From an uncultured Candidatus Saccharibacteria bacterium (GTDB lineage: Bacteria > Patescibacteriota > Minisyncoccia > Phycocordibacterales > JAACPR01), in NCBI GenBank assembly GCA_964574865.1, contig CAZNOT010000001.1, positions 1 through 61,611 on the forward strand: a stretch of 61,611 nucleotides of DNA. Direction: 5' to 3'. The notes beneath the pieces were generated by a model. The model saw nothing but the letters and a program-made list of their open reading frames with translations. It searched no databases and was not told where the DNA came from. Below are positions 1 through 61,611 of the stretch, in pieces. Numbering within the stretch: position 1 is the stretch's first letter; each line of letters begins with the position of its first letter. Made by a program: the position numbers and the translations under genes.

Positions 1-114
1 ATCTCGCCCAGCAGCCCGATCCGCGCCGCGCTGGCCAGGGCGCGCGTCTCCGCGCTCCCTGGCCGCTCCTATTCTTCTTTCAAAAAACGGCGCCCTTCTT
101 CAAAGGGCCCGGGC

Positions 115-142
115 ATTATACGCAGGGTTCACCCCCCGTCAA
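115..142 (-). promoter_or_regulatory. sigma70-type promoter (TTGACG-N16-TATAAT) firing toward the left window edge
   Basis: The minus strand reads TTGACG (142-137), a 16-nt spacer, then TATAAT (120-115). Downstream there is no start codon, only GC-rich hairpins. The target lies beyond position 1. Confidence 0.45.
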
Positions 143-250
143 GCGCCGCGCGGGGATCGGGTTTATGGCAGAAAATCCTTGGAAAACAAGGCTCGGCCGC
201 CGTAGGCGGCCGAGCCTTCCCCTCCCAAATTTTTAATGCCCCAAAACCGT

Positions 251-279
251 AAAAGAAAAGCCCTCCCGGTTCGGGAGGG
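251..279 (-). terminator. intrinsic terminator hairpin after the 289..513 ORF
   Basis: On the minus strand, the stem CCCTCCC/GGGAGGG with loop GAACC is followed by CTTTTCTTTT. Confidence 0.6.
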
Positions 280-288
280 CGGCGCGCT

Positions 289-513
289 TCACGTGGCGGT
301 TTCGACGACCATTAGGCCGTCGTCGCCGTCGATCACCTTCGATCCGGTGCGCGTGTCGCAGCAGAGGTGCCGGAGCCGGTTTCGGCGGGCGCGAACCTCG
401 CGCCAGGTGGGCCTCGGCGCCGCCTCGGTTCCGACGAACACGACCGGCATGTTTCCTGGAATTTCTCCCTCGGCGATGTATCCGGGGCCACTGTCTCTGT
501 TTATTTGGTGCAT
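289..513 (-). CDS. small hypothetical protein (74 aa)
   Basis: The ORF is bracketed by hairpins, with its own terminator downstream and the secF-side hairpin upstream. Its composition is not the R/A/P-rich shadow type. No family was recognised. Confidence 0.4.
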   Translation of the reverse strand: MHQINRDSGPGYIAEGEIPGNMPVVFVGTEAAPRPTWREVRARRNRLRHLCCDTRTGSKVIDGDDGLMVVETAT

Positions 514-732
514 TGGATTCTTTTTTGGGTTCCTCTGAGAAAGAGCTTCAAAAGCCAGCTCCCCGGTGGGGAGCTGGCTTCATTTCGCAAAAAATTTGTG
601 ACCTGAAGCTAAATCCCCACCGCGGAGCGGCGATCGATGAGGGAAATCTTCGAGGAGAATAGGCGGCCTTTGGTCACGGGGTAAAGCGTAGCGCCGCCCG
701 GAGGGCGGCGCAATGAGCTCTTCCCCAGAAGC

Positions 733-1650
733 TTACTTCTTCTTGGCGGCGCGACGGCTCGCGAACTCCTGCCAGGTGACGAGCATCGGGGCGGCAAGGA
801 AGATCGATGAGTAGGTGCCGGAGACCACGCCGAGCACGAGGGCGAGGGCAAAAGCGCGGGTCACCTCCCCGCCGAAGATCGCGAGGGCGACGAGGGCGAT
901 CGCGGTCGTGGTCGAGGTGCCGATCGAGCGCCAGGCGGCCTCGCGCACCGAGCGTCCGGCGATCTCGTCGAAGCGCTCCAGGCGCTCGCGCTCCGAAGCC
1001 TTCCCCAGGTTCTCGCGGATGCGGTCGAAGATGACGATAGTGTCGTTGACCGAGTAGCCTAGGATCACGAGGAGCGCGGTCACGAAGAGCGCGTCGATCG
1101 GCGCGTCGAGGAATAGGCCGAAGGCGACGAAGGCGCCGGCCGTGATGACGATGTCGTGAATCAGCGCGGTGATGGTCACGACGCCGTACTTCCAGGACGG
1201 CACCGGCTCGGAGACCTGACGGAAAGCGAAGGCCACGAAGGCGGCAATCGATAGCGCCACGAGCAGGAACGCCCAGCCCATGCGCCCGGCGAGCTCGCGC
1301 CCGAACGAGGGGCCGATGGTGCTCTCCGAGACGACCGTGGACGAACCGTAGCCCGGGACGGTGAGGGCGGCGATCACCTTCCCGTGGTTCTCGGGCGTGA
1401 GCGGCGCGAGGCGCACCGAGAGGTTCTCGCCCGAGGCGCGGACGAGGATGTCCTCGGCGCCGGCCGCGGCGAGCGAGGCCGAGACGGCCTCGACGTCCGG
1501 CTTCGGGTCTAGGTAGCTAACCTCGACCGAGGTGCCGCCGGTGAACTCGACCGAGTAGCGGACCGGGAGCGCGAAGAACGCGTAGACGGAGGCTGCGCAG
1601 GCGAGCGCGGACAGGGCGTAGAAAAAGGCGCGGCGACGGATGATCCACAT
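733..1650 (-). CDS. secF: protein translocase subunit SecF
   Basis: The 305-aa protein has an N-terminal TM segment, the periplasmic FTGGTSVEV motif and a C-terminal 5-TM bundle (SVNDTIVIFDRIRE). It lies directly downstream of secD. Confidence 0.9.
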   Translation of the reverse strand: MWIIRRRAFFYALSALACAASVYAFFALPVRYSVEFTGGTSVEVSYLDPKPDVEAVSASLAAAGAEDILVRASGENLSVRLAPLTPENHGKVIAALTVPGYGSSTVVSESTIGPSFGRELAGRMGWAFLLVALSIAAFVAFAFRQVSEPVPSWKYGVVTITALIHDIVITAGAFVAFGLFLDAPIDALFVTALLVILGYSVNDTIVIFDRIRENLGKASERERLERFDEIAGRSVREAAWRSIGTSTTTAIALVALAIFGGEVTRAFALALVLGVVSGTYSSIFLAAPMLVTWQEFASRRAAKKK

Positions 1651-1652
1651 GG

Positions 1653-2963
1653 CTAGTTTTGATTCTGTTTAGCGCCGACAAGGACGCGGACCGCCTTGGG
1701 CGAGAGGCCGGAGAAGGCGCGCAGGAAGGCGCGCGAGGCGAAGATGGCCGAGAGGATGCTCGCGGCGACGCCAATCGCGAACACGAGGCAGAAGCCCTTC
1801 ACGAGCGCGGTGCCCGAGACGAGGTAGAGGACGGCGGCCGCGATGAGGCTCGAGAGGTTGCCGTCGCGGATAGACGGCCAGGCGCGGCGGAACCCCTCCT
1901 CGATGGCGGCCGGAAACGGCACGCCGGCGCGGAGCTCCTCCTTCATGCGCTCGAAGATGAGAATGTTGGCGTCGACGGCCATGCCGACCGAGAGCACGAG
2001 GGCCGCGATGCCGGCGGCGGTGAGCACGACGCCGAAGATCTTGAAGGAGGCCAGGACCAGCGCGACGTAGCCCACCAGCGCGACCGCGGCGATGAGCCCC
2101 GGCAGGCGGTAGAGCGCGATCATGAATACGGCGACCGCGGCGAGCGCGATGCCGAGCGCGACGACGCCGCGCTCGAGCGTGCCCTGGCCGAGCGAGGCGC
2201 CGACCGCCTGCGACTCGACGAGCGACACCTGCACCGGCAGCGCGCCGTAGTTGAGGTCGCGCGAGAGGCTCTTCGCCTCCTCGGCGGTGAAGCCGCCCGA
2301 AATCTGGGCGGTGCCGCCGGCAATTTCGTCGCGGATGACGGGGTCGGAAATCACAACGCCGTCGAGGACGATCGCCATGGCGCGGCCCACGTTCGCCTTC
2401 GTGATCGCGGCGAACTCGCGCGCGCCCTCCTCATCGAAGGTCACGGACACCATCGGCTCGCGGGTGGTCGGATCGAAGGTGAGCGCGGCGCGGGAGAGAT
2501 CGGCGCCGGTGAGGCCGGTCGCCTCGAAGTAGCGCGGGTCGGAGGACGCGACGGTGCCAGTGGCCGAGAACGCCTCGTCCTTCACGAGCTTGAACTCGAG
2601 CACCGGGGTCTTGCCGATGCGCGCGGCCGCCTCGGCCGGGTCGGTGACGCCGGGGAGCTCGACCACGAGGCGGTCGCGGGTCGCGGCGTCGCCGAAGGCC
2701 GATGAGAGCACGGCGACCGAAGGTTCGGAGACGCCGAACAGGTTCACGCGGCGCTCGACGACGTCGCGAAGCGAGGCCATCGCCGGAACAACGTCACCCG
2801 GCGGGAGCGCGGTCGTATCCGCCACGAAGGTGAGCCGCGTGCCGCCCGAGAGGTCGAGGCCGAACGAAAAATCGCGCCCGGCGGGAGCGTCCGGGGCAAC
2901 CACCCAGTACGAGAGGGCGGCGGTAACGGCGAAGGCGATGATGGCGGCGGCGCGTCGAGGCAT
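1653..2963 (-). CDS. secD: protein translocase subunit SecD
   Basis: The 436-aa protein has the GLDLSGGT motif and a C-terminal TM bundle containing DANILIFERMKEE. It is separated from secF by 2 nt. Confidence 0.9.
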   Translation of the reverse strand: MPRRAAAIIAFAVTAALSYWVVAPDAPAGRDFSFGLDLSGGTRLTFVADTTALPPGDVVPAMASLRDVVERRVNLFGVSEPSVAVLSSAFGDAATRDRLVVELPGVTDPAEAAARIGKTPVLEFKLVKDEAFSATGTVASSDPRYFEATGLTGADLSRAALTFDPTTREPMVSVTFDEEGAREFAAITKANVGRAMAIVLDGVVISDPVIRDEIAGGTAQISGGFTAEEAKSLSRDLNYGALPVQVSLVESQAVGASLGQGTLERGVVALGIALAAVAVFMIALYRLPGLIAAVALVGYVALVLASFKIFGVVLTAAGIAALVLSVGMAVDANILIFERMKEELRAGVPFPAAIEEGFRRAWPSIRDGNLSSLIAAAVLYLVSGTALVKGFCLVFAIGVAASILSAIFASRAFLRAFSGLSPKAVRVLVGAKQNQN

Positions 2964-3032
2964 TTGGCGAGGTAAAGGTGAGGTTAAAAACGAAAAAGTG
3001 GAGAGATTTGAACGGTTTTACAGACGCGCGGG

Positions 3033-3061
3033 ATGCTACACCTCAGGCCGCGAAGTAACAA
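3033..3061 (-). promoter_or_regulatory. candidate secD promoter (TTGTTA-N17-TAGCAT) embedded in an AT-rich repeat
   Basis: The minus strand reads TTGTTACTTCGC...TAGCAT. It has the same -35 block and spacing as the glyS-upstream copy at 34343-34371. Confidence 0.4.
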
Positions 3062-3140
3062 GTAACGGGTAAAAAGTAGCAGGTTCGGGCCGAAATCTCG
3101 GGACTCGCTGCCGGTTAATTCTTACCGGTCAATTCGCTCA
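3049..3140. repeat. AT-rich heptamer-periodic imperfect palindrome, copy A
   Basis: It aligns over about 90 nt with 34358-34448. The minus-sense arm reads CCTGCTAC|TTTTTAC|CCGTTAC|TTGTTAC|TTCGC. The element starts at the stop codon of the upstream gene. Confidence 0.7.
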
Positions 3141-4481
3141 GCGCCCCTCCCGCCGCACGAACGTCATAATCGTCCGTAGCGCCACCGACAGGTCGAGCCA
3201 CAGCGAGCGGTTCTTCACGTAGTAGAGGTCGTAGGAGAGCTTGTTGGCGGTCGCCGCGACGTCGACGCCGTGGTGCGGATGCTCGCCGTAAATCTGCGCC
3301 CAGCCAGAGAGCCCCGGCTTGATGAGGTGCCGCACGCCGTAGTACGGAATTTCGTCCCCGTAACGCTTAACCGCCGCCGGGAACTCGGGCCGCGGACCGA
3401 CGAGCGAGACGTCGCCCCGGAGCACGTTCCAGGCCTGCGGCAGCTCGTCAATTCGGCTGCGGCGCAAGAACGCGCCGACCTTCGTGACCCGGTTCTTGGC
3501 CCCCTCCTCCTTCCACTTTCCGTTATCATCGAAGAGCATGGTCGCAAACTTCACGAGCCGCACGGTGCGGCCTCCCTGCCCTACCCGGTCCTGGAACGAG
3601 AGGAACGGCACGCGGCCTTCGAACCGGCGCGCGGCCCACACGAGAGGCGCGAGCGCGAGCGCGACCAGGAGAATCGGCAGCGCGAGCGCCACGTCGAACG
3701 CGCGCTTCGCCACGTCGTAGAGCACGTGCGGCTTGGTGCGCACGTTCTCGAGGAACCAGCCGTGGGACACGAGCGAGAGCGGCACGCGGCCGAAGACCTC
3801 CTCGTACACCTCGTGGAGCGAGACGAACGAGACGCCCGAGAACATCAGGTTGTACAGGTGCGGCAGGAGCGGCGAGATCGCGTCGTCGTGCGTGTCGACG
3901 ATGACGGTCGAGGCGCCCTGCTCGTAGATCGGGCGCACGATGTCGGCCTGCGCGTCCAGAGACGGCGCCGAGTCGAGCGCGACCGAGTGCACCACCTGGT
4001 AGCCCAGGCCCCCGCGATTGATCGCGTCGCGCAGCTCCCGCATCTCCTCGCCGCGGCCGACCAGAACGACGCCCTCGGCGGCGCGGCGTGCGGCGGCGCG
4101 GCCGTAGAGTGCCCGCCAGCCGAGGAGCGCCGCGAACGCGCACGGCAGAAAAATCGCGAGCACCGTCTTGGGCGCGATGCCGAAGTACGGCACGAAGTAG
4201 AAAAAGGCGACCGCGACGAGGCTGTTCGTCGCGAGCGCGTAGAGCAGCGTCCGCGGCTCCGAGCGGCGACGCATCGAGGCGCGGCCGTCGTAGAGCCCGG
4301 CCACGAAGAAGACCACCAGCCACGCGGCCGAGAGGATTGCGAAGGGCACGAGGTGGCGCAGGTACTCCTCCCGCCCGGGAAGCGTGAAGGTCCGAAACGC
4401 GAGAGCTAGGTACAGGGCGGCCGCGATTGCGAACAGGTCTCCCAAGACCAGGCCGAGACGCCGAGTGCGGATGGTGGTCAT
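3138..4481 (-). CDS. polyprenyl-phosphate glycosyl-phosphotransferase (bacterial sugar transferase family, WbaP-like)
   Basis: The C-terminal domain has typical sugar-transferase motifs (KRAFDVALA..., DELPQAWNVLRGDVSLVGPRP, SGWAQI), preceded by TM helices. The start was moved to the internal ATG at 4481 (MTTIRT...) because the track's N-terminal extension runs into the divergent promoter region. Confidence 0.8.
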   Translation of the reverse strand: MTTIRTRRLGLVLGDLFAIAAALYLALAFRTFTLPGREEYLRHLVPFAILSAAWLVVFFVAGLYDGRASMRRRSEPRTLLYALATNSLVAVAFFYFVPYFGIAPKTVLAIFLPCAFAALLGWRALYGRAAARRAAEGVVLVGRGEEMRELRDAINRGGLGYQVVHSVALDSAPSLDAQADIVRPIYEQGASTVIVDTHDDAISPLLPHLYNLMFSGVSFVSLHEVYEEVFGRVPLSLVSHGWFLENVRTKPHVLYDVAKRAFDVALALPILLVALALAPLVWAARRFEGRVPFLSFQDRVGQGGRTVRLVKFATMLFDDNGKWKEEGAKNRVTKVGAFLRRSRIDELPQAWNVLRGDVSLVGPRPEFPAAVKRYGDEIPYYGVRHLIKPGLSGWAQIYGEHPHHGVDVAATANKLSYDLYYVKNRSLWLDLSVALRTIMTFVRREGR

Positions 4482-4602
4482 AGGGCCGATGCTACGTAAG
4501 GCGCGAGCCCGGGGCAAGGCCGGCTGCTTCCGGGAGCTGCGAGGGGGCTTTGCGGCGGCGGGCGGCCGCGGTAGCGTTCCGTAGCTCCTGGGCGCCACCG
4601 CT

Positions 4603-5760
4603 ATGAAGATCCTCCACCTCATCACCAAATCGAACTGGGGCGGCGCCCAGCGCTGCGTTCACAGCCTCGCGGCCGACGCGGCGGCCGTCGGTCTCGACGT
4701 GACCGTCGCCCTCGGCGGGAACGGCCCGCTCGCGGAAAAACTGACCGAGGCGGGGGTGCGCGTCATTTCGATCCCGTCGCTCGGGCGAGACATCGACGCC
4801 GGGAGCGATTTTTCGGCCGTTCGCGACATCTGGCGAATCCTCGGCGAAGAGCGCCCCGACGTGCTCCACCTCCACTCGTCGAAGGCTGGCGGCATCGGCG
4901 CGCTCCTGGGGCGACTGCGCCGCGTGCCGGCCATCATCTTCACCGCGCACGGCTGGGCGTTCAACGAGCCTCGCCCCGAGTGGCAGCGGCTCCTCATCCG
5001 CCTGCTCCACGCGGCGACGGTGCTCCTCGCGCACAAGACAATCGCGGTCGCTTCGTCAATCCCTCGGCAGCTCGGCTGGGGCGGCATTCTCGGCCGACGT
5101 TTCGTCCTAATTCCGAACGGCATCGACTTCCCCGAGCTCCTGTCCCGCGAAGCGGCCCGCGCGGCGATTGGCGCCCAGTCGCCCGCCGCAGCCGCAGTAT
5201 TCAGCCGCGAGAACGCGCCGGTAATCGGCGCTCTCGCCGAGCTGCACCGCATCAAAGGCCTCGACACGCTGATCGAAGCCGCCGCCGACCTTCGCCGCCG
5301 GCTCCCCGCCCTCGATTTCGGTATCGTAGTTCTCGGCGAGGGCGAGGAACGCGGCGCGCTCGAGTCCCTGATCGAAGCGCGGGGCCTCGGCGACCGCTTC
5401 GCGCTCGCCGGTTTCGTTCGGGACGCCCCCGAGCGCATCGGCGCTTTCGACGCTTTCGCGATACCGTCCCGCTCCGAGGCGATGCCGCTCGCGCTCCTCG
5501 AAGCCGGCGCGGCCGGCCTCGCCTGCGTCGCCTCACGCGTCGGCGGCATTCCCGACGTCATCGAGAACCTCGAGACCGGGTTGCTCGTCTCGCCCGAGCG
5601 CCCGCGCGAACTAGCCGAGGCGCTGCGTCGACTCATCGAGCACGCCGCGCTCCGAGAAAAGCTCGGCGCCGCGCTCCGGTCGCGCGTGACCGAACGCTTC
5701 TCGCGCCAGAAGATGTCCACAGCCACGCTCGACCTGTACCGGAGAGTCGCCGAACGCTAG
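4603..5760 (+). CDS. family 4 glycosyltransferase (GT-B, group 1)
   Basis: The 385-aa protein has the N-terminal GGAQR motif and the C-terminal EAMPLALLEAGAAGLACVASRVGGIPDVI (E-x7-E region). It is divergent from the sugar transferase. Confidence 0.8.
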   Translation: MKILHLITKSNWGGAQRCVHSLAADAAAVGLDVTVALGGNGPLAEKLTEAGVRVISIPSLGRDIDAGSDFSAVRDIWRILGEERPDVLHLHSSKAGGIGALLGRLRRVPAIIFTAHGWAFNEPRPEWQRLLIRLLHAATVLLAHKTIAVASSIPRQLGWGGILGRRFVLIPNGIDFPELLSREAARAAIGAQSPAAAAVFSRENAPVIGALAELHRIKGLDTLIEAAADLRRRLPALDFGIVVLGEGEERGALESLIEARGLGDRFALAGFVRDAPERIGAFDAFAIPSRSEAMPLALLEAGAAGLACVASRVGGIPDVIENLETGLLVSPERPRELAEALRRLIEHAALREKLGAALRSRVTERFSRQKMSTATLDLYRRVAER

Positions 5761-5776
5761 GTGTAAACTTGGCCAG

Positions 5777-6157
5777 GTGAACTCAGAAATTGTATTCGAG
5801 GGCGACGAGTTCACGCGCGGACAGATCCGCGCCGAGGAATCCGCGCTCGTAGCTAAATCATCTGTGACAGACTTTCTGCTGCGCAAGCGTATCGTGAACA
5901 GCGAGCGTCAGGCTCGCTGGGTCGCCGGATCGATCGCCGCTCTGTCTATCGCCCTAACCGCCGCCTCTGCCAACTGGGCCACCAACGCCCTCGGCGCGCC
6001 ACCCGCGGGTAAACCGTTCGCCGAAATGACAGCGGCGGAGCGCGCCGCGCTGCCCGCCAAGCACCGAGCCTACCTAGAGAAGCTGAGCCGGGCGGCGGCT
6101 GAGGCAAAAGAGGCCGAGATCCGCAACCGCTTCCGAAACACCGACGAACTCGAATGA
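5777..6157 (+). CDS. hypothetical single-pass membrane protein
   Basis: It has a GTG start, one hydrophobic segment (WVAGSIAALSIALTAASANWA), and a 4-nt ATGA overlap with the pilin-like gene. Confidence 0.45.
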   Translation: MNSEIVFEGDEFTRGQIRAEESALVAKSSVTDFLLRKRIVNSERQARWVAGSIAALSIALTAASANWATNALGAPPAGKPFAEMTAAERAALPAKHRAYLEKLSRAAAEAKEAEIRNRFRNTDELE

Positions 6158-7650
6158 CAGAGAGCGCCAAAAAGAGCCGCCGCGACAGGCCGAATTCCGG
6201 CTTCACGCTCGTCGAACTCCTGGTGGTAATCGCCATCATTGGCGTAGTCGCCTCAATCTCGATCATCGCGACGGTGACCTACCGCGAGAAGGCCCAAGCC
6301 GCGCGCGTGGCGCAAGAGGTCGCGAACTTCCAGAAGGCGGTGGCGGTGTACTACTCGGAGAACCAGAGGTACCCAGACCCAATTAACTCCAACTACGCAG
6401 AAGCCTGCTACCAGAGCGGCACGCTGGTGAACGGCACGCCGCAAAAGTGCTGCGTTAGCCAGGAGGGCTGCACTTACGCCGGTGAGGATTACGCCACGCT
6501 AGAAGGCGGAGACTTCGCCGCCGCCGCGCGCACGCCCCGGTGGCTCACGTACCTCATCGGCGAGACAGCCCACGCTATATTCGGCGGCTCCATGCCGAGC
6601 TTCCTCACCGAAGCGCCGGCCGTCGCTGGCTACAAGGGCGTCTTCTACGAGTGCGCGTCCGCGGCCTGCACGAACGCTTACGTGTACTTCTCGGTCCCCC
6701 TGACGCTCGACAGCTGCACGCGCGGCGTCGTCCACGGCGGAGGCGATTTCTTCGGCGTCTGCGCCCAGGACATCACCGGCGGCAACATTGACGGATCGTC
6801 GGGTAGCGGGGAGACGGAAAATTGCGCCAACACGATAGATGACGACGGCGACGGCGCGACGGACTGCGAGGACGCGGACTGCGACTCGCACCCCTCGTGC
6901 GCCGGCGGCGAAAACTGCTCAACCGCGGACGACGAAGACGGAGACGGCTTCGGCCAGTGCGACGATTCGAGCTGCTTCGGCAACGCCACGTACTGCGCGA
7001 CCGAGACCGCGAGTGGCGGCTCGTGCTCGGACGGCAACGACAGCGACGGCGACGGCGCGACGGACTGCGAGGACGCGGACTGCGACTCGCACCCCTCGTG
7101 CGCCGGCGGCGAAAACTGCGGCAACGACGCCGACGACGACGGCGACGGCGCGACGGACTGCGAGGACGCGGACTGCGCCGAGACCGAACGCTGCGCTGGC
7201 GTCGAGGTTTCCTGCAACGATTCGTCGGACAACGACGGCGACGGCGCGACGGACTGCGAGGACGCGGACTGCGCCGGATACCCGTCCTGCGCGCCGCCAG
7301 AAGACTGCGGCAACGGCGCCGACGACGACGGCGACGGCGCGACGGACTGCGAGGACGCGGACTGCGAGAGCGCCTCTGGTTACTGCGACTGCGCGTGCGA
7401 GACGAACGAGTGCGGGCCGGGCAGCGCCCCCTGCTACCCGGGAGGCGACCCAATGAGCTGCGAAGACGGGAATTACGACGATCCCTGCTACCCGAACGGC
7501 GACCCGATGAACTGCGGCGAAGACCTCACCTCACCTTGCGAAACGAACGATTGCTACATTTACAGCAATGACCCGTGCGAGACGAACGAGTGCGGGCCGG
7601 GCAGCGCCCCCTGCTACCCGGGAGGCGACCCAATGAGCTGCAGCTGCTAG
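6154..7650 (+). CDS. type IV pilin-like protein with C-terminal Cys/Asp-rich repeat modules
   Basis: The N-terminus has the prepilin cleavage/methylation signature (SGFTLVELLVVIAIIGVVASI). The C-terminal half is built of repeated NxDDDGDGATDCEDADC modules and two CETNECGPGSAPCYPGGDPMSC modules. Confidence 0.8.
   Translation: MTESAKKSRRDRPNSGFTLVELLVVIAIIGVVASISIIATVTYREKAQAARVAQEVANFQKAVAVYYSENQRYPDPINSNYAEACYQSGTLVNGTPQKCCVSQEGCTYAGEDYATLEGGDFAAAARTPRWLTYLIGETAHAIFGGSMPSFLTEAPAVAGYKGVFYECASAACTNAYVYFSVPLTLDSCTRGVVHGGGDFFGVCAQDITGGNIDGSSGSGETENCANTIDDDGDGATDCEDADCDSHPSCAGGENCSTADDEDGDGFGQCDDSSCFGNATYCATETASGGSCSDGNDSDGDGATDCEDADCDSHPSCAGGENCGNDADDDGDGATDCEDADCAETERCAGVEVSCNDSSDNDGDGATDCEDADCAGYPSCAPPEDCGNGADDDGDGATDCEDADCESASGYCDCACETNECGPGSAPCYPGGDPMSCEDGNYDDPCYPNGDPMNCGEDLTSPCETNDCYIYSNDPCETNECGPGSAPCYPGGDPMSCSC
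6844..7367 (+). repeat. five nucleotide-identical 40-nt copies (two extended to 75 nt) inside the pilin-like gene
   Basis: The sequence gacggcgacggcgcgacggactgcgaggacgcggactgcg starts at about 6844, 7045, 7138, 7234 and 7328. The copies at 6844-6918 and 7045-7119 are identical over 75 nt. Confidence 0.85.
7396..7641 (+). repeat. two identical 66-nt copies (7396-7461 and 7576-7641) at the 3' end of the pilin-like gene
   Basis: The sequence tgcgagacgaacgagtgcgggccgggcagcgccccctgctacccgggaggcgacccaatgagctgc occurs twice, 180 nt apart. Confidence 0.9.
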
Positions 7651-7656
7651 CCTGAC

Positions 7657-8796
7657 CTAGCCGGTCAGGCCCGGAATCTCTCGCCCTTCAGCCTCCTCTC
7701 GCCGAATAGGCCTCGAGTATCCGCCCATCGACGAAACAATTCCCAGCATGCAAGCGGTGGCGAGCATCGAAGACCCGCCGTAAGACATCAGCGGCAACGG
7801 AATTCCCGTCACCGGAGCCACGCCCGTGTTCATGCCGACGTGAATAGCGCCGTGCGCCAAAAGGTACACGGCGACCCCCGACGCGAACAGCGTCTCAAAA
7901 TTGGTTGCCCCGCGCCGCGCCGATAAAACCACCCGCCACACCAAGACACCGTAGAGCGAGAGCAGCGTGACCGTTCCGAAGAAACCCCACTCCTCGGCGA
8001 AGGCGGCAAAGATGAAGTCGGTGTGCCGCTCGGGCAGGTAGCGTAGGCGGGACTGAGTGCCGAAGCCGATCCCCTTCCCCCAGAGCTCTCCCGAGCCGAC
8101 CGCGACGGTCGCCTGGAGCGCGTTGTAGCCGGCGCCCCGCGCATCGGCGAGCGGATCGATGAAGGTCAGAATGCGCTGCTTCTGGTAGGCGTCGAATCCG
8201 TAGAACCAGAGCAAAGTGAAGGCGGCCGCGCCCGCGACCAGAACCGCGCCCAGGTGCCGCCGTGACAGCCCCGCCACGAGCGTCATTCCGAACCAAATCG
8301 CGAAGACGATGATGGCGCCGCCGAAGTCCGGCTGCACGAGGACTAGCGCGAAAATGCCGAGGGCGTAGGCACCCGAGGCGATGATGTGGCGAAAATCCTT
8401 CACCTCCGCGTGGCGGCGCGCGAAGTATTTTGCCAGGAGGAGCATCAGCGCGAGCTTCGCGAACTCGACCGGCTGGAAACCGAACGACCCGAGCCGAAAC
8501 CAGCTCTGCGCGCCCTTGGCCACGGTCCCGACAGCGAAGAGCGCCACGAGGAGCGCGCAGACGCCGCCGTAGAGCCAGAGCGCCACGCCCGAACGACGAA
8601 AGACGCGCGCATCGATGCGCGAGAGCGCCACGAACGCGGCCGCCGAGACCGCAAGCCACGTCACCTGGCGGCTCACGAGCGCGAGGTCGCCGCCGTAGGA
8701 GGCCATGGTGAGCATCCCCGCGCCGCTGACGGCCAGGGCTGCGGCGACCATCACCCAGTCGACGCGACGGCTCCCGCTACCTAACCCGAGGGGCAT
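7657..8796 (-). CDS. ftsW: SEDS-family peptidoglycan polymerase (FtsW/RodA)
   Basis: The 379-aa polytopic protein carries typical FtsW/RodA motifs (FQPVEFAKL, QPDFGGAII, TDFIFAAFAEEWGF, PLPLMSYGGSS). Confidence 0.85.
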   Translation of the reverse strand: MPLGLGSGSRRVDWVMVAAALAVSGAGMLTMASYGGDLALVSRQVTWLAVSAAAFVALSRIDARVFRRSGVALWLYGGVCALLVALFAVGTVAKGAQSWFRLGSFGFQPVEFAKLALMLLLAKYFARRHAEVKDFRHIIASGAYALGIFALVLVQPDFGGAIIVFAIWFGMTLVAGLSRRHLGAVLVAGAAAFTLLWFYGFDAYQKQRILTFIDPLADARGAGYNALQATVAVGSGELWGKGIGFGTQSRLRYLPERHTDFIFAAFAEEWGFFGTVTLLSLYGVLVWRVVLSARRGATNFETLFASGVAVYLLAHGAIHVGMNTGVAPVTGIPLPLMSYGGSSMLATACMLGIVSSMGGYSRPIRREEAEGREIPGLTG

Positions 8797-9544
8797 CGTA
8801 AATTGGAACCACCTCGAGGCTGGTGGCGACGGCGGTCCAGGGCGCAGGCCACGTGAACGTCACCTCTCGCTCCTCGCCCGCGCCGAGGCGGTCCACCCAG
8901 GTCCGAGACGCGGCGACAGCGTTCCGGTCGATACCGTACACGAGCGCCACCACGGCGACGCGGTCGATCGGCAGCACGCCGAGGTTCTGGATCGAGGCGC
9001 GGACGCGAGGTTCGGCCCCCTGAATTTCGATACGCTCATCGACAACCGCGACCGGGCGCGACTCAGGCTCCGCCTGAACCCAAACCGGGTCGGAGAGCCA
9101 CTCGAAGCTGGCGCGGGACGCGGTACGCTCGCCGGTATCGAGGCCGAGCTCGACGACCGGCAGCACGGACTGCGGGTCGAGGTCGGCGACGCCTTCGCGC
9201 TCGGCCACCGTTACATCGTCCTGATCGTAGACGCGGACGCGGTAGCGAACGCCATCGGCGCGAGCGGCAGAATTGGAGTTTTCGACCAGCGCCACGACGT
9301 TGTACCGCCCCTTCGAGACCGGAAAAGCGCGCACCCACGAGAGGACCGGCGGGTTCACCTCGCGCGTGCAAACGAGGGCGCAGACGCCGCCGCAGTCGAC
9401 CCCACGCTCGCCGCCGTTCTGAATCCCGTCGTCGCAGCTAGGGCGCTCCCACAGAAGGTAGGTTGCCACGGCGACGACCGGGACGATGACAATCAGCGAC
9501 AGGGCCGAGAGGATTCCAAACTGGCGGCGGGAGCTCCAGGACAT
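8777..9544 (-). CDS. hypothetical membrane-anchored protein with a Cys-rich motif
   Basis: It has an N-terminal TM segment, then CDDGIQNGGERGVDCGGVCALVC, then a beta-rich region. It overlaps the ftsW start by 20 nt. Confidence 0.6.
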   Translation of the reverse strand: MSWSSRRQFGILSALSLIVIVPVVAVATYLLWERPSCDDGIQNGGERGVDCGGVCALVCTREVNPPVLSWVRAFPVSKGRYNVVALVENSNSAARADGVRYRVRVYDQDDVTVAEREGVADLDPQSVLPVVELGLDTGERTASRASFEWLSDPVWVQAEPESRPVAVVDERIEIQGAEPRVRASIQNLGVLPIDRVAVVALVYGIDRNAVAASRTWVDRLGAGEEREVTFTWPAPWTAVATSLEVVPIYDAPRVR

Positions 9545-9554
9545 AATGTTGCAG

Positions 9555-10499
9555 CTAGCTAATCAGGCCGCTGAGGACGAGGATCCCCCAAGCGGCGAGC
9601 CCGGCCCAGACAAAGCCGCGCACCCAAGGACGACGCTCGCGAGCCAGCGCGCGCTCGGCCGCCGTGTCGGCGAGGACCCGGGAAAGCTCGACTAAAAAAA
9701 TCACGAGGAGCGGCAACCCCGCCAGGAGGTAGCCGGCAACGAAGATTCCCCACGCCCACGGAGCGGCCGAGCCGTTCGGGCCGACGCTCGCGGCGACGAG
9801 GATCGCGAACGGCGCGGCGAGGGCGGCGAGGGCGGCGAAGCCCGCGGCGAGACGTGAGCCGACGATCCAGCCGCGGCCCTCCGACAGCCCGGCGCTCCGC
9901 TCGAGGCTCGCCAAACCTCGCGCGCCCCCGGACGTGGCAATCGGGAAAGCAAAGACCAGCTTCCCGAAGAGAGCGGCGCTCGCCGCGACGGCGGCAATCA
10001 CGGCGACGGCGACGACCGCGAGAGCCGTCGAGACGACCGTTTCGATCGAGCGGCCAAAGACGGCCGAGGTCGCGAACGAGACAGCCGCCGTCACGTGCGG
10101 CGTCACCAGGAGCGCCGTGACCGGAACGACCGAGAGCGCCAGGGCGACGAGCGAGGCAACCCAGAGCGTCGGCCAGAACACCTTCGCGCCGGCCGCGTAG
10201 ATCGAGGCCACGGACACCTTCGGCAGGTCGTCGCGGGAAGCCGCAAGGCCGCCCATAGCGAGACACTGCAAGACCAGCTCCACGACGCCGACGCCCGCGA
10301 GCGCGAGCGCCCGAGTCACGTAGCCTCCAAAGTCCGACGGGTCGCCCGCGAGCGCGAGGCCGATCTGCCCCACCGCGAAGACCGCGAAGACCGGCAAGAA
10401 CGCCCGCGCCACACCCGAAAAACCGGCGCGGTAGCGGCGCACGCTCTCCGCGAGCACGCTCGTGGCCGTCGGGACGCCGCGGGATAGTTCGCTGCTCAT
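9555..10499 (-). CDS. hypothetical polytopic membrane protein
   Basis: The 314-aa protein has multiple hydrophobic helices. No family was recognised. Confidence 0.5.
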   Translation of the reverse strand: MSSELSRGVPTATSVLAESVRRYRAGFSGVARAFLPVFAVFAVGQIGLALAGDPSDFGGYVTRALALAGVGVVELVLQCLAMGGLAASRDDLPKVSVASIYAAGAKVFWPTLWVASLVALALSVVPVTALLVTPHVTAAVSFATSAVFGRSIETVVSTALAVVAVAVIAAVAASAALFGKLVFAFPIATSGGARGLASLERSAGLSEGRGWIVGSRLAAGFAALAALAAPFAILVAASVGPNGSAAPWAWGIFVAGYLLAGLPLLVIFLVELSRVLADTAAERALARERRPWVRGFVWAGLAAWGILVLSGLIS

Positions 10500-10597
10500 G
10501 GTGTTCTCATCGCCGGCTAATCGACGGCAATTCTAGCAAGGAAAAACACCCGCCGGGCGTCGCTCTTTCAGGCGGCAACCGCGCGGCAGCGGTCGGG

Positions 10598-10695
10598 GAC
10601 GACAGTCTCGGGCGAGACGAAACGAAAAAGCCCCGACGGTGTACGCGTGTACTCCGAGGGGCTTTTTCGTTTGTCGCAGCCGAGAATGGAGTTCC
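10598..10695 (-). repeat. terminator-associated repeat, copy T1 (after 5S rRNA)
   Basis: It aligns over about 100 nt, with only scattered mismatches, to 26084-26183. A long A/T-flanked hairpin carries the tip gacggtgtacgcgtgtactccgagg (10635-10658). Confidence 0.8.
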
Positions 10696-10711
10696 CGACC
10701 TCGAATGTTCT

Positions 10712-10826
10712 GTACTGGCGGCTAGCTACTCTCCCGAGCAAAGCTCAGTACCATCGCCGCTACGGTGCTTAACTGCCGTGTTCGGAATGGGAACGGGTGT
10801 TTCCACCGCGCCGAGCCACCAGAACG
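10712..10826 (-). rRNA. rrf: 5S rRNA
   Basis: The reverse complement reads ...CTGGTGGCTCGGCGCGGTGGAAACACCCGTTCCCATTCCGAACACGGCAGTTAAGC...GGGAGAGTAGCTAGCCGCCAG, with terminal helix I pairing. The ends are accurate to within a few nt. Confidence 0.85.
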
Positions 10827-10954
10827 CAACATTCGATATTTTTGAAAAGTTTTTGGCGCGTGCCCTGGGCACGACCAACACTTATTCCGACGCGCGCCGT
10901 CAGATTTTTTCTGACGGAGCGATACCCATAAACGCAATTGTGATTTCCAACTTC

Positions 10955-14328
<3,374 letters not shown>

Positions 14329-14602
14329 GGAAAGCTGAAAACCACAATTGCGTTTACGGGTATCCCCCTCGCCCGCGAAAAGACCCAAAACGGGTATTCG
14401 GGCGGAGGGCATCGGTTTTTCAAGAAAGCAATCCTGGCAACCGTGTTCTCGTCCGGGACCGAGGAGAAAGCCCGAGCGGGCGCTCTCCTCGGTCCCTAAC
14501 GTCGCTGCCGCCCTTTCGGGCGGCGAGACGAGCTAAAAATAGCCCACCAAGACCTCCCTAAGGAATGCTGCGAATCTTTAACATCCGTATAGAACGCGCG
14601 GA

Positions 14603-14630
14603 ATTATACGCACGGATAGGACGGTGTCAA
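14603..14630 (-). promoter_or_regulatory. rRNA operon promoter (TTGACA-N16-TATAAT)
   Basis: Consensus hexamers lie on the minus strand about 275 nt upstream of the 23S 5' end. AT-rich sequence lies immediately upstream. Confidence 0.65.
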
Positions 14631-14683
14631 ACGCTTTATTCGTAAGGGTTTATTATGGTTTAAGCTGATTTTTGGGGACAAAA

Positions 14684-14714
14684 GAAGAGCCGCTCCCTGC
14701 GGGGGCGGCTCTTC
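14684..14714 (-). terminator. intrinsic terminator after the 14734..15414 gene
   Basis: The stem is GAAGAGCCGC/GCGGCTCTTC, followed on the minus strand by a T-rich run. Confidence 0.6.
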
Positions 14715-14733
14715 CCGGAGAAAACTGAGCCGA

Positions 14734-15414
14734 CTAGCGCTCGGAAACCTCGCTGCGGACCTTCTCGATCAGGCGAGCCGCAGCATCCTTGCCGCCAAGG
14801 CCGAAGGCGAGGCCCACGGCGAGCGAAAAGGCGACCACGATGCCGGTCACGACGGTCTGGATCAAGATGGCACCGACCCCGAGTTCGACCAGGGCGATCG
14901 AAGCACCGAAGATCCAGATAGCCCACTTGGCGATCGCGCCGGTCGCGTTCGCGGCCGAGACGCTCGTGGCCTTCGCCGAGGCGACGACCAGCTTGCGGAC
15001 GGCGTCCGCGATGATAACCGTGGCGACGAGGACCAGCGCCGCGGTGATCACGTTGACGACGAAGGCGAGCACGCCGTCCTTGAGGAAGGCGTTAACCTCG
15101 TCGAGACCCAGGATGTCCAAGGTCGCGATGAGGAAGGCGACGATGACGAACCAGCGAACGAGCTCGCCGACGAACTTGCCGGCGTTCAGGTTGTAGCCGG
15201 CGCGGGAGACGACGCGGTCGAGGCCGATGGCCGCGAGCGCGGAGTCAATCTTAGCGGCCTTGAAGATCTGCTCGATAGCCTTCGCGAGGATCGACGCGAC
15301 GAGCGCGCCGACGGCGAACACAATAACGGCGATTACGATCTGCGGGCCAACGGTCGCGACGCCTGCCCCGAGCTGGGAGAGGGCCGACTGTACCGGAGAG
15401 AGGTACGGATTCAT
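14734..15414 (-). CDS. membrane protein with repeated conserved TM-helix motifs (MscS N-terminal-like)
   Basis: The 226-aa protein has about 5 TM helices with repeated hydrophobic-helix plus amphipathic-linker units. The family assignment is from memory only. Confidence 0.5.
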   Translation of the reverse strand: MNPYLSPVQSALSQLGAGVATVGPQIVIAVIVFAVGALVASILAKAIEQIFKAAKIDSALAAIGLDRVVSRAGYNLNAGKFVGELVRWFVIVAFLIATLDILGLDEVNAFLKDGVLAFVVNVITAALVLVATVIIADAVRKLVVASAKATSVSAANATGAIAKWAIWIFGASIALVELGVGAILIQTVVTGIVVAFSLAVGLAFGLGGKDAAARLIEKVRSEVSER

Positions 15415-15672
15415 AGCGCTTATTTAAATCGTGACGGTTAACCGGTTCTTAAACTTAGCTTCGGAGCCGAACGTACTTTGGCTTGACGCCAGAGCCCGGG
15501 TAGCCCCGATGCTCCCGTCTATTCTACACCCGGGAGAGGGGTAACAAGGGTCAAGGATAAAGAACGGGAACGAGGGCAGAAGGCGTAGGGCGGAAGGGTG
15601 GTCGGGCCTGCGGCCTGTCTCTTTTTTTCAGCCCCCACTTCTGCCCTCCGCCTTACGCCTTCTGCCGTCGCC

Positions 15673-16269
15673 TTACTGGGCCAGCCCCTGCTTGTCGATC
15701 AAAACCTCGTGCGGGTACTCAAAGATATCGCGGACGAGCCGGTCGCACATGCCGAGGCGGTAGCGGAAGTCGGCCGTCGGGAAAATAGCGTAGCGGAGCT
15801 GTCGCCCAATCTCGGCTTCGAGATCAGCGATGGCCGTCTTGAGGCCGCGGTCCTTGAGATCATCGCCCACGACGAGGAGGTCGAGCCGTCCGTCCTGGTC
15901 GTTCTGGAAGAGCCCCGCCGCCACGATGAGCTGAATCTTCCCGTGTCGCGCGATGCGCTTAGCGACGGCGCGACGATCGACGGAGACCGAGAGGAACAGG
16001 TCGCGGAAAGCCGCCGCGTGCGGAAAATCTGGGTGGAGGCCGTAGCCCGAGGAGCGGCGCCTGCGGCCGTCGTTCTCACGGGTGACGACGCGTTCCTTGA
16101 TGACGCCGACGGCGCGCAGAAGCCGGAGCTCTTTCTGCGCTTCGCGTTGGGAAACCCGGGCGCGCGAGGCGACCTCGCCTCGGGTGAGCACATCCACGGG
16201 ACTGAACAGGAACAGCTTCATGAGCTTCACCCGCGCCGCGCTGCCGAAGAGTTTCTCGAATGCTTCCAT
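15673..16269 (-). CDS. putative winged-helix DNA-binding protein with a C-terminal nucleotidyltransferase-like region
   Basis: The N-terminus RVKLMKLFLFSP...LTRGEVASRARVSQREAQKELRLLRAVGVI resembles an ArsR-type wHTH. The C-terminal segment contains DLLVVGD. Confidence 0.5.
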   Translation of the reverse strand: MEAFEKLFGSAARVKLMKLFLFSPVDVLTRGEVASRARVSQREAQKELRLLRAVGVIKERVVTRENDGRRRRSSGYGLHPDFPHAAAFRDLFLSVSVDRRAVAKRIARHGKIQLIVAAGLFQNDQDGRLDLLVVGDDLKDRGLKTAIADLEAEIGRQLRYAIFPTADFRYRLGMCDRLVRDIFEYPHEVLIDKQGLAQ

Positions 16270-16449
16270 GGTGTTGGTGGAGTTTCAGCTGCCGACGAAC
16301 TTCGCAGCCACGACAGCCAGCGCGACCCCGGCGGCTACAATCGCCGCGAAGCCGAGCACGAATGGCATAGCCCGCTCAATCGCCCGCATCCGCCGAATTG
16401 TACCAGAGCCGAGTGCCCGAGCAGGCACGGGAGACTTACCGTCGGCAAA

Positions 16450-17613
16450 TCAAGCGCCAGCGCGAACTGGTTTGCCGTCTGGGCGGCGGAGCGTGACAAA
16501 GTGGGTAGGTATTGCGAAAGAGGCCGACGTGGCAATAGATGCAGGAGCGGTAGTGGCGGAAGAGGGCGATGCTAAGAGCAGGTCGGAGAGGGCGTTCGGG
16601 ACATCGATGCGGCCGCCAGGAAAAAGGATGGTGTCAGGCGGAATCTCGAAGGAGTCACCGGCGGCTTCGAGGCGGAAGCCGCCGAGGTTCAGCTCGTGCG
16701 GTGAGCGGCTGAGAATGGCCACCGAGCCGTCTTCGCCCTCGGTGGCGGCGAGGCTCACCTGGGCTTCCACGACGACCACGGTGGCGCGGGAGGTCGCCGC
16801 GGCGCCTCCGGCCCCCTTCGCGTTGAGGACCACCGCGTAGGTGCCCGGGAAACGGTACGAGTGGCGGCCGTGGCGGCCTCGGGAAGCGGCGCCATCACCC
16901 CAGGACCACGAGTAGCTAGCCCGGGCGGCCCCTTCCGTCTCTGGCTCAATCGCCAGCTCTGCCCCGACGGGCACGACGCGATCGCGGCCGGCGTCGACCT
17001 CGAGCGGTACCTTGCGCCGCACGGTCGTGAGGCCACCCGTGCCGCTGTGGGCCGAGATAGCCGTGACGGTCGGCGAGGAGGACGAGGCGACCGCCGGCGG
17101 GTCTTCCCTGTCGGCGTTACGGGCGCCCGGTGTAGCCGACGCGGCGACCCACGAAACGCCCGAGCGCTGCCAAGACTTTCCGTCCGAAGCGCCAGCCGAC
17201 GAGGCCCACTCCGCCGAGGAAAACTCATCGCCATCGGAATCGACGAGCGCGATCCGCTCGCCCGAGTTCGAGAGCGAGAACGCCGAATCGAACACCGGGG
17301 CGACGTTCGGGTAATCTGCCGAGAAGCTCTCGGGCTTATCGGCCACAATCGCGTAGCCGCCAGCTGGGACAACCGCGGGAGCACCGCCGAACGGCGTAAT
17401 TTTGTGGTTCGTTCCGCCCTCGAGCAGGAACGCCGCGCCCAGATCGAAATCCGAAGCTGTATCGTTCCATATTTCGACCCACTCCCGACCGGTATCGGTG
17501 CCGGCGGGGTCGTACATGATTTCCGAGACGACCACGGCCGCGAGAGTAGGCACGGGAACGAGTGCCTGAATAAGCAAGGAAACGGCCGTTCGGGCAAAAA
17601 GTTTTTTACGCAT
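16450..17613 (-). CDS. secreted protein with lamin-tail domain(s) and a PKD-like domain
   Basis: It has a signal peptide, then an LTD-like block (VVSEIMYDPAGTDTGREWVEIWN...SLSNSGERIALVDSDG), a PKD-like block (YSWSWGDG...YRFPGTYAVVLNA), and a second LTD-like C-terminus. Confidence 0.7.
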   Translation of the reverse strand: MRKKLFARTAVSLLIQALVPVPTLAAVVVSEIMYDPAGTDTGREWVEIWNDTASDFDLGAAFLLEGGTNHKITPFGGAPAVVPAGGYAIVADKPESFSADYPNVAPVFDSAFSLSNSGERIALVDSDGDEFSSAEWASSAGASDGKSWQRSGVSWVAASATPGARNADREDPPAVASSSSPTVTAISAHSGTGGLTTVRRKVPLEVDAGRDRVVPVGAELAIEPETEGAARASYSWSWGDGAASRGRHGRHSYRFPGTYAVVLNAKGAGGAAATSRATVVVVEAQVSLAATEGEDGSVAILSRSPHELNLGGFRLEAAGDSFEIPPDTILFPGGRIDVPNALSDLLLASPSSATTAPASIATSASFAIPTHFVTLRRPDGKPVRAGA

Positions 17614-17727
17614 GGCGCGCAGGGTAACTCTCGAGACCTCATCCGACGGTTAGGTGGAAGTAACCTCCCGCTAACCTTACCCCGCGAAACGGCAAATCGT
17701 GGATTGCGTCTGCGTTTTAACTAAAAA

Positions 17728-17757
17728 GCGAAAAGCACCCTTTCGGGTGCTTTTCGC
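17728..17757 (-). terminator. intrinsic (bidirectional) terminator hairpin
   Basis: The hairpin GCGAAAAGCACCC-TTTC-GGGTGCTTTTCGC lies between two minus-strand genes. Confidence 0.7.
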
Positions 17758-17810
17758 TTAACTACACTTCGGTCTCTAGGTCAGAGCCAGAAGCTTCATT
17801 CGAGGTTCTC

Positions 17811-19691
17811 TTAGAGAGCCTGGAGGAGGAGCTTCGGAGTCTTGAACTCGGAGAGATCGATCGTGTAGAAGTTGTCAGCCGCGGCGTCGTTAGACTCATC
17901 GTCCCAGTTGAAGCCAGTGAGCTGAATCTGCTGGAAGCCATCGCCCGCCGTACCGCCAGTCTCGAGAACGACCTGCAGAGTGAACGTGCGGGTGTTGCCC
18001 TCGGAGATCTTGTAGTACGTCGAGTTGTCGCCGGTGGTCGAGCCAGAAGCCTCGACAGTGGCACCGATGATGGTCGAGGTGCCGGTCACCTCAGACGTGG
18101 TGGCCCAGAAGAAGCCTTCGCCGAGCGTACCCGGAGTCGAGCTCGAGGTCTGCTGGACGGTCTTATCGATGTACATGTCCTCGCCGCTGGCGGTGACATC
18201 GAACACGATGGTGAAGGTACCCTGGTCCTCCTCGCCCGAAGCGTCAGCGATGAAGCTCTTCGTCGCGGTCGGGTTGCCGTTGAGCTCAACCTGGACGCCG
18301 TCGACGCGAACCTCAATCTCGCCACCGTACAGGTTGTCGGAGACGGTCACGCTGTCGCCCTCGGAGTCCTCGGCATCAATGCCGGAGCCCGGAACGTAAG
18401 CGTAGAACTCGAAGCCGTTGGTGAAGTTGTCCTCCTGGGACTCGATGTCCGCGTAGACAACAACCTCAACCTCCTCGTCCTCCTCGATCGCGAAGTCGTC
18501 CTCGAGGTCCTCGAAGGAGACGGTCACGGTCGCGTAGCCAGACGGGACAGACTCGGACGAGATCTCGTCGCCGTCAACCTCGAGGCGGAGAGTCTTGATG
18601 ACATCCGCGAGAGTGTTGGTGGCAGACATGGTCGTCGAAGCGAGCTTGACGTCGAGCTCGTCGATCGTGTTGTCAGACGAGTTCGCCTCAATGGTGAAGC
18701 GCATGATCTCGACACCCTCGGTCTCGGACTCCTCGTCAGCGAAGACCGTGCGGTCCTCGTTGTCGTCGTTGTCGAGCGAGAGGTCAAGGTCACCAGCGTC
18801 CGGACCCTGGAAGGTCACGGTGCGCTCGTCGGCAGCAGCGTCCACGTCCGTGTTGTCCTCACCCTCGTAGATGTCGATGCCCTCGGCGTCAACAACGCGG
18901 AGGCCGTCGTTCGGGATCATGACGTCGAACGTCGCGCCCTCATCCTCGGTGTCGAGGCTGTTGACCGCGGTGAGCTCAACGTAGAACTTGGCGGTGTCGT
19001 CCTCATCCACAACCGCGTCGATGTTCTCGAAGCGGAAGGAGTAAAGATCGTCAGCCTCTTCGTTCCACTCGTCCTCGTCGTCGAGGCCCTCAACAGAAGC
19101 GACCTCGTCGTCCCCCATGTAGAGGACAGCGGACTCGATGTAGTCCCACGGGTCGTTAGAGTCGTTGGCATCGCCGATGGTCGCGGTCGTCGCCGAAGCG
19201 AAGACCTCGAGGCGCTCAACGCGGAGGTCGGAGCCGTCAGCCTCGAATTCGAAGCCGATGACGTTCTTCGACTCACCCTCGTCGAGGTCCTCGTCGCCAG
19301 GGTTACCGAGGACGTCGTAGTCCTTGATATCACCCTCGCCGCCGGAGAGCTCGTCGTCGCCGTTGTCGTCACCGTTGTCGTCGTCGCCGTTGTCGTCAGA
19401 CATGGCGTTGAAGTGAGCGCGGGTGATCGGACCGAAGTAACCGACCGCCGGCGCGATGCCGTTGGCAGCCTGGTACTTGGCGAGCGCGGACTTGGTAAGA
19501 GCACCGAAGTAACCCTTCGCAACGCCGGCCGGGATGACGAGAGCACCCTTGGCCTCGAGCGTGGTCTGAAGGCTGGAGACATCAGCACCCGTGGACCCGA
19601 TGGTCAGGTCGCGGGTGTAGGTCGCCGCGGAGGCGACGGTCGCCGAGAAGGCAACCGCGACGCCGACCGCAACTGCAATAAGCTTTTTCAT
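17811..19691 (-). CDS. highly acidic secreted protein with an N-terminal peptidoglycan-binding domain
   Basis: It has a signal peptide (MKKLIAVAVGVAVAFSATVASA) and a PG_binding_1-like segment (GSTGADVSSLQTTLEAKG...ALAKYQAANGI). It then has about 500 aa that are very D/E/T/S-rich, including DDNGDDDNGDDNGDDE. Confidence 0.7.
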   Translation of the reverse strand: MKKLIAVAVGVAVAFSATVASAATYTRDLTIGSTGADVSSLQTTLEAKGALVIPAGVAKGYFGALTKSALAKYQAANGIAPAVGYFGPITRAHFNAMSDDNGDDDNGDDNGDDELSGGEGDIKDYDVLGNPGDEDLDEGESKNVIGFEFEADGSDLRVERLEVFASATTATIGDANDSNDPWDYIESAVLYMGDDEVASVEGLDDEDEWNEEADDLYSFRFENIDAVVDEDDTAKFYVELTAVNSLDTEDEGATFDVMIPNDGLRVVDAEGIDIYEGEDNTDVDAAADERTVTFQGPDAGDLDLSLDNDDNEDRTVFADEESETEGVEIMRFTIEANSSDNTIDELDVKLASTTMSATNTLADVIKTLRLEVDGDEISSESVPSGYATVTVSFEDLEDDFAIEEDEEVEVVVYADIESQEDNFTNGFEFYAYVPGSGIDAEDSEGDSVTVSDNLYGGEIEVRVDGVQVELNGNPTATKSFIADASGEEDQGTFTIVFDVTASGEDMYIDKTVQQTSSSTPGTLGEGFFWATTSEVTGTSTIIGATVEASGSTTGDNSTYYKISEGNTRTFTLQVVLETGGTAGDGFQQIQLTGFNWDDESNDAAADNFYTIDLSEFKTPKLLLQAL

Positions 19692-20359
19692 TGACTGGTG
19701 ATAATCGTCTCTCTGCGCCCCGAGTTGCTTGTAAGGGGTGGGGGCAGAGCGAGCGAGTTTGGTAAATGGCGTTTCTAAGTCTTGGGGGACTTACGCGCGC
19801 CGCCTCGGCCCCGTGAGGGGCTCCGCGACGCGCCGCCCGGTTTCTCTCGCGCCGGAAACGCGACGGGCATTTCGTACTTCCGTAAAACCGGAACTGCGGG
19901 AACGCCCCACCGCTTTCCGGGGTGGAGCGGGCACCGCCCTAGAGGCGACACCTTCGATCGTGAGACCAGACGCCGCGTCGACCGCGATGAAGCGGTTCGA
20001 CCGGCGCGGCGAAAGGTTGAGCTGCTGAAGCATCCAACACAGCTCGCAAAGAGCCGCGGCGGAGATGCCGGCAGGTTCCAATCTGAGGACGATTGAGACC
20101 TAAACTTTCTATTCGGTTCTCAACGTTCGGACGTGCAACCGTGTCTGCCGTACCTGCCGTGCTGCCCATTATAGCGTCTAGGCCGAAACCCGCGCGCCAC
20201 AAGGGCTATGTGGATAACCTCCGGGGACTTCCCCGCAGACGCTACCCAACTTCGCAGACTACCAGAAAAGCGTTCTCTGGTAAAGACTTCGCCTCAGACA
20301 TCCCTACCGGTAAGTAGACGCGGCCAGAGAGTCCAACTTACGGTTTACGGGGAGATTGG

Positions 20360-21208
20360 CTAGACGGCGAGGGTCGCCTGCGCGAGCGCGTACCGGCTCC
20401 AGCGGCGCTCTCCCTCCTTCTTTAGGACGCCCCTGGTTACAAGGGAGACGAGGGCCCTCTGGATCGTCTTCTCGCCGACGCCGGGCATAGCGTCCGATAT
20501 GTCCTTAATGGAGACCTTGTACTTATTCTTAACAATATCGATTATCTTAGACTCCCTATCTTCAATAGAGTCGCTCAGAGATGCGACGAAGTCTTTAGCG
20601 GACCCCTTAAAGGACATTACAGGTTTTACTGGCGCGAGAGTGTCTTTTTGGTGTCCTTTATAAGACACGTTCGGGTCCTTGTGGGAGCGCGACGTCTCCC
20701 GGCGAAAAGGCGGGGCGGCCACGAGTTCCGGCTCGCGGAGGCCGGAATCAAAGATTCGGCGATCGAGCGCGTCCGAGGCGCCAGAGGCGGTCTCGGCGAA
20801 TGCCTCGGCTAGGCGAAGGCACTCCTGGCGAAGCAGGGCGTAGTTCGATTCCGTTATCTCGCCGACGCGGCAGGCGAGCTCGAGGATCGACACGAGCGAG
20901 GCCGCGCTGAGGGCGAACAGGTTCGCGTCGGACGGCGCGACCGAGCCGCGTCGGCCGATCGCGTCCCGAACGCCAGAGAACAGGCCGAGCGCCTCGGCGC
21001 GGACCCGCTCACGCAGAGTGTCCGATACAACTCCGTCTGATACGACGAAGATTGCGGCGCAGATTCTCTCGGTCTTTTTGTATAAGACAAGATTGTCTGT
21101 CTTTTTGAAGAAACTAATTCGTTCAAGCGTTTTGATTGGCACAGAGGCGAGTTGGTCGTGCCTCGCCGAGTGACCGATATTGCCGCCTTCGGGTCGTGTC
21201 AGAGACAT
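20360..21208 (-). CDS. hypothetical protein with a C-terminal winged-helix domain
   Basis: The C-terminus reads IIDIVKNKYKVSIKDISDAMPGVGEKTIQRALVSLVTRGVLKKEG. The start was moved to the ATG at 21208 because the track extension overlaps ftsK. The exact start is uncertain. Confidence 0.5.
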   Translation of the reverse strand: MSLTRPEGGNIGHSARHDQLASVPIKTLERISFFKKTDNLVLYKKTERICAAIFVVSDGVVSDTLRERVRAEALGLFSGVRDAIGRRGSVAPSDANLFALSAASLVSILELACRVGEITESNYALLRQECLRLAEAFAETASGASDALDRRIFDSGLREPELVAAPPFRRETSRSHKDPNVSYKGHQKDTLAPVKPVMSFKGSAKDFVASLSDSIEDRESKIIDIVKNKYKVSIKDISDAMPGVGEKTIQRALVSLVTRGVLKKEGERRWSRYALAQATLAV

Positions 21209-21323
21209 ACGTGCGGCCACTATACGCCTAACGGACACCGCCGCAACAGGCGCGCGGCGCGGGCGATTAATTCCCCGTCGGCCCTTGGAAAATATGCGTG
21301 CTACTATTTTTGTCACTACCGTT

Positions 21324-23603
21324 ATGGCGCGACGCAAACGAGACGATAAAGAGAATGGCGACAAAAGCGACGAAAAGCGCGGACCTTTCGGCGATTTCAA
21401 GCGCGAGGTTTCGGAGGCAATTCTCGCGGTCGTTTTCTTTCTAGCGGCGGCGTTCCTCTTCTTCGCCCCGTTCGGGAAGGCAGGGGTCACGGGCGACACC
21501 AGCTACCGAATCCTAGGGTCGCTCTTCGGCATTGGGTACTACCTGGCCCCGCTCATCCTGATTGCGCTGGGCGTCTCCTACCTGAAGTCGCTCGCCAGGA
21601 ACCTCGCGGTGCCTAAGATGATCGGCAGCCTCCTCTCTTTCCTGGCAGGCCTCGTCCTCATCGAGATGCTGTTCTCCGGCCGCGGCGGGGCGGTCGGCGG
21701 CGTTCTCGAGGGCGCGGCGACCGCCGCCTTCGGCGTCGAGTTCGGCGCGGTCGCGATGGTCGGCGTTCTGGTGGTCGGCCTGATCCTCGTCTTCGACGCG
21801 CCAATCTCGCTGCCGAGCCTCTCCTTCCTCAAGCGGCGCGAAGAGGAGGTCGCCGACGCAGCCGACCTCAAGATCACTTCGGGTGGCTCGACCGTCTCCG
21901 AGGATGCAGCCAGGAAGCCGGCCGAAGATCCGGCGCCCGCCGAAACCTCTAAAGAAGACGAGCTGCCGCCCGCGAGCACCAACAAGAAGGGGACCGGCCT
22001 CATTTTCTTCTCCCCCAAGAAAGTGGCGGGCGCCTACCAGGCTCCCCCGCTCTCGCTCCTCGAGGAGGACTCCGGCAAGCCCGGCGTCGGCGACATCAAG
22101 GCGAACGCGAACATCATCCGCCGCACGCTCGGCGACTTCGGCATTCAGGTGGAGATGGACGAGGTTTCGATTGGTCCGTCGGTCACCCGCTTCGCGCTGA
22201 AGCCCGCGCAGGGCGTGAAGCTCTCCAAGATCGAGGGTCTGCACAAGGACCTCGCCCTCGCGCTCGCCGCCCACCCGATCCGCATTGAGGCGCCGATTCC
22301 GGGCAAGTCGCTCGTCGGCATCGAAATCCCGAACGTGTCGAAGACGATGGTCGGTCTGGGGTCGCTCCTCAAGCACCCCGAGTTCCAGAGCTCCGACAAG
22401 CCGCTCCTCATGGCGCTCGGCAAGGACGTGACCGGCAACCCGATCTTCGGCGACCTAGCGAAGGCGCCGCACATGCTCGTCGCCGGTACCACCGGGTCCG
22501 GCAAATCGGTGACCATCCACGCGCTCATCACGAGCCTCCTCTACCGCAACGGCCCGGACGACCTCAAGTTCATTATGGTCGACCCGAAGCGCGTAGAGCT
22601 CACCCTCTACAACGGCATCCCGCACCTGCTCTCGCCCGTCATCACCGACGCTAAGAAGGCGATCCTGGCGCTGCGCTGGGCCGCGAAAGAGATGGCCGAC
22701 CGCTACGACACCCTCGAGAAGCACCGCGTGCGCGACATCGCAACCTACCGCAAAGAGATCTGGGCCCCGTTCGCAGCCAAGCGCGCGAAGACTCCCGACG
22801 AGGAGCCGGGGCCAAAGGACCCGACCCCGATGCCGTACATCGCCATCTTCATCGACGAGCTGGCCGACATCATGCAGGCCTACCCGCGCGAGCTCGAGGC
22901 TGGCATCGTGCGCCTGGCCCAGATGAGCCGCGCGGTCGGCATCCACCTCGTGCTCTCGACGCAGCGCCCGTCGGTCAACGTCATCACCGGCCTCATCAAG
23001 GCGAACATCCCGACGCGCGTGGCGCTACAGGTAGCCTCGCAGATCGACTCGCGCACCATCATCGACATGCCGGGCGCCGAAAAGCTCCTCGGCCGCGGCG
23101 ATATGCTCTACCTCCCCGCCGATCTTCCCCAGCCGAAGCGCCTCCAGTCGGCGTTCGTGACCGAGGGTGAGCTCAAGAAGGTCGTGGACTACCTCGCGAA
23201 CGCGTTCGAGACAGACGGCGCGCTCCCCACGATTGACCTGGACGGCAAGGTGGCCGGCGACCTAGGTGGTGGCTCGCTCGGCGGCGGCAACAGCGGCTTC
23301 GGAGACGACGAGGACGGCGGCGACGACGACACCATGTACGAGGAGGCCCGCGAGGTCGTCGTGAAGGCCGGCCGCGCTTCGACCTCGTTCCTGCAGCGGC
23401 GCCTGCGGGTCGGCTACTCGCGCGCGGCGCGCCTCATGGACCTCCTCGAGGAGCGCGGCATCATCGGGCCGGGCGACGGCGCCAAACCACGCGAGATTCT
23501 GGTGCGGCCAGAGTCCTTGAACACCCCCGCCAACGCCATCGGTAACGGCGCGGTCGACTACGACGAGGACGAGGGTGAGCCGAGCCGAGGCGGCCTCATC
23601 TAG
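21324..23603 (+). CDS. ftsK: DNA translocase FtsK/SpoIIIE
   Basis: It has N-terminal TM helices, a Walker A motif (GTTGSGKS), FIDELADIM, the motor-domain segment HLVLSTQRPSV, and a C-terminal gamma-domain wHTH (YSRAARLMDLLEERGIIG). The start was set at the ATG at 21324 (MARRKRDD...). Confidence 0.9.
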   Translation: MARRKRDDKENGDKSDEKRGPFGDFKREVSEAILAVVFFLAAAFLFFAPFGKAGVTGDTSYRILGSLFGIGYYLAPLILIALGVSYLKSLARNLAVPKMIGSLLSFLAGLVLIEMLFSGRGGAVGGVLEGAATAAFGVEFGAVAMVGVLVVGLILVFDAPISLPSLSFLKRREEEVADAADLKITSGGSTVSEDAARKPAEDPAPAETSKEDELPPASTNKKGTGLIFFSPKKVAGAYQAPPLSLLEEDSGKPGVGDIKANANIIRRTLGDFGIQVEMDEVSIGPSVTRFALKPAQGVKLSKIEGLHKDLALALAAHPIRIEAPIPGKSLVGIEIPNVSKTMVGLGSLLKHPEFQSSDKPLLMALGKDVTGNPIFGDLAKAPHMLVAGTTGSGKSVTIHALITSLLYRNGPDDLKFIMVDPKRVELTLYNGIPHLLSPVITDAKKAILALRWAAKEMADRYDTLEKHRVRDIATYRKEIWAPFAAKRAKTPDEEPGPKDPTPMPYIAIFIDELADIMQAYPRELEAGIVRLAQMSRAVGIHLVLSTQRPSVNVITGLIKANIPTRVALQVASQIDSRTIIDMPGAEKLLGRGDMLYLPADLPQPKRLQSAFVTEGELKKVVDYLANAFETDGALPTIDLDGKVAGDLGGGSLGGGNSGFGDDEDGGDDDTMYEEAREVVVKAGRASTSFLQRRLRVGYSRAARLMDLLEERGIIGPGDGAKPREILVRPESLNTPANAIGNGAVDYDEDEGEPSRGGLI

Positions 23604-23605
23604 CT

Positions 23606-23965
23606 ATGGGTGTCAGCCGCCGATTCACCTGGAACTTTCTGGCCGGAGCGGCGATTCTGGGTTTCTTCGGCGCGTACGCCCTCTGGAACGCCCGAGACCT
23701 CCTGGGAGGCTCAGCGCTCGCCGTGTCGGGGCCGGAGGTGATCCAGGGCGGCGAGCCGGTGGCGGCCCTCTCGGGGTCGGTCAGCCGCGCCACCACGCAC
23801 CTCACGGTCAACGGCTTCCCCACCTTCACGGACGAGGCTGGCGCCTGGGCCGACTCCTACCTCCTGCGCCCGGGGCGGAACGTGTTCGTGGCCGAAGCTA
23901 AGGACCGCTTCGGCGAGACGGAGAAAGTCGAACGGGTGGTCTGGTACCTGCCCGAGCAGGGCTAG
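23606..23965 (+). CDS. hypothetical membrane-anchored protein
   Basis: The 119-aa protein has an N-terminal TM segment and starts 3 nt after the ftsK stop. Confidence 0.5.
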   Translation: MGVSRRFTWNFLAGAAILGFFGAYALWNARDLLGGSALAVSGPEVIQGGEPVAALSGSVSRATTHLTVNGFPTFTDEAGAWADSYLLRPGRNVFVAEAKDRFGETEKVERVVWYLPEQG

Positions 23966-24070
23966 CCCCCGCCCCACCCGAACGGGACGCCGTCCCGCTC
24001 TTTCACGTTACCGCGACCTGATCTCGGGGTGACGGGCACGCGAGGGAGCGGCGAGGTACAATGCCACCCT

Positions 24071-25162
24071 ATGGCTAAAAAGAATCAGAAGGAGGCGAAG
24101 GCGACCAGCTACGGCGAGGGCGGCGCGGAGCGGAAGTCGGTGGCGGCGACGCTCGCGGAAATTAGGACGAAGTTCGGCGAGGAATCCATCATGACGCTCG
24201 GCGAGACGCCGCGCGTCGACATCGACGTGACCCCGACAGGCTCGATTGGGCTCGATGCGGCGCTGGGCGTCGGCGGTATCCCCCGCGGCCGCATTGTCGA
24301 AATCTTCGGGCCGGAGTCCTCGGGCAAGACCACCCTCACCCTCCACATCATCGCGGAGGCGCAGAAGAAGGGCGGCATCTGCGCGTTCATCGACGCGGAG
24401 CACGCGCTCGACCCGCAGTACGCGGCGCGCATCGGCGTGAAGATCGACGAGCTGCTCGTCTCGCAGCCGGACACCGGCGAACAGGCGCTCGAGATTGTCG
24501 AATCCTTGGTGCGCTCGGGCAAGCTCGACGTCGTGGTCGTCGACTCCGTCGCGGCGCTGACCCCGCGCGACGAGATCGAGGGCGACATGGGCCAGAGCCA
24601 CGTCGGCAAACAGGCGCGACTGATGAGCCAGGCCCTGCGCAAGCTGACCGCCATTACCGCGAAGTCCAAGACCACCGTCATCTTCATCAACCAGATCCGC
24701 ATGCAGATCGGCGTGATGTTCGGTAACCCCGAGACCACCCCGGGCGGCAAGGCGCTCAAGTTCTACACGTCGGTTCGCCTGGATATTCGCCGCATCGCCC
24801 AGATCAAGAAGGGCGACGAGGTTATGGGCGGCCGCACCCGCGTGAAGGTCGTGAAGAACAAGGTTGCGGCGCCGTTCCGCCAGACCGAGTTCGATCTCAT
24901 GTACAACGAGGGTATCTCCCGCGAGGGCGAAATGCTCGCGCTCGGCGAGAAGTTCGGCCTGGTGCAGAAGTCCGGCGCGGCGTACTCGTACGGCAAGGAG
25001 AAGCTGGGTCGCGGCTACGACGCGGCGCGCACCTTCCTGCGCGAGAACGCGGACGTCTCCGAGAAGCTCCTCGCCCAGATCCGCGAGAAGCTCGCGAGCG
25101 ACGCGGCCATCTCGTTCCAGCCGTCGCCGGTCGAGGCGGACGAGGGTAGCCCGGAGGAGTAG
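24071..25162 (+). CDS. recA: recombinase RecA
   Basis: It has a Walker A motif ([10 protein letters not shown]) and the segments DAEHALD and [22 protein letters not shown]. The start is the ATG at 24071, 8 nt after a TACAAT box. Confidence 0.95.
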
Positions 25163-25172
25163 CTCGACCGAC

Positions 25173-25206
25173 GAGAGGCCCGGCTCCTTCCGGAGCCGGG
25201 CCTCTC
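25173..25206 (+). terminator. recA intrinsic terminator
   Basis: The stem GAGAGGCCCGGCTCC/GGAGCCGGGCCTCTC is followed by TCTGTTT. Confidence 0.65.
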
Positions 25207-25235
25207 TCTGTTTCGGGAGCGCTAAATATCAGACG

Positions 25236-25265
25236 TTGACTGCCCCACCCCGCATAGGACAGAAT
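25236..25265 (+). promoter_or_regulatory. candidate efp promoter (TTGACT-N18-CAGAAT)
   Basis: The hexamers lie about 55 nt upstream of the efp ATG. Confidence 0.4.
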
Positions 25266-25318
25266 CGCCCGCGTCTATTATTTTTGGCCTCTTTGGCCCA
25301 TTAAACCGACCCGACCCC

Positions 25319-25912
25319 ATGGCCAACACCCTCGACTACAACGAAATCAAGGAGCGACGCATCATCGTCCTCTACGGCGAGCCGCACGAGGTGCTCTCGT
25401 CGCACATCGCCCGCAAGCAGCAGGGCAAGCCGACCAACCAGGTTAAGCTCCGCAACCTGACCACCGGCGTGACCCGTCAGGAGGTCTTCCGCATGACCGA
25501 CACCGCCGAGGAGGCCGACGTCACCAAGCGCAAGTCCGTCTTCATGTTCAAGAAAGACAACCGCCAGACCAACACCACCGAGTACTGGTTCCACGACGAG
25601 AAGGACCGCTCGAACCGCTTCATGATCTCGGGCGCTGTCATCGAGGAGAAGGCGAAGTTCCTCAAGGAGGGCACGCTCGTCGACGCCGTCTTCTTCAACG
25701 AGGACCGCGTCATCAGCGTGAACCTGCCGGTGAAGATGGACCTCAAGGTCGTCGACGCCCCCGCGGCCGTGAAGGGCGACACCGCCCGCGGCGGCGGCAC
25801 CAAGGCCGCGATCCTCGAGACCGGCGCGAGCATCCAGGTTCCCCTCTTCATCGCCGAGGGCGACGTGATTCGGGTGAACACCGAGACCGAGGAGTACGTA
25901 GAAAGGGCTTAG
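25319..25912 (+). CDS. efp: elongation factor P
   Basis: The 197-aa protein has the typical EF-P N-terminus with the loop ARKQQGKPTNQVKLRNL, followed by OB domains. Confidence 0.9.
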   Translation: MANTLDYNEIKERRIIVLYGEPHEVLSSHIARKQQGKPTNQVKLRNLTTGVTRQEVFRMTDTAEEADVTKRKSVFMFKKDNRQTNTTEYWFHDEKDRSNRFMISGAVIEEKAKFLKEGTLVDAVFFNEDRVISVNLPVKMDLKVVDAPAAVKGDTARGGGTKAAILETGASIQVPLFIAEGDVIRVNTETEEYVERA

Positions 25913-25926
25913 CCTTCGTCCGCGGG

Positions 25927-26027
25927 AAACTCCATTCGCCGTTAAAAACCGCCTCCTACGCCTCGGAGTACATGCGTACACCGTCCGGCTAGGGAGAGCG
26001 GTTTTTTCCTGGCGACTGTCGCCTCCG
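25927..26027 (+). repeat. terminator-associated repeat, copy T2 (after efp, plus orientation)
   Basis: It reads ACTCCATTC...AAAAACCGCCTCC-[CCTCGGAGTACATGCGTACACCGTCCGG]-GGGAGAGCGGTTTTTT...CGACTGTCGCC. This is the same element as T1/T3 in the opposite orientation, matching the orientation of the upstream gene. Confidence 0.75.
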
Positions 26028-26083
26028 TGCCAGCTTTAGCTAAATACAGGCGGAACGAGCCGCAAGCTCGGCCAGGCTGCAAA

Positions 26084-26183
26084 GGCGACAGTCGGAGGCG
26101 AGACGGAACGAAAAAAGCCCGACCGCGTACGCATGTACGCCGAGGGCTTTTTCGTTCGTCGCAGCCCCGAATGGAGTCTGGAA
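26084..26183 (-). repeat. terminator-associated repeat, copy T3 (after rpsR)
   Basis: It abuts the rpsR stop codon. The tip reads gaccgcgtacgcatgtacgccgagg (26121-26145). Confidence 0.8.
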
Positions 26184-26390
26184 CTACCGCGCCACGAAGG
26201 GCAAAAGACCCATGAAGCGAGCGCGCTTGATCGCGTCCGAGAGCTGGCGCTGCATCTTGGAGGACACGCCCGTGCGGGTGCCCGAGAGAATGCGGCCGTG
26301 CGGGTTAATAAACTTGCGGAGCACCTCGACGTCCTTGTAGTCGATGAAGGTGATCCCGTGCTGCTTGAAGAAGCAATCGTTGCGGTTCAT
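26184..26390 (-). CDS. rpsR: 30S ribosomal protein S18
   Basis: The 68-aa protein reads FIDYKDVEVLRKFINPHGRILSGTRTGVSSKMQRQLSDAIKRARFMGLLPF. Confidence 0.9.
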   Translation of the reverse strand: MNRNDCFFKQHGITFIDYKDVEVLRKFINPHGRILSGTRTGVSSKMQRQLSDAIKRARFMGLLPFVAR

Positions 26391-26414
26391 CTTGGGTTTC
26401 TTAGAGTCTTAAAG

Positions 26415-26879
26415 TTAGAACGGGATGTCCTCGGGGTTGATGTCCTCCGTCGGGTAGTTGATAGCGGGCTCGGGGGCCGAGGCGGGAGCGGCGTGCGCGC
26501 CGCCGGTCGAAGCGCCGCCCTCGCTCGCGAACGAGCTCGAGCCGGCGCCGCCTGCCTTGGGTCCGAACTGGACGGTGTCGGCCACAATCTCGGTGCGGTA
26601 GTTCTTCTTGCCGTCCGGTCCGTCCCAGGAGCGGGTCTGGATGCGGCCCTCGACGAGCACGCTCTGGCCCTTCTTGAGGTAGGTCGCGGAGGTTTCCGCG
26701 ACGCGGCCGAAGACGACGATGTTGTGGAAGTCGGTCGCCTCTTTCTTGGCGCCAGACGCATCTTTCCAAACGCGGTTGGTGGCGACGCCGAACTCGCAGG
26801 CTTTCTGGCCGGAGGGCAGGGCTTTGAGAACCGGGTCGCGGGTAAGGTTGCCGATCAGGATTGCGCGGTTGAGGTACAT
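26415..26879 (-). CDS. ssb: single-stranded DNA-binding protein
   Basis: It has an OB-fold N-terminus (MYLNRAILIGNLTRDP), a Gly/Ala-rich linker and an acidic DIPF tail. Confidence 0.9.
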   Translation of the reverse strand: MYLNRAILIGNLTRDPVLKALPSGQKACEFGVATNRVWKDASGAKKEATDFHNIVVFGRVAETSATYLKKGQSVLVEGRIQTRSWDGPDGKKNYRTEIVADTVQFGPKAGGAGSSSFASEGGASTGGAHAAPASAPEPAINYPTEDINPEDIPF

Positions 26880-26897
26880 GCGCCTAGTTTACCAGCG

Positions 26898-27419
26898 CTA
26901 CGCCTCGGCGCGGCCGGCCTTGTTCTCCTCTTTCTGGGCCTCGACGACGGCCTCCGGGACCGCCTCGGCGGCAGCCTCGGCCGGAGCCGCGGCCTCGTCG
27001 GACTCCTCGCGGGAGGACTCGCGGCGCTTCTTCTCGGCCTCGCGGAGCTCGGCGGCGAGCGCGGCGGTGGTCTTCTCGGAATCCGGCACCGTCAGGACGA
27101 CGATGTGGCGGATCACGGCGACGTCGCGCGCGAGTTCCTCGTTGATGAGGGTGAGCGCCTCCGGCTCGGCCTCGAACTTGAAGTGGCCGAAGAAGGCCGT
27201 GTCGTACTTCTGGTACTTGCCCTCGACCTCCTTGCGGATGGTGTAGGCCAGACGTACCTGGTGCGGCTCGCCGTGAGACACGACTTCCCCGCCCGCTTTC
27301 TGGATAAGGCTTTTAATCTTTTCCGCTGCCCCGCGGATACCGTCTTCGCCGAGCGTCGGGGCGATCTGGAAGCCAACCTCGTAGAGGCGGACTCGCTCGG
27401 ACTTTTCGTTGTTTGTCAT
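26898..27419 (-). CDS. rpsF: 30S ribosomal protein S6 with a C-terminal acidic/Ala-rich extension
   Basis: It has an S6-like core (YEVGFQI..., HGEPHQVRLAYTIRKE) in the canonical rpsF-ssb-rpsR order. Confidence 0.85.
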   Translation of the reverse strand: MTNNEKSERVRLYEVGFQIAPTLGEDGIRGAAEKIKSLIQKAGGEVVSHGEPHQVRLAYTIRKEVEGKYQKYDTAFFGHFKFEAEPEALTLINEELARDVAVIRHIVVLTVPDSEKTTAALAAELREAEKKRRESSREESDEAAAPAEAAAEAVPEAVVEAQKEENKAGRAEA

Positions 27420-27478
27420 ACGGGCGGGAAACTACCACGCGAACGGTGAAGCCGCAATAAGGCCCTTATGGGTCCGCG

Positions 27479-28294
27479 CTAGAAGCTAAAAACGCGGCGA
27501 GCGTTCCGGAGGAGAGTTTCGGCCGCTTCGGCCTCCCCCGCCCCCTTGAGGGCCGCCAGGGCGCGGACAACCTCCCAGACGAAGGCGGGCTCGTTGCGCT
27601 TACCGCGGTGCGGGACGGGGGCGACATACGGGCAGTCGGTCTCGGAGAGGATGCGGTCCCAGGGCGCGAAGCGGACCAGCAGGGCGTAGCTCTCGGCGAA
27701 GGTGATGACGCCCGTGAACGAGACGGTGAAGCCCCGATCGAGGATGGCGCGCAGGTGGTCCTCGGAGCCGGCGAAGAAGTGGAAGTTGGCGGTGGGCGCG
27801 AGGCCGCCGCGCGCGGCCTCGTCGAAGATGCCGAGCACGTCGTCGTAGGCGTCGCGGCAGTGAATCATGAGCGGCTTCCCCGCCGCCGCGGCGATGGCGA
27901 TCTGACCCTCGAACGCGGCGCGCTGGAGCGCCTTCGCGGCGGCCTCGTTCTCGGCGGGCAGACGCGAGTAGTCGAGGCCACACTCGCCGATCGCGACCGC
28001 GGCGGGGTTCTCGGCGAGGCCCGCGAAGACGGCGGCGTCCCAAGCCTCCCCTTCCTCCTCCGTCGAGCCGCCCTTCACGTAGAGCGGGTGAAGGCCAACG
28101 GTGGCGTAGCGGCCATCGCCGGAAAGTTCAATCGCGCGGGCGGACGATTCGGCGGAGACGCCGACGGCAATCGACGCGACGCCCGCCTCTTTGGCGCGCG
28201 CGACAACCTCGTCGCGGTCTGCGTCGTAAACGTCGAAGTTGAGATGCCCGTGGCAGTCGGTCGCGCGGACCCAAGACGGGAGAGGCTGCGTCAT
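27479..28294 (-). CDS. tatD: TatD-family metal-dependent hydrolase
   Basis: The 271-aa protein has the segments DCHGHLNF, IGECGLDY, MIHCRDA and SETDCPYVAP. Confidence 0.85.
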   Translation of the reverse strand: MTQPLPSWVRATDCHGHLNFDVYDADRDEVVARAKEAGVASIAVGVSAESSARAIELSGDGRYATVGLHPLYVKGGSTEEEGEAWDAAVFAGLAENPAAVAIGECGLDYSRLPAENEAAAKALQRAAFEGQIAIAAAAGKPLMIHCRDAYDDVLGIFDEAARGGLAPTANFHFFAGSEDHLRAILDRGFTVSFTGVITFAESYALLVRFAPWDRILSETDCPYVAPVPHRGKRNEPAFVWEVVRALAALKGAGEAEAAETLLRNARRVFSF

Positions 28295-28297
28295 TGC

Positions 28298-29740
28298 CTA
28301 CGCTTCGACGCGGGGGTAAATCGGCTCGGGCTTCGCGTTGGCGCGCAGCGCGGCGAGCACAGCGGCGGCGCCCTTGGGGACGATAGGCTCGGCCATGCGG
28401 GCGATTTCGAAGAGGGACTGGCGCATCTCGGCGAGGAGGACCTTCGCGCGCGGGAGGTCGGTCTTCACGAGCTTGAACGGCTCGGTCTCCTGAATCTTGC
28501 GGTCGAGCGCGCCGATCTGCTCCCAGGCGAAATCGGCCGCGGCCTTGAGGTTCCACGAGTGGAAGCCGGCGAGGTAGACCTCGGGCAGATTGGTCTCGAC
28601 GAGCTCGGAACCTTCCGGCAGGTGCATTTCGGACAGCGTGAGAATGCGGCTCGCGAGGTTGCCGAAGCCGTTCTGGAGGCCCGAGCGGTAGCTCTCGGCG
28701 AAGCGGGCGGCGGTGAAGTCGGAGTCCTCGAAGGGGCTAAGCTCGCGGATGGCGAAGAAGCGGAGCGCGTCGGAGCCGTGCGTCGCGACGAGCGCGAGCG
28801 GGTCGACGACGTTGCCGAGCGTCTTGGACATTTTCTGGCCGTCGGAGGTGATGAATCCGTTGACCACGACGCGGCGGGACGGCGGGAGCTCGGCGGCGAG
28901 GAGCATCGCCTGCCAGCGGAGTGATTGCTGCGCGAGGTTGTCCTTGCCGCAGAACTGCGTCGGCTCCCCTTCCCCCCAGTAGCGGCCGAAGCGCGCCTCG
29001 TCCTCGGGCCAGCCGAGGCACGAGATGTAGTTCACGAGCGCGTCGAACCAGACGTACATCACGTGGTCGGCGTCGTCCGGGACCGGAATCCCCCACGGCA
29101 TCTTGGCCGCGAGGCGCGAGACGCTGAAGTCCTCGAGGCCCTGCGCGATGAGCCCGCGCGCCTCGCGGGCGCGCTCGTCGGGCACGACGAAGTCGTGGTG
29201 CGCGGCGAGCAGATCCGAGAGCTGCTGCGCGAACTTCGAGAACGCGAAGAAGTAGTTTTCCTCTTCAATTTCCTCGGGCACCTTGCCGGGGTGGTGCGGG
29301 CAGCTGCCGTCCGGGAGCAGATCCTTCTCGGTCACGAACATCTCGCAGCCGACGCAGTAGAGGCCGCGGTAGGCTTTCTTGTAGATGTGGCCGTTCGCCG
29401 CGACGCGGCGCCAGAACTCCTGGGCGGCCGTTTTGTGGTGCGCGTCGGTGGTGCGGGTGAAGGCGTCCCAGGTGAGGTCGAGGGAGTCCTTGAGCGCGCG
29501 GAAGGGCGCGGACATCTCGTCGACGAACGCCTGCGGATCCTTCCCCTCCTCCTTCGCACGCTGGAGGATTTTGGTGCCGTGCTCGTCGGTGCCGGTGTTG
29601 AAGAAGACGTCGCGGCCACGAGCGCGGTGGAAACGCGCCGCCGCGTCGGCGCGAACAATCTCCACGGCGAAGCCGATGTGGGGCGCGCCGTTGACGTACG
29701 GGAGCGTGGTGGTGAGGTAGAGGGGCTGGCGATGTTCCAT
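28298..29740 (-). CDS. metG: methionyl-tRNA synthetase (short form)
   Basis: It has a HIGH-type motif (PYVNGAPHIGF), KMSKTLGN, and WFDALVNY. Confidence 0.9.
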   Translation of the reverse strand: MEHRQPLYLTTTLPYVNGAPHIGFAVEIVRADAAARFHRARGRDVFFNTGTDEHGTKILQRAKEEGKDPQAFVDEMSAPFRALKDSLDLTWDAFTRTTDAHHKTAAQEFWRRVAANGHIYKKAYRGLYCVGCEMFVTEKDLLPDGSCPHHPGKVPEEIEEENYFFAFSKFAQQLSDLLAAHHDFVVPDERAREARGLIAQGLEDFSVSRLAAKMPWGIPVPDDADHVMYVWFDALVNYISCLGWPEDEARFGRYWGEGEPTQFCGKDNLAQQSLRWQAMLLAAELPPSRRVVVNGFITSDGQKMSKTLGNVVDPLALVATHGSDALRFFAIRELSPFEDSDFTAARFAESYRSGLQNGFGNLASRILTLSEMHLPEGSELVETNLPEVYLAGFHSWNLKAAADFAWEQIGALDRKIQETEPFKLVKTDLPRAKVLLAEMRQSLFEIARMAEPIVPKGAAAVLAALRANAKPEPIYPRVEA

Positions 29741-29797
29741 AGAACCAGAGATTACGCTGTGGCGGACGCAGCGTCGAGTACCGGGCGGCTAGAGCGT

Positions 29798-29906
29798 GCC
29801 CAAAAGCCCCGCCCAGCGAGGCGCCGAGGAGCGAGAAACCGAGGCGTACTGATGTACGGTGAGGGTTCGCGTGACGACGGCAACGAAGCTGGCGGGGCTT
29901 TTGGGC
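29798..29906 (-). repeat. terminator-associated repeat, copy T4 (after the AI-2E transporter gene)
   Basis: The outer stem GCCCAAAAGCCCCGCC/GGCGGGGCTTTTGGGC encloses cgaggcgtactgatgtacggtgaggg. This matches the family tip pattern GAxGGYGTAC-N3-TGTAC-N3-GAGGG. Confidence 0.6.
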
Positions 29907-29911
29907 ATGCT

Positions 29912-31021
29912 CTACTCCCCCGCTTTCTCCCGCGCCATCTCCGTCTGCTTGCGGCGCTCAAGGTCGAGGAGGAGCTCCATGCCGACGGCGGCGAGCGGCA
30001 CCGAGAGGAGCATGCCGATGAAGCCGGCGAGCTTGGCGCCGATGACGAGCGCGAGGATGGCGACCACGGACGGGATGCCGACGATCTTCTTCACCACGAG
30101 CGGCTGGAGCAGGTTGTTCTCGAACTGCTGCACGAGCACGTAGACCGCGAGGACGGCGAGGCCGAGGCTGGTGCCGCCCGCGGAGAACGAGAGCGTCACC
30201 GCCGGGATAGCCGCGAGAATCGGCCCCACGACCGGCACGAGCTCGAGCACGCCCGCGAGGAGAGCGAGGAGGAGCGGCGAGGGCACCGGAGTGCCCACGA
30301 GGGCGCCGACGAGCGAGAGGGCGAGGTAGGTCATGAGCCCCACGAGCACGCCGAGGATGAGCTGCCCCTGCATCCAGAGGCCGATCTTACGCTGCGCGCG
30401 CACCCAGAGGTCGAGCGCGTAGACCTCGTGCTGCGCGGGCACGACGATGCGCAGGAAATTCTCGACGCCGCGCTCCTGCGCCGCGAGGTAGAACGAGAGC
30501 ACGATGATGAGCGCGAACGAGAGGAGGCCGCCGAAGACGGTCGAGGCGGTCGCGAAGACGGAGTAGGTCGCGCCGGAGACAGGGCCCTCGAGCGAGGATA
30601 GGAGGTTGCCCTTCGCGAGCTCGGCGCCGAGGCCATCGAGGAAAGACGGCACGGCCGGGAGGCTACCGATCGTCTCGGTCTCGCCGAGCGACTCGAGGAG
30701 GCCGGGCAGGCGCTCGGCGAGGGTACGCGCCTCGGAAATGAAGGTCGGCGCGAATTGCGTCGAGAGCAGCGCGAAGAATCCTGCGCCCGCGAGGTAGACG
30801 GCGAGGACGGAGAGCGTGCGCGGGATTCGCATGCGGCTGCGCTGGAGCGCGCGCGTCAGCGGGTCGATGGCCGCCGCGATGACGACGGCGGCGAGCACGA
30901 CGAGGACGACGTCGCGCAGCGCGTCGGCCGCGGCGGCGAGCGCGAGCGCGACGAAGAACTTGAGAAGCGCGCCGCCACTCACGTTCACGACGATCGACGG
31001 GCTCTCTGTTTTCTTGGCCAT
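29912..31021 (-). CDS. AI-2E family transporter (PerM/UPF0118)
   Basis: The 369-aa polytopic protein runs from the ATG at 31021 (MAKKTESPS...). The track ORF continues upstream to 32044 only as an R/P-rich shadow that overlaps the M16 peptidase gene. Confidence 0.8.
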   Translation of the reverse strand: MAKKTESPSIVVNVSGGALLKFFVALALAAAADALRDVVLVVLAAVVIAAAIDPLTRALQRSRMRIPRTLSVLAVYLAGAGFFALLSTQFAPTFISEARTLAERLPGLLESLGETETIGSLPAVPSFLDGLGAELAKGNLLSSLEGPVSGATYSVFATASTVFGGLLSFALIIVLSFYLAAQERGVENFLRIVVPAQHEVYALDLWVRAQRKIGLWMQGQLILGVLVGLMTYLALSLVGALVGTPVPSPLLLALLAGVLELVPVVGPILAAIPAVTLSFSAGGTSLGLAVLAVYVLVQQFENNLLQPLVVKKIVGIPSVVAILALVIGAKLAGFIGMLLSVPLAAVGMELLLDLERRKQTEMAREKAGE

Positions 31022-31053
31022 GCGCGACAATTCTAGCACCGGGCCGCGAGGCG

Positions 31054-32346
31054 CTAGCGGAGGTTCTCCACGAGCGCGCGGGCGAGCATAGACTCGCCGC
31101 CGGCGGGCCCGACGAGGGCGAGGTTTGCGCGCGACGGCACGAACGTCTTGGCGGCGGCGCGCTTCAGGTCGCCCGCGGTCACGGCGCGCACGCGCGCGAG
31201 CCACGCGGACGGCGCCTCGGGCGCGCGGGCGAGGAGCGCTTCGTCGGCCCATCGGAGCGCCACCGCCTCGGAAGTCTCGAGGCCAGTCGTGAAGGTCGAA
31301 GCGTAGTACTCCTTCGCCTTCGCGAGCTCGGCGCGCGAGAGTGGCTCGCGCGCGAGGCGCGAGAGCTCTCCGCCGATCGCGGCTACCGCTTCGTCGACGC
31401 GGTCGGCCGCGACACCGACGGACACGGTGAACGAGCCGCTGGAGGATTCCGGGTGGTAGTCGGCCTCGGCGTAGTAGCAGAGGCCGCGCTCGGCGCGGAG
31501 CGCGAGGTTGAGGCGGGACGACATCCCCTGCCCCGCGACCGTCTGGAGGAGCGCCCACGCGGGCTCGGTGCGGTGGCCGAGGCCCGGCGCGGCGAACGCG
31601 AGCGCGAGGTGCGCCTGGTCGGTCTGACGCCGGGTGACGCGGACGCGCGGGCGCGACTGGCGCACGACGGCGCGCGGCAGCTCGGCGCGCCGGCCACGAG
31701 GCAGACCGCGGAGCGCCTCCTCGGCCACGCGGAACACCTCGGCGGCCTCGACCGGACCCGAGACCACGACGACCGAGTTGCGGGCCACGTAGTGGCGGTC
31801 GCGGAAGCGGAGCAGCGCGGCGCGCCCGAAGCGGCGCACGTTCGCTTTCGTGCCGAGAATCGGGCGGCCCGCCGCGTGGCCGCGGAAGAGGAGCTCGCGG
31901 GCAATTTCGGGCGCGCGGATGTCGGGCCGGTCGGCGTCGGCGTTGATTTCCTCGGTCACGACGCCGCGCTCCTTGCCGATTTCTTCCTCTGGGAAAGTGG
32001 AGCGCGCGAAGGACTCCCCCACGAGCGCGAGGAGCTCGCGCCACGCCCGGACGGGACCCTTGGCGTAGAACGCGACCGTCTCGTTGGAAGTCTCGGCGTC
32101 CGCTTGGCCGCCCAAGGCCTCAACCGCAACGTTCCAGTCGCGGTACGAGCGAGCCTCGGTGCCCTTGAAGCACATATGCTCGAGGAAGTGCGCCAGGCCA
32201 GAATCGGCCTTTTTCTCGAGGTTCGAGCCGGCCCGGGCGGCCACCAGCACGGTCGCGGTCGGCCCCGGGTGCGGCACGCAAATGACTTTCAGGCCCGACG
32301 GCAGCACCTTGACGAATTTACGATTTGCTGGCGACGAGGTGGTCAT
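31054..32346 (-). CDS. M16-family zinc peptidase (pitrilysin/insulinase-like)
   Basis: It has the inverted zincin motif HFLEHMCFKG and a two-domain M16 length (430 aa). Confidence 0.85.
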   Translation of the reverse strand: MTTSSPANRKFVKVLPSGLKVICVPHPGPTATVLVAARAGSNLEKKADSGLAHFLEHMCFKGTEARSYRDWNVAVEALGGQADAETSNETVAFYAKGPVRAWRELLALVGESFARSTFPEEEIGKERGVVTEEINADADRPDIRAPEIARELLFRGHAAGRPILGTKANVRRFGRAALLRFRDRHYVARNSVVVVSGPVEAAEVFRVAEEALRGLPRGRRAELPRAVVRQSRPRVRVTRRQTDQAHLALAFAAPGLGHRTEPAWALLQTVAGQGMSSRLNLALRAERGLCYYAEADYHPESSSGSFTVSVGVAADRVDEAVAAIGGELSRLAREPLSRAELAKAKEYYASTFTTGLETSEAVALRWADEALLARAPEAPSAWLARVRAVTAGDLKRAAAKTFVPSRANLALVGPAGGESMLARALVENLR

Positions 32347-32465
32347 GGGAGCCGGAATTTACCCCCTACGGGAGGGGGCGGCAAATTTGACCAAAACCAC
32401 CTAAAGTGGCGATAAAATTTACGTGATTCTTGCCAAAAACTCCGTTCGCGGGTAAGCCTGTGCCA

Positions 32466-32909
32466 ATGAGCACACGCACACACGAAACGATTCGCGCCGC
32501 CCTCCTGCTAGCGGCAACCGAGGGGCTGTTCCCCTACGACGATCTCGGCCTACTGAGCCCGCCCGTACCGGTCCTCGGGCACGGCTGCAAGGAGAGCGCG
32601 CCGAGGGTGGCCCGACTCATCGGCTGGCTGACGCGCGTCAAAGCCGAGGACGAACCAGAAGACGGCGCGGCGGAGCGCCTCTACTTTGTCTCGCTCGAGA
32701 CGGAGGACGTGGTGGTCACGCTAAAGCCAGAGGGTCGAGACCGCTTCAGCGGGTACGAGCCGATGAGGGCTATCCAGATCGAATTCTGGAGGCGCTACGG
32801 GTTTCGGATCAGCTTTCGGAACAAGCTCACGTACGAGTGGGACGTCGGCGACGTGACCTCCCTCATCGAGCCGCTGCTGCCTCCCGAGGCGATCACGGGG
32901 AGACAGTGA
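32466..32909 (+). CDS. hypothetical protein
   Basis: It is an isolated plus-strand ORF with non-shadow composition. The ATG at 32466 is preferred over the TTG at 32430. No family was recognised. Confidence 0.4.
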   Translation: MSTRTHETIRAALLLAATEGLFPYDDLGLLSPPVPVLGHGCKESAPRVARLIGWLTRVKAEDEPEDGAAERLYFVSLETEDVVVTLKPEGRDRFSGYEPMRAIQIEFWRRYGFRISFRNKLTYEWDVGDVTSLIEPLLPPEAITGRQ

Positions 32910-32946
32910 TCGCGCCGGCCGCTCCGCAACGGGGCGGCTTTTCTTT

Positions 32947-34335
32947 TTATGCCCGAAGCTTCGCGGCGAGATCCGCAATCGCGACGCGCTCCTGCTCGCC
33001 CGAGTCGCGGTGGCGGAGCGTGACGGTGTCGAGCGGATTGTCTTTGCCCTCCACGGTGTCGAAGTCGACGGTGACGCAGTACGGCGTGCCGATCTCATCC
33101 TGGCGGCGGTAGCGCTTGCCGATGTTGCCGTTGTCGTCGTAGGCGACGCGGCCCGGGAACGCGGCGCGGAGCTGAGCGCGAACCTCTTTCGCCTTCTCGA
33201 CGAGCTGCGGCTTGTTCTTGAGCAAGGGTGAGACGCAGACGAGGAACGGCGCGACCGCTGGCGCGAGCCTTAGGAACACGCGCGGCTCGCCGCCGAGCTC
33301 GTCCTCGGCGTAGGCGTCCGCGAGGACGGCGAGCACGGCGCGGTCGACGCCGAAGGACGGCTCGACGACGTGCGGCACGAGGCGCTCTTTGGTCTCCTCG
33401 TCGAAGTACGAGAGATCCTTGCCCGAGCGCGCCTGGTGCGCCGAGAGGTCGAAGTCGGTGCGGTACGCGAGGCCGTAGAGCTCCTTGCGGCCGAACGGGT
33501 AATCGAACTCGAAGTCGATGGTGCGCTTCGAGTAGTGCGCGCGGTCTTCGGCCGCGACCTCGAGCTCGTGCACTTTCTCCTGCGCGAGGCCGATGTCTCT
33601 CGTGTACTCCCACATTTCCTTGCGGAGCTCCTCGAAGGCAGCCTCCCACTCCCCAGGCTTCACGAAGTACTCGATCTCCATCTGCTCGAGCTCGCGCAGG
33701 CGGAAGATGAAGTCGCGCGGGGCAATCTCGTTGCGGAAAGCCTTGCCGATCTGCGCGAGGCCGAACGGCAGCTTCGGGTGGAAGGAATCGACGACGTTCT
33801 TGAAGTTCACGAACATGCCGCCGGCGGTCTCGGGGCGGAGGTACGAGACCGATGTGTCGTCCTCGATTGCGCCGACGTGGGTCTTGAGCATCATGTTGAA
33901 CTGGCGCACGTCGCCGAGCGCGTTCCCGTCCGGGCTCTTGACCCCCTTCTCCTTGATGAGCGCGTCCATGTCGGCCGCCTTCATACCCTTCGGGTCGACG
34001 CCCGCAGCCTCGAGCAGGTGGTCGGCGCGGTAGCGCTTTTTCGTCTCGAGATCTTCGACGAGCGGGTCGGCGAAACCGGCGACGTGGCCAGACGCCTCCC
34101 AGGCGGCTGGGTTCATGAGGATGGCCGCGTCGACGCCGTACATGTCATCGCGGTTCTGAACGAAGCGCGCCCACCAGAGCGATTTAATGTTCTGCTTGAG
34201 CGCGACGCCGAGCGGGCCAAAATCCCAGGTTCCGGCGAGTCCGCCGTAGATTTCAGAGCCCTGGTAAATGAAGCCCTTGCGCTTGCAGAGCGACACCAGC
34301 TTCTCCATCACGTTCTCGGGGCCATTGGTTTCCAT
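32947..34335 (-). CDS. glyQS: glycyl-tRNA synthetase (dimeric class II, GlyQS type)
   Basis: It contains KRKGFIYQGSEIYGG, FRNEIAPR, and the anticodon-binding tail IGKRYRRQDEIGTPYCVTVD. The start was set at the ATG at 34335, 7 nt downstream of a CAGAAT box. Confidence 0.9.
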   Translation of the reverse strand: METNGPENVMEKLVSLCKRKGFIYQGSEIYGGLAGTWDFGPLGVALKQNIKSLWWARFVQNRDDMYGVDAAILMNPAAWEASGHVAGFADPLVEDLETKKRYRADHLLEAAGVDPKGMKAADMDALIKEKGVKSPDGNALGDVRQFNMMLKTHVGAIEDDTSVSYLRPETAGGMFVNFKNVVDSFHPKLPFGLAQIGKAFRNEIAPRDFIFRLRELEQMEIEYFVKPGEWEAAFEELRKEMWEYTRDIGLAQEKVHELEVAAEDRAHYSKRTIDFEFDYPFGRKELYGLAYRTDFDLSAHQARSGKDLSYFDEETKERLVPHVVEPSFGVDRAVLAVLADAYAEDELGGEPRVFLRLAPAVAPFLVCVSPLLKNKPQLVEKAKEVRAQLRAAFPGRVAYDDNGNIGKRYRRQDEIGTPYCVTVDFDTVEGKDNPLDTVTLRHRDSGEQERVAIADLAAKLRA

Positions 34336-34342
34336 GGGCGGC

Positions 34343-34371
34343 ATTCTGCCCCGAGGAGAGCGAAGTAACAA
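34343..34371 (-). promoter_or_regulatory. candidate glyQS promoter (TTGTTA-N17-CAGAAT), probably giving a leaderless mRNA
   Basis: The hexamers lie on the minus strand. The -10 box ends 7 nt before the ATG at 34335. The -35 block TTGTTACTTCGC is identical to the one upstream of secD. Confidence 0.45.
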
Positions 34372-34448
34372 GCAACGGGTAAAAAGTAACAAGTTCGGGC
34401 CAGGGCCGGTACTTGTTACCTATTACTTTTTACCTGTTGCTTCGCTCA
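34358..34448. repeat. AT-rich heptamer-periodic imperfect palindrome, copy B
   Basis: It has two arms of about 37 nt (gagcgaagtaacaagcaacgggtaaaaagtaacaagt / acttgttacctattactttttacctgttgcttcgctc) around a GC-rich centre. It starts at the stop codon of the upstream gene. Confidence 0.75.
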
Positions 34449-36338
34449 GGGAACAACCTTCCCGTTATTCTCCGCCAAATCCGAGGTCGAGAGCGCGTCG
34501 CTCTGCACGTTAACCTCGGCGCCGGCGAACGTGTCGTTGCCAACGAAGGTGACGACGCCGTGGATCGGCACCGAGTTGCCCTCGTAGGTAATCGAGGGGA
34601 CGAGCGTGACATCGAACGAGGCGCGGCGGTCCGGCTTGCCGTACCCGGCTCCACCGGCCACGTTACCCACGCGCCACGTGACGCGGCGGCTAGCGGGGTC
34701 GTAGGAAACGTCTTCGGACGACACGTTGCCGACCCACTCGACGAGCGGCGAGAGTACCGCCGAAGCCGAGCCCGACGAGATGTCGCTCGAAGTGTTCTGG
34801 AGGACCCACGTGAGGCGGTACCCGGTCGCCGCGTCCACCTTCGGCGGGTTCGCGCCGGTGCGGTACGCGATCGACGGCGCGACGTCGACGACGGTGAGGA
34901 GCTTGATGCGTTTGAACAGGTTTGCCACCAGCTGCTCGGGCACGTTCTCGTCGAAGACGCGGCGTCCGTTCGCCTCGGCGTCGATGGTGATTTCGGGGTT
35001 AGCGAAGACTGCGGTCCCCCCAGCGAGCGGCTCAGATTGGAACCCGAAGCCGAGCCAGACCGTGTCGCCCGGTGGGATTTCCGCGAGATCTGCGTTCGTC
35101 GTCTTGTCCCAGTGGACGACGTTGTCGGCCGAACGGTAGACGCCGTTCGAAACCTCGACGGAGCGCTCGTCGAGCGCGATACCAGCCATCGTCATCGAAA
35201 CCTCGGCGTCGAGAATCGGGCCTGTCGTGTTGTTGACCAGCGCGAGGCGCGCGGCGATTTGGTCTTGGCTCCACTGCACGACCTCGGGCGCGACCGCGCC
35301 GTCGAGCGCGAGGATGAGATCGAGGAAGGGGCGCGAGACGGCGACCTCGACGGCGCGGGTGCCGTACGGTACGGCGACCTCGGTCGAAGTGGCCGACTCG
35401 AGCGCGCCGGCGGAGAAGCGGAACACGCGCAGGTCGCCGTGGGCGCCGTCGAGGCGACCGGTGATGGTGACCTCGCGGGTCTGCCCCGGCGCGAGCGTCT
35501 CGAAGACCCAGAGGTTCGGCTCGCGCGGCGCCTCGCTCATTTCGTCGACGGCGAAGCCGAACGGCAGCTCGACCGAGAGCCCGATGGGGCCGAGCGGCGC
35601 GGTCGCGTTCGACGAAACCTTCGCGACGAGCGCGAGCGGCTGACCTGGGGTGATCTCCGAGAGCGCGTCGACCGTGAGGCGCACGGGCGCCGCGGAGAGC
35701 GCGACCTCGTAGTATCGCTCCTTCTCGAAAATGGTCGCAGAGTTCGGCGAGCGGTACTCGAGCGCAATCTTGAACTCGCGGCGCTCGCCCTCGTCGCCGA
35801 AGAGCCCGACCGCGACGGCCTGGCGGCGCGTCTCACCCGGCGCGATGTCGCCGATCGGGATGCGCAGGCGCGGCAGATCGTCGCGCAAAGTCTCCGCGTC
35901 GCGGGTGCCGGCCGGCATTTCGACCACGAGGTCGGCGAGGCGCACGCCGATCGGGCTCAAGTTCTGGATAACGACGTCGAAAGCGTAAACCTCCCCACCC
36001 GAGGCGCTCGATGGCCCGACCACCGACAAGCGGATATCCTCGGTACCCTGCTCGACGCCCGGGAGCCCTGGGCCGAGCTTCCAAAAGCCGTAGCCGGCGG
36101 CGAGGAGGAAGAACCCGAGCGCCGCGAGGAAGATGGCGCCGAAGAGGCTCCGGGGCTTACGGCGTAACGACGCGGCGTAGTCGTCGGCCGAGACCGACTC
36201 GCCCGCGGCCCATTCGGGCACGGCGCCGGTCTTGTGCTCCCTTAGCTGACGGCGAGGGCGCACGTCGAACTTCGCCTGGGGCGAGTACAGCTTCTCTTCG
36301 GCGCCGGCGCGGCGGTTGAGGTTTGGCTTGCGGAACAT
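34446..36338 (-). CDS. large membrane-anchored extracellular protein (hypothetical)
   Basis: From the ATG at 36338 (MFRKPNLN...) it has a basic cytoplasmic tail, one TM segment (LFGAIFLAALGFFLLAAGYGFW), and about 540 aa of beta-rich repeats. The upstream part of the track ORF is an R/H/A-rich shadow. Confidence 0.6.
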   Translation of the reverse strand: MFRKPNLNRRAGAEEKLYSPQAKFDVRPRRQLREHKTGAVPEWAAGESVSADDYAASLRRKPRSLFGAIFLAALGFFLLAAGYGFWKLGPGLPGVEQGTEDIRLSVVGPSSASGGEVYAFDVVIQNLSPIGVRLADLVVEMPAGTRDAETLRDDLPRLRIPIGDIAPGETRRQAVAVGLFGDEGERREFKIALEYRSPNSATIFEKERYYEVALSAAPVRLTVDALSEITPGQPLALVAKVSSNATAPLGPIGLSVELPFGFAVDEMSEAPREPNLWVFETLAPGQTREVTITGRLDGAHGDLRVFRFSAGALESATSTEVAVPYGTRAVEVAVSRPFLDLILALDGAVAPEVVQWSQDQIAARLALVNNTTGPILDAEVSMTMAGIALDERSVEVSNGVYRSADNVVHWDKTTNADLAEIPPGDTVWLGFGFQSEPLAGGTAVFANPEITIDAEANGRRVFDENVPEQLVANLFKRIKLLTVVDVAPSIAYRTGANPPKVDAATGYRLTWVLQNTSSDISSGSASAVLSPLVEWVGNVSSEDVSYDPASRRVTWRVGNVAGGAGYGKPDRRASFDVTLVPSITYEGNSVPIHGVVTFVGNDTFAGAEVNVQSDALSTSDLAENNGKVVP

Positions 36339-36557
36339 CCGGCCCGAAGTTTTGCGCCGCGGCCCCGCCGGGGCCGCGGCGCTCTTCCCCACGCGCGGAA
36401 CGCTGACACCCGCCCAGCGCGCCGTTGACACCGCGGAGCCTGCCGCGTAGGAAGGGTGCGGAACCGGCTCTCCGCCGGCCGCCTGCGTATGCAGCGCGAG
36501 GGCGACAGGAGCACCCGCCGATTGGCGCTCCGAGAAAAACAAACAAAAGGAGGCCGT

Positions 36558-36875
36558 ATGGCCGAGAGAACGAGAACAATGACGGACCACGTGAACGGCG
36601 GTCCGGGACGCGAGCTGATCGCGACAGCGATCGAGAGGCTGATGGGCGACCAGACGCCACCCACGCTCGTGGTCGGCGGGTACCGGGCGTACCGCGTGCG
36701 ACCGACGAGCATCGTGGTGCGCGCCACCCCGCAAGGTCCCCGCGTCGACATCGACGGGGTCGGCGAGTACCCGGCGAGCATGGAGGGTGGGGCTCCGCTG
36801 AACGGCGTGCGCATCCGAGTGCGCAGCTACTGCCCGCAGACGCGCCGCGCGCCGAAAATCGAACAGGTCCTGTGA
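36558..36875 (+). CDS. small hypothetical protein (105 aa)
   Basis: The ATG is preceded by AAAGGAGG at a 5-nt spacing, the clearest Shine-Dalgarno sequence I saw in the window. Its composition is non-shadow, and it is convergent with recO. Confidence 0.5.
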   Translation: MAERTRTMTDHVNGGPGRELIATAIERLMGDQTPPTLVVGGYRAYRVRPTSIVVRATPQGPRVDIDGVGEYPASMEGGAPLNGVRIRVRSYCPQTRRAPKIEQVL

Positions 36876-36915
36876 GGTCACCGTCCCGCTGGTTCGCCGG
36901 CGGGATTTTCTTTTA

Positions 36916-37500
36916 CTACAGGTGGCTGGCGGCGAGGGCTTCGTTGATGGCTAGGATCGCCTCGGAGCGGAGGCCGAGCGCGATTTCGGCGGTGGCCTCG
37001 TCGAGGGTGCCGGGCTCGGCGAGGGGTTCCAGCGCGGCGGTGGCGCGCAGGTACCCGAGGCCGCGGAGGACGCGCAGCGCGCAGACGGTCTCGGCGGCAT
37101 CGAGCGTACGGGGCTGGCGGGCGGTGGCGGCGAAACGCGCGAGCGAGAGGAGCGCCGGGAAAAGCGCGCCACCGTCGCCCTCACCTTTCGCGAGGCGCGC
37201 CACGAGCCGCGCGGCGCGGGTCACCGACGGCAGGCCGCCAGACGCGAGGAGCGCCGGAAAGTGCTGCTCGATGAGCACGACGTTCGTGAGCCGCCACTCC
37301 CCCTTGCCGCGCACGAGGTACGCCTTCACCAAGGACCAGTCCTCGAGCGCGCCGCGCAGCTTCGACGAAATCTGCCGCACGCCGCGCACCCGAGCGCGAA
37401 CGAGGCCGAGCTCGGGCGACAGGAGCGCGACCACGCGGTCGCGCTCCCCCACGGCCGCGCCGCCGAGGATGAGGGCGTCTGTTTCGAGGACTTGGTGCAC
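36916..37500 (-). CDS. recO: DNA repair protein RecO (short form)
   Basis: It contains ETDALILGGAAVGERDRVVALLSPELGLVRARVRGVRQISSKLRGALE. A GTG start at 37500 lies just after a TACAAT box and after the upstream gene's terminator hairpin. An alternative ATG start is at 37551. Confidence 0.65.
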   Translation of the reverse strand: MHQVLETDALILGGAAVGERDRVVALLSPELGLVRARVRGVRQISSKLRGALEDWSLVKAYLVRGKGEWRLTNVVLIEQHFPALLASGGLPSVTRAARLVARLAKGEGDGGALFPALLSLARFAATARQPRTLDAAETVCALRVLRGLGYLRATAALEPLAEPGTLDEATAEIALGLRSEAILAINEALAASHL

Positions 37501-37550
37501 GGGGAAATTGTACCCTGGCCCGTAAAAGAAAAGTCGCCACAAGGGCGACA

Positions 37551-38018
37551 TCAAGGAAGGAGCCGAAGCTGTCCGGTTTGCAGCATGTAAAGGAGCATCA
37601 GATCGATTTCCTCTGCCAGAGAGAGCCGCCGGTCTATGTAGACCGCGGCTTGGCGGCAGGCTTCCACGAGCCCTTCTAGGCGATTGCCGCCGCACGCGCT
37701 CAGGAGCGCGCCGATCGGGATATGCGCCATCACGCTGCACGGCCCGAGCAAGGTGAGCGCGATTCGCCGGCGCGACTCGGTCGGAAACACGCTGGCAATC
37801 TCTGCGGCAGAGAAAAGCGGCGAGCGGTCCCTGACGGTTCGCCGCACATCCATCTCGCAGATTCGTTCTGGGAAACCGTCGAGCGGGTGCGTCCTGAGAG
37901 TCAGCTCAATTCTGCCAATCACGAGGTTGATTAGGCGCTCCGCGAGCGCTTCTTGGATTTGGGCTATTAGGTCCATAGGGAAAGATGCTTGATCCCAAAC
38001 TACGGGGCCAGCTGGCAA
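37551..38018 (-). CDS. hypothetical protein
   Basis: The 155-aa ORF starts with TTG 7 nt after the ileS stop (alternative ATG at 37976). Its composition is not shadow-like, and no family was recognised. Confidence 0.4.
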   Translation of the reverse strand: MPAGPVVWDQASFPMDLIAQIQEALAERLINLVIGRIELTLRTHPLDGFPERICEMDVRRTVRDRSPLFSAAEIASVFPTESRRRIALTLLGPCSVMAHIPIGALLSACGGNRLEGLVEACRQAAVYIDRRLSLAEEIDLMLLYMLQTGQLRLLP

Positions 38019-38025
38019 ACGTCAA

Positions 38026-41568
<3,543 letters not shown>

Positions 41569-41657
41569 AGCATTTTCCGGGAAATTGAAAGCTGGGTAGC
41601 GGCAGAGCGGCCCCGGCGCTTCGCGCCGGGGCCGCCCAAAAAATCTGACGGTCCGAC

Positions 41658-42032
41658 CTAGGCCATCGGCGACGGACTCGACGGGGCCGACGGAGCGACC
41701 GAGCCGCCAGAGCGCGACACGCCCAGGAGCACCACCGCGAGCACGAGGTGCAGGTAGTTGTCCGCGTCGTTCACGTGCACGAGGCCGAGCAGCTTGCCCT
41801 CGCCCATCACAAAGCCGAGGGCGGCGACAATCAGGTAGATGACGCCGACCGCGCGCAGGCTGCTCTTGCCGGAGGCGAGGAGCAGGATAAGGCCCAGCGC
41901 GATGTGGACGATGTTGTGGGCTAGGTCTGCCTCGAAGAGGCCAGAGGCTCCGACGATCGGGTTATCGAAAAAGCCAAGGATGCCGATGAGGACAAAGACG
42001 GCGCCAAAGACTCGAGAGAGGGTAGCGGCCAT
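41658..42032 (-). CDS. small membrane protein, DUF4383-like
   Basis: From the ATG at 42032 it has four TM helices and the segments FGAVFVLIGILGFF...HNIVHIALG. The family assignment is from memory. Confidence 0.55.
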   Translation of the reverse strand: MAATLSRVFGAVFVLIGILGFFDNPIVGASGLFEADLAHNIVHIALGLILLLASGKSSLRAVGVIYLIVAALGFVMGEGKLLGLVHVNDADNYLHLVLAVVLLGVSRSGGSVAPSAPSSPSPMA

Positions 42033-42183
42033 TTGAATAGGTGGGGGGTTAGGGGGTGACGCCGCGAAAAGAGGCGTCACCAAAATCCTACCCCCGCTCC
42101 TTCCCCAGCGGGAATCGGTATCCCCAGACGAACTCCCGGTGTTCGTCGCCTAAAAATTTTACTTTGCCCTATTGGGGCGTTAG

Positions 42184-43926
42184 CTACATTCGGGACGGGA
42201 GCGGGATGCCGAGGGTGTCGAGGCCGGCGGAGATGACGGCAAAGGTGGCCTCGGCGACGGCCAGGCGGTGCGCGGCGACCTCGGGGGTCTCGGCGGAGAC
42301 GATCGAGCGGCGCTCGTAGAAACCGTTCCAGGCGGCGGAAACTTCGAGGAGGTGCTGCGCGAGGTGCTGCGGCGCGCGCTCGCGGAACGCGCGGCGGTAG
42401 GCTTCGGGTGTGCGGCCGAGGAGCGGCTCGAGGTGCTCGGCGTCGGCAGCGGAAACGGCGGCGGAAACAGCCGGCGCGATGCCAGCCTCCTTCGCCTTTG
42501 CGGCGACCGAGCGCGCGCGGGTGGCGGCGTACTGAATGTACGGGCCAGACTCCCCTACCAGGGACGTCGCCTGCTCGAGGTCGAACACGATGTCCTTGCC
42601 CGGTGACTGCTTCAAAATTTGGTACTTGATCGCGGCGACGGCGACGGCGTTCGCGACGGCGACCTCGTCCTCCGGCGAAAAGCCGCGGCCGCCGATGACC
42701 TCGCGCGACTTCTCGCGCGCCGCCTCGAGCAAATCGAGCGCGATCATCGCGTTCCCCTTGCGCGACGAAATCTTGCCGTCGGAAAGGCGCATCATGCCGT
42801 GCGTGACGTGCGAGGTCTTCGCCGGAATCTCGGGCGCGATTTCCGCGAGCGCGGCCTGCACCACCTTGAAGTACTGCAGCTGCTCGGATGCGGTCACCAG
42901 AACCGCGAGGTCCGGGTGGTAGCGGTCCTCCTTCTCGAATGCCCAGCCGATTTCCTTCGCCTCGTACGCGGGCAGGCCTTTCGACGTGAGGAAGACGCGG
43001 GTGTGGAGGCCGACCTTCTCGCCCTTGTACACGACCGCGCCGTCGCTCTCCTCGAACACCTTGCCCATGTTCTCGGTGACGATCTGCTTGCCGCGCGCCT
43101 CGACCTCTTTCTCCCAAACCTCGTGGTCGAAGCGCGAGCCGATCGCCTCGTACATCTCGTGGAAGTGCGTGATGGACCACTCGCGGCCGCGGTCGTACCA
43201 CCGCTTCTCGCTCGGTGTGGTTTGGCCGCTGAAGACGCGCGCGTTGATGTCGGCGATGCGCGCCTTGGCGTCGATGTCCTCGCCTTCGTAGGCCTCGGAG
43301 CCGAGCGCGTAGGCGCGGCCGACGAAGCGAACCTTGTCGGCGGTGGGCGCGTCATCAGCCGGAGCCTCGGCTGCAATCTGCTCCATACCCCAAATCGCCT
43401 TCGCCACGTGGAGGCCGACGTCGCCGCCGTAGGTGACGCGGGTGACGTCGGCGCCCGCCTTCGCGTAGAGCCGCGAGAGCGTCTCGCCGATCGAGTTGGC
43501 CATCAGGTGGCCAATGTGGAGCGGCTTGAACGGGTTCGGGCAGGAGTACTCGACGAGGGCGCGCTTGCCGGCGAGGTCGTCGAACGCGCCGTACTTTTCG
43601 CCCGCCGCGAGAATCGCCGCAATTTCCGTAGCGACACGCGCCGGCGCAATTTTGAAGTTGATGAAGCCCGGGCCGGCGACGTCGGCCGAGGAGAGGATCG
43701 CGCCGAAGCCGGCGTCGGTGCGCATAACGTCCGCCACTGTCTCCGCCAGCTCTTTCGGGTTCTGCCCCAGCTTCTTCCCCGCCACCAGGCACACGGCGCT
43801 CGCGTAGTCGCCGTGCTCGGGCACCGACGGCTTGTCCAAGGACGGTTCAATACCGCCAACGCCCGCGGCCTCGAGGGCGCGGCGCAGGATGACGAGAATG
43901 TCTTCGGCAATGGTCACGAAGGGCAT
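42184..43926 (-). CDS. argS: arginyl-tRNA synthetase
   Basis: The 580-aa protein has SCPNPFKPLHIGHL (HIGH region) and the C-terminal DALR anticodon-binding domain (GESGPYIQYAATR). Confidence 0.9.
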   Translation of the reverse strand: MPFVTIAEDILVILRRALEAAGVGGIEPSLDKPSVPEHGDYASAVCLVAGKKLGQNPKELAETVADVMRTDAGFGAILSSADVAGPGFINFKIAPARVATEIAAILAAGEKYGAFDDLAGKRALVEYSCPNPFKPLHIGHLMANSIGETLSRLYAKAGADVTRVTYGGDVGLHVAKAIWGMEQIAAEAPADDAPTADKVRFVGRAYALGSEAYEGEDIDAKARIADINARVFSGQTTPSEKRWYDRGREWSITHFHEMYEAIGSRFDHEVWEKEVEARGKQIVTENMGKVFEESDGAVVYKGEKVGLHTRVFLTSKGLPAYEAKEIGWAFEKEDRYHPDLAVLVTASEQLQYFKVVQAALAEIAPEIPAKTSHVTHGMMRLSDGKISSRKGNAMIALDLLEAAREKSREVIGGRGFSPEDEVAVANAVAVAAIKYQILKQSPGKDIVFDLEQATSLVGESGPYIQYAATRARSVAAKAKEAGIAPAVSAAVSAADAEHLEPLLGRTPEAYRRAFRERAPQHLAQHLLEVSAAWNGFYERRSIVSAETPEVAAHRLAVAEATFAVISAGLDTLGIPLPSRM

Positions 43927-43986
43927 ACTAGCGACGGGAGGAGTAAAAGAAAAGCCGCTCAGAGAGCGGCAGTAAGCAGGAGATGC

Positions 43987-44436
43987 TCACGCAGACCTGC
44001 CGGGAACTCGTGGCTTGAGAAGCTCGATCCAGCCGACGCTGTAGTTCTGATAGGCAGCTCCGCGGGGCGCGGGCGGCAGAGCTCCCCGCAGCATCACGGA
44101 GGTTCGGTGGGAATCGTCGCTGCGGGGGTCGAAATTTGGGCCGAGCGTAATTTTGCTCGCCCCAACCGCGAGGGCCGCACTGGCGTTCGCGCGAATGTCG
44201 GCGAGCTCACGCTCGATCCGGGCAATGTCTGCAGGATTGGCCTCGACCGTTACCTCGACAACAATCTCGCACTGCCAGCCCTCGGTTTGGGCGACGGCCT
44301 TGATGGGCGCGGCGAGATAGGTAACCGACCGACCACCCTCATAAGGCTGAGGGTTTCGGAGTCCTCGGGCGATTCCAAAGAAGGAGACGCCCGAGATGAT
44401 GATGAGGAAGCTGACTATGATTTTCTTGGAATTCAT
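43987..44436 (-). CDS. hypothetical secreted/membrane-anchored protein
   Basis: From the ATG at 44436 it begins MNSKKIIVSFLIIISGVSFFG (signal/anchor). Its 5' end and upstream region are conspicuously AT-rich. Confidence 0.45.
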   Translation of the reverse strand: MNSKKIIVSFLIIISGVSFFGIARGLRNPQPYEGGRSVTYLAAPIKAVAQTEGWQCEIVVEVTVEANPADIARIERELADIRANASAALAVGASKITLGPNFDPRSDDSHRTSVMLRGALPPAPRGAAYQNYSVGWIELLKPRVPGRSA

Positions 44437-44530
44437 GTTTTTACTGGGTGGCATTCGAACCAAAATTTGTCTTATAAAAATAAAAATGTCAAGGAGGCGT
44501 GAGGCCGCGCCCTTCGGGCGCGGCCTCACG

Positions 44531-44566
44531 TGCTACCTGTTACTTTTTCCTTGCTACTTCGCCCTA
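44531..44566. repeat. AT-rich heptamer repeat, copy C (single arm)
   Basis: It reads GTGCTAC|CTGTTAC|TTTTTCC|TTGCTAC|TTCGCCC. It abuts the stop codon of the SPFH gene and a GC hairpin (44500-44530). Confidence 0.6.
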
Positions 44567-45304
44567 CTCCTTCCCCTTGCTCGCGAACGCCGACAGCACC
44601 TCCACCGGCACCGCGAACACGATGGTGTTGGACTGGTCGGATGAAACGTCGTTGATGGCCTGGAGCGTGCGGATGTGGAGCGCGCCCGGCGTGGCGGAGA
44701 GCATGCCGGCGGCCTTAGCGATGTTCTCGGCCGCAGCGACCTCGCCTTCGGAGTTGATGATCACCGCGCGGCGCTCGCGCTCGGCCTCGGCCTGCTTGGC
44801 GATCGTGCGCTCCATCGACTGGTCGAGCGCGATGTCCTTGAGCTCGACGGAGGTCACGTCGATGCCCCAGTCTAGGGTCGCGGTATCCACAACGGTCTTG
44901 ATGCGGTCGGAAACGTGCGCGCGCTCGGCCAGGAGCGTGTCGAGCTCGACCTCGCCGATTGCGTTCCTCATCGACGTCTGCGCGAACTGCAGCATCGCGT
45001 AGTAGTAGTCCTCGACGTTGAGGACCGCCTTCTCGGCGTCGGCGACCTTGTAGTAGATGACCGCGTTCACGTGCACCTGGACGTTGTCCTTGGTGATGGC
45101 CTTCTGGTCGGGCACGTCGACAGCCTTGAGGCGCGTGTCGATTTTGCGCATAGACTGGAAGACCGGCACGACGAGGCGCCAGCCCGGCTGTTTCACCTTG
45201 TGGAAGCGACCCATCAGGAACGTGACGCCGCGCTCGTACTGGTTGACCTGGCGGAGGAACGAGAGGATCGCGACGGCAGCGACAAAAATGGTTACGTACG
45301 ACAT
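44564..45304 (-). CDS. SPFH/band-7 (stomatin-like) protein
   Basis: It has an N-terminal TM segment and an SPFH core (YERGVTFLMGRF..., ITKDNVQVHVNAVIYYKV, LRNAIGEVELDTLL, GIDVTSVELKDI). Confidence 0.85.
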   Translation of the reverse strand: MSYVTIFVAAVAILSFLRQVNQYERGVTFLMGRFHKVKQPGWRLVVPVFQSMRKIDTRLKAVDVPDQKAITKDNVQVHVNAVIYYKVADAEKAVLNVEDYYYAMLQFAQTSMRNAIGEVELDTLLAERAHVSDRIKTVVDTATLDWGIDVTSVELKDIALDQSMERTIAKQAEAERERRAVIINSEGEVAAAENIAKAAGMLSATPGALHIRTLQAINDVSSDQSNTIVFAVPVEVLSAFASKGKE

Positions 45305-45383
45305 AGAGGATTTAGGTTAACGCGGCCACTCTACGCGTAGCGAGCGAAAAGAAAAGCGCCCCGAGTGGGGCGCGTTCAGGCAA

Positions 45384-46100
45384 TCAGGCGAGGGCCAGTT
45401 CGACCTGCTCCGCTCGGGGCTTGGCCGCGGCCTCGACCGCGGAAAGCGCGGCCCTGATGGCGGCCGCGAGGACCTCATCGAACGGGCGGTTCGCGTCAAT
45501 TCGCGCGAACGGGACGTCGCACTCCGAGCAAAAGAACTCGGCGAATCCGGCCGCGACCGCAACGTGAAACTCGGCCGGCTCGCGGTCGAAGTGGTTGATC
45601 GTCGCGCCGAACTCTCCGAGGCGCCGGCGGATGCCGATGTCCGGTTTGACGTCGAGCCAGAGGTAGAGGTCCGGCTGCGGGCGAATCGTCCCGAGCGCCG
45701 CCGCGAAAACAGCTTCAGCGGCGGCGATGTCCGCGCCGAAGCGCGCGCGGCGGCCGCGCAGCTGGTACGCATAGGTGCTCGCCGAGAAGCGGTCGCAGAC
45801 GACGATCTCTCCTCGGTCGAGCGCCGGCTTGACCAGCTCCTCGAGGTGCGAGGTACGAGCCGCGAGCATTCCCATGAGCTCGCCCATGGGCGTCAGGTAG
45901 CGCTTCGCCTCGTCCGAGAGCAGCACCTGCCGGTACCGGTAGGTGAAAGGAGAGAGCGTCGGCGAGCCGCCGGGTTCGGCGGTCGAGGTGATCGGCCGGT
46001 GGAGACAGTTGGCGAGTTCCGCCGCGAGGTGGTTGCGGAGCGTCGTTTTGCCGGCGCCTTCGGGGCCCTCGATGGCGAGGAAGAATTTGGTATTTTTCAT
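45384..46100 (-). CDS. tmk: thymidylate kinase-like P-loop kinase
   Basis: It has the P-loop FLAIEGPEGAGKTT and the segment VVCDRFSASTYAYQ. The start was set at the ATG at 46100. Confidence 0.75.
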   Translation of the reverse strand: MKNTKFFLAIEGPEGAGKTTLRNHLAAELANCLHRPITSTAEPGGSPTLSPFTYRYRQVLLSDEAKRYLTPMGELMGMLAARTSHLEELVKPALDRGEIVVCDRFSASTYAYQLRGRRARFGADIAAAEAVFAAALGTIRPQPDLYLWLDVKPDIGIRRRLGEFGATINHFDREPAEFHVAVAAGFAEFFCSECDVPFARIDANRPFDEVLAAAIRAALSAVEAAAKPRAEQVELALA

Positions 46101-46203
46101 TTCTGGTTGTGCTGGGTTTGAGGAAGAGCTCATACTCCAAGGGTACGTCCGGCGGCGGAGACCCCGCAACTGGCCGACGCGCGAGCGCCGTGTCCTGCTT
46201 TAG

Positions 46204-47382
46204 CTACGCGCACAGCACCGCGTCGATTCGGCGGGAAATTTCGACAAAATCGGCCTCGGTCTTGCCGCGCGTCGTCTCGGCGGCGGTGCCCAGGCGGATG
46301 CCGGAGGGGTCCACGGGCGAGCGCGCCTCGCCGGGAATCGTGTTCTTGTTGACGATGATGCCGGCGCGTTCCAAGCGGTCGGACGCGTCCTTACCCCCCA
46401 CCCTGTTCGCCCACGTGTCGACGAGAACGAGGTGGGTGTCGGTGCCGCCCGAGACGATGCGCCAGCCGAGCCGCGCCAATTCAGCGGCGAGCGCCTGCGC
46501 GTTCTTCACCACCTGCGCGGCGTACGTTTTGAAATCGGGCTGCACGGCCTCGCCGAGCGCCACGGCGACCGCGGCAATCTGGTTCACGTGCGGGCCGCCC
46601 TGGAAACCTGGAAAAACGGCTTTGTCGATGAGTTCGGGGAGAGACTTCCCGTCGCGCGAGCGATCCTTGCGGCTGAAGATAATCGCCGCGCGCGGGCCGC
46701 GCAGCGTCTTGTGGACAGTCGTAGTGACGACGTCGGCGAACAGAAACGGCGAAGGCGCCGCGCCGCCGGCCACCAGGCCCGCGGTGTGCGACATGTCGGC
46801 CAAGAGGAACGCGCCGGCAACGTCGGCCACCTTGCGAAACGCGGCCCAGTCGACGGCGCGCGGGTACGCGGTGAAACCGGCAATGACGACGGAAGGCTTC
46901 TCGGCGGCGGCAAGGCCTAAGAGCGCCACGTGATCAATCGTCTCGGTTTTCGGGTCGACGCCGAACGGCACCTGCGCCCACAGCTTCCCCGTCGCGGACA
47001 CCTTGTACCCGTGCGTGAGGTGCCCGCCGTCGCTGAGGTTCATGCCCATAACCTTGGAGCCTAAAGGCGCGAGGGCGAGGAGCGCAGCCAAGTTCGCGGG
47101 CGAGCCCGACAGCGCCTGCACGTTCACCGCCCACTCATCCGCAGACAGGCCGAAGAGCGCGAGCGCGCGGGCCTGCGCCAGCTTTTCGATTTCGTCCACC
47201 ACCTCGTTGCCGCCGTAGTAGCGCGCGGCCGGGTAGCCTTCGGCGTACTTGTTGGTGAGCGCGGAGCCGAGCGCCGCGAGCACGTCGTCCGAAACGTAGT
47301 TCTCAGACGCGATCAAATTGACGACGCTCCCCTGCCGCGCGATTTCGTCGCCGATGAGCTTCTCGATTTCTGCGTCCTTCAT
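46204..47382 (-). CDS. glyA: serine hydroxymethyltransferase
   Basis: It contains NLIASENYVS, YAEGYPAARYYGG and the PLP-lysine region TTTVHKTLRGPR. Confidence 0.95.
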   Translation of the reverse strand: MKDAEIEKLIGDEIARQGSVVNLIASENYVSDDVLAALGSALTNKYAEGYPAARYYGGNEVVDEIEKLAQARALALFGLSADEWAVNVQALSGSPANLAALLALAPLGSKVMGMNLSDGGHLTHGYKVSATGKLWAQVPFGVDPKTETIDHVALLGLAAAEKPSVVIAGFTAYPRAVDWAAFRKVADVAGAFLLADMSHTAGLVAGGAAPSPFLFADVVTTTVHKTLRGPRAAIIFSRKDRSRDGKSLPELIDKAVFPGFQGGPHVNQIAAVAVALGEAVQPDFKTYAAQVVKNAQALAAELARLGWRIVSGGTDTHLVLVDTWANRVGGKDASDRLERAGIIVNKNTIPGEARSPVDPSGIRLGTAAETTRGKTEADFVEISRRIDAVLCA

Positions 47383-47546
47383 GGTTTTAGGTCGTGGTCG
47401 GGCGGCGAACCGGCCGCCGCGAAAATTTTCGCGGCAACCAAACTGCGAGGGCGTCTCCCGAATCTACTTTTCGGAGGCTAGCTTGAATCGGCGCGGAGCG
47501 CCAGCGGCTAAAAAGAAAAGCGCCGACCCTGCGGGTCGGCGCGCTA

Positions 47547-48959
47547 TCAGGCAGGACGAATCGTCTGCGTCCCTCGCTTCACCGTGAAGTCCTTATCGCC
47601 GAGATCGGCGTGCAGGGCAACCCACGGCCATTTTTCTTTCACGTAGCGAGCCATCGCCTGGGCGATACGGCGCGCCGTCGGATGAACCGTCGGCGCGGCG
47701 CGAAGCTCGGCTACGTAGAGAATTTGCGGCAAACCGCAGGTGTACCGCCAGGGCACGCGGAACCCCATGGGGACCATGTGCTGCGCTTCGACCTTGCCGT
47801 GCTTCGCCGCCACCTCGCGCCAGCGTTCGACCAGTTTTGGCACGAACACCAGCTCGGTTTCTGAACGGAACCGCTCTGGAAGGTTATCGAGGTACCATCG
47901 CTCAAATCCAAGTTCAGCCGTGAGCACTGGCATCCGCCAGAACCCGCGCCGCTGGCGGTGGAGGTCTCGGTACGACCCAAAGTCGACGAGCGCCTGGAAA
48001 GTGGCCGTCCCGAACTCGCCAAAGCTGTGGTGCAGCCCGAGACCGCGCGGACGCTCGTTGAGCAAGCGGTACGCGAGGTCAGAGAGGCCGCCGACGTCGA
48101 TGGAGTCGCGAAGGACCGTGAGGCCTTCGGTGACTTCTCCTTCGCCAGGAGCAAAATCGCCCCACGCCCACTCAGCGGTGAGCCTGCGGTATTCCTCCGC
48201 TTCGGGCATCTGGGCCAAGGATCGCTCACCGGAGACATCGAGCATCGCCGCGTTCTCCGGGAAGCTCGAGGCGAAATCTTCGCGGAGCGCTCCCCAGATT
48301 TTGTTGGCGATGCCCCGCACCTCTTCGAGTGGGTGATGACGCAGGAGGATGAGGTGATCGGCGAGCTGGCGAAGGTTGCCGTGCCAGCCAACCTGGGTAG
48401 CCGCGCCTGCAGGCAGGAACGCCCGACGGATGTCGAAAGCGCGAGCCCGAATGGCGGTCTCCCAAACCGACAGCTTCTGCCCCTCCTCGATGGGGTGCTG
48501 CGCGGCAACCATTTCGAAGAGCGGATCGCCGAGCTTCCGGTAGAAATCCATCAGCGCCTCAATCGTTTCCCGCGCAATCGGGTGGCCCGTGGGCTCCCAA
48601 ATTGGCGCGCCATCGAAATCAATGTAGCGGGTGGAAGTCTCCTGGCCCGAGAACATCGGCGAATCCTCGATCGCTTTCGCCGCGAGCATCGAGATGCGCT
48701 CGGAGAAGATTGTGGTCGATCCGCAGTCGGCGATCGATTTGTGGGCGTAGCCCACGTAGGTGCCCGCCATGAACTTGGCGGAGCCGATTTCGGCAACTTT
48801 CGCCGCGTGCGCGCGAGCGCTTTCCTGGCTCCGCGAGTAGAAGGCACAGATCATCGCGCCGTCCTGCGGCGAGATTCGAATTCCGTACTCTTTCTCGAGC
48901 GTCGGCAGGGTGAAGATAGACGGCGCACCTTCGGCGGGTTTCCAAATTGGATTTTTCAT
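47547..48959 (-). CDS. thyX: ThyX-like (flavin-dependent thymidylate synthase family) protein, apparent tandem two-domain form
   Basis: It has two ThyX-like halves. The first contains ...SGQETSTRYIDF and RRAFLPAGAATQVGWHGNLRQLADHLILLR. The second contains SYRDLHRQRR and GLPQILYVAELRAAPTVHPTARRIA. Genomic context is tmk, glyA and dcd. The start was set at the ATG at 48959. Confidence 0.6.
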   Translation of the reverse strand: MKNPIWKPAEGAPSIFTLPTLEKEYGIRISPQDGAMICAFYSRSQESARAHAAKVAEIGSAKFMAGTYVGYAHKSIADCGSTTIFSERISMLAAKAIEDSPMFSGQETSTRYIDFDGAPIWEPTGHPIARETIEALMDFYRKLGDPLFEMVAAQHPIEEGQKLSVWETAIRARAFDIRRAFLPAGAATQVGWHGNLRQLADHLILLRHHPLEEVRGIANKIWGALREDFASSFPENAAMLDVSGERSLAQMPEAEEYRRLTAEWAWGDFAPGEGEVTEGLTVLRDSIDVGGLSDLAYRLLNERPRGLGLHHSFGEFGTATFQALVDFGSYRDLHRQRRGFWRMPVLTAELGFERWYLDNLPERFRSETELVFVPKLVERWREVAAKHGKVEAQHMVPMGFRVPWRYTCGLPQILYVAELRAAPTVHPTARRIAQAMARYVKEKWPWVALHADLGDKDFTVKRGTQTIRPA

Positions 48960-49090
48960 TGTTTTGTAGGTTCTTGGGTTTAGGTTCGTGGCTACCCTAC
49001 CCCACCGGCCCAACCAGGCAAGCCTCAAATGTGGGCCACGCCAAAACCCCGTGCGTCAACAGCCGTCCGGGATGTACCATTCCCCCGCCT

Positions 49091-49801
49091 ATGGCCCTCT
49101 CCGACCGGCGCATCCTGGAAGAAATGGCGAAGGGCGACATCGTCATTTCGCCGTTCAGGCGCGAGAACCTCGCCACCTCGAGCTACGACCTCACGCTCGG
49201 CGAGTGGTACTACCGCGAGCAGCCGGTCTCGAAGTACCACCACAAGATTTACAACATCTACAACAAGGACCACATCGACCACGTGTGGGGCAAAAAGGCG
49301 CAGCGCGCCGAGCTGGCGAAGGACGCCTTCCGCAAGTACAACCTCGAGTGGCAGGGCATCTCGCCGGAGGACCGCGTGATCTTCCTCGAGCCGGGCGAGA
49401 CGATCCTGGCCCACACCGAGGAGTTCATCGGCGGCAAGAACCACATCACGACAATGATGAAAGCACGCTCGTCGCTCGGCCGCTCGTTCATCGAGGTCTG
49501 CAAGTGCGCCGGCTGGGGCGACGTGGGCTACATCAACCGCTGGACAATGGAGATTACGAACAACTCCAAGCACTACTCGATTCCGCTGATCGTTGGCCGC
49601 CGCATCGCGCAGCTCATCTTCTTTGAGACCGGGCCGATCATCGGCGACGATTACACAGCCAAGGGAAAGTACAACCCGGCGGGCTCGGTCGCCACGCTCC
49701 GGAAGCTCTGGAAGCCGAGCGCCATGCTCCCCCGCCTGGACCAGGACCGCGACGCGCTGAAATCGAACGCGCCGAAGGCGAAGAAAAAGTCTGGCCGCTA
49801 G
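49091..49801 (+). CDS. dcd: dCTP deaminase / dUTPase-superfamily protein
   Basis: It contains MALSDRRILEEM...ISPF...SSYDLTLG, KARSSLGRSFIEV, and GWGDVGYINRWTMEITNNS...IAQLIFFE. Confidence 0.8.
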   Translation: MALSDRRILEEMAKGDIVISPFRRENLATSSYDLTLGEWYYREQPVSKYHHKIYNIYNKDHIDHVWGKKAQRAELAKDAFRKYNLEWQGISPEDRVIFLEPGETILAHTEEFIGGKNHITTMMKARSSLGRSFIEVCKCAGWGDVGYINRWTMEITNNSKHYSIPLIVGRRIAQLIFFETGPIIGDDYTAKGKYNPAGSVATLRKLWKPSAMLPRLDQDRDALKSNAPKAKKKSGR

Positions 49802-50121
49802 GCCCGGCCGAAGACCGTCACCGCGAGGCCGTCTATCCGCTTCTCCACGCGCCCCAGCCGCGTTTTGACGTCCACGACGTCGAGCGCGATTGAATCGACG
49901 CGATCTTCGATGCGATCGAGGCAGCGATCAATTTGCTCGAACCTGGAATCAGTCTGACCGAACTTCGAGTCGATCTGATCAAACTTCGAGTCGACTTGAT
50001 CGAATCGGCGGTAAACGTCGGCGAACCCGCTCGCTACAGCCGCGGCGAGCGGGTCGATTTTAGAATCAACCTTTTCGTCGATGAGGGCGCCGATAGCCTC
50101 GAGGTCTTTTTTGCTCAGCAT
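49798..50121 (-). CDS. small heptad-repeat (coiled-coil) protein
   Basis: The protein reads MLSKKDLEAIGALIDEKVDSKIDP...FDQVDSKFDQIDSKFGQTDSRFEQIDRCLDRIEDRVDSI.... The ATG at 50121 lies 7 nt after a TACAAT box that overlaps the alternative ATG at 50133. Confidence 0.45.
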   Translation of the reverse strand: MLSKKDLEAIGALIDEKVDSKIDPLAAAVASGFADVYRRFDQVDSKFDQIDSKFGQTDSRFEQIDRCLDRIEDRVDSIALDVVDVKTRLGRVEKRIDGLAVTVFGRA

Positions 50122-50210
50122 CGCGCGGGGCATTGTACGCCCGGCAACCCGCGCCGCAGTAAGGTGGATATCACGCCCCGCTAAGCCGTTTTGGATAGGT
50201 TTTCCAAAGG

Positions 50211-50300
50211 CGCAAAAGAAAAACACCCGACAGTGTACGAATGTACCCCGAGGGTGCTTTTCCTTTGCCGCAGCCGGCACTCGGCGATTTCCCCGAAAGG
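50211..50300 (-). repeat. terminator-associated repeat, copy T5 (after rplK)
   Basis: The stem AAAAGAAAAACACCC/GGGTGCTTTTCCTTT has the tip gacagtgtacgaatgtaccccgagg (50229-50253) and the flank gccgcagcc. Confidence 0.7.
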
Positions 50301-50726
50301 TTAACCTTTCACTTCCACGCCCATGGAGCGGCAGGTACCCTCGATGGTGCGCATGGCGGCCTCGACGGACGCGGCGGAGAGGTCCACAGCCTTCTTCTCA
50401 GCGATCTCGCGGATCTTCGCCTTGGTGATGGAGCCAGCCTTGGTGACGAGGTTCTTGCCCGAGCCCTTCTCGAGACCGGCGAGCTTGAGGACGAGGCGGG
50501 ACGCCGGCGGAGTCTTGTACTTCACCTCGTAGGTGCGGTCCTCGAAGACGGTGATGACCACCGGCACGATGTCGCCCATCTTGTCCTTGGTCTCGTCGTT
50601 GAACTTCTTAGTGAATTCACCGATGTTGATGCCGGCCTGACCGAGCGCGGGGCCGATAGGAGGCGCAGGGGTGGCCTTCCCGGCCGGGATCTGGAGCTTG
50701 ACGAGCTTGGTGATTTTCTTGGCCAT
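50301..50726 (-). CDS. rplK: 50S ribosomal protein L11
   Basis: It reads [43 protein letters not shown].... Confidence 0.95.
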
Positions 50727-50825
50727 AAGTTTGTGCCGGCGAACCTTACCTAAATCGGTCTAATAAATCAACCGCCCTCCCCAACCCATCTCCTTTGAGT
50801 AACGCCCGGCTCGCCGGGGCCGAGC

Positions 50826-50928
50826 GAGAAAGGTTTTGGCCGGCCGACGGTGTACGCACGTACTCCGAGGGCGAGCAAAACCTTTCGCAGCCGGCATCCG
50901 GCAGCCGCCCGGCTAACGCTTAGCGCGC
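50826..50928 (-). repeat. terminator-associated repeat, copy T6 (between nusG and rplK)
   Basis: The stem GAGAAAGGTTTTG.../...CAAAACCTTTC has the tip gacggtgtacgcacgtactccgagg (50846-50870) and the flank tcgcagcc. Confidence 0.7.
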
Positions 50929-51474
50929 CTAAATCTTCTTTACCTGGAGGTAATCGAGCTCGATGGGAGTCTCGCGACCGAACATCGATACCAAAACCCT
51001 CAACTTGCCGCGCTCGGCGTCCACCTTCTCAACCTTGCCCTCGAGCTCCTTGAACGGACCGTCCGTGACGATGACCGGGTCGCCCTCGTCCACGTCGATC
51101 GTGTGCTTCGGAGCCTCGCCCGTCGAGCGGGAGAGGATGGCCTTCACCTCGGCCTCTGAGAGCGGCACGGGCACGACGCCAGAGCCGACGAAGCCGGTCA
51201 CGCGCGGCGTGTTACGGACGACGTACCAGGACTCGTCGGTGACGGCCATGTCCACGAGCACGTAGCCCGGGTAGACCTTCTCCTCGACCTCGACGCGCTT
51301 CTGCCCCTTGATCTTGACCTTCTTCTCCTTGGGGACAATCACGGCGAAAATTTTGTCCTCCATGCCCAGCGACTCGATGCGCTGCTGGAGGTTGCGCGCA
51401 ACCGCGTCCTCGTAGCCCGCGTAGGTGTGAATCGCGTACCAGTGCCGATCGCCGCTCCCCTGCTGTTTAGCCAT
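50929..51474 (-). CDS. nusG: transcription termination/antitermination factor NusG
   Basis: It has an NGN domain (WYAIHTYAGYEDAV) and a KOW domain (GDPVIVTDGPFKELEGKVEKV). Confidence 0.95.
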   Translation of the reverse strand: MAKQQGSGDRHWYAIHTYAGYEDAVARNLQQRIESLGMEDKIFAVIVPKEKKVKIKGQKRVEVEEKVYPGYVLVDMAVTDESWYVVRNTPRVTGFVGSGVVPVPLSEAEVKAILSRSTGEAPKHTIDVDEGDPVIVTDGPFKELEGKVEKVDAERGKLRVLVSMFGRETPIELDYLQVKKI

Positions 51475-51494
51475 ATGTGTTGTGGTGCGGGAAG

Positions 51495-51674
51495 TTAGCC
51501 GCCGATAACCGAACGCTCGACGATCCAGGTAAAGGCGACGTCGAGGGCGCCGAGGTAGGCCGCCACAAGGAACGACACGACGAGCACGAGCGCGGTGAGG
51601 CCGATGACCTCCCGGCGCGACGGCCAGCTGATGCGGGAGACCTCGCCGAGCGACTCGCGTACAAACTGAATCAT
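51495..51674 (-). CDS. secE: preprotein translocase subunit SecE (59 aa, not in the supplied ORF track)
   Basis: Hand translation gives MIQFVRESLGEVSRISWPSRREVIGLTALVLVVSFLVAAYLGALDVAFTWIVERSVIGG. This is the canonical SecE pattern, in the canonical position upstream of nusG. Confidence 0.8.
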   Translation of the reverse strand: MIQFVRESLGEVSRISWPSRREVIGLTALVLVVSFLVAAYLGALDVAFTWIVERSVIGG

Positions 51675-51723
51675 GGGTGCGTGGTCAGGCTAATAAAAAA
51701 GGCCCTCGCGGGCGGACAGGTCT

Positions 51724-51753
51724 ATAGTACAGCCGATTGACCGAGGAAGTCAA
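51724..51753 (-). promoter_or_regulatory. candidate secE-nusG promoter (TTGACT-N18-TACTAT)
   Basis: The hexamers lie on the minus strand about 50 nt upstream of the secE ATG. A short GC hairpin plus T-run lies between the promoter and the ATG. Confidence 0.5.
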
Positions 51754-51760
51754 TCAGCTG

Positions 51761-51843
51761 AGGTAGCAAGGAAGAGTGAATAAATTGGTAAGCACGGCCT
51801 GGATTTCGGAACTTGTTCCTTGTTAATTCTTCCTTATTCCTTA
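51761..51843. repeat. AT-rich heptamer repeat, copy D (degenerate, two arms)
   Basis: The plus-strand arm reads ACTTGTTCC|TTGTTAA|TTCTTCC|TTATTCC|TTAGCCC. The centre ggcctggatttcggaac resembles the centre of copy A. Confidence 0.55.
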
Positions 51844-51905
51844 GCCCGACCCAAAGCTAAAGGGCCGCGCCGGAACGGCGCGGCCCTTTAGCTTTGGGTC
51901 GGGCT
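51843..51905 (-). terminator. perfect ~29-bp palindromic hairpin overlapping the stop codon of the SIMPL-domain gene
   Basis: It reads AGCCCGACCCAAAGCTAAAGGGCCGCGCC-GGAA-CGGCGCGGCCCTTTAGCTTTGGGTCGGGCT. Confidence 0.6.
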
Positions 51906-52731
51906 AGTTCTCGATCTCGAATTGCACGTCCACCGACACCTCCACCTCCTGCTCTCCAGTCGGCACGTCCGGCGAGGTCTTCACCGCCATGTCGTAGCCG
52001 CCGCCCATGCCCTCGTACATTGGAGGGTAGTAGCCCGGCGAGGACTCGTACATGCCGATGATGTCGCCGAGGCTGAGGCCGAGCGCGTCGGCGTTCACCT
52101 TCGCGCGAGCCTTCGCGTCGGCGATGGCGAGCGCGCGAGCCTTGTCCTTCAGCTCCTCGATGCCATCGATGGTGAAAGAGAGCCCCGAAACATTCGTGAC
52201 GTTCTTCTTGCCGATGCCGGCGAAGATATCCCCCGCCTTGCTAGTGTCGCGCACCTTCACGACGATGGTCTGGCTCACGTCGAAGCCGACAGGCAGGTTG
52301 CGGCCGCCCGGGCAGTACGAGCTACCGTACGGGCACGCCTCGGCGATCCATTCGTAGTGCGGGTAGATGTTGTAGGACTGCGTCTCGATGTCCTCCCTAT
52401 CGACGCCCTGCTCCTCCAGGAACGCGATCGATTCGTTGATGACTTTCGTCGCCTGCTCCTGCGCCGACTCGACGGACTCCGAGGTCGCCTGCGCGCCGAA
52501 GCTGAAGGTGGCGATAATGTCCTCCTTGTCCGCGCTGACTTTCCCTTTGCCGTTCACGGAAATCGACGGGCCGTACGTCTGCTCGTCGAGCTGCCCCGTA
52601 GCCGCCACGGTGTAAAAGGTTTCGGCGATCAGAAAAGCCGAGAGGAACACGGCGATAGCGCCGAGACTGAGCGTGGCGCAGTACGCCGCGCGCCCCTTCC
52701 AATCCGTCGAAAACTGCTGGTAGCTAATCAT
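51904..52731 (-). CDS. SIMPL-domain (DUF541) periplasmic protein
   Basis: It has an N-terminal TM/signal segment, then typical SIMPL segments (ISVNGKGKVSADKE..., ...DIETQSYNIYP..., KARALAIADAKARAKVNADALGLSLG). Confidence 0.7.
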   Translation of the reverse strand: MISYQQFSTDWKGRAAYCATLSLGAIAVFLSAFLIAETFYTVAATGQLDEQTYGPSISVNGKGKVSADKEDIIATFSFGAQATSESVESAQEQATKVINESIAFLEEQGVDREDIETQSYNIYPHYEWIAEACPYGSSYCPGGRNLPVGFDVSQTIVVKVRDTSKAGDIFAGIGKKNVTNVSGLSFTIDGIEELKDKARALAIADAKARAKVNADALGLSLGDIIGMYESSPGYYPPMYEGMGGGYDMAVKTSPDVPTGEQEVEVSVDVQFEIEN

Positions 52732-52825
52732 TTGTGGCTAATTACGCGTGTAACCAATCTACTATACCACTGCCCCAAAATGGTGTCCTGAGGTACGCGC
52801 CCCCCGAGGGTAGAAAATTCTGACG

Positions 52826-53641
52826 CTAGGCGCGTCTCTCAGCGGCGAGGAGGAGGTTCGAGAAGAGCGCCGCGACGGTTAGGGGGCCAACGCCGCCGGG
52901 GACGGGAGAGTAGGCGGCGAGGGCGGAGCGGGCGGCGAGATTGAGGTCGCCCAGGAGCTTGCCGTCGGGGCCGGCGGTCGTGCCCACGTCGATGGCGGTG
53001 GCGCCCGGCGAGAGGTGCGCGGCGGTCAGGAGGCCAGGCTTCCCTACCGCGGAAATCACAATTTCGGCGGGGAGCGTCACGGCCGATAAGTCAGCCGTCT
53101 GATCGTCGGCGGTCGAGACGGTCGCGCCGCGCCCACGCATCAGCTCGGCGATCGGCGCGCCCGCGAGCCGCGACTGGCCGACAACGGCAAGACGCTTCCC
53201 CGCCACATCGACGCCGTGCGCGTCCAGGAGTTCAGCTACGGCGAGCGCGGTCGCAGAGACGAACGGAGAGCCGGGGGCGAGGCCGTCCACATCTTTCGCG
53301 GGCGGCACCAGCGCGGCGGCCGCGTAGCCGTCGAGGCTGGCCGCGGGGAGCTGGAGGATGACGCCGTCGTTCGCGCCATCGGCTCCGGCGGCGATCACCG
53401 CCGCTTCGAGCTCGGCCTGGCTGGCCGATTCCGGCAACGTTTGGAGCACGACCCCGGCGCCAATCTCCCCCGCGAACGCCTGCTTGCGCTCGATGTACGC
53501 AGCCGAGCGTGGGTCCTCGCCGACGCGGACAATGGCGAGGCGGGGGCCACGGCCGAGCGCGGTGACACGCTCGGCCAGCTCGGCGCACGCGCGCGCGGCG
53601 ACGGAGCGACCTTCGAGAATCTTGGGAGTGACGACGCTCAC
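52826..53641 (-). CDS. folD: bifunctional methylenetetrahydrofolate dehydrogenase/cyclohydrolase
   Basis: It contains LAIVRVGEDPRSAAYIERK, ILQLPAA, KDVDGL, VVGQSRLAGAPIA and PVPGGVGPLTVAALF. Confidence 0.9.
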   Translation of the reverse strand: MSVVTPKILEGRSVAARACAELAERVTALGRGPRLAIVRVGEDPRSAAYIERKQAFAGEIGAGVVLQTLPESASQAELEAAVIAAGADGANDGVILQLPAASLDGYAAAALVPPAKDVDGLAPGSPFVSATALAVAELLDAHGVDVAGKRLAVVGQSRLAGAPIAELMRGRGATVSTADDQTADLSAVTLPAEIVISAVGKPGLLTAAHLSPGATAIDVGTTAGPDGKLLGDLNLAARSALAAYSPVPGGVGPLTVAALFSNLLLAAERRA

Positions 53642-53760
53642 CCGCTATTTCTACTACAAACGACGGGCTCCCGGTGTCCGGACACCGGGAGCCCGTCGCG
53701 AGAACGAGAGAGCCCGCGGCCGAAGGCCGCGGGCTCTCTGGAGACAGACGTTCGGCCGAG

Positions 53761-54465
53761 CTACTTCAGCATCTCGTCGAGCGCCGCGCGAACCGCGTCC
53801 GGGCGGTTGCCACTGACGGTCTGGAACTGCTTGTCCGGGCCGATGATGACGGACCAGGGAGTGCCCGAGCCGCCGGTCGCCTTCGCGTTCGCGGCGTCGG
53901 CGGTCACTTCGGCGAGGGTTGCCTTGTCGGCGAGGCACTTCTCGAAGGTAGCCTTGTCGGCGCCGACCGCGACCGCGTGGGTCGAGAGGCGGGCCGTGTC
54001 GGTGCGGAGCGCGCCCTGCTCCTCGACGATGAGGTCGAGGTAGGACCAGAACGCATCGTTACCCTTCTCCTTGCCGACGCACTCGGCGGCGAGCGCCTTG
54101 GTCTGCGCGAGCGGGTGCATCGGGAGCGGGAGGTGGCGGTAGGCCCAGGCGACCTTACCCGCGTACTTCGAGTCCGCCATGATCTCCTTCAGGCCGGCGT
54201 GAAAGCGCTGGCAGAACGGGCAGTCGATGTCGGAGAACTCGACGATGGTGACCTTCGCGTCGCGGGGACCGCGGACGTAGTCGCCGGCGCCGATCGGGGT
54301 AACCGCGGACGGGTTGCCGGTCTGGGCGGCCGGAGCGGGAGCCCCGCCGACCGGAGCCGCCGGCGCGCTGCCCTGCCCGATCCAGAGGATCGCGGCGGCA
54401 ACCAGGACGCCGGCGCCGACGATGGCCGCCGGGACGCCGAGCGCGTTCTTGTCTGTCTCTGACAT
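53761..54465 (-). CDS. DsbA-family thiol:disulfide oxidoreductase (membrane-anchored)
   Basis: It has an N-terminal TM segment and a thioredoxin fold with the CPFC active site (EFSDIDCPFCQRFH). Confidence 0.8.
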   Translation of the reverse strand: MSETDKNALGVPAAIVGAGVLVAAAILWIGQGSAPAAPVGGAPAPAAQTGNPSAVTPIGAGDYVRGPRDAKVTIVEFSDIDCPFCQRFHAGLKEIMADSKYAGKVAWAYRHLPLPMHPLAQTKALAAECVGKEKGNDAFWSYLDLIVEEQGALRTDTARLSTHAVAVGADKATFEKCLADKATLAEVTADAANAKATGGSGTPWSVIIGPDKQFQTVSGNRPDAVRAALDEMLK

Positions 54466-54516
54466 TTGTGTGTTCCTAAATGCTATTAAAGCTCGAACAT
54501 CCTACCACTTGGGGGG

Positions 54517-54672
54517 CTAGGCGCCGCAGCCGGCGCCGGAGACTTTCGCGGCGGGAGCCGGCGCGGCGGCCGAGGTCGGCGCGCCCCTGGTCACGAGCGC
54601 GGCGACAATCATCAGGGCGGCCGCGACAATGGCCGCGGGGGTCGCGTACGGGCTCTCGTGGATCTTCGACAT
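54517..54672 (-). CDS. possible 51-aa membrane peptide resembling the DsbA-like N-terminus
   Basis: The peptide is MSKIHESPYATPAAIVAAALMIVAALVTRGAPTSAAAPAPAAKVSGAGCGA. A TACAAT box lies about 40 nt upstream (54711-54716). The resemblance is to MSETDKNALGVPAAIVGAGVLVAAAIL...APAAPVGGAPAPAA in the next gene. Confidence 0.3.
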   Translation of the reverse strand: MSKIHESPYATPAAIVAAALMIVAALVTRGAPTSAAAPAPAAKVSGAGCGA

Positions 54673-54722
54673 TCGGTTCGCTGTTGTTACGCTCCGCGGT
54701 CGCGAAGCCGGGGCATTGTACC

Positions 54723-55373
54723 TCAGGTCTCCGGGCAAAATTCCCACAGGCCGGAAACCTCGGCGCGCGCGGCCGCCTCCGCGGCGAAAAACGCTGGCCG
54801 ACCCCCGTAGCTGAGGTCGCGGTACGCCGTCGCGGCGCCCGAGCGCACGAGCCACACGTTCACGCTCCCCTCCCACGGCGCGCCAGAGGTTGCCGGCGCC
54901 GACGACGTCGCGACGAAGCGGAGCAGCCGGCCGTAACGGTCGCGGTCGGGCTGCTCGGGATCCGCCGACAGGAAGATCGAACCGCCCGCGAGCGCCGCGC
55001 GGAGCGCCACGGTCGCCGAGTCGCCGCCGCACTCGGCGGGATTCCCCTGCCGCGCGACCTCGGGCGCGTCCACGCCGACGAGCCGCACCGGCTCCTCCGG
55101 GGAATCAGCGCAGCGCGCGCGGACGGTATCGCCGTCGATGACGCGGACGACCGAGCACGCGCCCGGCGCCGTCTCGGTCGCGACCGTGCTTGTGGCCACC
55201 GCAGGCGGAAAAACAGTTTTCGGTTCTGGCTCGGGGTTTACCTCGAACGCCGGCGCCGCCGGAAACGCGGCCGAGAGCGCCGCGCGAAAATTTCCGCCGG
55301 AGATTGCCCAGACGGCCAAAGCCGCCGCGAGAATCGCGGCGGCCGGAACTAGTTTCTTTCCTACCCCAATCAC
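54723..55373 (-). CDS. thermonuclease-family (SNase-like) secreted nuclease
   Basis: It has a signal/anchor, then VVRVIDGDTVRARC...VRLVGVDAPE...GRLLRFV...WLVRSGAATAY. Confidence 0.75.
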   Translation of the reverse strand: MIGVGKKLVPAAAILAAALAVWAISGGNFRAALSAAFPAAPAFEVNPEPEPKTVFPPAVATSTVATETAPGACSVVRVIDGDTVRARCADSPEEPVRLVGVDAPEVARQGNPAECGGDSATVALRAALAGGSIFLSADPEQPDRDRYGRLLRFVATSSAPATSGAPWEGSVNVWLVRSGAATAYRDLSYGGRPAFFAAEAAARAEVSGLWEFCPET

Positions 55374-55375
55374 GG

Positions 55376-56377
55376 TTACTCCGCCTTTTTCTCGTTCTTA
55401 CCCGAAGCGTTCGCGTTAACTTCGTAATTTGTATTTTGGGCTTCAAAGAAGTTCACCAATTCGAGCACGTCGAGCCCCGTCGCCATCCACTTCGCGGGGT
55501 TGCCCACCTTGTAGTGCGGCTCGAAGCCGAGCTCCTCGAGTCGGCGGTCGGCGACGTACTGCACGTACTGGTTCACGTAGTCGGCGTTGAGGCCGAGGAT
55601 GCCGTTGGGGAACAGCTCCTTGTTGTAGGCGACCTCGAGCTCGACGCCCTGGATGATCAGGTCGCGGATTTCGCGCGCGAACTCCTCCGTCACGATGTCC
55701 GGGTTCTCCTCGAGGATACCCATGATGAGCTGGATGCCGAACTTGAGGTGCAGCGACTCGTCGCGCACGACCCAGCTGACCATCGAGCCGAAGTTGCGGA
55801 GCTTGTTGCGCTGGCGGAACGAGAGGATAACCATGAAGCCCGAGTAGAACCAGATGCCCTCCATCACGATGTTGGTTGCGACGAGGTTGCGCACGAAGTC
55901 CTTCTTCCCCTCCGGCGTCGTCACGTCGAGGTGCTCCTCGGTCATGCGCATCATGTACTTCTTCACGAAGTTCTCCTTCGCCTGCATCGCGTCGTTCTGG
56001 AGGTGGACGCTGTAGACGTCGTCGCGCTCGAACGGGAAGGTCTCGAGCACGTACTCGAACGAGACGCAGTGGTTCGCCTCCTCGAACATCCAGCGCGCGA
56101 GGAAGAGGTGCGCCTCGGCGGACTTGAGGTACGGGTAGACGCCGAGCGCGATCGAGCGGTTCACAATGAGCTCGGCCGGGTTGAAGAACGCCATGATGTA
56201 CTTCACCGCGTGCTTCTCGTCGTCGGTCATCGCCTCGAAGTCGACGATGTCCTCCTTGAGCGTGATCTCGTGCGGGAACCAGGTGTTGCGGACCGCCTGG
56301 TTGTACAGGTCGCGCGCCCACGGGTACTGCGACGGGTAGAGGTTGAAGTCCGAGGCGGAAGGTTTGCCGACGAGCAT
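55376..56377 (-). CDS. nrdB: ribonucleotide reductase class I beta subunit
   Basis: It has ferritin-like R2 motifs (FEEANHCVSFEYV, MEGIWFYSGF, RDESLHLKFG). The start was set at the ATG at 56377. Confidence 0.9.
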   Translation of the reverse strand: MLVGKPSASDFNLYPSQYPWARDLYNQAVRNTWFPHEITLKEDIVDFEAMTDDEKHAVKYIMAFFNPAELIVNRSIALGVYPYLKSAEAHLFLARWMFEEANHCVSFEYVLETFPFERDDVYSVHLQNDAMQAKENFVKKYMMRMTEEHLDVTTPEGKKDFVRNLVATNIVMEGIWFYSGFMVILSFRQRNKLRNFGSMVSWVVRDESLHLKFGIQLIMGILEENPDIVTEEFAREIRDLIIQGVELEVAYNKELFPNGILGLNADYVNQYVQYVADRRLEELGFEPHYKVGNPAKWMATGLDVLELVNFFEAQNTNYEVNANASGKNEKKAE

Positions 56378-56556
56378 GGTGATTTTGCGTTGACTTTCTA
56401 AACCCGGCTGGGTCGCCAAGTGTACTCCTCCCCCGCCCCGCCTAAAAATCCACAGCACGAGGAAACGAGGAGCCCTTACGTGCAAGTTACCAAAAAGAGC
56501 AGCGCCGCCCGGAGGGCGGCGCTGCTAACGGCGAAACTTAAGATTTATCGTCCATT

Positions 56557-59175
56557 TTATTGGCAGCTGTCGCAGACCATGCCCTCCATCGGGTCACCGT
56601 CCGGCCCCTTCTGCGCCGCACGATTGTGCACGCGGTACTTCGGCTTCTCGGCCTCGGCGGACGCGACGGCCACCGGAACCTCGACCGTCGCCGGGCGCGA
56701 GAGCGAGTCGGGCGAAATCGGGCTCTCGACGGGCTGCGGCGCGGGCGCGGCGGCAGCAGCCTCCGCGGCGTCGGACGCGGCGAGCTTAGCCTTGATCGCG
56801 CCGAAGCCGGTCTTGCCGAGCACGGACGCCTTGTTGACCTTCACGGTCGACTGCTCGGCCGTGTGACGCGGCTTCATGTGCAGGTAGTAGGTCGTCTTGA
56901 GGCCCTTCTCCCACGCGGCCTCGTAGATCGCCATCACCTCGTCGATGTCGCGCGTCTCGAGGTACATGTTGCGCGAGAGCGCCTGGTCGATCCACTTCTG
57001 CGCGCGCGCCGCGACCTCGATGTAGGCGTACGGCGAGGTCGTGAACGAGGTCTTGTAGACGTCGCGGAGCTCCTGCGGGATTTCCTCGAGGCCGGCGATA
57101 TCGCCCTGCGACTCGATGATCTTGCCGCGCACGTTCTCCCAGATGCCGAGGCGCTTGAGGTCGTTGACGAGGTTGGTGTTGATGTCGAGGTACTTGCCCG
57201 AGATCTTGTTGCGCGAGAACACCTGCGCGAAACGCGCGTCGATGCCGGGGGTCGTCGCCGCGACGAGGCCGATGTTCGCGTTCGGCGCGACGGCGAGGAG
57301 CGTGGCGTTCCGCATGCCGCCCTTCACCTTGGCGCGCAGCGCGTCCCAGTCGAGGCCCTTGTGCTTCGAGGTGCGGTCGACGGTGAGCGCCACGCCGCGC
57401 TCGCGCTCGAGGCGCTCCATCGAGTCGACGGGCACCATGCCGCGCGACCAGCCTGAGCCCGGGAAGTTCTGGTAGCTCCCCCGCTCGGCCGCGAGGTTCG
57501 CGGACTCGTCGATCGCCATGTAGGAAACGAACTCGAAGATCTGGTCGGCGAAGTCGTACGAGCGCGCGTCGTCGTAGCTCCAGCCCATCTTCTCGACGGC
57601 GTCGGCGAAGCCCATGACGCCGAGGCCTACCGCGCGATTCTCGCGGTCGGACCGGCGCGCCTCCTCGATCGGCAGGTCGTTGATGTCGATGAGGTTGTCG
57701 AGGTGGCGAATCGCGGCGCGGACGGTCTCCTCGAGCTTCTGCCACTCGACAGACCTGGCGGCGACGTCGAGGTGCGCCGAGAGGTTGAGCGACGCGAGGT
57801 TGCAGACGGCGATGTTGTCGCGATCCTGCGGCAGGCAGATCTCCGTGCAGAGGTTCGACATGTGGATCGTGCCGGTGTTGTCGTTGAGCGCGCGCAGGTT
57901 CATCGGGTCCTTGAACGTGATCCACGGGTGGCTGGTACCCATGAGCGACACGAGCATCTGGCGCCAGAGCTCGCGCGCCGGAACCTTCTTGTACATGCGC
58001 ATCTCGCCGCGGTCGGCCTTCGCCGCGTACTCGTTGTAGCGGCGGGAGAACGCGTCGCCGTAGAGCTCCACGAGGTCGGGCACCTCGGCCGGGTCGAAGA
58101 GGTACCAGTCGCCGCCGGCCTTCACGCGCTTCACGAATTCGTCCGAAATGAGCGCCGCCGTGTTCGCGGTCCGCATGCGGAGGTAGTCGTCGCCGGCGTT
58201 GTGGCGCCAGTCGATGAATTCCGGGAAGTCGAGGTGCCAGTTCTCCATGTAGAGGCACAGCGCGCCGACCTTCTTGCCCGCGCGCTGGATGGCGCGCACG
58301 GCGGTGTCCATGATCTTGGCGAACGGCGCGGGGCCGGACGAGACGCCGGAGGTCGACCTGAGGGGCGACCCCGTGGCGCGGAGCTTCGTAATCGAGACGC
58401 CCTGCCCGCCCGTCGCCTTCGCGATGAGCATGGTGTCGGCGACCGACTTCGCGATGTGCGCCATGTCGTCCTCGACCTGGAGCAGGAAGCAGTTGGACAG
58501 CGACGGGCGCGAGGTGCCCGCGCCGACGTTCGTCGAGCCGCCCGCGACGTAGCGCAGGTTGGACATCAGGTCGTAGAACTTCTTGGCCTGCGCGGTCGGG
58601 TCGGCCTCGTCGTACGAGAGACCCATCGCGACGCGCATGAAGAAGAACTGCGGCGTCTCGGTCACCTCCTGGTTCTGGCCCTTCATCGCGTAGCGGTTGA
58701 GGAGGCCCGACAGTCCGGCGTAGTTCAGCTTCTCGTCGCGCTCGGGGTCGAGGTGGGCGGCGAGGCTCTCCAGATCGAACTTCTCAACCATGCGCCGATC
58801 GAACAGGCCCTTCTCGACCTGCGAGGCGACGTAGGCTGGAAACTTCGCGCGGTGGAGGTTCAGGACCGCGCCATCGTCGTCCGAGTCGTAGCCGCCGAGC
58901 ACCTTCTTGTAGGTGACCTTGAGGAGGAGGCGCGTCGCCGCGCGGTCGTAGGCGGGATCCTCCTGCACGTTCTGGAGCGCGGCGTTGATGGTCGCCTGGT
59001 CGAGCTCCTCGGTGGTGACGCCGTCGTAGAGCGACAGCTCGGACTCGGTCGCGATCTGCGTGACCATGCCGATCTGGTTCTCGAGGCCGCGGCAGGCGCG
59101 CTCGATCGACCGGTTGATTTCGTTGGCGTCGAAGGGCACCCGGGTCCCGTCGCGCTTGGTCACGGTAATCGCCAT
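56557..59175 (-). CDS. nrdA: ribonucleotide reductase class I alpha subunit
   Basis: It has an ATP-cone-like N-terminus (VTKRDGTRVPFDANEINRSI), the catalytic segment SNLCTEICLP, and a C-terminal CxxC tail (CDSC). A low-complexity Ala/Pro linker precedes the tail. Confidence 0.9.
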   Translation of the reverse strand: MAITVTKRDGTRVPFDANEINRSIERACRGLENQIGMVTQIATESELSLYDGVTTEELDQATINAALQNVQEDPAYDRAATRLLLKVTYKKVLGGYDSDDDGAVLNLHRAKFPAYVASQVEKGLFDRRMVEKFDLESLAAHLDPERDEKLNYAGLSGLLNRYAMKGQNQEVTETPQFFFMRVAMGLSYDEADPTAQAKKFYDLMSNLRYVAGGSTNVGAGTSRPSLSNCFLLQVEDDMAHIAKSVADTMLIAKATGGQGVSITKLRATGSPLRSTSGVSSGPAPFAKIMDTAVRAIQRAGKKVGALCLYMENWHLDFPEFIDWRHNAGDDYLRMRTANTAALISDEFVKRVKAGGDWYLFDPAEVPDLVELYGDAFSRRYNEYAAKADRGEMRMYKKVPARELWRQMLVSLMGTSHPWITFKDPMNLRALNDNTGTIHMSNLCTEICLPQDRDNIAVCNLASLNLSAHLDVAARSVEWQKLEETVRAAIRHLDNLIDINDLPIEEARRSDRENRAVGLGVMGFADAVEKMGWSYDDARSYDFADQIFEFVSYMAIDESANLAAERGSYQNFPGSGWSRGMVPVDSMERLERERGVALTVDRTSKHKGLDWDALRAKVKGGMRNATLLAVAPNANIGLVAATTPGIDARFAQVFSRNKISGKYLDINTNLVNDLKRLGIWENVRGKIIESQGDIAGLEEIPQELRDVYKTSFTTSPYAYIEVAARAQKWIDQALSRNMYLETRDIDEVMAIYEAAWEKGLKTTYYLHMKPRHTAEQSTVKVNKASVLGKTGFGAIKAKLAASDAAEAAAAAPAPQPVESPISPDSLSRPATVEVPVAVASAEAEKPKYRVHNRAAQKGPDGDPMEGMVCDSCQ

Positions 59176-59354
59176 CTTTTCTGTCGTTAGCTTTGGGGGG
59201 GTAATTGGCCGCCGGAAGTTACCGCGGTAGAGGCCATTGTACCCCTCCCCCGGCGGCCGTGTTCGCTTTGGTAACTAAGGTCCTTCGCGAGACGTGGGAA
59301 GTTATCCACAGGCGCGCCGGGCGCGCGAAATTTGGCCCGCCGCGCGGCGAAAAT

Positions 59355-59375
59355 ACCCGCGCGGCGAGCGCGGGT
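59355..59375 (-). terminator. tyrS intrinsic terminator
   Basis: On the minus strand, the stem ACCCGCGC/GCGCGGGT is followed by ATTTTCG. Confidence 0.55.
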
Positions 59376-59459
59376 AGCAGGTCGGGGCGAGCGCGGCGAG
59401 GATAATCTTCCGGGTAGGGAGAGGCGGCTTCGCGCGCGCCGGTCTCACTTAGGGAAAAA

Positions 59460-60641
59460 CTAGGAGGCCCGAACCGCGCGGCCCTTGCCGCGCTCGAGCG
59501 TGTCGCCCGCCGCCACGAGGCGCGCGGCGTCGGCGCAGGCCTCGCCGTTAATTTTTGCGCCGCCCTGCTCGATCACGCGGCGCGCGTCAGATTTAGACTC
59601 GGCGAGGCCGGCTGCCACGAGCGCCTCCACGAGCGGCAGGCCGGCAACCTTCGCCTCAGGCGCCGAAGCTGGCACGTTCCCCTGCCCCAAGAGCTCCTCG
59701 AAGTAGGCCTGCGCGGCGGCGGCGGCCGAGTCACCGTGGCAGTAGCGGACGATTTCGCGGGCGAGCGCCTTTTTCACGTCGCGGGGATTCTCGCCGGACG
59801 CGAGGCGCGCTTCGAGCGCGGCAATTTCCGAGAGCGGCAGGCGCGTCATCGCTGCGGCGTAGGTCGCGATCGATTTATCTCCGATGCCCATCGCCTTCTG
59901 GAACTGCGCGCGCGGCTCATCGTCGAGCGCGATCGTGTTGCCCCAGCTCGAGCTCATCTTGCGGCCGTCGGTACCCTCGACGAGAGGGTTCATCAGAATA
60001 TCCTGCGGCGTCTGGTCGTAGCGGCGCTGCATCGTGCGGCCCGCGAGCAAATTAAACTTCTGGTCGGTGCCGCCGAGCTCGACGTCGGCTGAAACGGCGA
60101 CGGAGTCGTAGCCTTGGAGCAGCGGGTAGAGCGTCTCGTGGAGGCCGACGCGCTTCCCCTCCGCCATGCGCCTCGCGATGAGCTCGCGCGAGGTGAACTC
60201 GTTCACCGAGAACGAGCTGGCCTGCGCGAGCACCTCGCGGTACGAGAGTTTGTCGAGCCACTCGGAGTTGCGGCGCAGCTCGACCTTAGGCATGTCGAGA
60301 ATCTTCCCCGCCTGCTCGGCGTAGGTCGCGAGGTTCGCGTCGACGGCGGCCCGGTCGAGCATCGGGCGCTCGGCGTCCTTATCGGACGCGTCGCCGATCG
60401 TGCCGGTGAAGTCGCCAATGATGAGCACGACCTGGTGGCCGAGCTCCTGGAAATCGCGCAGCTTCCAGAGCGCGACGGCGCGGCCGAGGTGGATGTGCGC
60501 GCTCGTGGGGTCAATGCCGAGCTTTACCCGCAGCTGCTTGCCCGATTTGAGCTTCGCCTCGAGGGACTCGCGATCGATGACCTCCGCGACGCCGCGCGAG
60601 AGCAGCTCCTCAATTTTCTGCGGGTCGGTCGAAACGGCCAT
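59460..60641 (-). CDS. tyrS: tyrosyl-tRNA synthetase
   Basis: It has a HIGH-type motif (DPTSAHIHLGRAV), a KMSSS motif (GRKMSSSWGN) and a C-terminal S4-like domain. The start was set at the ATG at 60641. Confidence 0.9.
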   Translation of the reverse strand: MAVSTDPQKIEELLSRGVAEVIDRESLEAKLKSGKQLRVKLGIDPTSAHIHLGRAVALWKLRDFQELGHQVVLIIGDFTGTIGDASDKDAERPMLDRAAVDANLATYAEQAGKILDMPKVELRRNSEWLDKLSYREVLAQASSFSVNEFTSRELIARRMAEGKRVGLHETLYPLLQGYDSVAVSADVELGGTDQKFNLLAGRTMQRRYDQTPQDILMNPLVEGTDGRKMSSSWGNTIALDDEPRAQFQKAMGIGDKSIATYAAAMTRLPLSEIAALEARLASGENPRDVKKALAREIVRYCHGDSAAAAAQAYFEELLGQGNVPASAPEAKVAGLPLVEALVAAGLAESKSDARRVIEQGGAKINGEACADAARLVAAGDTLERGKGRAVRAS

Positions 60642-60655
60642 AGGTAGCGAGAAAT

Positions 60656-60916
60656 CTAGCAGGAGCGCGCCTCGCGCGCGAGGATGCGGCGTTTGGCGGA
60701 GGGGCCGCCGCGGTTGTAGCCGCCGGGGGCACCGTCGGCGCGGACCACTCGGTGGCACGGAATTTTCGGGTCGAAGTTTTTCGACATGGCGGCGCCAACG
60801 GCGCGGGCGGCTCTCGCGTTCCCGGCGCGGCGCGCCACTTCCCCGTAGGAGAGCGTTTCCCCTTTCGGAATTTTAGCGACGACGGCGCGGGCGCGGTCGG
60901 CGAAGCTAAGCGACAT
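60656..60916 (-). CDS. ogt: methylated-DNA-protein-cysteine methyltransferase, C-terminal (DNA-binding/active-site) domain only
   Basis: It has the PCHRV active-site motif (IPCHRVVRADG) preceded by IPKGETLSYGEVA. The protein is 86 aa from the ATG at 60916. Confidence 0.7.
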   Translation of the reverse strand: MSLSFADRARAVVAKIPKGETLSYGEVARRAGNARAARAVGAAMSKNFDPKIPCHRVVRADGAPGGYNRGGPSAKRRILAREARSC

Positions 60917-61166
60917 CCCGGTACCCGTCCTGTCGGCGACCTGGCGGGCTGATGCCAAACTTCGCACGTTCCGCCTCTATCTCTCTGGCCGCGGCGGCGA
61001 GGGTCGCCTCGTCGTCCAACGGGTCGCTCCTCCCTTCCTGAGCCCGGCGCGCCTCGAAAAGGCTAATTAGCTCCCTAATCTTAACGACGTCGTCCACCTC
61101 GGGCACAGGATCCTGCTCGGGCGTCACGTTCGGACTCATCGATTCCATTCCCATAGGTGCCGGCAT
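60906..61166 (-). CDS. small acidic hypothetical protein
   Basis: The 86-aa ORF has a TACAAT box overlapping the annotated ATG, so the true start may be one of the downstream Met codons (MGMESM). No family was recognised. Confidence 0.35.
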   Translation of the reverse strand: MPAPMGMESMSPNVTPEQDPVPEVDDVVKIRELISLFEARRAQEGRSDPLDDEATLAAAAREIEAERAKFGISPPGRRQDGYRDVA

Positions 61167-61228
61167 TGTACCAAAAAGAAAAGCCGCCCTTTCGGGAGGC
61201 TTTTCCGAACCGAAGTTCGCGGAGACGC

Positions 61229-61504
61229 TTACGCGCGGGTGAAGCGCGGGCGATCCTCGCGAGGCTTCGCGATGTTCACCGTGAGGGCGCGGCCGTCGAG
61301 CGGCTTGCCGTTCCAGGCGTCGATCGCGGCGTTGGCGCCAGCCTCGTCGGCCATTTCAACGAAACCGAAACCGCGGGAGCGGCCGGTGTCGCGGTCCATG
61401 ACGACAGAAGCGGAAACAACCTCGCCGCAGGCCGAGAAGGCCTGGCGGAGCGAGTCATCGGTCGACGAGAACGGGAGGTTCCCGACAAAGAGGCGCTGGG
61501 ACAT
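61229..61504 (-). CDS. RRM-type RNA-binding protein
   Basis: It has RNP2 (LFVGNL) and RNP1 (RGFGFVEM) motifs and is 91 aa long. Confidence 0.85.
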   Translation of the reverse strand: MSQRLFVGNLPFSSTDDSLRQAFSACGEVVSASVVMDRDTGRSRGFGFVEMADEAGANAAIDAWNGKPLDGRALTVNIAKPREDRPRFTRA

Positions 61505-61611
61505 TTGGGTCGTGCTTGATCTATCTAACGGGCCCGAACGGGTCGTGGCTCCGATCAGAGCGGGGACCTGGGGCCCGTGGGACTAGCACGGCCAAGGGCC
61601 AGACTTCTGAC

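Follow-up and report, generated by a model that had tools for sequence, protein, structure and literature searches.

The stretch of DNA analysed here (the window; 61,611 nucleotides from an uncultured Candidatus Saccharibacteria bacterium) contains at positions 6154–7650 of the forward strand an open reading frame for a 498-aa protein comprising four parts: a prepilin signal, a pilin head, six modules rich in Cys and Asp, and a Cys-rich tail. This locus raises the question of whether its product is a pilus subunit and, if so, what its modules bind and what they present. It is considered probable, although well short of certain, that the protein is a modular minor type IV pilin of a Paceibacteria-type bacterium (Patescibacteria/CPR), in which a Ca2+-rigidified acidic stalk would display an orphan tip module. 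The taxonomic placement was deduced from a serine hydroxymethyltransferase encoded in the window, whose named matches all belong to Patescibacteria/Paceibacterota.

Prepilin signal, pilin head and genomic setting

The N-terminus consists of MTESAKKSRRDRPNSG followed, after the predicted cleavage point, by FTLVELLVVIAIIGVVASI. It had been described in the first-pass annotation as a prepilin cleavage/N-methylation segment, and hmmscan supports this: residues 12–36 match N_methyl (PF07963; 34 bits, cut-off 21.2, E=1.8e-8), and TIGR02532 is matched with 30.6 bits (cut-off 16.3). The class III leader peptide (residues 1–16; 6154..6201, +) is short and ends in NSG before FTLVELLVVIAIIGVVASI; cleavage is predicted between G16 and F17, with the signature G-1, F+1 and E+5 and a hydrophobic stretch. 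The hydrophobic, then amphipathic alpha-1 helix (residues 17–70; 6202..6363, +) matches solved pilins in phmmer and profile searches, namely Geopilin 9EGP (E=1.1e-10 and 1.9e-19), GspG, PilE and PilA; partial GspG/PilA matches were also obtained in the family searches. The globular head (residues 71–209; 6364..6780, +) is homologous to stand-alone pilins of ~180–200 aa and contains eight Cys conserved within the genus. It is joined to the modules by a Gly/Ser-rich linker, GGNIDGSSGSG (residues 210–220; 6781..6813, +), located where stand-alone pilins end. The full-length AlphaFold2 model, built from an alignment of only five pilin-fused homologues, places a helix at residues 19–70 followed by beta strands, with a mean pLDDT of only 46.6 that allows secondary-structure hints only. 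Judged by these sequence features, the product is a genuine prepilin-type protein.

A spurious ORF or an assembly artefact was rejected as an explanation of the gene, given its GC3 of 0.86, which matches that of the adjacent genes, and its orthologues in conserved synteny, which were present in two more genomes of this genus and on metagenome contigs of independent origin. Upstream lies a gene for a GT4 glycosyltransferase (4603..5760, +; Pfam Glycos_transf_1 / Glyco_transf_4), separated by 16 nt from an ORF for a 126-aa single-pass membrane protein (5777..6157, +) to which no function was assigned. The stop codon of this ORF overlaps the start codon of the pilin gene (ATGA), and the ORF is conserved upstream of the pilin, with identities of 62% at loci L022 and L024, 35% at L025 and 29% at L030. 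The promoter scan of 4300–8900 found no sigma-70-like site, and the boundaries of the transcription unit were therefore deduced from gene spacing.

The pilin gene is an orphan, surrounded by envelope-glycan and cell-division genes (Bac_transf, GT4, FtsW/RodA) and not by a pilus cluster. This location would suit a surface or cell-wall protein in which the pilin signal and helix only insert or anchor the chain, or release it after cleavage, so that the Ca2+-loaded array would work inside the envelope, for instance as a bridge to the wall glycopolymers made by the neighbouring sugar transferases. The adjacency of the GT4 and pilin genes, kept across genera in the synteny comparison, points in the same direction, as do the many pilin-like ORFs in the genomes of such bacteria and the peptidoglycan-binding domain borne by a second repeat protein of the same genome. 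Such a role is nevertheless rather unlikely, since the head is homologous to ordinary pilins of ~200 aa with the full assembly signature including E+5, incorporation is known for orphan minor pilins as well as for modular ones (PMC8179133), and the genome encodes a complete pilus machinery.

The absence of PilB, PilC, PilT and PilD genes from the window, remarked on in the first-pass annotation, is real, and homologues of all of them are encoded elsewhere in the genome. The prepilin peptidase is located on contig C7 (Peptidase_A24, 46 bits) and adjoins a likely major pilin of 139 aa. Three PilB-like and one PilT-like ATPase of the T2SSE family, two PilC proteins (T2SSF) and six other N_methyl sites were also identified. 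A cognate peptidase, an ATPase and a platform protein are thus all available to a type IV pilin encoded outside a pilus cluster.

The module array and the teneurin C-rich domain

The linker is followed by six modules of 31–36 aa each, starting at Cys224, 255, 291, 322, 354 and 385, which agrees with the at least five Cys/Asp modules and one degenerate copy reported earlier. The five canonical modules conform to C-x4-D-x-D-x-D-G-x-x-D-C-x-D-x-D-C-x5/6-C; the degenerate one is the second, DDEDGDGFGQCDDSSC. Each module contains four Cys, spaced 0/14/19/25–26 in all six. Matches to NF033662, the "acidic double-disulfide repeat", cover five stretches (114.2 bits, cut-off 41, E=1.5e-33), and this profile comparison confirmed that the resemblance is not due to chance. 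Modules 1 (residues 221–251; 6814..6906, +), 3 (288–318; 7015..7107, +), 4 (319–350; 7108..7203, +) and 6 (382–412; 7297..7389, +) were delimited with NF033662 and a map of Ca2+ ligands. In module 2 (252–287; 6907..7014, +), assigned from the ligand map, Q268 and S273 replace two ligand Asp. Module 5 (351–381; 7204..7296, +) is the one that phmmer matched best with the C-rich domain of teneurin-4, and it also fits the ligand map. Modules 1 and 3 share 92% nucleotide identity over 106 nt. The whole protein contains 46 Cys, and its residues 221–498 (278 aa) include 77 Asp and Glu against a single Lys or Arg, with two His and no Trp.

A profile of 80 modules compared with the PDB matched only teneurins (7PLP, E=2e-9), and phmmer linked the modules to the teneurin C-rich domain with E=1.6e-5 and 4.8e-6. 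An AlphaFold2 model of residues 220–412 reached a pLDDT of 82.9, and its best Foldseek match was 7plp_A (probability 0.98, rmsd 0.7 Å over 30 columns, 57% identity, TM 0.68 on the target); the model is predicted, not solved, and the Foldseek E-value is weak (0.08) because the domain has only 30 residues. The structure on which the model superposes is disulfide-bonded and binds Ca2+. Sequence comparison identifies the teneurin C-rich domain as a homologue of the modules, and the predicted structure gives both the same fold.

The teneurin domain has the same core, E-x-x-C-x-D-x-x-D-N-D-G-D-G-x-x-D-C-x-D-x-D-C-x5-C, of which Cys 1, 2, 3 and 5 are kept in the pilin modules. It is, however, a single domain with three disulfides (1-3, 2-5 and 4-6), while in the pilin it is repeated six times in tandem, with two predicted disulfides per copy. 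The modules have no counterpart of Cys4 (C858) or Cys6 (C869) and are therefore regarded as a simpler two-disulfide homologue. The contexts differ as well, teneurins being animal adhesion receptors and the present protein a bacterial pilin.

The structure 7PLP, of human teneurin-4 (Meijer et al., 2022; PMC9058538), contains three bound Ca2+, two of them in thrombospondin type 3-like sites; the geometry is described as TSP3-like and LDL-A-like, and Ca2+ stabilises the protein. The nine ligands are E835, D840, D843, N844, D845, D847, D851, D854 and D856 (PMC9058538). All nine side-chain positions are conserved in module 5, and the core seven ligands are present in modules 1, 3, 4, 5 and 6. The first ligand, Glu, has no counterpart in module 3 and lies one residue off its teneurin position in modules 1, 2, 4 and 6; this shift, which in most modules brings the first acidic ligand one residue nearer to Cys1, suggests that their third Ca2+ site may be missing. 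The earlier assignment of the C-terminal modules to a metal-binding type is supported by this homology, and the likely metal is Ca2+.

The proposed kinship with thrombospondin type 3 repeats holds in one respect. Both contain the same disulfide-stabilised DxDxDGxxDxxD calcium loop, visible in the sequence, and the modules, like thrombospondin type 3 repeats, would form a "wire" wrapped around Ca2+ and devoid of secondary structure; as two of the 7PLP sites are TSP3-like, the mechanism appears to be shared. Cys spacing and repeat length differ, however, and neither TSP_3 (PF02412) nor Cu-binding_MopE (PF11617) was matched at E≤1 by the whole protein or at E≤10 by the repeat region or the tail, so that membership in TSP_3 was rejected.

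The protein could in principle act as a calcium sensor or regulator, with Ca2+ occupancy switching the conformation of a tip pilin and tuning pilus extension and retraction. PilY1 of Pseudomonas, which has a Ca2+ site, is an analogue for calcium regulation of pilus dynamics. Several predicted Ca2+ sites, the PilT-like retraction ATPase and the altered compactness and stability of teneurin-4 with Ca2+ (PMC9058538) would fit such a switch. Even so, this role seems very unlikely: six tandem sites at high density look structural, like the wires of thrombospondin type 3, and unrelated bacteria have the same repeats on enzymes, proteases among them.

A fibre of the MopE type that binds copper or another transition metal, as suggested by the MopE-like motif noted earlier, is highly improbable. 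That suggestion is traceable to Tucker et al. (2012; PMC3278476), who aligned the Cys-rich core of teneurins with the PF11617 consensus (C.DGVDNNCDGQVD); this consensus resembles the module core superficially, in C-x-D-G-x-D-N-D-x-D-G, and a few repeat-bearing homologues also have PF11617 (P0075 and P0094). The Cu site of MopE, however, is formed by His132, His203 and kynurenine130, the latter derived from Trp (PMC3423442), and the His and Trp ligands are lacking in the repeats and the tail. This, together with the missing PF11617 match, led to rejection of membership in that family. The ligands of the modules are hard oxygen donors, the solved homologue 7PLP binds Ca2+, and an even number of Cys in a teneurin-matching fold implies disulfides, not free thiolates. 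A polyanionic cation store or mineral-nucleating surface, buffering Ca2+ and Mg2+ in bulk with no specific partner, would explain the excess of acidic residues but is hardly credible, as 800 modules precisely conserve the sequence in which ligands and Cys follow each other and the distances between them, which indicates a defined fold, and a single gene copy on a pilin would make a poor store.

Origin of the fusion and the Cys-rich tail

Other genera of the family encode an orthologous stand-alone pilin of ~180–200 aa downstream of the same GT4 gene. The repeat extension was found only in the genus of the present organism (g1) and in a few metagenome proteins, and we infer from this distribution that it was grafted onto the stand-alone family pilin recently. 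The repeat itself is present in 50 of the 401 sampled genomes of the phylum, although a pilin was found at none of the six same-phylum repeat loci inspected. Only about six proteins were found that combine the repeat with a prepilin N-terminus, and a search of the genome contigs for related loci returned nothing but unspecific pilin N-termini of many different phyla, with no additional fusion among them. The literature search for "acidic double-disulfide repeat" found no papers.

NF033662 proteins, mostly surface lipoproteins and secreted enzymes of Myxococcota and other bacteria, contain the same repeat above the curated cut-off. They typically have a lipoprotein or Sec signal and 5–13 repeats beside proteases, PPC, LTD or DUF4215 domains, whereas the signal here is that of a prepilin. 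In these non-pilin homologues the repeats connect a lipoprotein signal to an enzyme or another kind of domain, a position that argues for a generic spacer and against specific ligand binding.

Pilins onto which a C-terminal module has been grafted form an already described and widespread class, reported to be frequent in candidate-phyla bacteria (PMC8179133); two examples from Streptococcus sanguinis are PilB and PilC, whose modules are of the vWA and the lectin type, respectively (Raynaud et al., 2021; PMC8179133). As in these proteins, a class III signal is followed by a small pilin module, a short linker and a C-terminal module, in a monoderm-type organism with no outer-membrane secretin to pass. 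The head corresponds to a complete sister-genus pilin, joined through the Gly/Ser linker to the NF033662 array. The S. sanguinis graft, in contrast, is one globular domain, while here it consists of six ~31-aa modules and an orphan tail. The view of this pilin as unusual must accordingly be divided: modular pilins as such are widespread, and an NF033662 module on a pilin is rare. No report of a pilin combined with a six-module array and a Cys-rich tail was found.

The tail (residues 413–498, 86 aa, and the stop codon; 7390..7650, +) is specific to the genus. It contains 14 Cys in short CETNxC and CYPxGDPMxC units: CETNECGPGSAPCYPGGDPMSC occurs twice, and CETNDC and CYPNGDPMNC are each present a third time. 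The two copies share 93% nucleotide identity over 82 nt and differ only within their first dozen bases. Among 5.8 billion proteins searched with residues 411–498 only genus orthologues were found, and the tail had no match in the PDB or, at E≤10, in Pfam. The number of tail units varies between near-identical orthologues of sister species, with protein forms of 350–436 aa, in counts that come from short-read assemblies and could therefore partly reflect assembly artefacts. The nucleotide identities suggest recent duplication of both array and tail repeats within the gene. Such duplications and the variation in unit number would fit a surface-exposed, fast-evolving contact module.

Proposed function and wider meaning

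The modular minor pilin proposed above would be cleaved after Gly16 by the prepilin peptidase of the genome. Each module would then be locked by two disulfides, C1-C3 and C2-C4, and its DxDxDGxxDxxD/ExxC ligands would bind up to two or three Ca2+. As a hydrophobic core is nearly absent, the array would fold only if oxidised and loaded with Ca2+. A plausible candidate oxidase for the 46 Cys of the pilin is an exported DsbA-like thioredoxin encoded in the window (53764..54465, -; Pfam Thioredoxin_4 E=2.5e-21, DSBA E=4.1e-12); a VKOR homologue is located on contig C4. The folded array would form a stiff, protease-resistant, beads-on-a-string stalk with a net charge of about -60, which would keep the genus-specific tail away from the pilin head. 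An extension of this size could hardly be packed into the filament body, and the protein is therefore most likely a minor pilin of low abundance, placed at the pilus tip or sparsely incorporated, where it could serve attachment to a host cell or surface. It would add a further architecture to the modular pilins already known, with a function that we infer from its parts.

Two further-reaching and quite doubtful proposals are that this pilin is the host-recognition device of an episymbiotic Paceibacteria lineage, and that the abundant bacterial NF033662 repeat was the evolutionary source of the teneurin C-rich domain. In the former case, the stalk would depend on Ca2+ and carry a disulfide-knotted, hypervariable tip, in which the number of units would change from strain to strain and so track host surfaces. 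In the latter, the bacterial ancestry of teneurins would extend to the C-rich domain too, for which a diatom or algal enzyme was proposed as the source in 2012.

For the NF033662 family, which reaches about one in eight of the sampled Patescibacteria genomes and many surface proteins of Myxococcota, the link to the teneurin C-rich domain offers a structural template and, through the solved eukaryotic homologue, a likely ligand, Ca2+. Life in attachment to other microbes is the presumed habit of Patescibacteria, and a part in this attachment has been ascribed to type IV pili; to our knowledge, what pilus tips present is largely not known outside Saccharibacteria. The pilin described here, in which an ordinary family head carries a recently grafted, predicted Ca2+-binding repeat, is a concrete candidate for such a contact organ.

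The Pilin and Its Genomic Setting

The studied protein is encoded by an uninterrupted ORF of 498 codons (window positions 6154–7650, plus strand), with a third-position G+C content of 0.86, similar to that of the genes around it. Its N terminus comprises MTESAKKSRRDRPNSG before the cleavage point and FTLVELLVVIAIIGVVASI after it, and a prepilin signature (Gly −1, Phe +1, Glu +5) is legible in the sequence. The prepilin cleavage/N-methylation segment recognized by the first-pass annotation is borne out by matches to Pfam N_methyl PF07963 (residues 12–36; E = 1.8e-8; score 34 bits, cut-off 21.2) and TIGR02532, together with sub-threshold matches of the N-terminal part to the GspG, PilA and ComG pilin families. 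In a phmmer search of the PDB, residues 12–78 aligned with the alpha-1 helices of the Geobacter pilin, GspG, gonococcal and meningococcal PilE, and others. A profile built from 15 homologs of the head recovered the same solved pilins, with E-values as low as 1.9e-19. Searched against 1.84 billion representative proteins, residues 1–223 found full-length head matches mostly in proteins of about 180–215 aa. The full-length AF2 model is weak (pLDDT 46.6 with 5 sequences), showing a helix at 19–70 followed by beta strands. The studied protein is a pilin.

The assembly comprises 0.62 Mb in 58 contigs, with an estimated completeness of 91%. The named database matches of the serine hydroxymethyltransferase of the window all belong to Patescibacteria/Paceibacterota lineages. 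As noted earlier, the window contains no pilus assembly genes; a genome-wide check for prepilin peptidase, PilB and PilC found all of them elsewhere. One A24-type prepilin peptidase is encoded on contig C7, and contigs C2, C3, C4, and C7 carry genes for three PilB-like and one PilT-like ATPases and two PilC proteins, indicating two or more type IV filament systems. Six further N_methyl sites occur in the genome, among them that of a 139-aa pilin adjoining the prepilin peptidase, which looks like a major pilin. A further modular pilin, of 594 aa and with a CarboxypepD_reg domain, is encoded on contig C3.

The pilin gene is preceded by genes for a GT4 glycosyltransferase (4603–5760, plus strand) and a 126-aa single-pass membrane protein (5777–6157, plus strand), which has no family match and whose stop codon overlaps the pilin start (ATGA). 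On the minus strand, a convergent FtsW/RodA gene ends 6 nt past the pilin stop, and the interval 4300–8900 yielded no sigma-70-like promoter. The adjacency of the GT4 and pilin genes, alongside a divergent gene for a priming sugar transferase (3138–4628, minus strand), hints at pilin glycosylation or a common envelope function. Envelope and surface genes are plentiful in the window; predicted surface proteins nearby include a 387-aa protein with LTD and PKD domains (16450–17613, minus strand) and a 626-aa protein with PG_binding_1 (17811–19691, minus strand). The 23S rRNA gene (10952–14330, minus strand) is 3,379 nt long against a model of 2,925 positions and thus contains insertions. It is followed by a 5S gene (10713–10823), and the window contains neither 16S nor tRNA genes.

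Cys/Asp-Rich Modules and Their Relation to Teneurins

The composition of the pilin shifts abruptly past residue ~220: Asp makes up 22%, Gly 15% and Cys 13% of residues 226–430, and residues 221–498 include 77 Asp and Glu against one Arg. The earlier description of Cys/Asp-rich C-terminal modules proved accurate, since a motif search delimits six modules (first Cys at 224, 255, 291, 322, 354, and 385) and the array matches NF033662, the NCBIfam "acidic double-disulfide repeat," with 114.2 bits against a cut-off of 41. The E-value of 1.5e-33 places the array far above chance expectation. The Cys spacing 0/14/19/25–26 is common to all six modules, and the motif DxDxDGxxDCxDxDC is present in five of them, module 2 being degenerate. 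The number of Cys is even, with four per module and 46 in the whole protein. No paper was found under the name "acidic double-disulfide repeat."

The modules are homologous to the C-rich domain of teneurins. The crystal structure of this domain in human teneurin-4 (7PLP) was matched by the single sequence (E = 1.6e-5 at full length and 4.8e-6 with the repeat region as query), and a PDB search with a profile of 80 modules, from this protein and database homologs, retrieved only teneurin-2, -3, -4 and fly Ten-m, with E = 2e-9 for 7PLP. Residues 220–412 were modeled by AF2 from a 77-sequence alignment with pLDDT 82.9, and 7plp_A was the top Foldseek match of this model in the PDB (probability 0.98, rmsd 0.7 Å over 30 columns, target TM 0.68, identity 57%), its E-value being weak because the domain is tiny. 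The teneurin-4 domain has three disulfides (1-3, 2-5, 4-6) and binds three Ca2+ ions with octahedral coordination, two at sites of thrombospondin type 3 geometry and one of LDL-receptor class A geometry, through E835, D840, D843, N844, D845, D847, D851, D854, D856 and backbone carbonyls; Ca2+ increases its thermal stability (Meijer et al., PMC9058538). Module 5 keeps every one of these ligands, and the seven-residue ligand core is kept in modules 1, 3, 4, 5, and 6, while module 2 lacks two ligands. Cys1, 2, 3, and 5 of the teneurin domain are found in all six modules, whereas Cys4 and Cys6, and with them the third disulfide, are missing, hence the name "double-disulfide." Since this third disulfide is a defining feature of the teneurin domain, the modules are best named its two-disulfide bacterial relative.

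The first-pass annotation had compared the modules with MopE-type copper-binding and thrombospondin type 3-like calcium-binding repeats. Neither Cu-binding_MopE (PF11617) nor TSP_3 (PF02412) gave a Pfam match at E ≤ 1 for the whole protein or E ≤ 10 for the repeat region alone, and the pilin lies outside both families. The MopE comparison has a real source, as Tucker et al. (PMC3278476) aligned the teneurin Cys-rich core to the PF11617 consensus and took it for a Cu-binding motif. Calcium was seen in the domain once its crystal structure had been solved (PMC9058538). The copper site of MopE is formed by His132, His203, and kynurenine-130 (PMC3423442). The repeat-plus-tail region contains two His and no Trp, and MopE-type copper binding finds no support. 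By homology, calcium would be the supported metal, given the hard oxygen donor ligands, the even Cys count, the missing MopE and TSP_3 matches and the lack of the MopE copper ligands. The metal-binding prediction is thus supported in its calcium form, and the likeness to thrombospondin type 3 repeats survives in the site geometry of the teneurin homolog.

Variable Tail and Origin of the Extension

At the C terminus, 14 Cys are arranged in short CETNxC and CYPxGDPMxC units within a stretch of 86 residues. This tail has no Pfam match at E ≤ 10 and no PDB match, and a search of 5.8 billion proteins found only orthologs from the same genus. Two tail copies share 93% DNA identity over 82 nt, with differences confined to the first dozen bases, and module 1 matches module 3 at 92% of positions over 106 nt; such identities are signs of recent duplication. 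The extension, comprising six modules and a short tail in the studied pilin, includes at least five modules in the G002-type ortholog, and one module with a far longer tail in the G001-type ortholog. Within the G001-type cluster (≥95% identity) the head is unchanging and whole tail units are gained or lost, yielding forms of 350, 368, 375, 399, and 436 aa. The aligned sister-species orthologs P0121, P0280, P0282, P0283, and P0284, at least 95% identical and 350–436 aa long, differ in the number of in-frame CETNTC and CYNPASNPDPMxC units. These differences reflect either population copy-number variation or repeat collapse in short-read assemblies. The pattern of duplication and unit number fits a surface-exposed, fast-evolving element; short-read repeat collapse could contribute to the pattern.

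Both other genomes of the genus, as well as an independent JGI contig, keep the order GT4, small ORF, pilin and oppositely oriented FtsW gene. In at least two other genera of the family (loci L026 and L028) the GT4 homolog is followed by a pilin of 180–203 aa that aligns to the head and ends where the linker of the studied pilin begins; with locus L030 included, the pilins adjacent to GT4 in other genera are only about 200 aa long. These head-only pilins indicate that a pre-existing pilin acquired the array and tail, in or near the ancestor of the genus.

The 431 significant homologs of the repeat are mostly from Myxococcota, Planctomycetota and similar groups, and typically carry a lipoprotein-type signal followed by 5–13 repeats, often with a protease, PPC, LTD or DUF4215 domain. 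In the phylum to which the window belongs, the repeat is present in 50 of 401 sampled genomes, and none of six inspected repeat loci encodes a pilin. Pilin–repeat fusions are rare (P0001, P0002, P0003, P0005, P0038, and P0121). A second repeat protein of the same genome (C3:30753–33767, minus strand; L019:11754–14768), some 1,000 aa long and containing 94 Cys, PG_binding_1, at least 2–3 NF033662-like modules and a run of N in its N-terminal part, is encoded directly upstream of the PilB/PilC pair on contig C3. Evidently, the C-rich domain of teneurins has its prokaryotic counterpart in the bacterial NF033662 repeat. The origin of that domain has been ascribed to a diatom or algal enzyme (PMC3278476), in literature that is silent on the bacterial repeat despite its abundance, and the correspondence goes undiscussed in a 2026 paper on bacterial teneurins.

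Proposed Role

The prepilin would enter the membrane and be cut after Gly16 by the A24 peptidase. Extracytoplasmic disulfide formation is plausible, given an exported DsbA-like thioredoxin (53764–54465, minus strand) and a VKOR homolog within a 515-aa open frame (C4:2807–3184); this pair could oxidize the 46 Cys outside the cell, and its presence in a 0.6-Mb genome fits heavy investment in disulfide-rich surface proteins. Each module, almost without a hydrophobic core, would fold with two disulfides and two or three bound Ca2+ ions as its center, and the six beads would form an extended, rigid, strongly anionic stalk bearing the orphan Cys-knot tail. The tail, the Ca2+-loaded repeats or the two together may do the binding. 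Since the 278-residue extension would be unable to pack in the filament body, the subunit probably resides at the tip or occurs at low frequency, a placement argued for modular pilins of monoderm bacteria (PMC8179133). It is unlikely that this is instead an envelope protein using the pilin-type signal merely as an anchor, and less likely still that it is a Ca2+ sensor of pilus dynamics. Copper binding is highly improbable, as is a bulk store of cations.

The protein meets the definitions of both a modular pilin and an NF033662 repeat protein. Grafting of a module onto a pilin is already established, and the studied pilin has no mechanistically unprecedented feature; the presence of this module type and an orphan tail on a pilin appears to be unreported. 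For this organism, the likely output of such a subunit would be attachment to a host or substrate.

Follow-up and report, generated by a model that had tools for sequence, protein, structure and literature searches.

Six transcription units in a stretch of 61,611 nucleotides (hereafter the window) end in the same structured element of about 100 nt, and the question raised by this locus is what such an element represents: a mobile palindrome of the REP or MITE kind, a structure bound by a protein in the 3' untranslated region, or a terminator module peculiar to the lineage, these being the options considered in a preliminary description of the same DNA. The six copies (T1 to T6; Table 1) were recovered at the places indicated there. 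The motif GTACNNNNGTAC occurs exactly 6 times in 61.6 kb, as compared to a mean of 0.16 in dinucleotide-preserving shuffles, and six occurrences were reached in 0 of 100 shuffles, so that the number of copies lies far above chance. GTAC alone was found at ordinary frequency in the window (197 observed vs. 188 expected), and a relation to GTAC avoidance or to restriction-modification was therefore rejected. Allowing up to three mismatches, the 27-nt consensus of the tip matched five copies and nothing else in the window, where 0 matches were expected; T4, which follows the AI-2E transporter gene, has diverged, yet is recognised by a covariance model with 26.4 bits. This model (A2/R1, hereafter R1; 37 positions), built from the window copies and from copies of other genomes, retrieved with filters off the same six matches only, at 26-45 bits, the next best reaching 15 bits, and scored only 11-14 bits on the opposite strand of each copy. 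The gap to the next best match and the low reverse-strand scores define the elements as a discrete family with a defined polarity. According to R1, all six copies in the window are intergenic, none lies inside a gene or outside a hairpin context, and their density is of about one copy per 10 kb. Each of them is predicted to fold into an extended hairpin that carries the core at its apex (z = -2.6 to -8.1).

Table 1. Coordinates of the six elements and of their cores in the window, with the position of GTACNNNNGTAC and the covariance model score of each core.
Feature	Position	Strand	Position of GTACNNNNGTAC	Score (bits)	Context and remarks
T1, full hairpin element	10591..10700	-			After 5S rRNA gene (10713-10823); box A ACTCCATTC, box B GGCTGCGAC, A-tract, core tip, U-tract, box A' GACTGTCG
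T1 core	10633..10659	-	10641	39.2	CCTCGGAGTACACGCGTACACCGTCGG; A.A mismatch; 0 mismatches to consensus
T2 element, T2-type subfamily	25921..26029	+			After efp (25319-25912); flanks ACTCCATTCG ... GGCGACTGTCGCCTCC
T2 core	25961..25987	+	25968	39.9	Consensus match
T3 element	26082..26183	-			After rpsR (26184-26390); convergent with T2; 84% identical to T1
T3 core	26119..26145	-	26127	44.1	Consensus match; C-G pair at mismatch position
T4, divergent element	29797..29907	-			Between AI-2E transporter gene (stop 29912) and metG (28298-29740)
T4 core variant	29839..29865	-	29846	26.4	CCCTCACCGTACATCAGTACGCCTCGG
T5 element	50210..50278	-			After rplK (50301-50726); box B, A-rich arm, core, U-rich arm, TTTTTCTTTT
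T5 core	50227..50253	-	50235	43.6	Consensus match; G.A mismatch; CGG/CUG with G.U pair
T6 element, T6-type subfamily, without U-tract	50805..50928	-			Between nusG (50929-51474) and rplK
T6 core	50844..50870	-	50852	45.3	Consensus match

The units upstream of the six copies are those assigned in the preliminary description, namely efp, rpsR, the AI-2E transporter gene, rplK, nusG and the 5S rRNA gene, the latter being identified in the window through Rfam together with the 23S rRNA. Further genes identified are ssb and rpsF upstream of rpsR, metG following the AI-2E transporter gene, and secE along with nusG and rplK, and the gene content of the window is made of housekeeping functions only. 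The proteins nearest to the NusG of the window are 88-90% identical to it, and named matches belong to Paceibacterota, Wolfebacteria and Taylorbacteria, which places the window in Candidatus Paceibacterota, within the candidate phyla radiation.

From the outside inwards, the element is composed of an outer helix that pairs irregularly and whose internal loops are conserved (boxes A/A' and/or B), a middle stem with an A-rich 5' arm and a U-rich 3' arm, and the 27-nt apical hairpin. The sequence of the middle stem varies by copy, and its pairing is always kept. The outer helix differs by subfamily: in T2-type copies GGGAGGC-UC-CA-U-UCG pairs with CGA-C-UG-UC-GCCUCC, T6-type copies have CGGCUGCCGRAUGCCGGCUGCG as 5' arm and CUCGCUCGGCCYCGGCGAGCCG as 3' arm (flanks CGGCTGCCGGATGCCGGCTGCG ... 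CTCGCTCGGCCCCGGCGAGCCG), T1 and T3 join box A with box B (GGCUGCGAC / GUCUCGCC), and the outer stem of T4 is long and near-perfect. The shared 5' flank noticed earlier was traced to GGCTGCG in four copies (T1, T3, T5, T6) and to ACTCCATTC in three (T1, T2, T3). The apical module can be written C-CUCGG-N-GUAC-NNNN-GUAC-N-CNG-UC-GG-G, and comprises, from the top, a free tetraloop, the 4-bp GUAC/GUAC helix, a position occupied either by a purine-purine mismatch or by a pair, CGG/CCG, a U vs. UC loop and CC/GG. The mismatched position is A.A in T1, T2 and T6, G.A in T5 and a C-G pair in T3, in agreement with what had been read from T1, T3 and T6. The core is a near-perfect dyad (CGG-N-GTAC-N4-GTAC-N-CCG measures 20 bp), whose conserved letters lie mostly in Watson-Crick stems, with a free loop.

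Among 16 distinct Paceibacteria copies, 85.8% of the cells of the tip helix are paired and 5 of its 11 pairs show double-sided changes (e.g., U-A to G-C in L051, C-G to G-C in L129), with a core covariation of 0.126 vs. 0.058 after shuffling, a value equalled by 1 in 500 shuffles. The tip helix is therefore maintained, yet conserved mainly in sequence, and the covariation hinted at by the first six copies is real and modest in extent. On the same scaffolds, two discrete 'alleles' of the tip are found repeatedly, type I (CGG-A-GUAC / GUAC-A-CCG) and type II (CG-C-CGUAC / GUACG-U-CG), the latter having its single mismatch shifted one step relative to the former. As to the two strands, 34 G.U pairs were counted on the sense strand vs. 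15 on the antisense strand; folding energy did not discriminate between sense and antisense, the antisense being slightly more stable in 14 of the 16 copies, and the preference for the sense strand is therefore based on the number of G.U pairs alone.

The resemblance of the outer stem to an intrinsic terminator was confirmed for a part of the copies: a run of at least five U directly follows the inner stem in T1, T2, T3 and T5, only 4 U are present in T4 and none in T6. A GC-rich hairpin followed by a U-tract, in sense orientation and 3' of a gene, characterises the first four copies and most of those found in relatives, is weak in T4 and is missing from T6. With an A-tract, a GC stem and a U-tract in succession, the inner part of most copies is by its sequence a canonical intrinsic terminator; the association with terminators is thus supported, on sequence grounds, for most of the family, and these copies would be expected to terminate transcription. 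About ten plain terminators without the core (a hairpin and TTTTCTTTT) are also present in the window, and the elements occupy the position held by plain terminators in relatives. The inner module of T1, T2, T3, T5 and most relatives shares with canonical intrinsic terminators a GC-rich stem and 4-6 U, whereas the element as a whole differs from them in its invariant 27-nt tip, its conserved outer boxes and its length (about 100 nt, as compared to 25-45 nt for plain terminators), and its T6-type form lacks the U-tract. T6-type copies are indeed not terminators by sequence, which counts against assigning the family a role in supplying them. In the copies provided with an inner U-tract, moreover, the conserved outer 3' arm falls downstream of the predicted RNA 3' end, and termination alone does not account for the conservation of this arm.

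The distribution of the elements was followed in relatives, whose syntenic loci were obtained via exact-protein look-ups. At the 3' end of nusG, where the window carries T6, an orthologous copy with changed, still pairing arms and a type II tip was found in L117 (NusG 88% identical), an unrelated 27-bp perfect palindrome in L120 (81%), and nothing in L123 (77%), in which no copy was found over 15 kb. After rplK, T5 of the window is replaced by plain terminators in L117 and L123 and by a T2-type copy in L120, and the genes for the RNR small subunit and SNase, separated by 2 nt in the window, are 148 nt apart in L117, with a T6-type copy in the spacer. The convergent spacer between rpsR and efp, 271 nt long in the window and hosting T3 and T2, measures 52 nt in L142, L145 and L147 and contains one plain bidirectional terminator, these three loci having an identical S18 protein and about 95% nucleotide identity in the flanking genes. 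At the same site L141 and L144 present another subtype after rpsR together with an extra small ORF, and L146 a T2-type copy after rpsR together with a different small ORF. Homology ends here exactly at both stop codons and, because the entire spacer differs from stop to stop, recombinational allele exchange could also explain this site; the comparison of filled and empty sites revealed neither a target-site duplication nor a clean insertion boundary. Over about 100 nt, an identity of 82-89% is shared by copies that stand at unrelated loci, whether in one genome or in different ones. The similarity first seen between T1 and T3 amounts to 81 of 96 positions (84%; alignment score 62 vs. a shuffle maximum of 10), T2 and the rpsR copy of L146 are 88% identical, T6 and the RNR small-subunit copy of L117 82%, and the alignments of subfamilies across unrelated loci reached scores of 47-69 vs. 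shuffle maxima of 9-13. Among close relatives, the gain, loss and exchange of elements therefore far outpace the divergence of the genes beside them, and the option of a REP-like dispersed repeat is sustained by their presence or absence and swapping at orthologous sites and by the subfamilies common to unrelated loci.

The tip of the element is not confined to this group. When one genome per GTDB species was searched for exact matches to the pattern CCTCGGNGTACNNNNGTACNCNGTC, at least 116 loci were returned; about 11 of the matches listed fall inside long ORFs of high-GC genomes, which accords with the handful expected by chance, and the remaining ones listed are intergenic. Among the matches listed are about 90 gut Clostridia MAGs (Acutalibacteraceae, Oscillospiraceae), 2 Paceibacteria MAGs and single matches in two Deltaproteobacteria MAGs, one Granulosicoccus MAG and one Fibrobacteres MAG, besides a copy identical to that of L117 on a 'Gammaproteobacteria' contig that is probably misbinned. 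The same 19 specified core bases are thus common to several repeat families of Clostridia and to a few MAGs of Proteobacteria and Fibrobacteres, on arms that are quite different. In Clostridia the core stands at the tip of several distinct multi-copy repeat families, some of which are 65-70-nt hairpins, at times in tandem with a period of 92 or 106, while other elements extend over about 300 nt and include several hairpins with compensatory changes across MAG species. The Clostridia elements are closed by a base of the form A-run ... GCGCAGA / UCUGCGC ... U-run, and their copies often lie at contig ends, a signature of near-identical high-copy repeats. Proteobacterial and Paceibacteria copies have in common a second module, GGCUGCG paired with CGYCUYGCC. 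A metagenome scan anchored on boxes A/A', meant to sample tips without bias, gave only 6 real loci from a few samples, besides 9 chance matches. Among the matches listed, mostly from Clostridia and with a crude ORF call, the upstream gene has the same sense in 60 cases and the opposite one in 15, and gene settings are convergent in 26 and divergent in 5. The sequence of the apical hairpin is hence conserved across phyla and its surroundings are specific to lineages or subfamilies. Of the lineage-specific terminator module suggested at first, the terminator anatomy stands for most copies and the lineage specificity does not, the core occurring in Clostridia, Proteobacteria and Fibrobacteres.

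These data bear on the possibility that the family is a local consensus terminator similar to the mycobacterial TRIT, with copies homogenised by descent or gene conversion and a tip deprived of any dedicated partner. A precedent exists in the Tuberculosis Rho-independent terminator, represented by 147 conserved terminator-like hairpins confined to a narrow interval about the stop codons of Mycobacterium tuberculosis, for which a factor binding the double-stranded motif was proposed to be needed (PMC3152330), and the terminator anatomy of most copies also speaks for it. Both the element and TRIT are hairpins conserved in sequence and structure, with many copies per genome and a narrow distance to the stop codon. 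TRIT is, nonetheless, known from Mycobacterium only, is mostly bidirectional and overlaps the stop codon (at about position -8; PMC3152330), whereas the element starts after the stop codon, is orientation-specific, includes subfamilies with extra boxes and shares its tip with other phyla, so that the description of TRIT and its host (Mycobacterium rather than Paceibacterota) set the two apart. A local terminator is also disfavoured by the coexistence of plain terminators in the same genome, by the T6-type copies without U-tract and by the outer boxes conserved beyond the terminator. At least 19 identical core bases recur in unrelated phyla on quite different arms, which local homogenisation cannot explain, and we regard this origin as improbable.

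The orientation of the copies offers a further indication. The six copies of the window are all in sense to the upstream unit, as previously described, with the core starting 39-59 nt past the stop codon or the 5S end, and when the tabulation was extended to 18 Paceibacteria copies (the window with L117, L120, L125, L129, L131, L132, L051, L141 and L146) all 18 were in sense, 38-59 nt after the stop codon or 5S end. Their upstream units include 5S, rplK, rpsR, rpsG, efp, frr and nusG, as well as the genes that encode the RNR small subunit, DsbA and a pilin-like protein. The efp and rpsR copies, correctly recognised as a convergent pair, keep the sense orientation although they face each other at a distance of about 60 nt; T2 and T3 share one replication direction and are both in sense, so that replication direction would not explain the orientation, and this speaks for a part played by the RNA or by transcription itself.

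A cis-acting RNA motif selected by the host in 3' UTRs would account for this behaviour: a cellular RNA-binding or RNA-processing protein would read the apical hairpin and the internal loops and would stabilise, process or terminate the transcript, the copies arising by recruitment or recombination and not by transposition. Such a motif is in line with the sense orientation of all 18 Paceibacteria copies and of about 80% of the Clostridia copies among the matches listed, with the tight distance to the stop codon, with the non-Watson-Crick loops conserved in boxes A/A' (UC/UC and U/C), in box B and under the tip (U/UC), and with the excess of G.U pairs on the sense strand (34 vs. 15). Compensatory changes in several hairpins of the ~300-nt Clostridia family, and the high expression of many upstream units (5S, rplK, rpsR, rpsG, efp, frr, nusG, RNR genes), point in the same direction. 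A conserved regulon would, however, hardly be as patchy as observed even in close relatives (the 15 kb of L123, with NusG 77% identical, being devoid of copies) nor show such a fast gain and loss at orthologous sites, and the near-identical high-copy families that break Clostridia assemblies resemble proliferation instead. Conserved letters in the stems with a free loop are, furthermore, unusual for RNA-protein recognition. A motif maintained by the host alone therefore appears rather unlikely, though it is the most serious of the alternatives.

The explanation that we favour, with a probability of about 0.55, is that of REP/MITE-like palindromic repeats, structured, non-autonomous and some 100 nt long, which form one family and would supply or replace intrinsic terminators and depend on a putative factor. 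The apical hairpin would be the recognition determinant for this putative trans-acting factor, which might be a hairpin-binding nucleic-acid enzyme spreading the element or an RNA-binding factor acting at the 3' end. Orientation would be set by transcription, either through selection for a function at the mRNA 3' end or through an insertion preference coupled to transcription. Mobilisation at the DNA level is kept in play by the position of the conserved letters in Watson-Crick stems, by the outer arm extending past the U-tract and by the patchy, burst-like distribution. Genomes of the candidate phyla radiation are small and regarded as poor in repeats and mobile elements; a dynamic repeat family located where core genes end (those for 5S rRNA and ribosomal proteins, efp, nusG) shows active intergenic turnover in such tiny genomes.

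Palindromes of the REP type are the closest known counterpart of the family. Like the REP, BIME and REPIN sequences associated with RAYT in Enterobacteria and Pseudomonas, the elements are short extragenic imperfect palindromes (27 nt, 6 copies in 61 kb, all intergenic), multi-copy and located at gene 3' ends, able to form hairpins in ssDNA or RNA and variable in abundance between close strains, and two loci of Clostridia, L018 and L025, contain tandem arrays of alternating subtypes similar to BIME clusters. REP palindromes carry a conserved GT[AG]G tetranucleotide at their 5' foot, unlike the core, which is flanked by C(A/G)C|CCTCGG and GTC|GGG without GTAG or GTGG. A REP sequence is peculiar to its RAYT and to its lineage, whereas the core is common across phyla; the element has a single palindrome, placed at the apex of a long hairpin, whereas a REPIN consists of two inverted REPs at the base, and only T2 and T3 form an inverted pair here, as two complete elements. 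Strict sense orientation to transcription is also a difference from REP and is unexpected for a REP/RAYT-type ssDNA transposition tied to replication, which counts against the favoured explanation. No RAYT gene was found in the window nor among 150 element-adjacent ORFs elsewhere. A likeness of box B (GGCUGCGAC/GUCUCGCC) to the arms of the E. coli REP, which we take to be GAUGCGAC/GUCUUAUC, is too short a match to be assessed and was not used as evidence. Some REP classes are flanked by runs of A and T and have been co-opted as terminators (PMC3337134).

With bacterial MITEs that have effects at the RNA level, the elements share an intergenic location, the ability to form hairpins and a presence/absence polymorphism between strains. 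Correia/NEMIS (Neisseria), ERIC/IRU (enterobacteria) and RUP/BOX (Streptococcus) are non-autonomous repeats of 100-150 bp that form long hairpins when transcribed; they have conserved terminal inverted repeats, and Correia sequences also target-site duplications. The termini of the element, on the contrary, vary by subfamily (T2-type, T6-type, T5) and its centre is invariant, with no duplication seen, so that it differs from transposon-derived MITEs. A conserved centre, the opposite of a terminal-inverted-repeat MITE, and the lack of an insertion footprint count against a mobile repeat.

A site acting at the level of DNA, such as an uptake signal arranged as an inverted repeat in terminators, the operator of a dimeric regulator or a cruciform/ssDNA recombinase site, was also considered. 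Neisseria and Haemophilus place uptake signals as inverted repeats in terminators, a dependence on DNA uptake is generally assumed for bacteria of the candidate phyla radiation, and the window does encode pilin-like proteins; the core itself is a near-perfect dyad conserved in its stems rather than in its loop. Uptake signals (DUS/USS) occur nonetheless at about 1 per kb, in both orientations and also inside genes, and are thus about 10 times denser than the six copies in 61 kb, which are all intergenic and in hairpin context. The U vs. UC asymmetry and the strict gene orientation, T2 and T3 included, disfavour a symmetric dsDNA site, and the copies lie at gene ends and not at promoters. We consider a DNA site of any of these kinds very improbable.

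The inability of the preliminary description to place the elements in a family was borne out by the searches. At gathering threshold, Rfam 15 recognised only 23S and 5S in the window and nothing on the elements in 12 loci, and at E-value threshold T2/T3 and one Clostridia element gave only chance microRNA-like matches. Viral contigs scanned with the core pattern returned 0 matches, and BLAST of the core on plasmids and phages weak partial matches only (E 0.9 and 4). No known family matches the elements, and the features specific to REP and to TRIT were not recovered in them. TIGR-Tas and CRISPR arrays were rejected, the copies being single and dispersed after housekeeping genes, without cas or tas genes nearby, and lacking the box C/D motifs carried by TIGR arrays (PMC12045711). 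Mimicry of the rRNA of the window was likewise discarded, as neither its 23S nor its 5S contains the core, even when up to three mismatches are allowed. Concerning a partner gene, the 61-kb window encodes no transposase, HUH enzyme or reverse transcriptase, and a Pfam scan of 150 ORFs beside elements in other genomes detected no shared domain of these types; this want of a mobilising gene in the window or next to the elements counts against a mobile repeat. BLAST clustering of 1068 ORFs, in search of a recurrent neighbour, grouped ordinary metabolic genes only, and the 150 ORFs scanned with Pfam as well as ten ORFs from the cases of 'wrong orientation' were likewise ordinary metabolic genes.

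A near-identical tip on unrelated scaffolds in unrelated phyla points to a specific, transferable molecular recognition event, which to our knowledge has not been described by others. We tentatively suggest, without considering it probable, that the 27-nt hairpin CCUCGG-N-GUAC-N4-GUAC-N-CNGUCGG could be a portable module for a putative protein of Paceibacteria, gut Clostridia and some Proteobacteria, serving either a transcription-oriented mobile repeat targeted to terminators or a new, widespread factor-dependent signal for termination or 3' processing. If true, the elements would represent a new class of non-autonomous element, able to invade or remodel the 3' ends of genes and oriented by transcription, and the partner, if found, would disclose either an undescribed way of mobilising DNA towards terminators or a new factor of mRNA 3' ends. 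The occurrence of the tip across phyla is the unexpected part of these results, and allows a concrete search for the partner protein. The covariance model is, moreover, usable as a marker of gene ends and of their strand in poorly annotated MAGs.

Two of the spacers that carry the terminator-linked hairpin repeats in the window hold other sequences at the orthologous sites in some Paceibacteria relatives. Between nusG and rplK, at the site held in the window by the repeat T6, the relative L120 has a 27-bp perfect inverted repeat (10550-10640; CTAGCCCGCAAACCAACACCGAGTGTT ... AACACTCGGTGTTGGTTTGCGGGCTAG), which is a different palindromic element. Two close relatives, L141 and L146, each possess a small ORF between rpsR and efp (see table), and these ORFs are mutually unrelated and strain-specific, indicating that the rpsR/efp spacer is a general insertion hot spot.

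Features located in related Paceibacteria and in Clostridia loci bearing the conserved hairpin tip (core)
Feature	Locus	Coordinates	Strand	Remarks
Small ORF between rpsR and efp	L141	3395-3754	-	119 aa, no Pfam match
Small ORF between rpsR and efp	L146	1384-1740	-	118 aa, no Pfam match
Clostridia ~300-nt element	L003	3455-3740		promoter-like boxes and internal terminator-like hairpin
Clostridia ~300-nt element	L013	3900-4180		promoter-like boxes and internal terminator-like hairpin

Directly after rplK, rplA is absent in the window (49798-50726), where a small coiled-coil-like ORF, dcd and a thyX-like gene are found instead. The relatives L117, L120 and L123 share this arrangement, and this may be a Parcubacteria lineage without L1 beside L11.

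Among the Clostridia loci, the ~300-nt elements show promoter-like boxes, e.g., TTGAGT...TATAAT, or TGCTATAAA located ~20 nt before the core on its upstream side. These elements might be transcribed as their own small RNAs. In an Acutalibacteraceae MAG (L018), a tandem array of core-bearing hairpins (four copies, period 92) is directly followed downstream by a Gut-1 RNA (RF01706; 2555-2631, minus strand; 79 bits).

The 23S rRNA match in the window (10952-14330, minus strand) extends over 3379 nt vs. the 2925 positions of the model, hence the gene contains ~450 additional nt in the form of an insertion or intervening sequence; insertions in rRNA have precedents among candidate phyla radiation bacteria. 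A promoter with a perfect TTGACA-16-TATAAT arrangement (14603-14630, minus strand) precedes the 23S gene by ~270 nt. Neither a 16S gene nor a tRNA is present in the 61,611-nt window, and the 23S-5S pair (10713-14330) therefore looks like an unlinked rRNA operon.

In the window, a 93-nt tandem repeat (7038-7366; 3.5 copies, Asp/Cys/Gly-rich) lies within the gene of a protein of 498 aa that carries a pilin methylation motif at its N-terminus. In a 1180-aa isoleucyl/valyl-type tRNA synthetase ORF (38026-41568, minus strand) the catalytic domain is interrupted mid-way by a histidine-phosphatase domain (PF00300, residues 505-673).
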